Shown here: positions 1 through 4,630 of the stretch, one piece after another
How positions within the stretch are numbered: the first letter of the stretch is position 1
How the letters are laid out: the number at the start of each line of letters is the position of its first letter
IMG/VR virus record: IMGVR_UViG_2663763286_000024
Length of the DNA: 4,630 bases
Direction: 5' to 3' (one strand)
Source: a virus
Lineage: Duplodnaviria; Heunggongvirae; Uroviricota; Caudoviricetes
Notes under the pieces: generated by a model
Seen by the model: only the letters and a program-made list of their open reading frames with translations
Databases searched by the model: none
What the model was told of the DNA's origin: nothing
Program-made: the position numbers and the translations under genes

Positions 1-2
1 TA

Positions 3-119
3 ACGTGGGTGGACTGGTATAACAATCGACGATTGCTGGAAAGGCTGGGCCATATTCCTCCGGCAGAAGCAGAAAAAGCTTATTATGCTTCCATCGGAAA
101 TAATGATCTGGCAGCCTGA
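3..119 (+). CDS. IS3-family transposase OrfB, C-terminal fragment (5' end outside window)
   Basis: Frame 3 is open from the window edge to TGA at 117-119 and translates TWVDWYNNRRLLERLGHIPPAEAEKAYYASIGNNDLAA. The YNxxR...LG..P.E pattern is typical of IS3-family OrfB C-termini. The other two frames have stops within 25 nt. Confidence 0.75.
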   Translation, partial: TWVDWYNNRRLLERLGHIPPAEAEKAYYASIGNNDLAA

Positions 120-136
120 GTTCACAGATAAAATAC

Positions 137-161
137 TCTCCAGGAAACCCGGGGCGGTTCA
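137..161 (+). repeat. Right terminal inverted repeat (IRR) of IS copy 1
   Basis: Reverse complement of 137-161 is TGAACCGCCCCGGGTTTCCTGGAGA, against TGAACCGCCCCGGAAATCCTGGAGA at 4250-4274. Confidence 0.7.
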
Positions 162-238
162 CCCGGCAATTTCTGCAATCTGCGAAGCTGGCGATCGGTC
201 AGACTTAAATGCCTGACAACTTCAGTCTGCGTAGCCAC
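162..238 (-). pseudogene. Probable 5' stub of terminase small-subunit (Nu1/NohD-like) gene, truncated by the IS insertion at 161/162
   Basis: On the minus strand a GTG at 238-236 is preceded by GAGGTGAGGA (Shine-Dalgarno-like) and an in-frame stop one codon upstream. The frame then stays open for 25 codons (VATQTEVVRHLSLTDRQLRRLQKLP) to the IS junction. The start lies about 195 bp from the cosN end, matching lambda geometry where Nu1 starts about 190 bp from the left cohesive end. Sequence similarity to Nu1 was not verified. Confidence 0.25.
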
Positions 239-285
239 TCCTCACCTCGCAAAAACTCTCACCTCACAATTAGCACAAAACCGAT

Positions 286-384
286 CATGTCCGGTTTATA
301 TGTCCATTTTTTGCGCATGTCCGGTTCACGGAAAGCCCGTTCTTATATTTTTCATGTAGTTAACTTGCAGAGAAACCGGACATG
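286..384. repeat. cosB-like terminase-binding repeats: three copies of CATGTCCGGTT (two direct at 286-296 and 316-326, one inverted at 374-384)
   Basis: Exact 11-mer present three times. Positions relative to cosN (about 49-59, 107-117 and 137-147 nt) and orientation (nearest copy inverted relative to the other two) mirror the lambda R3/R2/R1 arrangement. The AT-rich spacer 327-373 lies where lambda has the IHF site I1. Confidence 0.6.
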
Positions 385-470
385 GTTCCCGGAAAATTTT
401 CATAAATAGCGAAAACCCGCGAGGTCGCCGCCCCGTAACCTGTCGGATCGCCGGAAAGGACCCGCAAAAT
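286..470 (-). other. cos site (cosB - cosN - cosQ side) of a lambdoid phage
   Basis: Reverse complement of 422-433 is GGGCGGCGACCT, the lambda 12-nt cohesive end. The roughly 45 nt on the cosB side (377-421) and 30 nt on the other side (434-465, CGTAACCTGTCGGATCGCCGGAAAGGACCCG) match my recollection of the lambda left and right termini with few differences. Confidence 0.75.
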
Positions 471-632
471 GATAATAATTATCATCTACATGTCACAACG
501 TGCATCTACGCCATCAAACCACGTCAAATAATTAATTATGACGCAGGTATCGTATTAATTGATCTGCATCAACTTAACGTAAAAACAACTTCAGACAATA
601 CAAATCAGCGACACTGAATACGGGGCAACCTC

Positions 633-827
633 ATGTCAACGAAGAACAGAACCCGCAGAACAACAACCCGCAACATCCGCTTTCCTAACCAAATGATTGA
701 ACAAATTAACATCGCTCTTGATCAAAAAGGGTCCGGAAATTTCTCAGCCTGGGTCATTGAAGCCTGCCGTCGGAGGCTAACGTCAGAAAAGAGAGCATAT
801 ACATCAATTAAAAGTGATGAAGAATGA
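633..827 (+). CDS. ylcI: Small basic ribbon-helix-helix-like DNA-binding protein (YlcI/DUF3950-like), 64 aa
   Basis: ATG at 633 with GGGG 7 nt upstream, 64 codons to TGA. Arg/Thr-rich N-terminus, then a predicted beta-strand (IRFP), helix (NQMIEQINIALDQ), G-x-S/N turn (KGSGN) and helix (FSAWVIEACRRRL), as in Arc/MetJ/CopG proteins. Size and position next to cos match the DLP12 ylcI locus as I recall it; the symbol is tentative. Confidence 0.6.
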   Translation: MSTKNRTRRTTTRNIRFPNQMIEQINIALDQKGSGNFSAWVIEACRRRLTSEKRAYTSIKSDEE

Positions 828-991
828 ACATCCCGCGTTCTTCCCTCCGAACAGGACGATATTGTAAATTCACTTAATTACGAGGGCATTGCAGTAATTG
901 AGTTGCAGTTTTACCACTTTCCTGACAGTGACAGACTGCGTGTTGGCTCTGTCACAGGTTAAGTAGTTTGAATGATTAGCAGTTATGGTGA

Positions 992-1198
992 TCAGTCAAC
1001 CACCAGGGAATAATCCTTCATATTATTATCGTGCTTCACCAACGCTGCCTCAATTGCCCTGAATGCTTCCAGAGACACCTTATGTTCTATACATGCAATT
1101 ACAACATCAGGGTAACTCATAGAAATGGTGCTATTAAGCATATTTTTTACACGAATCAGATCCACGGAGGGATCATCAGCAGATTGTTCTTTATTCAT
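992..1198 (-). CDS. ybcW: Small acidic hypothetical protein, 68 aa (YbcW-like lambdoid moron)
   Basis: ATG at 1198-1196 (minus) with GGAG 7 nt upstream, 68 codons. Synteny (between the cos-proximal RHH gene and the DUF1398-like gene near bor) and length match DLP12 ybcW and a lambda right-end ORF as recalled. AT-rich. Confidence 0.6.
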
Positions 1199-1246
1199 TT
1201 TGTCGCTCCATGCGCTTGCTCTTCATCTAGCGGTTAAAATATTACT

Positions 1247-1272
1247 TCAAATCTTTCTGTATGAAGATTTGA
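1247..1272. promoter_or_regulatory. Perfect 9-bp inverted repeat TCAAATCTT-N8-AAGATTTGA in the divergent intergenic region between the 68-aa and 136-aa genes
   Basis: Seen directly: 1247-1255 and 1264-1272 are exact reverse complements. Located 49 bp upstream of the minus-strand start at 1198. Candidate operator or 5' leader hairpin. Confidence 0.3.
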
Positions 1273-1483
1273 GCACGTTGGCCTTACATACATCTGTCGG
1301 TTGTATTTCCCTCCAGAATGCCAGCAGGACCGCACTTTGTTACGCAACCAATACTATTAATTGAAAACATTCCTAATATTTGACATAAATCATCAACAAA
1401 ACACAAAGAGGTCAGACCAGATTGAAACGATAAAAACGATAATGCAAACTACGCGCCCTCGTATCACATGGAAGGTTTTACCA

Positions 1484-1894
1484 ATGGCTCAGGTTGCCAT
1501 TTTTAAAGAAATATTCGATCAAGTGCGAAAAGATTTAAACTGTGAATTGTTTTATTCTGAACTAAAACGTCACAATGTCTCACATTATATTTACTATCTA
1601 GCCACAGATAATATTCACATTGTGTTAGAAAACGATAACACTGTGTTAATAAAAGGACTTAAAAAGGTTGTAAATGTTAAATTCTCAAGAAATACGCATC
1701 TTATAGAAACGTCCTATGATAGGTTGAAATCAAGAGAAATCACATTTCAGCAATACAGGGAAAATCTTGCTAAAGCAGGAGTTTTCCGATGGGTTACAAA
1801 TATCCACGAACATAAAAGATATTACTATGCCTTTGATAATTCATTACTATTTACTGAGAGCATTCAGAACACTACACAAATCTTTCCACGCTAA
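1484..1894 (+). CDS. ybcV: Hypothetical protein, DUF1398/YbcV-like lambdoid moron (136 aa from the ATG at 1484; the frame is open from 1361)
   Basis: The frame is open 1361..1894. The ATG at 1484 has a strong Shine-Dalgarno (GGAAGG at 1470-1475, 8-nt spacer) and gives 136 aa, matching the recalled length of E. coli YbcV. Alternative starts are TTG 1361 (177 aa) and ATG 1442 (150 aa, no SD). Strongly AT-rich compared with the neighbouring lysis genes. Confidence 0.7.
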
Positions 1895-2185
1895 ATCATA
1901 ACGTCCGGTTTCTTCCGTGTCAGCACCGGGGCGTTGGCATAATGCAATACGTGTACGCGCTAAACCCTGTGTGCATCGTTATTAATTATTCCCGGACACT
2001 CCCGCAGAGGAGTTTCCCTGTCAGGGCTGCGGACATAGTTAATCCGGGAATACAGTGACGATCCTTCGCATCTGACATACATTAATAAATATTAACAATA
2101 TGAGATTTCAACTCATTGTTTAGGGTTTGTTTAATTTTCTACACATACGATTCTGCGAACTTTAAAAAGCATCGGGAATAACACC

Positions 2186-2479
2186 ATGAAAAAAATGCTA
2201 CTCGCTACTGCGCTGGCCCTGCTTATTACAGGATGTGCCCAACAGACGTTTACTGTTCAAAACAAACCGGCAGCAGTAACACCAAAGGAAACCATCACCC
2301 ACCATTTCTTCGTCTCTGGAATTGGGCAGAAGAAAACTGTCGATGCAGCCAAAATTTGTGGCGGCGCAGAAAATGTTGTTAAAACAGAAACCCAGCAAAC
2401 ATTCGTAAATGGATTGCTCGGTTTTATTACTTTAGGCATTTATACTCCGCTGGAAGCGCGTGTGTATTGCTCACAATAA
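2186..2479 (+). CDS. bor: Bor outer-membrane lipoprotein (lambda Bor / Iss family, serum-resistance associated), 97 aa
   Basis: Translation MKKMLLATALALLITGCAQQTFTVQNKPAAV... matches lambda Bor as I recall it. Signal peptide with lipobox LITGC. Opposite strand to the lysis cassette and immediately downstream of Rz, as in lambda. Confidence 0.93.
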   Translation: MKKMLLATALALLITGCAQQTFTVQNKPAAVTPKETITHHFFVSGIGQKKTVDAAKICGGAENVVKTETQQTFVNGLLGFITLGIYTPLEARVYCSQ

Positions 2480-2486
2480 TTGCATG

Positions 2487-2510
2487 AGTTGCCCATCGAT
2501 ATGGGCAACT
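2487..2510. terminator. Hairpin (10-bp stem AGTTGCCCAT / ATGGGCAACT, 4-nt loop) between convergent bor and Rz; possible bidirectional terminator
   Basis: Perfect inverted repeat at 2487-2496 and 2501-2510, 8 nt after the bor stop and immediately after the Rz stop. There is no clear U-tract on either side, so the terminator call is weak. Confidence 0.35.
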
Positions 2511-2972
2511 CTATCTGCACTGCTCATTAATATACTTCTGGGTTCCTTCCAGTTGTTTTTGCATAGTGATCAGCCTCTCTCTGAGGGTGAAATAATCCCG
2601 TTCAGCGGTGTCTGCCAGTCGGGGGGAGGCTGCATTATCCACGCCGGAGGCGGTGGTGGCTTCACGCACTGACTGACAGACTGCTTTGATGTGCAACCGA
2701 CGACGACCAGCGGCAACATCATCACGCAGAGCATCATTTTCAGCTTTAGCATCAGCTAACTCCTTCGTGTATTTTGCATCGAGCGCAGCAACATCACGCT
2801 GACGCATCTGCATGTCAGTAATTGCCGCGTTCGCCAGCTTCAGTTCTCTGGCATTTTTGTCGCGCTGGGCCTTGTAGGTAATGGCGTTATCACGGTAATG
2901 ATTAACAGCCCAAGACAGGCAGACGATGATGCAAATAACCAGAGCGGAGATAATCGCGGTTACTCTGCTCAT
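2511..2972 (-). CDS. Rz: Rz spanin, inner-membrane subunit (i-spanin), 153 aa
   Basis: Translation [55 protein letters not shown]... matches lambda Rz as recalled. Start overlaps the R stop (ATGA). Confidence 0.93.
2570..2752 (-). CDS. Rz1: Rz1 spanin, outer-membrane lipoprotein subunit (o-spanin), 60 aa, embedded in Rz in the +1 frame
   Basis: Translation [60 protein letters not shown] has a lipobox (VVGC) and a proline-rich segment, and matches lambda Rz1 as recalled. Confidence 0.88.
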
Positions 2973-3445
2973 ACCTCAATCTCTCTGACCGTTCCGCCAG
3001 CTTCTTTGAATTTTGCAATCAGGCTGTCAGCCTTATGCTCGAACTGACCATAACCAGCGCCCGGCAGTGAAGCCCAGATATTGCTGCAACGGTCAATTGC
3101 CTGACGAATATCACCGCGATCAATCATCGGTAAAGCGCCACGTTCTTTAATCTGCTGCAATGCCACTGCGTCCTGGCTTTTGGGGGAGAAGTCTTTCAGG
3201 CCAAGCTGCTTACGGTAAGCATCCCACCAGCGTGAAAGAAGCTGATAACGTCCGGCTGCTGTTGATTTGAGTTTGGGGTTTAGCGTGACAAGTTTGCGAG
3301 GGTGATCGGAGTAATCAGTAAATAGCTCTCCGCCTACAATGACGTCATAACCATGATTTCTGGTTTTCTGCCGTCCGTTATCCGTTCCTTCTGACCATGC
3401 CACCATATCGAGGAAAGCTTTACGCTGAGGATTAAGATTTTGCAT
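2969..3445 (-). CDS. R: Endolysin R (lambda-type lytic transglycosylase), 158 aa
   Basis: Translation ...[46 protein letters not shown]... matches lambda R as recalled, including the catalytic-Glu region WSEGT. Only the first 7 residues differ (MQNLNPQ here, MVEINNQ in lambda as recalled). Start lies inside the 3' end of the holin gene. Confidence 0.93.
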
Positions 3446-3749
3446 TTTTCACCCCTGTCAGTCGTTCCCAGAAGTATGTCAGTGCAACCGAACCCATCGC
3501 ACCACTAATCCCCGCTGTCGCGAGAATCATGTAAATACTGAATCCACTTTCGATACTGATCAGGCCACCAATAACACCGGTGAATCCCGACACCACTATC
3601 TGAGCCAAAGCATTTATCCAGCTCCACGTTGCTTTACTCTGCTTCACATCTATCAGGTAGCGGACCAGACCGCCCCAACCTGCGATGATCAGCAAAACGA
3701 GCCAGAACGCTCCGGCAAGGCTCTCTTTTTCGTGCATATGAATAGCCAA
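3432..3749 (-). CDS. Holin, class I topology (three predicted TMDs), about 101-105 aa; not lambda S by sequence
   Basis: Sits in the S position directly upstream of and overlapping R. Three hydrophobic segments (LAGAFWLVLLIIAGWGGLV, WINALAQIVVSGFTGVIGGLI, FSIYMILATAGISGAMGSVAL) and a short charged C-terminal tail. The ORF-track start at 3749 is a TTG; the first ATG is at 3737 (codon 5). Sequence is unlike lambda S (MKMPEKHDLLAAILAAKEQG...). Confidence 0.8.
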   Translation of the reverse strand: MAIHMHEKESLAGAFWLVLLIIAGWGGLVRYLIDVKQSKATWSWINALAQIVVSGFTGVIGGLISIESGFSIYMILATAGISGAMGSVALTYFWERLTGVKNAKS

Positions 3750-3854
3750 TGTTTCGCCGCCGACAAAAGGCCGGGACGTTAAATGTCAGAAATCAGGCTC
3801 ACGGGGTAATTTAACGACAAAGCACGGAGTTGATGCTCCCCGCAAGCCTGGAAT

Positions 3855-3877
3855 AAAAAAGCCAGCATGTAGCTGGC
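3855..3877 (-). terminator. Rho-independent terminator on the minus strand (tR'-like), upstream of the holin gene
   Basis: Minus strand reads GCCAGC-TACAT-GCTGGC followed by TTTTTTATT (stem 3877-3872 and 3866-3861, U-tract 3860-3855). Lies about 105 nt upstream of the holin start, analogous to lambda tR' at the end of the 6S leader. Confidence 0.5.
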
Positions 3878-3953
3878 AACAGAGGGTTAAGCAATATCAA
3901 CTCAACAGCTGAAGACACCCTGGCTGGGGTACGTTGGAAGGATACTCACCGCC

Positions 3954-3989
3954 CAGAAACAGAAAAGCCCAAGGCTTTAAACCTCGGGC
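3954..3989 (-). terminator. Second hairpin plus U-rich tract on the minus strand (8-bp stem with one G-U, 7-nt loop)
   Basis: Minus strand reads GCCCGAGG-TTTAAAG-CCTTGGGC followed by TTTTCTGTTTCTG. Lies between the candidate late promoter and the tR'-like terminator. Confidence 0.35.
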
Positions 3990-4046
3990 TTGAATTTGGA
4001 TTACGGCCAGTGCGTACAACATTGGCAAAATATCAGATTTACATAA

Positions 4047-4075
4047 AATATATGATTTTTAATCCAGTTTTGCAA
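4047..4075 (-). promoter_or_regulatory. Candidate sigma70 late promoter (pR'-like): TTGCAA - 17 bp - TATATT on the minus strand
   Basis: -35 at 4075-4070 and -10 at 4052-4047 on the minus strand, with a predicted start near 4040, about 185 nt upstream of the terminator U-tract at 3855 (lambda 6S RNA is about 194 nt). A weaker alternative is TTGCCA (4028-4023) - 17 bp - CGTAAT (4005-4000). Motif inspection only. Confidence 0.3.
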
Positions 4076-4249
4076 TATCTTGCTGTGAAAATGTGGTCTT
4101 TTGTTTTGAACGTGTTTTCGTTAAAAGCAATAAAGCTTGGCTATCAAGCTGTAGAAAAATGTGCTTCATTGCAACCCAGCGTTCAGTAAATGTCTCAGAC
4201 CAGTTTTTTGATGTCACTCCCACCAGTGATGCCAACTCCTGGTATTCAT
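4059..4249 (-). pseudogene. 3' fragment of an ORF truncated by IS copy 2; positionally where the late antiterminator Q gene would be
   Basis: The minus-strand frame is open from the IS junction (4249) for 62 codons (EYQELASLVGVTSKNWSETFTERWVAMKHIFLQLDSQALLLLTKTRSKQKTTFSQQDIAKLD) to TAA at 4061-4059. It has no start codon, because its 5' part would lie beyond the IS. It does not resemble lambda Q as I recall it, so identity is unverified. Confidence 0.3.
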
Positions 4250-4274
4250 TGAACCGCCCCGGAAATCCTGGAGA
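4250..4274 (+). repeat. Left terminal inverted repeat (IRL) of IS copy 2
   Basis: TGAACCGCCCCGGAAATCCTGGAGA; 22 of 25 positions match the reverse complement of 137-161; TG...CA termini typical of the IS3 family. Confidence 0.7.
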
Positions 4275-4303
4275 CTAAACTCCCTGAGAAAGAGGTAAAC
4301 AGG

Positions 4304-4630
4304 ATGACTAAAAATACACGTTTTTCCCCCGAGGTCCGTCAACGGGCAGTTCGTATGGTTCTGGAAAGTCAGGGCGAATATGACTCACAATGGGCGGCAA
4401 TTTGTTCCATTGCCCCAAAGATTGGCTGTACACCAGAGACTCTGCGTGTGTGGGTTCGTCAGCATGAGCGGGATACCGGGAGTGGTGATGGTGGACTCAC
4501 CACCGCTGAACGTCAGCGTCTGAAAGAGCTGGAACGTGAAAATCGTGAACTGCGCCGCAGTAACGATATCCTTCGCCAGGCTTCCGCTTATTTTGCGAAG
4601 GCGGAGTTCGACCGCCTCTGGAAAAAATGA
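4304..4630 (+). CDS. IS3-family transposase OrfA (HTH DNA-binding and leucine-zipper protein), 108 aa
   Basis: ATG at 4304 with AGAGG about 9 nt upstream. N-terminal helix-turn-helix region and C-terminal heptad-like [25 protein letters not shown]. Ends with TGA at the window edge, directly after an A6 run (4622-4627) that would be the IS3-type -1 frameshift site into OrfB. Confidence 0.88.

Follow-up and report, generated by a model that had tools for sequence, protein, structure and literature searches.

Two ends of IS629-like insertion sequences face each other across 4.1 kb of prophage DNA in a 4,630 nt viral sequence (IMGVR_UViG_2663763286_000024; this whole stretch is referred to here as the window). 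This raises the question of whether the two elements inserted separately, whether they deleted or rearranged neighbouring DNA, or whether they form, together with the DNA between them, a unit that can move. The bracketed block (162-4249; 4088 bp) is a lambdoid late region, and it is probably a non-functional remnant of the late region of a lambda-like prophage flanked by two direct copies of one 1310 bp IS.

Both IS fragments map to the two ends of single 1310 bp copies and are therefore of one IS type, both on the plus strand. Positions 1-161 have 100 % identity with the right end of the full IS in loci L003 and L006 to L010, with the complete copy at 9947-11256 in the last five, and 4250-4630 matches the left end of the L006 copy at 99.7 %. 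Both fragments are also 100 % identical to the IS of locus L024. The original prediction had proposed the same IS type in direct orientation at both ends, and this is confirmed by the matches, with all of its coordinates holding. That the fragments come from different IS types is ruled out, since both match ends of single copies (L006 to L010 and L024). The left end reads TGAACCGCCCC... and the right end ...GGGGCGGTTCA; these begin with TGAACC and close with GGTTCA, respectively, so that the 5′-TG...CA-3′ termini of the IS3 type are present, and the 41 nt arms of the inverted repeat (121-161 and 4250-4290) have 76 % complementarity.

In coding terms, the window has the C-terminus of orfB, with codons from nt 3 and a TGA at 117-119, and orfA (4304-4630; 108 aa), which has a Pfam HTH_Tnp_1 match and for which the exact protein is indexed in 4379 blocks of a public collection. 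The rve domain of orfB and the −1 frameshift are present in full copies elsewhere. In full copies annotated by PGAP, the IS3-family frameshift pseudoknot is so placed that in the window it would start approximately 46 nt before the end, and an Rfam scan of the window at the gathering threshold gave zero matches. The window contains only 161 nt of one copy and 381 nt of the other, with the IS interior (nt 382-1149) outside it, so that the copies are presumed to be complete, and what lies beyond each of them is likewise presumed. Nucleotide identity of at least 95 % to a named IS is the usual rule for isoform assignment. By this rule the variant narrowly qualifies as an IS629/IS1203 isoform, a borderline assignment: the L006 copy is 95.5 % identical (59 differences in 1310) to a PGAP-annotated IS1203 copy in O157, and window 1-161 is 96.9 % identical to an annotated IS1203 in O157.

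Features of the window, with the evidence on which each assignment is based. Primes on gene names mark truncated genes.
Feature	Position	Strand	Basis
IS 3′ end (nt 1150-1310), IS629/IS1203-type, IS3 family	1-161	+	orfB C-terminus; right inverted repeat 121-161
terS′ (terminase small subunit, GTG start at 238)	162-238	-	100 % identity to L004 terS start
cosB-like region of this terS type	239-388	.	Three CATGTCCGGTT copies: 286-296 (+), 316-326 (+), 374-384 (-)
cosN cohesive end GGGCGGCGACCT, identical to lambda (probable placement)	422-433	-	Lambda alignment and window sequence
Switch interval between two parental prophage types, identical in both (159 bp)	566-724	.	
ylcI (YlcI/YnfO family, DUF3950)	633-827	+	Identical gene annotated in L001, L002; Pfam PF13132, E 5e-20
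ybcW (small protein, function unknown)	992-1198	-	L001/L002 annotation; Pfam without match
ybcV (DUF1398)	1484-1894	+	L001/L002 annotation; Pfam PF07166, E 2e-46
bor (serum-resistance lipoprotein, moron)	2186-2479	+	Pfam Lambda_Bor, E 1e-30; L001/L002 annotation
Rz spanin	2511-2972	-	Pfam Phage_lysis, E 3e-54
Rz1 (embedded in Rz, other frame)	2570-2752		ORF; PF06085 at same place in relatives
Endolysin, lambda R type (158 aa)	2969-3445	-	97.5 % DNA identity to lambda R up to 3428; Pfam without match
Holin, LydA-type, not lambda S	3432-3737	-	Pfam PF16083, E 8e-22; lambda homology ends at 3428
Putative late control region, Q-holin interval	3861-4075	-	Consensus scan only; function suggested by position
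pR′-like promoter; terminator-like hairpins	4075-4047; 3991-3965, 3877-3861		Consensus scan only
Q′ (last 62 codons and stop, plus 2 nt of codon 167, of 229 aa antiterminator Q)	4059-4249	-	Aligns to L001 Q
IS 5′ end (nt 1-381), second copy of same IS	4250-4630	+	Left inverted repeat 4250-4290; orfA

Between the IS ends, the order on the minus strand is Q′, pR′ and terminators, holin, endolysin, Rz/Rz1, bor, ybcV, ybcW, ylcI, cosN, cosB, and terS′, and therefore the lambdoid late gene order (Q, promoter/terminator, holin, endolysin, Rz/Rz1, morons, cos, terS) is found in the window. The predicted presence of cos, morons (ylcI, ybcW, ybcV, and bor), and a lysis cassette is borne out by Pfam, by lambda alignment, and by the annotation of relatives. 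The endolysin and ybcW assignments rest on annotation of near-identical relatives, the endolysin being annotated as a glycoside hydrolase in L001 and L002, and an identical Rz protein is found in the lambda-type late regions of several genomes. Intact Q and terminase are absent, with Q keeping 62 of 229 codons and terS 25 of approximately 165. The IS-flanked block does not act as a system; the IS copies just inactivate genes and supply 1.3 kb direct repeats, between which homologous recombination could delete the block.

Towards the left end, the right end of lambda (position 48502) aligns to window 434, which would place the cohesive end as given in the table. Three exact copies of CATGTCCGGTT are present against 0.10 expected by chance, a number reached in none of 200 shuffles (0/200); by analogy with lambda cosB, as generally known, these are putative terminase-binding R sites. 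Homology to lambda and to DLP12-type prophages stops at 388/389. Beyond this is terS, cut by the IS at 162 after 25 codons and 2 nt, as had been predicted for a terminase small-subunit gene. In locus L004 the gene annotated as 'terminase small subunit' is at 5582-6079, and the Pfam Phage_Nu1 match in a full-length relative covers residues 49-150 only. The left IS either interrupts a terS from a different lambdoid module at codon 25 or has removed DNA up to that codon. If this were a simple insertion, the left IS would be preceded by ...GATATCGGGGCACCC, the continuation of terS after codon 25 together with a duplicated CCC.

The block had been predicted to be a segment of one prophage, and this does not stand: 162-388 (terS′/cosB) is from a different lambdoid module from 725-4249, with the switch in 566-724. 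From 160 to 724 the window is 100 % identical, with zero mismatches, to L004, the cif/nleH prophage of strain 2014C-3011. There are also zero mismatches to L002 over 566-4004 and to L024 over 566-4249. The A-type sequences (L002 and L024) differ from the window at 533 and 565, and the B-type differs at 725-755. A crossover within the 159 bp stretch common to both parental types has probably linked the terS′ module to the remainder of the block; the mosaic is either the result of recombination or an assembly mis-join. In the latter case, the source would have two separate prophages, an A-type remnant whose Q′ contains an IS and a B-type effector prophage whose terS does, and these would have been fused via 566-724. 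This is unlikely, even though the switch from L004 identity to L024 identity falls exactly where both types are identical, strain 2014C-3011 and similar relatives carry both types at separate loci, 162-1000 is contiguous in none of 5,426 complete E. coli genomes, and the window, being absent from the complete-genome collection, may derive from a draft assembly. Lambdoid prophages commonly undergo homologous recombination at stretches of this kind, which yields the same sequence, other genomes have different breakpoints here (with matches reaching window 844), such that natural mosaics do arise, and at repeats like this an assembler will usually end the contig instead of making a wrong join. 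On the mis-join reading, the two IS ends would not bracket one 4.1 kb block. The join at 566-724 illustrates a classical module boundary, cosN versus cosB/terS, and warns that prophages can be fused through short identical stretches in draft assemblies.

At the right junction, the cut ORF had been proposed to be the late activator Q, and this is confirmed by alignment to Q of L001 (7671-8360) and by the Pfam Phage_antiter_Q match of the full-length protein (E 1e-94). In intact relatives Q would span 4059-4748 (690 nt), and in the window the break falls within codon 167. The closest relative is L024 (GCA_025988085.1), with 100 % identity across 566-4249 and both IS fragments; its Q′ contains a complete, identically oriented IS with a 3 bp duplication, GTC. 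At IS base 69 the window agrees with L024 and not with the five further copies in the comparison (L001, L003, L006, L023, and L025). The window's right junction lacks 5 bp (AGGTC) that are present in L024: L024 reads GGTATTCATAGGTC[IS]GTCTTACG and the window reads GGTATTCAT[IS].

For the right-hand IS, the likeliest origin is the insertion that L024 also has, into a Q pseudogene that was already truncated, with the AGGTC beside the left IS end then lost in the lineage of the window. The 5 bp difference could equally mean a second, independent insertion, which predicts CATAGGTCTTACG after the right IS, as its own CAT duplication. Since the right-hand IS in L024 is a plain insertion with a 3 bp duplication, insertion is favoured over rearrangement at this end, the 5 bp missing from the window aside. 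The suggestion in the original prediction that insertions crippled the prophage is not supported. In the nearest relatives, L002 and L024, beside icd, the Q gene is a pseudogene missing its N-terminus, just part of terL is left, and the early region has been lost. Because the prophage was already a remnant in these, the IS landed in a pseudogene and crippled no live phage; killing of an active phage by the IS copies is likewise rejected, relatives without the IS being remnants already.

At one or both junctions there may instead have been IS-mediated deletion or recombination, in which case the cut gene would not continue past the IS. This has somewhat less than an even chance of being correct. 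For the left junction, an example is provided by OkiPb01713 (L003), in which an IS copy without a duplication lies just past the 3′ end of terS; from such a position, a 552 bp adjacent deletion would extend into terS. The L003 IS is in the same orientation, its last 161 nt are identical to window 1-161, and loss of L003 5063-5614 would give precisely the left junction of the window. However, this IS differs from the right-hand fragment of the window at 6 of 381 positions and so has no close lineage link to the window. The 5 bp loss at the right junction would be a small IS-adjacent deletion, if this is the same event as in L024. Among 22 full IS copies examined, 15, that of L024 among them, have a 3-4 bp duplication and 7 are without, the latter being in keeping with deletion; in O157, matching 3-4 bp duplications were reported for 21 of 47 IS629 copies, and 62 % of copies are in prophages or prophage-like elements (PMC3271280). 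Against deletion, two relatives (L025 and L028) have plain insertions with duplications in the same terS type. Across other strains, IS629-type elements lie at differing positions in this terS type, as plain insertions with duplications in O121 WL1277 and SW070919 and in association with a rearrangement in O111 8E.

The same question can be approached through the reciprocal junctions expected of simple insertions, these being the IS right end with the rest of Q, and the rest of terS with the IS left end. No contiguous match to either was found in complete E. coli genomes. Their absence is as IS-mediated deletion would predict, although by itself it shows only that the events are strain-specific. 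Both junctions of the window are, like the reciprocal ones, absent from the 5,426 complete E. coli genomes, as are the insertion points at terS codon 25 and Q codon 167. Exact junction patterns for both junctions gave zero matches in GTDB species representatives and JGI metagenomes, and exact-protein look-ups of five junction-spanning or junction-adjacent ORFs found none on record. Similar look-ups of orfA, Rz, and the holin matched thousands of blocks and yielded L024 and L008.

These searches also bear on whether the block and its two IS copies are a composite transposon or excisable unit moving bor, cos, and the lysis genes. A block with a moron of known phenotype does lie between two direct copies of one IS, and there is an analogous IS-bracketed bor-lysis-Q′ block in L008. 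The L008 block has, however, different junctions and different IS variants (95 % and 100 %), and the right IS in L024 has its own duplication, so that this IS inserted alone. Neither junction is found in the E. coli genomes, the plasmids, the GTDB representatives, or the JGI metagenomes; the 72,556 plasmids gave matches to lambda-like replicons and the IS only, with no bracketed unit. The same IS-block-IS unit was not found at more than one locus or replicon in any of these collections. A composite transposon is therefore very improbable. Still more remote is an excisable or transposable unit with working cos, bor, and lysis cassette, for which a helper lambdoid phage could mobilise the block or its chromosomal neighbourhood. 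Were that so, the helper would need matching terminase specificity, and the 5 bp loss, like the inter-prophage join, would have been left by IS-driven remodelling that is still in progress.

The locus is ordinary genome decay in Shiga-toxin-type E. coli and no new system. In Shiga-toxin-producing E. coli, IS629-type elements are already well known to build up in lambdoid prophages and to inactivate and delete parts of them. This is one more strain-specific instance, of little importance beyond strain typing, for which the two junctions and the 5 bp difference from L024 could serve as lineage markers.

Compared with known systems, the IS resembles IS629/IS1203 in its 1310 bp length, TG...CA termini, imperfect inverted repeats of approximately 40 nt, orfA (HTH_Tnp_1), orfB (rve; in full copies, with a programmed frameshift), 3-4 bp duplications, and known preference for prophages (PMC3271280), but this variant is a divergent isoform. 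The lambda right arm is matched at 389-3428, with 97.5 % identity to the reverse strand of lambda 45510-48502, and judging from the cos alignment the match would also take in roughly the first 45 nt of lambda. This covers R, Rz/Rz1, bor, two right-end ORFs, and cos with an identical cohesive end, whereas lambda has a different holin (here LydA type), a different Q (here PF06323 type), and a different terS/cosB module. In the cif/nleH prophage (L004), the match at 160-724 covers the terS start, cosB, cosN, and the ylcI start, but there terS is whole, no IS629-type element adjoins it, and perC and a different lysis cassette are to the right of ylcI. Relative to the icd-adjacent remnants, 389-4249 is 99.9 % identical to L002 (2013C-4974) and 99.95 % identical to L024 (two mismatches). 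To the left of cosN they have lambda-type Nu1 (nohD) and cosB in place of the terS type of the window. L002 is without the IS; L024, although its junction is 5 bp longer, shares with the window both the IS variant in Q′ and its orientation.

Two IS ends bracketing a prophage segment had been proposed in the original prediction, and this was borne out: a repeat search of the window found inverted arms of 41 nt at 121-161 and 4250-4290, and on alignment to full copies elsewhere the two IS fragments match opposite ends of one and the same 1310-bp element. They are therefore one IS type, on the + strand at both ends, rather than two different types. Window 1-161 is 100 % identical, and window 4250-4630 99.7 % identical, to five copies in GCA_047262325.1 (L006-L010). 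Both fragments match the IS in the icd-adjacent remnant L024 (GCA_025988085.1) at 100 %; against the IS1203 annotated in an O157 strain, the figures are 96.9 % for the left fragment and 95.8 % for the right. The exact orfA protein sequence is extremely common: 4379 blocks of a public collection contain it. Each fragment (161 and 381 nt within the window) is probably part of a whole IS copy.

Based on the ORF list, the sequence and the annotation of near-identical loci, the window is oriented opposite to the customary phage map. It contains Pfam matches to Bor, Rz, LydA-type holin, DUF1398, DUF3950 and HTH_Tnp_1; Phage_antiter_Q and Phage_Nu1 are matched in full-length relatives of Q and terS.

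Features of the prophage segment and its bracketing IS ends.
Feature	Window position	Strand
IS 3′ end	1-161	+
terS′	162-238	-
cosB-like region	239-388	no strand
cosN cohesive end	422-433	-
ylcI	633-827	+
ybcW	992-1198	-
ybcV	1484-1894	+
bor	2186-2479	+
Rz; Rz1 embedded at 2570-2752	2511-2972	-
Endolysin	2969-3445	-
Holin	3432-3737	-
Promoter-like site and two terminator-like hairpins	3861-4075	-
Q′	4059-4249	-
IS 5′ end with orfA	4250-4630	+

In intact relatives Q projects on to window 4059-4748 (229 codons), the IS cutting inside codon 167; terS, with a GTG start at 238, keeps its first 25 codons and 2 nt before the cut. Q is annotated without its N-terminus already in the closest relatives, where the prophage is a remnant adjoining icd with terL truncated and with neither most of the structural genes nor the early region that would separate Q′ from traR/xis/int (L002 in strain 2013C-4974; L024 has the same layout). 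With both Q and the prophage already degraded in these relatives, the right IS landed in a Q pseudogene. The interpretation in the original prediction is partly supported: the ends are of the same type, but Q was already a pseudogene in relatives, so the IS did not cripple a live phage.

L024, on a 5.0-Mb contig, aligns in one piece to window 389-4630, differing by two mismatches and a single gap of 5 nt, and shows zero mismatches over window 566-4249 and both IS fragments. At IS base 69 the window agrees with L024 but not with L001, L003, L006, L023 or L025, the further five copies in the comparison. The L024 IS is a plain insertion in Q′ with a 3-bp GTC duplication. Its junction reads GGTATTCATAGGTC-IS (1309 nt)-GTCTTACGCC, versus GGTATTCAT-IS in the window; compared with L024 1718-1723, AGGTC (5 bp) is absent from the window at 4249/4250, exactly at the left end of the right IS, the sequences being otherwise identical. 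This difference fits a small IS-adjacent deletion, and the most economical reading is that the window shares the L024 insertion and would then have lost AGGTC beside the left IS end, in which case the DNA beyond the right IS would read GTCTTACGCCCTGCC. The alternative is an independent insertion in the same orientation 5 bp from the L024 site, which with its own duplication would give (T)CATAGGTCTTACG; a rearrangement would give neither. As an independent assembly (L024) carries a closely similar junction, the right junction is supported as real biology. The IS of L024 (410-1718) is 1309 nt, one base below the 1310-nt reference, and for this reason may be frameshifted.

The left junction, the IS right end joined to terS codon 25, is absent from complete E. 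coli genomes. Plain IS629-type insertions at other positions in the same terS type are present in O121 WL1277 (TGG duplication) and SW070919 (TAG duplication). In O121 WL1277 a second direct IS copy truncates terL; at L025 1-3062 of this strain a terL′-terS′′ fragment lies between two direct IS629-type copies, the inner being the terS insertion. There is no duplication at the IS between terS′ and nleG in O111:H8 8E, nor at the IS just past the terS 3′ end in OkiPb01713, and the IS1203 copy at O157 Z1814, with a GGG duplication, adjoins a related cos-region fragment and an ISEc8 copy. The left IS may be read in two ways. If it is a simple terS insertion with CCC duplicated, ...GATATCGGGGCACCC would precede it; if it is the endpoint of a deletion or rearrangement, the DNA before it would be of tail-fibre or effector origin, as in L003 (OkiPb01713) or L026. 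A 552-bp deletion beside the OkiPb01713 IS would recreate the left junction of the window and is one possible route.

Between the IS ends, window 389-3428 has 97.5 % identity to the right end of phage lambda, and lambda position 48502 corresponds to window 434, placing the lambda cohesive end at 422-433. This homology stops leftward at 388/389, between cosN and cosB, the classical module boundary by which cosB stays linked to the terminase small subunit that fits it. Three exact copies of CATGTCCGGTT, two direct and one inverted, are in the cosB-like region and, by position only, fit putative terminase-binding repeats. Matches to the lambda right-end segment (window 448-3428) at 97.5 % in PLSDB include NZ_CP145514.1 (3561 bp) and NZ_CP092122.1 (3585 bp), as well as NZ_CP068597.1, NZ_CP104294.1, and NZ_CP082339.1 (~48.5 kb). 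Such "plasmid" records, all ~48.5 kb or ~3.6 kb, are deposited under Paenibacillus, Stenotrophomonas, Salmonella, Klebsiella, and E. coli, and probably represent lambda control DNA that was carried into assemblies, not true plasmids.

Window 389-4249 is contiguous in more than 300 complete E. coli genomes, with lambda-type Nu1/nohD as the left neighbour and, among the matches listed, no IS within the segment. Window 160-724 matches the cif and nleH prophage (B-type) of strain 2014C-3011 at 100 % over that prophage's terS start, cosB, and cosN. Mismatches to the icd-adjacent remnant (A-type), at 533 and 565, end before those to the B-type begin, at 725-755, and the switch between types therefore lies within 159 bp identical in both. 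None of the complete E. coli genomes has 162-1000 contiguous, the best match extending to window 844, which suggests that the join arose either when two resident prophages recombined in this lineage or through a mis-join during assembly; it may be an artefact. Between NZ_CP027591.1 and NZ_CP027587.1 the placing of the two prophage types differs: in strain 2014C-3011 they are oppositely oriented and separated by ~1.15 Mb, in strain 2013C-4974 they share one orientation and the distance is ~155 kb, differences that suggest a large chromosomal rearrangement between these otherwise near-identical strains.

Among 5,426 complete E. coli genomes, none contiguously matches the right junction or either reciprocal junction expected from simple insertions; the reciprocal joints would also be markers of a deletion product left by looping-out. 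GTDB representatives and JGI metagenomes lack the junction patterns, and a plasmid search found the IS-block-IS unit on no plasmid, thus giving no sign of the block moving as a composite transposon. In principle, homologous recombination between direct repeats of 1.3 kb could remove the intervening block.

L008 4697-11256 (GCA_047262325.1) is a DLP12-like bor-Rz-endolysin-holin-porin (nmpC)-Q′ remnant that also lies between two direct IS629-type copies. It is similar to the window but unrelated, with different junctions and IS variants. Its IS copies have 95 % and 100 % identity to the reference copy, with a target-site duplication at neither. Since this unrelated block is similarly bracketed, the IS-bracketed lysis remnant is a recurring outcome. 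Matching 3-4 bp duplications were present in 15 of the 22 full IS copies gathered here; for IS629 in O157 they are reported in only 21 out of 47 copies, and 62 % of copies there are in prophages or prophage-like elements (PMC3271280). As a strain-specific case of this well-described IS629 process, the window shows an already known kind of genome decay.

Follow-up and report, generated by a model that had tools for sequence, protein, structure and literature searches.

Positions 162–238 of the DNA analysed here, a stretch of 4,630 nt referred to as the window, very probably represent the 5′ remnant of a lambda-type nu1/terS pseudogene, interrupted by an insertion sequence (IS) after codon 25, in a prophage remnant that is doubly defective and has kept a complete cos site. 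On its minus strand, the window shows the late region of a lambdoid prophage, lying between two directly repeated IS copies. The gene order on this strand is Q′ – putative pR′/tR′ – holin – lysozyme – Rz – (bor, ybcV, ybcW, ylcI) – cosQ/cosN/cosB – nu1′, and the coordinates of the individual features are given in Table 1. Neither an Rfam family nor a tRNA was detected in the window. For annotation, 162–238 should be entered as a terS pseudogene fragment and 4059–4249 as a Q fragment.

Table 1. Features of the window, with the strand and the basis of each assignment.
Feature	Position	Strand	Basis or remark
IS629/IS1203 (IS3 family) copy 1, right end	1..161	+	160/161 identical to the annotated L016 copy
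Terminase small subunit (nu1/terS) stub, MATQTEVVRHLSLTDRQLRRLQKLP-G	162..238	-	100% identity to the L002 terS 5′ end
38-aa read-through ORF (stub + 13 IS codons), TAA 124-122	122..238	-	ORF reading
Shine-Dalgarno region GAGGTGAGGA	239..248	-	Sequence
cosB, non-lambda type	279..388	-	Repeated 11-mers CATGTCCGGTT
cosN, 12-nt cohesive end GGGCGGCGACCT + next 33 nt	389..433	-	Equals lambda bp 1-45
cosQ heptamer GGGTCCT	457..463	-	Sequence; surrounding ~200 nt lambda-like
ylcI (YlcI/YnfO, DUF3950)	633..827	+	
ybcW	992..1198	-	
ybcV (DUF1398)	1484..1894	+	
bor (serum-resistance lipoprotein)	2186..2479	+	
Rz endopeptidase (RzpD type)	2511..2972	-	Rz1-like ORF embedded at 2570-2752
Lysozyme R (glycoside hydrolase family 24)	2969..3445	-	
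Holin	3432..3737	-	
Late-promoter-like site 4075-4047, hairpin terminator-like site 3991-3965	3965..4075	-	Consensus matches only
Antiterminator Q C-terminal remnant (residues 168-229 of 229)	4059..4249	-	
IS629/IS1203 copy 2, left end (IRL TGAACCGCCCCGG...; orfA 4304-4630)	4250..4630	+	379/381 identical to the L016 copy

Identity of the 25-codon stub

A sequence-only reading of this DNA had proposed a GTG start with a good Shine-Dalgarno sequence, placed at the distance from cosN at which lambda has its Nu1 start, in a frame that meets the IS end after 25 codons. Each of these elements was observed. The GTG is at 238–236 on the minus strand, immediately downstream of the Shine-Dalgarno region, with the first GAGG 6 nt upstream. 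It lies at nucleotide 196 from the cos left end, compared with 191 for the lambda Nu1 ATG. The 77 nt of the stub comprise 25 codons and a further 2 nt, and the IS terminus falls at 161/162. The frame remains open past the IS end for 13 more codons; the resulting 38-aa product is presumed to be a non-functional fusion, and an exact-product look-up found no called gene on record for it.

Window 162–480 is 100% identical to a segment of NZ_CP027591.1 (2014C-3011, L002), in which the same GTG starts a CDS annotated as 'terminase small subunit'. The identity breaks exactly at the IS terminus, beyond which two additional bases (TG) agree by chance, and the stub agrees without a difference with codons 1–26 of the annotated terS. 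The same GTG is also the annotated start in the viable phage PhiR12_1. Among 5,426 complete E. coli genomes, window 162–400 was matched in 1,165, each time under a 'terminase small subunit' feature.

The full-length terS protein has 169 aa in OkiPb01713 (NZ_AP042682.1, L015) and in the intact prophage L017; in L002, the gene is cut close to its end by an IS2 element. The intact protein matched the Pfam family PF07471 (Phage_Nu1) with 68 bits over residues 49–150 (cutoff of 30), a region that excludes the stub, which is placed in the family by nucleotide identity only. It also matched PHROG 57, 'terminase small subunit', over residues 1–163 (2.9e-50). BLASTP against lambda Nu1 showed 46% identity between residues 73–164 and 86–177 (E 9e-27), with no similarity in the N-terminal ~70 aa. 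When the intact protein was compared by sequence with solved structures, no meaningful match emerged. The terS gene overlaps terL in the intact relatives L017 and L019 and in PhiR12_1, and in L017 and PhiR12_1, terL is followed by the W, portal, protease, decoration and capsid genes. By its nucleotide identity, the stub is the beginning of a terS gene of the Nu1 family, as the sequence-only reading had held. The feature at 162–238, with codons 1–25 only, is a fragment of a Phage_Nu1 family gene and not a functional member of it.

When analysed alone, the stub had no match in Pfam and reached only E 0.047 against PHROG 57; its good match was PHROG 7289, a group whose function is not known. The similarity that had been expected to lambda Nu1, phage 21 gp1 and NohD was not seen, and a lambda-, 21- or NohD-like stub sequence was rejected by BLASTP, tblastn and profile comparison. 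As the N-terminal domain is of a different type, the BLASTX comparison that had been suggested against these three proteins would have failed, and the stub is assigned through its identity with intact genes that share its type. The remainder of nu1 was also sought elsewhere in the window; it is absent, and that placement was rejected.

That the 25-codon frame might be a chance ORF, or the start of an unrelated small HTH gene, was considered with the same data. Short ORFs with a GTG start are common, and the stub alone matches no curated terminase model. However, it shares every nucleotide with the start of a Phage_Nu1-family gene for a 169-aa protein, an identity that stops exactly at the IS terminus, its start agrees with RefSeq genomes and a viable phage, and its distance from cos is correct. 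This explanation has already been refuted by these observations and retains a negligible probability.

N-terminal domain type and the cos site

Alignment of 32 Nu1-family proteins showed three interchangeable types of N-terminal domain on one conserved C-terminal body, a pattern in the aligned sequences that fits the modular exchange of packaging specificity. Of 50,697 phage records searched with tblastn, only 13 had the N-terminal type of the stub, and lambda, 21 and N15 were not among them.

An AF2 model built on the 32-member alignment showed a short strand, helices at residues 4–10 and 15–22, a wing and a helix at 38–55, with a pLDDT of ~81 for residues 1–50. The best compact local matches of this model in a Foldseek search of the PDB were MerR-type winged helix-turn-helix domains and an excisionase, none of them significant (best E 0.49), and lambda gpNu1 was not recovered. 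Comparison with the lambda-type N-terminal domain by hhalign gave a colinear but weak match of residues 4–34 to 5–34 (E 0.0057, probability 6.5%). The winged helix-turn-helix match for which a check had been advised is thus weakly favoured by the layout of the AF2 model, whereas the Foldseek and hhalign values are not significant. A winged helix-turn-helix fold is plausible for this type of N-terminal domain on the model. In lambda TerS, the recognition helix comprises residues 17–24 and the wing residues 31–39, while TerL binding requires the C-terminal half of the protein (PMC9026076). On the model, the IS cut would fall directly after helix 2, the predicted counterpart of the lambda recognition helix.

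The cos site had been described as intact, and at the sequence level all of its parts were found: the cosQ heptamer at 463–457, the cohesive end GGGCGGCGACCT at 433–422 and the repeats of cosB. On the cosQ side, identity to the lambda right end is ~95% over the 207 nt that precede the cohesive end. In cosB, one exact copy of the 11-mer CATGTCCGGTT is present at phage bp 50–60 (window 384–374), and two inverted exact copies are present at bp 108–118 (326–316) and bp 138–148 (296–286). A degenerate forward copy at bp 145–155 (289–279) overlaps the last exact one. Lambda R3 occupies bp 50–65 (PMC9026076), and the first copy of the 11-mer occupies the position of this site. In the viable phage PhiR12_1, the repeats are unchanged and the spacers carry the substitutions, with 15 differences over 239 nt, a pattern that is not statistically decisive. 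The repeats are putative TerS recognition (R) sites.

Three lambda-like packaging specificities have been documented, those of lambda, 21 and N15 (PMC4669245). A candidate fourth specificity is marked here by CATGTCCGGTT as its R repeat and by an N-terminal TerS domain whose sequence is unrelated to those of lambda, 21 and N15. It may be speculated that the stub and cosB belong to such a fourth, uncharacterised specificity and that the orphan intact cos is still recognised by co-resident phages of the same specificity, serving as a mobilisation handle for bor and the lysis genes or as a decoy; we regard this combined proposal as unlikely. If it were true, cos would either be the handle by which the bor/lysis segment is mobilised, or a decoy at which abortive packaging into the adjacent DNA is started, at a cost to helper yield. 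The recognition type formed by this cosB and TerS is common but unstudied, and could interest those working on packaging specificity and on prophage-prophage interference.

The PhiR12 phages, which are viable, carry the same cosB/TerS type, and the type is widespread among E. coli prophages, with 1,165 of the 5,426 complete genomes having it. In OkiPb01713 (L015), the cos site at ~6860–6880 has a 3-nt deletion in the 12-nt cohesive end (GGG---GGCGACCT), which suggests that its cosN has decayed and is probably uncleavable.

The two IS copies, the late region and the origin of the remnant

The IS copies were compared with a 1310-bp annotated IS1203-family copy in O121 WL1277 (L016). Their near-identity to it and the inverted repeats at the termini (TGAACCGCCCCGG / CCGGGGCGGTTCA) identify both as members of IS629/IS1203. 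In copy 1, the transposase C-terminus ends with a stop at 117–119 and the terminal inverted repeat ...CCCGGGGCGGTTCA ends at 161. The copies have the same orientation, and their inner flanks are CCC (162–164) at copy 1 and CAT (4247–4249) at copy 2. IS629/IS1203 elements are 1310 bp long, have a programmed frameshift between orfA and orfB and, where the insertion is simple, duplicate 3 bp of the target. Compared with these, the window copies show nothing notable beyond a G-to-A change at 4263 in the left repeat of copy 2 (CCCCGGAAATCC versus CCCCGGGAATCC in the compared IS1203 copy).

Six IS629/IS1203 copies with both flanks were inspected. Three of them had 3-bp duplications, and the remaining three, in L015, L017 and the first copy of L016, had none and adjoined deletions. 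In O121 WL1277, the IS lies at ~codon 113 of terS, with both gene halves present and the target site duplication (TSD) TGG. In OkiPb01713, the IS adjoins a truncated terL beside tail-fibre remnants, with no duplication.

This type of terS gene has been hit by IS elements elsewhere. In addition to the IS629/IS1203 insertion in O121 WL1277 (L016 4590–6412), IS2 is present at codon 161 in 2014C-3011 (L002 5163–5660), and an IS accompanied by a deletion is located just downstream of the gene in OkiPb01713 (L015 4817–6220). Many shortened versions of this terS type, of 99–143 aa, are present in the protein database.

At the other end of the phage segment, copy 2 removes residues 1–167 of Q, and the last 62 codons remain (4249–4059). 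As Q is truncated, late transcription through holin, lysozyme, Rz, cos and nu1′ would depend on Q supplied in trans. A promoter-like sequence, TTGCAA-17-TATATT, overlaps the end of Q′ on the minus strand (4075–4047), and a strong hairpin with a 12-bp stem and a T run (3991–3965) lies downstream of it. By their position, these sites may be the counterparts of lambda pR′/tR′. In the window as a whole, 14 terminator-like sites were found, against 3.9 expected.

The window is a mosaic. Positions 162–565 follow the L002 type, which has the 169-aa TerS, with informative bases at 533 and 565. From ~600 on, the window is 99.7–99.9% identical to a DLP12-like late module (L004) that elsewhere lies beside a 181-aa NohD-type Nu1. 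The joint is located between 566 and ~640, between cos and ylcI, and is ordinary for lambdoid phages. Over 3,861 nt, the window differs from L004 at 6 positions, none of which yields a rare protein. The ylcI protein was found in 10,167 blocks, and among the matches listed, NohD-type Nu1 was present in all ten contexts.

When both IS junctions were compared by BLAST with the 5,426 complete E. coli genomes, neither was matched in one piece, and exact junction patterns had 0 matches in representative-genome, viral and metagenome contigs. None of the five junction-spanning ORFs was on record as a called gene in exact-product look-ups.

Two accounts of how the remnant arose are at roughly even odds. 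According to one, whose probability we place a little under one half, copies 1 and 2 inserted independently into an otherwise complete prophage, and the remaining 143 nu1 codons, followed by terL and the head genes, resume on the far side of copy 1. In that case, a 3-bp duplication of the target (CCC) would be expected, with GATATCGGGGCACCC abutting the left end of the IS, TGAACCGCC..., and nu1 would be split but recoverable through precise excision or recombination. The same gene is so arranged in O121 WL1277 (N-terminal part, IS, C-terminal part and the TGG duplication), and half of the copies inspected carry 3-bp duplications; however, the other half lack them and lie beside deletions, as in L015. 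The window moreover stops short of the far side of the IS, and neither junction is present in any collection searched. According to the other account, which comes very close to an even chance, IS-mediated deletion or rearrangement caused the remainder of nu1 with the morphogenesis genes on one side, and the early region with the Q N-terminus on the other, to be lost or moved, leaving a 4.1-kb remnant. The phage segment stops within essential genes at IS termini on both ends, the related loci without a TSD (L015, the first copy of L016 and L017) have deletions beside their IS copies, and this terS type is often truncated among public proteins, all of which are consistent with deletion; yet the window ends inside both IS copies and gives no direct evidence of it.

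A composite transposon, in which the direct IS copies would have moved the 4.1-kb cos-lysis-bor segment to a site outside a prophage, has only a slight probability, of the order of a few in a hundred. An IS pair in the same orientation does bracket the segment, which contains the moron gene bor and a complete cos. However, neither junction was found a second time among the 5,426 complete genomes or among the viral, metagenome and representative-genome contigs, and hence there is no sign of spread; the truncated genes at both inner ends match the outcome expected of two insertions or deletions in situ.

Consequences for packaging and comparison with known systems

The 1310-bp IS629/IS1203 element cuts nu1 off after codon 25, directly behind the putative recognition helix. 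The remnant, or the 38-aa fusion, would retain helix 1 and this helix only and be devoid of the wing, of the helices for dimerisation and oligomerisation and of the C-terminal TerL-binding region. The large subunit could then not be tethered to cosB by the remnant, and the gene would be a pseudogene. Since the wing, the linking helix and the TerL-binding half are missing, the remnant presumably cannot act as TerS, given the roles described for these parts (PMC9026076). The sequence-only reading had made the failure to package depend on the rest of the gene not lying immediately beyond the IS. An insertion of 1.3 kb behind codon 25 would inactivate the gene whatever follows the IS, and this proviso is unneeded.

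The element would be doubly defective, without late antitermination by its own Q and without its own TerS, and it is predicted to be unable to express its late genes or to package itself. The earlier statement that the prophage cannot package itself holds only for a self-encoded terminase and does not extend to packaging in trans, for which a helper could suffice. Since the cos site is complete, the DNA could be cut and packaged by a co-resident phage that shares the cosB type, and a terminase supplied by a co-resident or an infecting phage of this specificity would be the only plausible means of encapsidation. Where a suitably placed second cos is lacking, packaging that starts at a prophage cos leads to stalled, non-infectious particles (PMC4669245).

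The phenomenon as such is already known: IS629/IS1203 elements erode lambdoid prophages in EHEC-like E. coli, and a nu1::IS has been published. Only the uncharacterised type of cosB and TerS N-terminus is mildly new.

The region resembles lambda in its cosQ, in its cosN with an identical first 45 nt, and in the similar distance of the start codon from cos. The C-terminal two-thirds of the intact TerS are 46% identical to Nu1, and intact relatives have the terL-W-portal order. It differs from lambda in that the N-terminal ~70 aa and the cosB repeats have no sequence relationship to their lambda counterparts, in that the two exact downstream repeats have the same orientation here, whereas lambda R2 and R1 are opposed, and in that the gene in the window is a 25-codon fragment.

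In the Sp4 prophage of E. coli O157:H7 Sakai, nu1 is disrupted by an IS and the DNA is still packaged, probably by the terminase of Sp14 (Asadulghani et al. 2009, PMC2669165). The presumed helper is a sister prophage, and the cos sites of the two are nearly identical (PMC2669165). Like the window, Sp4 is a lambdoid prophage of an EHEC-type genome with an IS-interrupted terS and a retained cos. The window nevertheless represents a separate insertion event, as its junction is found in 0 of 5,426 complete genomes, O157 included, and it has a truncated Q in addition. Packaging in trans has been demonstrated for Sp4, whereas for the window it is suggested by analogy.

The third comparison is with NohD and NohA, the 181-aa Nu1 homologues of the cryptic prophages DLP12 and Qin. 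Window 389–4249 is 98–99.9% identical to prophages bearing a NohD-type gene beside the same cosN, while the cosB and the stub of the window are of the other, 169-aa type.

Follow-up and report, generated by a model that had tools for sequence, protein, structure and literature searches.

The 4,630-nucleotide stretch of viral DNA analyzed here (hereafter, the window) contains, at positions 279-463 of the minus strand, what is with high probability a complete lambda-like cos site, intact in sequence and orphaned in the window, whose repeated motif CATGTCCGGTT forms the R boxes of a Nu1-family small terminase subunit (TerS). These repeats are very probably TerS binding sites, a prediction that follows from their invariance in 41 cos variants, their fixed geometry in ten loci and the covariation between box sequence and TerS recognition helix. 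The anatomy of the sequence, its conservation, the box-helix covariation and the fold of the DNA-binding domain in the model were established directly; binding, cleavage and the specificity of boxes and TerS are what we infer.

Organization of the cos site

[quoted passage not shown] The cohesive end has a single, exact match in the window, where 0.01 matches are expected by chance, and all of its 12 bases are identical to those of lambda, 21, phi80 and PhiR12_1. Identity to lambda extends over bp 1-45 after the nick, in agreement with the initial annotation of a cohesive end that is lambda-identical together with its immediate flanks. Upstream of the nick, the cosQ core is conserved and 2 of the 32 bases between cosQ and the nick differ from lambda. 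The sequence CGGGTCCTTTCC is invariant in the window, lambda, 21, PhiR12_1 and the printed cosQ-containing upstream sequence of the relatives. Both cosQ and I2, the latter annotated at the equivalent place in the phage 21 record, are required for the termination of packaging (PMC4669245). The interval 286-470 of the window includes cosB, cosN and cosQ, and the window, lambda, 21 and PhiR12_1 all part ways from approximately bp 46.

Table 1. Features of the cos site and of the surrounding prophage remnant in the window.
Feature	Window positions	Strand	bp from nick	Description
IS629/IS1203, 3' end	1-161	+		Transposase C-terminus and right inverted repeat; truncates terS
terS' stub	162-238	-	GTG start at bp 196	GTG start at 238; 25 codons, VATQTEVVRHLSLTDRQLRRLQKLP, including helix RQLRRLQK; then IS629
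Direct repeat CTCACCTC(G/A)CAA	241-252 and 258-269			Gives two GAGGTGAG elements on the minus strand
R1	279-296	+	138-148 (exact box)	Exact box at 286-296, oriented as R2
Degenerate forward box CATGATCGGTT	279-289	-		2 mismatches; overlaps the exact R1 box
R2, AACCGGACATG in cos-direction reading	316-326	+	108-118	Exact box, inverted relative to R3
I1-like IHF core TTTCATGTAGTTA	350-362	+	72-84	Bottom strand; preceded by an A/T-rich tract
R3, CATGTCCGGTTTCTCT	369-384	-	50-65	Forward, exact box at 374-384; putative critical TerS site
cosN-to-cosB spacer with I2 segment	385-421	-	13-49	bp 13-45 lambda-identical
cosN cohesive-end sequence	433 to 422	-	1-12	Exact match
cosQ core GGGTCCT	457-463	-	-30 to -24	24-30 bp upstream of the nick
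ylcI	566-724
bor	2186-2479	+
Rz with embedded Rz1	2511-2972	-
Endolysin	2969-3445	-
Holin	3432-3749	-
Q antiterminator, C-terminal part	4059-4250			Cut by IS629 at 4250
Second IS629/IS1203, 5' end	4251-4630	+		Left inverted repeat and orfA (4304-4630); truncates the Q gene

The window contains three exact copies of CATGTCCGGTT. When up to 2 mismatches are allowed, 5 matches are detectable compared to 1.28 expected, and the repeats are a real feature of the sequence since none of 200 shuffles of the window reached this count. The three copies initially annotated are all there as exact matches, but they do not share one orientation: reading from cos to terS, a forward copy comes first and is followed by two inverted ones. 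The boxes of R3 and R2 are 100% complementary. The exact copy in R1 is oriented like R2 and not like R3, and its forward version occurs only as the overlapping copy with 2 mismatches. In published complex cosB sites, R2 is opposite in orientation to both R3 and R1 (PMC4669245, PMC9026076), and the orientation of R1 in the window is a minor architectural departure from this plan. In the E. coli lineage, R1 forms the near-palindrome AAACCGGACATGA(C/T)CGGTTT, composed of two overlapping boxes with CATG in common (279-296 in the window and around 3190-3210 in PhiR12_1, our locus L002). Only the inverted half of this palindrome is kept in other genera, and in Enterobacter (L091) and Klebsiella (L093) R1 is present in the R2-like orientation only.

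Lambda R3 spans bp 50-65 (PMC9026076), and the first box of the window, at bp 50-60, starts at the same base. The position of R2 is similar to that of lambda (bp 110-125) and phage 21 (bp 107-122), and the third box lies near the position of R1, which occupies bp 150-165 in both phages. The repeats thus fall at bp 50, at bp 108 and in the vicinity of R1, that is at the R-site positions of characterized cos sites, a coincidence on which the initial annotation had made its reading depend. Its statement that the repeats do not resemble the lambda R elements was also correct, as these are of the CGTTTCC... type. The I1-like core of the window has 2 mismatches to WATCAANNNNTTR, with no match at 1 mismatch or fewer. 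The lambda I1 core, which we take to be AAACATTAAGTTA, lies at bp 74-86, 2 bp from the position of the window core. On the terS side of the site, the direct repeat conserved in PhiR12_1 places its two Shine-Dalgarno-like elements just upstream of the terS GTG.

Covariation of the boxes with the TerS recognition helix

We scanned IMG/VR with the linked TerS as query and obtained 80 loci with 41 distinct cos sequences, whose TerS copies are all 99% identical and hence usable for footprinting and not for deep divergence. Throughout the 41 variants, R3, the block at bp 66-91 with the I1 core, R2 and R1 are invariant, and variation occurs at bp 92-105 and 119-137. The geometry of the site was analyzed in DNA upstream of TerS homologs with 60-81% identity (from Klebsiella, Salmonella, Citrobacter, Enterobacter, E. 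coli and a metagenome), using a set of ten loci from Escherichia, Citrobacter, Enterobacter, Salmonella and Klebsiella. Every one of the ten loci has a forward box starting at bp 50 and an inverted one starting at bp 108, including those in which cosN shows differences at 2-3 or more positions. Except in L091, the best IHF-type core lies on the bottom strand and starts at bp 72 (nine of ten loci). Compared to WATCAANNNNTTR, this core is perfect in four loci, has 1 mismatch in four (that of L091 lying elsewhere) and 2 mismatches in the window and PhiR12_1; cores with 0-1 mismatches at the same position and strand are thus present in seven of the eight other lineages. Four loci from Salmonella and a metagenome (L092, L095, L096 and L097) have a two-box cosB composed of R3, IHF site and R2, with the terS start at bp 145-159. 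Judged from their layout, these relatives are intermediate between the N15 type, with one box, and the lambda type, with three.

Intact TerS homologs are 165-169 amino acids long. The Pfam profile Phage_Nu1 (PF07471) recognizes an intact homolog with 68 bits (cut-off 30), and the match is confined to residues 49-150. Since only codons 1-25 are kept in the window, its terS product is not a functional member of the Nu1 family. Residues 1-48 are 21% identical to lambda Nu1 and to 21 gp1, and the specificity positions 20 and 24 are occupied by Arg and Lys in the window class, Gln and Glu in lambda, and Glu and Ser in 21. The structural model predicts an N-terminal winged helix-turn-helix DNA-binding domain as in lambda gpNu1; searches of PDB sequences with TerS or its family profile returned nothing significant, and Foldseek gave no match at E ≤ 0.001. 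As the N-terminal domain is unlike those of lambda, phi80, 21, N15 and Gifsy-1, the TerS/cosB pair of the window class most likely defines a separate packaging-initiation specificity, which is in line with the terminase of different cosB specificity that had been postulated from the repeats.

The sequence of the boxes follows the TerS recognition helix. Five of the ten loci have Arg at helix position 20 (helix residues 16-23, RQLRRLQK) and the box (C/G)ATGTCCGGTT, and the other five have Asn or Asp at this position and the box CA(T/C)TTCCGGTT, in R3 and R2 alike. In other words, TGTCCGG is replaced by TTTCCGG or CTTCCGG exactly where residue 20 changes from Arg to Asn or Asp (P-value = 0.008, Fisher test, relatedness ignored). 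The class of the helix does not track the similarity in the C-terminal part of TerS. Over residues 63-169, the Klebsiella TerS is 93% identical to that of PhiR12 and yet has the other helix and the other box, whereas the Enterobacter TerS is only 59% identical and has the same helix and the same box. The DNA-binding domain and cosB thus travel or evolve jointly, behaving as expected of a specificity module. The covarying position suggests that Arg20 may contact the guanine at bp 53.

These data bear on whether the repeats might instead bind a factor other than terminase, for example a late-gene regulator, or be chance or structural elements, with the TerS site located elsewhere. The repeats do sit a short way ahead of the terS start, a place from which a regulator could act. 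We nevertheless consider this explanation very unlikely, given that the first box is at bp 50 in every locus, which corresponds to the critical R3 distance, that the box sequence tracks the TerS recognition helix, that the spacers vary and the boxes are invariant, and that three exact copies of an 11-mer within 100 bp far exceed chance expectation.

In intact relatives, a large terminase gene follows terS, with GpA_ATPase and GpA_nuclease domains in all eight relatives examined, and the corresponding gene of PhiR12_1 is annotated as terminase protein A. This gene order also speaks to the idea that the site is the cos of a phage-inducible chromosomal island (PICI), recognized by an Rpp-TerS heterocomplex that hijacks a helper phage, which we regard as extremely improbable. 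The cosB of PICIs is a single R3 without I1, R2 and R1, with the rpp start near bp 102 (PMC9026076), whereas the cosB of the window is tripartite, a terS of the Nu1 family lies downstream of it and in intact relatives precedes a gpA-type terL and head genes, and the surroundings are a lambdoid lysis-bor module. If the TerS-binding cos works as it does in lambda, IHF would bend the DNA between R3 and R2, a TerS dimer would dock on the two inverted boxes and bring the gpA-type large subunit into place for nicking cosN at a distance of 50 bp, and R1 would assist.

The prophage remnant and the direction of packaging

The window is a fragment of a lambdoid prophage that reads from right to left, with ORFs that we named after the matching RefSeq annotation and that also include ybcV and ybcW. 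The terS gene is cut after codon 25 by IS629, whose right inverted repeat (TGAACCGCCCCGGGTTTCCTGG, in reverse-complement reading) ends at position 161, and the frame continues to encode a 38-amino-acid peptide. Matching genomes annotate the element at 1-161 as an IS1203-family IS3 transposase. The exact junction between IS629 and terS' has no match in 5,426 complete E. coli genomes or in PLSDB plasmids, and no record of the 38-amino-acid fusion ORF was found. At the other end of the remnant, only the C-terminal part of the Q antiterminator gene is left. As Q is truncated and the region between Q and the holin, where the late promoter and terminator are expected, is kept, late expression would need Q in trans. 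The two IS629 copies are direct and enclose 4,089 bp (terS'-cos-ylcI-ybcW-ybcV-bor-Rz/Rz1-R-S-Q'). Such a pair in the same orientation resembles a composite transposon and is a more plausible route of bor mobility than cos packaging.

The nearest relatives of the remnant are found in strain 2014C-3011 and similar strains. Positions 160-724 are identical to a prophage carrying cif and nleH (L004), and positions 566-4249 follow a DLP12-like prophage integrated at icd (L005), whose own cosB is lambda-type (nohD) and whose match ends at 4249, within its Q gene. Since identity to the first prophage extends to 724 and the match to the second starts at 566, the crossover between the two occurred within ylcI and not at cosN. 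An assignment of nohD to the 21 type was rejected, as nohD is matched by the lambda-type query. In L004 of strain 2014C-3011, which is the closest relative, the region 3156-5079 contains the identical cos beside an intact terS, with IS2 lying directly where terL is expected. The cos class of the window is recurrent in decayed prophages.

The location of the crossover does not support the packaging-specificity mosaic that the initial annotation had read in this site, with a lambda-type nicking site paired with a terminase of different cosB specificity: compared to its closest relatives, the cos from position 160 to at least 565 derives from one prophage lineage. Moreover, the combination of a lambda-type cosN with another cosB is usual. 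Shared cosQ and cosN with private cosB are the published norm of lambda-like phages, with classes that include N15, Monarch and Gifsy-1 (PMC4669245, PMC9026076), and N15, Gifsy-1 and an E. albertii prophage share this plan.

The initial annotation had further proposed that the cos could be packaged in trans by a helper phage, mobilizing bor and the lysis cassette. Once cosN is nicked, terminase remains on the end that carries cosB and packages in the direction away from cosQ; termination needs a downstream cos with cosQ, cosN and I2 and is not cosB-specific, and a helper packages a passive chromosomal segment only between an initiating and a terminating cos (PMC4669245). In addition, cos terminases produce no finished particle without a second cos in packageable distance (PMC4669245, PMC6687093). 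Since terminase keeps to the cosB end, initiation in the window would require a helper of the matching class and would run toward terS' and IS629, that is toward lower coordinates, leaving bor and the lysis genes behind. The single-ended 'doc' particles formed from unexcised lambda prophages suggest that a cos on its own yields defective particles. The wrong polarity and the need of a second cos mean that the proposed mobilization does not follow. Lying on the cosQ side, bor and the lysis genes would be packageable only if the window cos terminated a run started upstream, and such a run would need a cos in the same orientation approximately one genome length away on the higher-coordinate side.

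With terS cut after codon 25, the window cos can function in trans only. A co-resident phage of the same class could begin packaging at this site, in the direction of lower coordinates; alternatively, any lambda-like terminase that comes in from the side of the lysis genes could terminate here, independently of cosB. The site is a prophage relic and not a working mobilization device. As far as the window is concerned, the result is mostly deflationary: an ordinary lambda-like cos is stranded in a remnant bracketed by IS629, and gives bor and the lysis genes no special route of movement.

Prevalence and comparison with known cos sites

The segment composed of cosB and the 5' part of terS (window 162-388) is present in 1,185 of 5,426 complete E. 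coli genomes (22%), with a median of two places per carrier. In the same genomes, the equivalent segments of the 21 type and of the lambda type are found in 1,233 (23%) and 4,021, respectively. The matches to window 162-388 are annotated merely as 'terminase small subunit'. Among 50,697 phage records, the window cosB occurs in five, all of them PhiR12_1 to PhiR12_5, and a scan of genome contigs returned four loci, two of which belong to the N15-type class. In the literature searched, which covered few subscription journals, we found no description of the CATGTCCGGTT box or of its TerS class, and a search for the box motif returned only papers on p53 response elements. The window cosB thus represents a common yet apparently uncharacterized specificity class of lambda-like cos.

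Knowing which lambdoid prophages share a cosB class tells which of them can package one another's DNA in multi-prophage strains. The pairs Arg20/TGTCCGG and Asn or Asp20/TTTCCGG or CTTCCGG (class CATGTCCGGTT versus class CATTTCCGGTT) provide natural specificity swaps for the way in which Nu1-type TerS reads DNA. A bolder proposal, which as a whole we consider unlikely, is that the window class forms, among the lambda-like prophages of E. coli, a third major packaging specificity that is functionally separate, that helix residue Arg20 recognizes the G in position 4 of the box (bp 53), and that orphan sites are still cut. If this were true, co-resident prophages of the same class would cut orphan intact cos sites, and the cut would either launch packaging of the flanking chromosome in one direction or terminate runs from a neighboring prophage. 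This would provide a cos-dependent route for chromosomal DNA in multi-prophage Shiga-toxin-producing (STEC) strains.

When the window is compared to characterized cos sites, each of the latter has a different R box: CGTTTCCGTTCTT in lambda and phi80, C(A/G)TGTCGGnCC in phage 21, CAGATCC(G/T)TTC in Gifsy-1 and GGTTGTTGTTT in N15. The window motif is absent from the cos of lambda, phi80, 21, Gifsy-1 and N15 at up to 2 mismatches. The comparison recommended in the initial annotation confirms, for lambda, 21, phi80 and N15, that the box is distinct. HK97 gave only a chance match with 2 mismatches, and we rejected its cos as comparable to that of the window; 933W is absent among the cos and TerS matches listed.

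Lambda has bp 1-45, cosQ, the position of R3 at bp 50-65, an inverted R2 and, putatively, an IHF-type core in common with the window. The C-terminal two thirds of TerS likewise belong to Pfam Phage_Nu1, and the relatives of the window carry a gpA-type large terminase next. In contrast, the lambda R boxes (CGTTTCC(G/T)TTCT) are unrelated to CATGTCCGGTT, R1 differs in orientation, and the first 48 or so residues of the window-class TerS are not recognized by the Nu1 profile. No similarity of cosB to lambda was found by blastn or alignment.

Phage 21 has an identical cosN, nearly identical cosQ and I2, and a similar complex cosB, with the R3 start near bp 50, an IHF site (putative in the window) and an inverted R2 near bp 108. 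This likeness of the R3-I1-R2 layout raises the question of whether the boxes arose by drift from the 21 R sequence, with 21-type terminases acting on them. CATGTC, which makes up the left half of the box, also occurs in R1 and R2 of phage 21 (CATGTCGGGCC and CATGTCGGACC), with 8 of 11 matches, and 6-8 of 11 positions match overall when a 3-bp shift is applied. However, the right half is CGGTT in the window and GGnCC in 21, and the motif begins 3 bp nearer to cosN. When bases at the same distance from the nick are compared, neither lambda nor 21 agrees with the window box at bp 56, 58 and 59. Of these, bp 56 and 59 are reported to be critical for recognition in both phages, and bp 58 to be important in lambda (PMC4669245). 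The DNA-binding domain of TerS (N-terminal 48 residues) is only 21% identical to that of 21 gp1, the helix is RQLRRLQK in the window and RTIERWQS in 21, with Arg/Lys instead of Glu/Ser at positions 20/24, and blastn detects no similarity of cosB to 21. R1 of the window is moreover oriented like R2 instead of R3. Recognition by 21-type terminases is hence quite improbable, and a specificity separate from that of 21 remains our preferred reading of the window boxes.

N15/Monarch and Gifsy-1 follow the same principle as the window, with common cosQ, a cosN that is identical to that of lambda or differs at few bases, and a private R box and TerS helix each. Their box sequences are unlike that of the window, and N15 has R3 only compared to three boxes in the window. 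An E. albertii prophage (L008) associates the lambda cosN with the N15-type box in a tripartite layout. In this prophage (1160-1430) and in L009 from Escherichia sp., cosQ and cosN are lambda-identical and the GGTTGTTGTTT boxes are arranged forward-inverted-forward; their cosB looks like the complex 'Monarch' type described in PMC4669245. Phages PhiR12_1 to PhiR12_5 (PV340549-PV340554; listed host K-12 or E. coli C, n = 5) have the same cos class, boxes at the same bp, a cosB 93% identical and a TerS N-terminus that differs from the window class by one residue only. These phages are complete, and their terS, terL and head genes are intact; the window is a 4.1-kb remnant that lacks such genes.

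Follow-up and report, generated by a model that had tools for sequence, protein, structure and literature searches.

The pR' transcript of phage lambda spans S, R and Rz, crosses cos and enters the head and tail genes. According to the lambda annotation, lambdap79 lies in sense on this path, and bor and lambdap78 are antisense to it. Of the open reading frames of the best-studied phage, lambdap78 and lambdap79 belong to the few that still lack a biochemical function. With a CRISPRi roadblock on lambdap79 the EOP was ~1e-4, although lambdap79 is counted among the non-essential genes; the authors of that work documented polarity within the late transcript. Roadblocks on bor and lambdap78 had no effect, and lambdap78 was scored non-essential. 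Lambda recombinants carrying ybcV::Kan, ybcV being the K-12 name of lambdap78, are viable. A single preprint of September 2026 reports that lambdap79 is an activator of Vulcan, a NIR-domain NADase abortive-infection system. Co-expression of lambdap79 and Vulcan was toxic, and lambdap79 was deleted in 7/7 sequenced lambda-vir escapers of Vulcan, which still form plaques and probably lost the gene by recombination with Qin (bioRxiv 10.64898/2026.09.04.749371). A terminase large subunit from phage Bas36 is also used in the experiments of that preprint. Lambdap79 is like the phage-encoded activators of abortive-infection and NADase systems in activating Vulcan and in being lost from escapers, and differs from them as a small non-structural accessory protein without relatives outside Escherichia lambdoid phages.

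For lambdap78, a close comparison is offered by bor and lom, the lysogenic-conversion morons of lambda. It shares with bor the strand, the position, the orientation against the late genes, the low GC content and the dispensability. Bor differs from it in being a lysogen-expressed lipoprotein with a defined phenotype, serum resistance, whereas the lambdap78 product is predicted to be cytoplasmic.

The DNA analyzed here, called the window, is 4630 bp long and represents the right end of a lambdoid prophage flanked by IS3-family (IS1203/IS629-type) sequences. It contains the following features.

1-119: C-terminus of an IS transposase
633-827, plus strand: ylcI (DUF3950, YlcI/YnfO family; Pfam E 5.4e-20, NCBIfam YlcI_YnfO_N), convergent with ybcW
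992-1198, minus strand: ybcW (lambdap79), a 68-aa ORF
1199-1483: AT-rich spacer of 285 bp between ybcW and ybcV
1361-1483, plus strand: 41-codon N-terminal extension of the 177-aa lambdap78 annotation in lambda, probably untranslated
1484-1894, plus strand: ybcV (lambdap78), a 136-aa DUF1398 ORF
2186-2479, plus strand: bor (Pfam Lambda_Bor E 1e-30; lambda annotation), downstream of ybcV on the same strand
2511-2972, minus strand: Rz/Rz1
2969-3445, minus strand: endolysin
3432-3749, minus strand: holin
3861-4075, minus strand: late-promoter-like element (TTGCAA-17-TATATT) with two intrinsic terminators after it, similar to pR'/tR'
4304-4630: IS orfA with a frameshift pseudoknot

The IS start at 4249 coincides with the end of prophage homology. 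Over 389-4249, the prophage part shares 99.9% identity with an icd-adjacent prophage of E. coli 2013C-4974, and its IS-bounded form was absent from the complete E. coli genomes searched. Sequences resembling the ybcW-ybcV region are common, with 3347 of the 5426 complete E. coli genomes carrying them. The remnant contains neither Q nor terminase genes. The match to isrJ at 3964-4043 is weak, its 27.8 bits falling short of the gathering score of 37, and no Rfam RNA was matched within 992-1894. An earlier note on this DNA, made from the letters alone, had placed the two genes in the Rz-to-cos interval, which is correct for a lambdoid prophage.

Positions 900-2000 of the window are 98.7% identical in DNA to phage lambda 46937-48036. 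Many E. coli prophages match them at 99.9-100% identity, and there RefSeq calls the genes ybcV and ybcW. YbcW is identical at 68/68 residues to lambdap79 (NP_597782) and to YbcW of the K-12 prophage DLP12 (b0559), leaving no difference at the protein level. Its match to phrog_657 extends over positions 1-68 of 68 (E 7.5e-48), which places it in that family. Its location is shared as well, with ylcI/cos on one side and the DUF1398 gene on the other, and so is its orientation to the lysis genes. The longer ybcV ORF is identical at 174/177 residues (98%) to lambdap78 (NP_597781), which equals K-12 YbcV (b0558); two to three substitutions separate lambdap78 from the YbcV of the window. In the 136-aa protein, Pfam DUF1398 (PF07166) is matched over its complete profile (1-119 of 119; E 2e-46; 157.4 bits against a cut-off of 22), and a full-length match was obtained to its paralogue YdfO, encoded by prophage Qin and solved by NMR as PDB 2HH8 (E 1.6e-70). 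Since no function is established for the DUF1398 family, none can be transferred from it to YbcV. Judging from these identities, the locus is already known, and both genes are long-catalogued lambda accessory genes, not new ones. The locus as a whole is probably best explained as two independent, catalogued lambda accessory genes carried on an IS-bounded prophage remnant. What sets the ybcW of the window apart from that of lambda is this context. With no Q in the remnant, any expression of the gene must be Q-independent or driven in trans.

Both ORFs are evidently real genes. For ybcV, dN/dS lies at 0.10-0.39 against five diverged copies, with few substitutions. The core of ybcW (codons 17-68) gives a dN/dS of ~0.2 against the HS/mEp460 type, again with few substitutions, and codons 1-16 vary freely in the same comparison. 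The start codon of ybcW is preceded by GGAG 8 nt upstream. YbcW has a pI of 4.9 with 11 acidic and 7 basic residues, and YbcV has a pI of 9.2 with 19/136 aromatic residues. The coordinates, lengths and acidic/basic contrast are those of the earlier note, where the pair was described as a 68-aa acidic ORF and a 136-aa basic, aromatic-rich, DUF1398-like ORF. The GC content is 0.396 in ybcW, 0.393 in the spacer and 0.319 in ybcV, the most AT-rich gene of the window, compared with 0.49-0.51 in S/R/Rz and 0.439 in bor. The same note was right that the pair is more AT-rich than the lysis genes (0.319-0.396 versus 0.49-0.51) and that the two genes diverge from a 285-bp intergenic region. No transmembrane segment or signal peptide was predicted in YbcW or YbcV, and Bor and holin used as controls scored clearly. 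Both proteins are therefore predicted to be soluble, YbcV in the cytoplasm. The structure models are of only moderate quality (pLDDT 62 and 65). The AF2 model of YbcW (pLDDT 62) is a low-confidence three-helix bundle with helices at 14-24, 29-39 and 43-62.

The experiments on lambda described above indicate that both genes are accessory and dispensable, and that ybcW is dispensable for plaque formation. This fits the description of the two as accessory cargo of the Rz-to-cos interval, given that they are dispensable, AT-rich and patchy in distribution. The late/lysis genes S/R/Rz run in the same direction as ybcW and opposite to the DUF1398 gene in all loci examined; the direction of ybcV is that of bor and ylcI. 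Because it always lies in the sense of the late operon, ybcW would be made in the lytic growth of an active phage, by Q-antiterminated read-through from pR'. Its activation of Vulcan likewise implies that lambdap79 is produced during lambda-vir infection. In decayed prophages, ybcW would instead be transcribed from weak spacer promoters controlled by host factors. The window keeps a pR'-like promoter and terminators but has lost Q, so transcription of its ybcW would have to start in the spacer, as in DLP12 of K-12. ybcV would be a lysogen-side, stress-responsive moron like its neighbor bor, reading against the late operon. For its paralogue ydfO, an induction of ~100-fold by an ionic liquid is reported, and overexpressed YdfO is cited as raising resistance to oxidative stress. 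This split between late (ybcW) and lysogenic (ybcV) expression is what we infer from gene orientation and from the literature on lambda and K-12. Divergent transcription from the spacer, as put forward in the earlier note, accordingly holds for the geometry but not as the sole route of expression, in view of the orientation of ybcW with the late operon and the polarity seen by CRISPRi.

The independence of the two genes is seen in the composition of related loci. Raw BLAST of 5426 complete E. coli genomes, counted as places that are not locus-resolved and with phylogeny ignored, gave 2160 places for ybcW-like DNA and 3868 places for ybcV-like DNA. The arrangements found, and the segment that distinguishes them, are as follows.

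Lambda/DLP12 type: ylcI, ybcW, ybcV, bor
E. coli HS and phage mEp460_ev081: ybcW, no DUF1398 gene
Qin type and phage ev099: ynfO then ydfO, no ybcW
Strain 03_3013 and phage Tritos: ybcW and a DUF1398 gene, with gnsB replacing bor
~790-1408 of the window: ybcW cassette of ~620 bp, spanning the ylcI 3' end and ybcW together with the inverted repeat and FNR site (alignment with the Qin-type loci L004 and L005)

The alignment with Qin-type ynfO-ydfO loci places the ybcW cassette where these have the 3' tail of ynfO, which fits the loss of lambdap79 by recombination with Qin reported in the preprint. In the HS-type locus, the right-hand boundary of homology lies near 1365. The cassette would thus be gained and lost among lambdoid phages by recombination. 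As expected of morons, ybcW and the DUF1398 gene each have a fixed position at which some close relatives carry the gene and others do not, and ybcV and ybcW have a base composition unlike that of the flanking genes. Since there are loci with ybcW alone, with the DUF1398 gene alone and with both, a functional pair is not supported. These arrangements indicate that ybcW and ybcV are not a working pair and that neither needs the other. The earlier note had proposed a functional pair, had suggested comparing genomic neighborhoods across lambdoid prophages, and had named lack of conservation as a pair as a result that would speak against it. The comparison showed either gene alone or both, with no obligate co-occurrence, and the proposal falls on its own terms. 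The two genes are therefore best studied separately.

Because YbcW of the window is identical in sequence to lambdap79, it would be expected to activate Vulcan as well, and the Vulcan link provides an experimental handle on ybcW. The suggestion that the locus is a host-interaction, anti-phage or anti-defense module is borne out in so far as lambdap79 is connected with defense, but not as regards two co-functioning proteins. The note's remark that no function had been assigned to either gene still applies to YbcV and needs updating for YbcW. YbcW gave no remote homologue in Pfam (E up to 10), NCBIfam or PDB by sequence and profile searches, and all Foldseek hits of its AF2 model (pLDDT 62) in PDB had E above 1. 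The fold and homology searches made here, a kind of check that the earlier note had proposed, yielded a biochemical function for neither protein. Most apparent divergent YbcW homologues proved to be frameshift-scrambled lambda from error-laden reads of lambda control DNA and were rejected; they were left out of conservation analysis and modeling. A scan of contigs across other genomes likewise recovered mostly lambda contamination in unrelated species. With contaminating lambda reads set aside, the YbcW family is very small and restricted to lambdoid elements of Escherichia. Variants of YbcW include the HS/mEp460 form, which is 79% identical, and P0318, at 52%.

One reading that goes beyond a catalogued accessory gene is that YbcW is a late-expressed effector of host takeover or anti-defense, sensed by Vulcan directly or through its activity and retained to counter some other host function. 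Several triggers of defense systems are themselves anti-defense proteins, such as Ocr for PARIS. Activation of Vulcan, from which phages escape only by losing the gene, would fit such a role, as would a helical core under purifying selection joined to 16 N-terminal residues free to evolve, and a patchy, cassette-like distribution typical of arms-race genes. However, defense systems also detect proteins that have no anti-defense role, and no homology or fold match to a known protein was found in the searches made. The protein is mildly acidic, with a composition unlike that of a DNA mimic, and no fitness cost of its loss has been reported. We regard this reading as tenable but unlikely.

An extended form of it would make YbcW a late effector that disables a host defense or stress pathway and YbcV/YdfO a lysogen-side protective factor, acting in stress tolerance or phage exclusion. 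If this speculative proposal were true, the Rz-to-cos interval would hold one offensive and one defensive gene side by side, and the variable N-terminal tail of YbcW together with the gain and loss of its cassette would record an arms race. We consider it distinctly unlikely as a whole.

The spacer between the two genes contains the following sites.

1247-1255 and 1264-1272: perfect 9-bp inverted repeat, TCAAATCTT-N8-AAGATTTGA
1375-1398, minus strand: FNR site assigned to 'ybcW' by K-12 ChIP-chip, with the core TTGAC-ATAA-ATCAT at 1380-1393 and the center at 1386.5
1406-1422, minus strand: PdhR box ATCTGGTCTGACCTCTT, a gSELEX site in the K-12 ybcV/ybcW spacer, exact 17/17 match
1425-1442, plus strand: tandem AAACGATAA, two copies, just upstream of ybcV

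The FNR sequence of the window is an exact 24/24 match to the site published from FNR ChIP-chip in K-12, where it was assigned to 'ybcW' (PMC1802558). In a K-12 pdhR mutant, ybcV mRNA fell 10.0-fold and ybcW mRNA 8.9-fold (PMC7660256). The PdhR core GGTCAGACCAGATTGAA is kept in Qin-type loci without ybcW. These FNR and PdhR sites, both published from K-12, are the sole sites in the spacer with experimental backing. K-12 has changes in one of the tandem AAACGATAA copies, and strain 03_3013 (locus L006) has them in both. In the K-12 literature, Hha binds and induces ybcW, and ybcVW mRNA rises within 5 min of damage by a DNase toxin. Because both mRNAs fall with loss of PdhR and rise after DNA damage in K-12, the spacer may act as shared control DNA for ybcW and ybcV in loci that have both. 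K-12 RNA-seq lists ybcW-ylcI as a convergent excludon (PMC12288877). A consensus sigma-70 scan found no promoter-like site on either strand of the spacer, which fits weak or activator-dependent promoters; weak, activator-dependent spacer promoters are likely. If FNR is placed at -41.5, ybcW could start near 1345, with TAGTAT (1356-1351, minus strand) as the -10 element. A start near 1232 with TAATAT as the -10 element is another possibility.

The perfect 9-bp inverted repeat, which the earlier note had correctly located in the spacer, had been taken there for an operator-like element. Among dinucleotide shuffles, a repeat of this kind turned up in 1.75% of those made from the 285-bp spacer. 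Of shuffles made from the entire 4.6-kb window, 31% had one or more. In light of the latter figure, the repeat is statistically unremarkable as a feature picked by eye from 4.6 kb. A stronger and longer palindrome lies elsewhere in the window, at 2486-2511. In K-12 the repeat has one mismatch, an A-to-G change that breaks a pair on the ybcW sense strand. In strain 03_3013 it is split by a 16-bp insertion and its arms are altered, and in HS it is degenerate. No compensating change was found among these three. The repeat is thus not conserved among homologous regulatory regions as a repressor operator would be, and its decay without compensation does not bear out the operator interpretation. On this comparison, it appears to be a feature of lambda-type sequences only, not a conserved operator or control site, and is the wrong place to look for regulation.

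The repeat might also work as RNA: a hairpin within a long 5' leader of ybcW could influence the stability or translation of the mRNA, and would do so only in lambda-type phages. The hairpin does form in the minimum-energy fold of a modeled 147-nt leader (whole-leader z -2.5), and the geometry of the FNR site would put the start near 1345, upstream of the hairpin. However, the start of this leader is hypothetical, the A-to-G change of K-12 breaks a pair of the stem, and the structure is lost without compensation in strain 03_3013 and HS, which makes a function of this kind highly improbable.

The same observations bear on the proposal that the locus is one co-functioning divergent module, toxin-antitoxin-like or serving defense or anti-defense, with the repeat as its operator. 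Its ingredients are real: the genes diverge, a small acidic protein is paired with a larger basic one, and the repeat is perfect. Both mRNAs do respond together to PdhR loss and to DNase-toxin damage, and if the TAATAT -10 element (1244-1239, minus strand) were used, the repeat would cover -15 to -40 of the ybcW promoter. Against this, prophages and viable phages are found that carry only one of the two genes, in either combination, so that the obligate co-occurrence of a toxin-antitoxin or defense module is lacking for ybcW and ybcV. The repeat decays without compensating changes, and lambda is viable after the loss of either gene alone, with no toxicity reported. PADLOC defense models gave no significant match to either protein (best E 9e-4 and 0.017, partial and to unrelated models). 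A toxin-antitoxin reading was rejected on the single-gene loci and the PADLOC result, and a co-functioning module of any kind seems to us most improbable.

Almost certainly mistaken is the idea that YbcV is a virion head or envelope protein, which derives from database labels ('head protein' for phrog_413 and for lambdap78 in RefSeq, 'putative envelope protein' in older records) and which we rejected because lambdap78 is antisense to the late operon, scored non-essential by CRISPRi and dispensable in viable ybcV::Kan recombinants, has no signal peptide or transmembrane segment under conditions where Bor and holin score clearly, and is retained and expressed in cryptic prophages without head genes. 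The 'head protein' label of lambdap78 is therefore probably wrong.

The lambda annotation of this gene probably needs a second correction, in its length. The frame of the 41-codon extension that makes up the 177-aa form contains stop codons in four other lineages (L004, L005, L006 and ev099), and its start codon is lost in L006. No Shine-Dalgarno sequence precedes the TTG of the extension, and GGAAGG lies 9 nt ahead of the ATG at 1484. Given the stops, the missing ribosome-binding site of the extension and the GGAAGG at the ATG, the real product would be the 136-aa form, in which the DUF1398 domain begins at residue 8.

IS1203/IS629-type sequence encloses the prophage fragment and has the same orientation at either end; a transposase C-terminus lies at one end and orfA at the other. 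The fragment has lost Q as well as the cos/terminase side. This exact IS-bounded configuration was found in no complete E. coli genome of the collection searched. The elements considered here are listed below.

Features of the prophage remnant (window coordinates)
1-388 and 4250-4630: IS1203/IS629-type sequence on both flanks, same orientation
1-119: transposase C-terminus
4304-4630: orfA and ALIL frameshift pseudoknot
1974-2063: long imperfect hairpin between ybcV and bor
2486-2511: palindrome GAGTTGCCCAT-CGAT-ATGGGCAACTC with 11-bp arms, between the convergent bor and Rz stop codons
3432-3749, minus strand: holin, Phage_holin_3_3 (LydA-type), by Pfam
3861-4075, minus strand: late-promoter-like element (TTGCAA-17-TATATT), followed by two intrinsic terminators

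The block adjoining the holin gene, comprising R, Rz, bor, ybcV, and ybcW, is lambda-like. The S holin of lambda belongs to a Pfam family other than Phage_holin_3_3, and the juxtaposition of this holin with the lambda-like block suggests that there may be a mosaic junction within the lysis cassette. Within the stretch from 3861 to 4075, an Rfam match to isrJ at 3964-4043 scored below threshold (27.8 bits versus 37) and extends exactly from the promoter-like element to the first terminator. This span raises the possibility that sRNAs of the isrJ type are the short pR'-tR' transcripts made by lambdoid prophages.

At the ybcW end of the block, YlcI (64 aa; window 633-827) and YnfO (77 aa; positions 2710-2943 of L004, a Qin-type locus lacking ybcW) differ solely at their C-terminal tails. 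Their sequences part at the left edge of the ybcW cassette, and thus the end of the adjacent gene is reshaped whenever the cassette is acquired or lost. In Qin-type loci, the coding tail of ynfO contains the PdhR-box core.

In the RefSeq record of lambda, lambdap78 (ybcV) is annotated as a 177-aa "head protein", with an N-terminal extension corresponding to window 1361-1483 (NC_001416 47453-47575). Both the annotated start and the product name appear to be wrong: other lineages carry stop codons in the frame of this extension, and lambdap78 can be dispensed with and runs antisense to the late operon.

The palindrome between bor and Rz looks like a bidirectional terminator-type hairpin devoid of a T-run. 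It is stronger than the perfect 9-bp inverted repeat (1247-1255/1264-1272) that the earlier note had described as operator-like in the ybcW-ybcV spacer. The ybcV-bor hairpin contains a perfect 10-bp inverted repeat (1987-1996/2043-2052), inside which a second stem (CCGCAG...CTGCGG) is nested, and the fold of the entire ybcV-bor spacer gave a z of -2.45. This hairpin could serve as a terminator or processing site between ybcV and bor.

Exact copies of the lambda segment were also observed in assemblies from dozens of unrelated species, including Enterococcus, Kitasatospora, Cohnella, Flavobacterium, and Shewanella (L011-L046 of the genome-contig scan). These low-coverage contigs, of ~3.5 kb or ~48 kb, are interpreted as lambda control or spike-in DNA. 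The frameshift-scrambled lambdap78 and lambdap79 (ybcW) "homologues" filling protein databases (matches P0001-P0120 and P0241-P0387) also derive from error-laden reads of such DNA. Over this 1.1-kb stretch, the window shares 98.7% identity with "Campylobacter phage CJLB-4" (MW057783), just as it does with lambda itself.

Follow-up and report, generated by a model that had tools for sequence, protein, structure and literature searches.

The holin gene at 3432-3749 of the window (the whole 4,630-nucleotide stretch that was analysed) is an ordinary and already catalogued phage holin gene, located before lysis genes of the lambda type in an E. coli prophage that has decayed. The explanation that we favor as a whole, at a probability of about 80%, is that a common three-helix holin of the LydA/ST64T-gp13 family is carried by a mobile module, that homologous exchange took place inside the endolysin gene R, that the dual start of the holin is vestigial and that the cassette is probably unexpressed. 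The exchange of modules between lambdoid lysis genes belongs to textbook knowledge, and the locus adds no new kind of system: public databases already contain this protein, its family and this arrangement of genes, in hundreds of genomes. The analysis is of value for a precise map of the holin module, which starts near 3785 and ends at the holin stop codon with homologous exchange continuing within R, and for the recognition of an upstream TTG codon as the relic of a genuine dual start. Additionally, a natural allele series running from ATG-Lys-Arg through TTG-Ile-His to GCG-Ile-His could be used to study antiholin loss and lysis timing.

The features discussed below, all on the minus strand, are:

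2511..2972 (-): Rz, inner-membrane spanin subunit; 153/153 residues identical to lambda Rz; Pfam PF03245 at 2.6e-54
2570..2752 (-): Rz1, outer-membrane lipoprotein spanin subunit, inside Rz in another frame; 60/60 residues and 183/183 nt identical to lambda Rz1; PF06085 at 2.9e-20
2969..3445 (-): R, lambda-type soluble endolysin (lytic transglycosylase) of 158 aa; 151/158 residues and 439/477 nt identical to lambda R
3432..3445 (-): holin/R overlap of 14 nt (ATGCAAAATCTTAA), in which the holin tail Lys-Asn-Ala-Lys-Ser-stop also encodes R codons 1-4 (Met-Gln-Asn-Leu)
3432-3749 (-): holin open reading frame, 105 codons from TTG 3749
3432..3737 (-): 101-aa form of the holin from ATG 3737, identical to RefSeq WP_000544528.1; LydA/ST64T-gp13 family
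3738..3749 (-): four extra in-frame codons TTG-GCT-ATT-CAT (Met-Ala-Ile-His); the equivalent in relatives is ATG-GCT-AAA-CGT (Met-Ala-Lys-Arg)
3755..3778 (-): hairpin of 9 pairs with one bulge, about -12 kcal/mol by RNA folding
3991-3965, 3877-3861 and 3844-3823 (-): three terminator-like hairpins between the promoter-like site and the holin
-35 at 4075, -10 ending at 4047 (-): late-promoter-like site from a consensus scan
4059..4249 (-): last 62 codons of antiterminator Q, 61/62 identical to the C-terminus of the 229-aa Q of phage PhiR47_2

Family and predicted topology of the holin

A first-pass annotation of the sequence had described a holin frame opening at a TTG with its first ATG four codons later, and the coordinates of the open reading frame agree (first ATG at 3737, TTG at 3749). 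The translation is identical to that of E. coli S51, annotated there as WP_000544528.1, an entry labelled 'phage holin family protein' in RefSeq and also annotated in strains JJ1886 and 2013C-4974. The protein matched Pfam PF16083 (LydA holin, Phage_holin_3_3, 'holin superfamily III') with an E-value of 8e-22 over profile positions 2-78 of 78, its 77.6 bits lying above the curated gathering score of 28.4 bits that marks membership in the LydA family. It also matched phrog_785 (PHROG 785, holin) at 5.5e-40. A PDB sequence search with the holin as query returned no match.

Alternatively, the holin could have diverged within the lambda S family (PF05106), in which case no swap would have occurred. 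Both proteins are about 105 residues long with three hydrophobic segments, their N-termini are alike (MHEKESLAG versus MPEKHDLLAA) as are their C-terminal tails, and Pfam calls both families 'holin superfamily III'. Yet the comparison with lambda S by BLASTP gave E=8.6, and the holin had no hit against PF05106 even at E<=10 whereas lambda S matched that profile at 2.4e-30; cross-hits between PF16083 and PF05106 were absent in both directions (holin and lambda S, E<=10). A profile-profile comparison by hhalign of 16 holin relatives with 12 lambda S relatives yielded a probability of 2.6%, and the sole segment aligned was the tail, that is the last 15 residues. Furthermore, the similar termini coincide with module joints shared by the two families, which can account for them. 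With BLASTP, Pfam and hhalign all against it, and neither a profile nor a pairwise match relating the two proteins, the assignment to the lambda S family was rejected as highly improbable, in line with the first-pass view that this holin is unrelated to lambda S. By its profile matches, the holin belongs to the LydA/ST64T-gp13 family (PF16083), outside the lambda S family.

Escherichia phage PhiR47_2 encodes a holin 'S' (PV340567.1) whose 101-aa protein and start region are 100% identical to those of the window; its record annotates the 105-aa TTG form whereas RefSeq gives the 101-aa ATG form. This phage and the E. coli prophages with WP_000544528.1 share the gene order of the window (Q, holin, lambda-type R, Rz/Rz1, bor/iss). 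The window differs from PhiR47_2 in carrying two IS629 copies, one interrupting Q and the other the terminase side. Holins of Klebsiella phages are 85-88% identical to the window holin, gp13 of ST64T and of other P22-like Salmonella phages 73-74%, and the holin of Serratia phage Eta 66%. ST64T gp13, which the annotators of ST64T traced to PS3 gp13, and the Eta holin have the length, the three-helix pattern and the overlap with the endolysin start seen in the window, but sit before endolysin types other than lambda R and keep an intact dual start (Met-Ala-Lys-Arg-Met and Met-Lys-Arg-Met, respectively) with a strong ribosome-binding site masked by a hairpin.

Lambda S (S105/S107) and P22 gp13 (PF05106) occupy the same late-operon position, are of similar size with three helices and have a soluble endolysin as partner. 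They also carry a hairpin and a dual start as in the relatives of the window holin, and a similar tail holding the endolysin start; across the membrane helices, however, no sequence relation to the window holin could be detected, and in the window the upstream start is degraded. P1 LydA, the namesake of PF16083, is linked to the window holin by the Pfam profile match only. It has been described with two predicted helices, and its partners are LydB, a separate antiholin, and a SAR endolysin (PMC9025707); the PF16083 family is thus not uniformly three-helix. The list of open reading frames of the window contains neither a lydB-like gene nor any extra gene between the holin and R.

Three transmembrane domains had been proposed for the holin, and hydropathy, charge pattern and an AlphaFold2 model all predict three helices. 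With Kyte-Doolittle and Hessa-scale windows, the 105-aa form showed hydrophobic peaks at residues 11-29, 48-66 and 72-90. The model, built from a 20-sequence alignment and of moderate confidence (pLDDT 71), places helices at 2-36, 44-68 and 72-98. Net charges read from the sequence of the 105-aa form are about -1 at the N-terminus, +2 in loop 1, -1 in loop 2 and +2 in the C-terminal tail, a pattern that by the positive-inside rule fits an N-out/C-in orientation. We therefore predict three transmembrane helices, N-out/C-in, and three hydrophobic helices with positive-inside charges are the features of a class I holin, here by prediction only. The topology of lambda S105 is established as three helices, N-out/C-in.

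The holin would thus enter the inner membrane through its three helices with the N-terminus outside and the C-terminus inside, build up, and then open holes large enough for the soluble lambda-type R to escape, after which Rz/Rz1 would disrupt the outer membrane. Hole formation releasing a soluble endolysin is suggested by the soluble lambda-type R partner and by the presence of the same holin in phage PhiR47_2 (host E. coli C); neither R nor the T4-lysozyme-type partners of the relatives have a hydrophobic N-terminus. Since holin and start region are identical in PhiR47_2, a phage whose host on record is E. coli C, the allele is very likely functional.

Joints of the holin module and probable recombination in R

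The lysis proteins encoded downstream of the holin had been described as nearly those of lambda, and the identities listed above confirm this for R, Rz and Rz1. The window is collinear with lambda from 3440 to 434 (lambda 45500-48502, to cos) at 97.4% identity; measured per 50 nt in sliding fashion, identity is patchy in R (86-100%) and reaches 98-100% from Rz on. Gene order and the identity of the partners are those of a lambdoid lysis cassette, Q being present only as a 62-codon fragment. R departs from lambda R at residues 2, 3, 4, 6, 15, 63 and 157, so that of the first seven residues, all of which had been reported to differ, M1, N5 and Q7 are in fact the same. It matched lambda lysozyme (PDB 1AM7) at 3e-102 and no Pfam-A family at E<=0.01; the RefSeq name of lambda-type R is nevertheless 'glycoside hydrolase family 24 protein', despite the 1AM7 match. 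The PhiR47_2 record splits R (3805-4280) into two CDS; compared with both the window and lambda, the frame is broken by an indel of 1 nt near R nt 268. This indel reflects either a mistake in sequencing or a genuine frameshift in a phage grown on E. coli C.

Compared with its relatives, the 14-nt overlap between holin and R is recognizable as a module joint common to the whole family. The holin tail carrying the endolysin ATG reads Gly-(Val/Met)-Lys-Asn-Ala-Asn-Gln-stop in relatives, and the same embedded ATG precedes endolysins of the T4-lysozyme, lambda-R, GH19 and ST64T-gp19 types, endolysin-specific sequence starting straight after the holin stop codon. Partners of the GH108 type differ in having a 4-nt ATGA overlap. 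The tails of lambda S and P22 gp13 are similar and contain the embedded start as well. The endolysins encoded after relatives of this holin are of at least five types:

T4-lysozyme-type endolysin: in Enterobacter, Citrobacter and Serratia loci and in phage Eta
Lambda-R-type endolysin: in the window, in E. coli prophages and in the Enterobacter locus L011
GH108 endolysin: in Klebsiella and some E. coli
GH19 endolysin: in a Hafnia phage
ST64T gp19-type endolysin: after ST64T gp13

The locus had been singled out as a holin swap. A non-lambda holin is indeed placed on a lambda-type R-Rz-Rz1 unit, but the arrangement is not special, being a common annotated cassette whose holin family is routinely joined to different endolysins. 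More than 300 complete E. coli genomes, O157:H7 and O55:H7 included, contain the 3.9-kb block 389-4249 with an identity of 98-99.9%. Of 5426 complete E. coli genomes, about 788, among them that of the ST131 strain JJ1886, match the 181-nt start region with an identity of at least 99%.

On the other side of the holin, the 5' joint, at about 3785, is a sharp one immediately before the hairpin, where upstream contexts of three unrelated kinds meet the same sequence: that of the window and JJ1886, that of strain S51 with an extra DUF3800 gene, and that of APEC O18. The sharing of both 5' and 3' joints implies a mobile unit composed of the hairpin, the start region, the holin body and the tail. Such a module would be bounded at its 5' side just upstream of the hairpin covering the ribosome-binding site and at its 3' side by the conserved tail with the endolysin start codon.

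PF16083-type holins and lambda S/P22 gp13 holins, whose membrane cores are unrelated, both have a hairpin-masked ribosome-binding site. Both also begin with Met-Lys-(Arg)-Met followed by Pro/His-Glu/Asp-Lys and end in a Gly-Val-x-x-Ala-Asn-Gln tail holding the endolysin start. These control elements were compared at the lambda locus L002 (1350-1392), at the P22 locus L106 (808-853) and in the holin tails. Short elements of this kind, common to both families, could represent conserved recombination joints.

A rival model, in keeping with the first-pass placing of the junction in the overlap, invokes a single illegitimate or microhomology-driven crossover within these 14 nt, between a lambda-like phage and a phage with this holin. 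The start of endolysin-type-specific sequence right past the holin stop in all family members and the beginning of megablast homology to lambda at 3428 agree with such an event. An analysis of informative sites comparing R of the window with R of lambda and of a single Enterobacter comparator (L011) gave a different picture. Over R nt 4-27 the window sides with L011 at 8 of the 9 sites that differ between lambda and L011, and up to nt 75 it matches L011 at five further sites; from nt 78 (about window position 3368) it follows lambda at nearly all of them. Overall, 98 informative sites agree with lambda, 19 with L011 and 8 with neither. In PhiR47_2, L011-like sites continue to about nt 117, and in Enterobacter L011 itself a holin of this type already overlaps a lambda-type R in the same way. 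The crossover model is therefore unlikely for this lineage: a join does exist in the overlap, as had been stated, but it is family-wide, and in the lineage of the window the switch to lambda-like sequence extends beyond the overlap, lambda-like sites dominating only from nt 78 of R.

The simplest reading is that R is a mosaic with about 75 Enterobacter-like nt at its 5' end and a lambda-like remainder interrupted by divergent patches, a graded switch indicative of homologous recombination in the interior of this gene. This holin type would then have been paired with a lambda-type R before the lineage of the window arose, and near-identity to lambda would have been gained through homologous recombination within R at points differing from lineage to lineage.

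A probably degraded dual start in the holin gene

In lambda, the sdi structure and the S107/S105 antiholin/holin pair are known, and the extra positive charge of S107 makes the longer form inhibitory. We compared the start region of the window with those of its relatives, a scan of genome contigs yielding 11 loci with holin relatives. A scan of viral contigs gave only near-identical E. coli-type loci, which are informative on start-codon variants and not on diversity. Since a MAFFT alignment of the start regions put the hairpin arms out of register, each sequence was folded separately.

Relatives begin with ATG-GCT-AAA-CGT-ATG (Met-Ala-Lys-Arg-Met) or with Met-Ala-Lys-His-Met, Met-Lys-Arg-Met, Met-Arg-Met or Met-Thr-Arg-Met, the first ATG lying 2-7 nt past a strong ribosome-binding site (GGAGG, GGGGG or GGGAGG). 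This site forms the 3' arm of a small hairpin whose arms vary by lineage (CACCCCG/CGGAGGTG, CCCC/GGGG or CCUCC/GGAGG). Folding placed a hairpin at the same position, with differing arm sequences, in 11 relatives, lambda S (CCCC/GGGG, Met-Lys-Met) and P22 gene 13 (CCUCAC/GUGAGG, Met-Lys-Lys-Met) among them. The E. coli relative L022 has a hairpin closely resembling that of the window, yet keeps ATG-Ala-Lys-Arg-ATG. In the annotation of phage Eta, a 'possible dual start motif' is noted, and dual-start holins as a group have been reviewed (Blasi and Young 1996, as cited in PMC3851460).

In the window, two candidate in-frame starts, TTG and ATG, lie four codons apart in place of the two ATG codons of relatives, and the hairpin at 3755-3778 holds in its 3' arm a weak ribosome-binding-like GGCGG located 6 nt ahead of the TTG. 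By analogy, this hairpin appears to be the counterpart of the lambda sdi stem-loop, since it covers the ribosome-binding site of the first start, although shuffling gave it modest support: the control returned 0.2-9% for most sequences and was uninformative for Eta and the Erwinia locus L013. It is to be noted that this control is crude, as the C-rich composition is preserved and the fixed 16-nt cut lands within short hairpins; fold z-scores of whole segments were not significant.

Pairing of GGCGG with the 3' end of 16S rRNA was computed at -5.0 kcal/mol, against -9.5 to -12.3 kcal/mol at the first start of relatives in the holin family; for the ATG at 3737 the value was -1.5 kcal/mol, which amounts to practically no binding site of its own. 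With 13 codons open from the upstream TAA to this ATG and about 3/64 per codon, some ATG, GTG or TTG would be expected by chance in about 46% of cases. The TTG, however, occupies the exact codon of the first ATG of relatives and is thus the positional homologue of a real start. In comparison with that start, the ATG and both basic residues are gone from the window, where little of the strength of the ribosome-binding site is left. The extra Lys or Arg of an S107-type longer form is absent from Ala-Ile-His, in contrast to the Ala-Lys-Arg, Ala-Lys-His, Lys-Arg or Lys of relatives. In a sister allele, that of APEC O18, GGAGG and Ala-Ile-His-Met are kept and the first start codon is GCG, and among 80 near-identical viral contigs the codon at this position was TTG in 73, GCG in 6 and GTG in 1.

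These observations bear on whether TTG and ATG work together as a dual start, the former giving a 105-aa antiholin or timing modulator and the latter the 101-aa holin. The exact position of the TTG, the occurrence of TTG or GTG in 74 of the 80 near-identical loci, and the retention of the hairpin and of a G-rich element 6 nt upstream would all be expected of such a system. On the other hand, Ala-Ile-His contains neither Lys nor Arg, the ribosome-binding site is weak (-5.0 kcal/mol), and GCG stands at the first start in APEC O18 and in 6 viral contigs with the same Ala-Ile-His-Met, which argues that this start is dispensable. A working dual start consequently seems to us improbable. If the TTG were used, a longer isoform without extra positive charge would represent a timing control unlike that of lambda S107/S105.

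We rather interpret the region as a decayed dual start. TTG and ATG are four codons apart with the TTG at the start position of relatives, but what had been suggested as an unusual arrangement is a degraded copy of the canonical ATG-Ala-Lys-Arg-ATG with its hairpin-masked site. Ancestrally, the holin family would have had a lambda-like dual start, the longer form bearing Lys/Arg being the antiholin; in the E. coli clade, the upstream start would have decayed to a TTG with a weak binding site and no basic residues. As inhibition in lambda needs the extra positive charge, a TTG-initiated product is not expected to act as a lambda-type antiholin, and the gene of the window most likely yields active holin only, with no lambda-style antiholin. 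The 105-aa form could nonetheless be the main product, the TTG lying 6 nt past GGCGG and the ATG being nearly devoid of a ribosome-binding site. The hairpin kept in the E. coli clade hints at continuing regulation.

A broader proposal is offered tentatively, and we would not count on it. It holds that the E. coli clade, found in about 15% of complete genomes and in PhiR47_2, might be a natural 'antiholin-less' derivative of a dual-start holin that has retained the hairpin masking the ribosome-binding site, and that the hairpin/dual-start leader and the endolysin-start tail common to two families with unrelated membrane cores might be the joints of holin exchange.

Truncation of Q and surroundings of the cassette

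Two copies of IS629/IS1203 that share one orientation flank positions 162-4249, one inverted repeat (right) ending at 161 and the other (left) starting at 4250. Q is cut by the left end of the second copy at 4250, where the inverted repeat TGAACCGCCCCGG is found, and E. coli homology ends at 4249. The stretch between Q and the holin that contains the promoter-like and terminator-like sites (3823..4075) is placed as in lambda and P22, and the consensus scan returned 5 terminator-like sites against 0.8 expected. From this arrangement, 3823..4075 is presumed to be the pR'/tR' leader that Q would antiterminate. Since IS629 has reduced Q to its last 62 codons and three terminator-like hairpins precede the holin, the cassette is probably silent in the window unless Q is supplied by another prophage.

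The IS copies occupy 1-161 and 4250-4630 of the window, the first cutting a Nu1-like terminase small-subunit gene and the second Q. On the minus strand, this Nu1-like gene opens with GTG 238 and is interrupted by the IS at 161. For both IS629 junctions, no single-piece match was obtained in 5426 complete E. coli genomes. Window positions 160-460 comprise the Nu1 fragment, cosB-like repeats (several copies of ACCGGACATG) and cos, and match at 100% a prophage locus different from the icd-linked prophage that, in the same strains, matches 389-4249 at 99.8%. As the two segments match different prophage loci in the same strains, two prophage lineages appear to have been joined at cos in the window.

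Neither the Rfam scan nor the tRNA scan gave a hit in the window. Beyond Rz/Rz1, the minus strand carries bor, a DUF1398 gene (ybcV/lambda p78), ybcW/lambda p79, ylcI and the cos region. The bor gene (2186-2479) encodes a product 96/97 identical to lambda Bor, and its position is annotated iss (increased serum survival) in the ExPEC strains JJ1886 and S51; the virulence-associated iss/bor gene thus travels directly behind the lysis cassette. The DUF1398 gene (1361-1894) is listed among the open reading frames of the window with 177 codons from a TTG; the RefSeq form in strain 2013C-4974 has 136 codons, and in the lambda record the 177-codon form has a GTG as its start.
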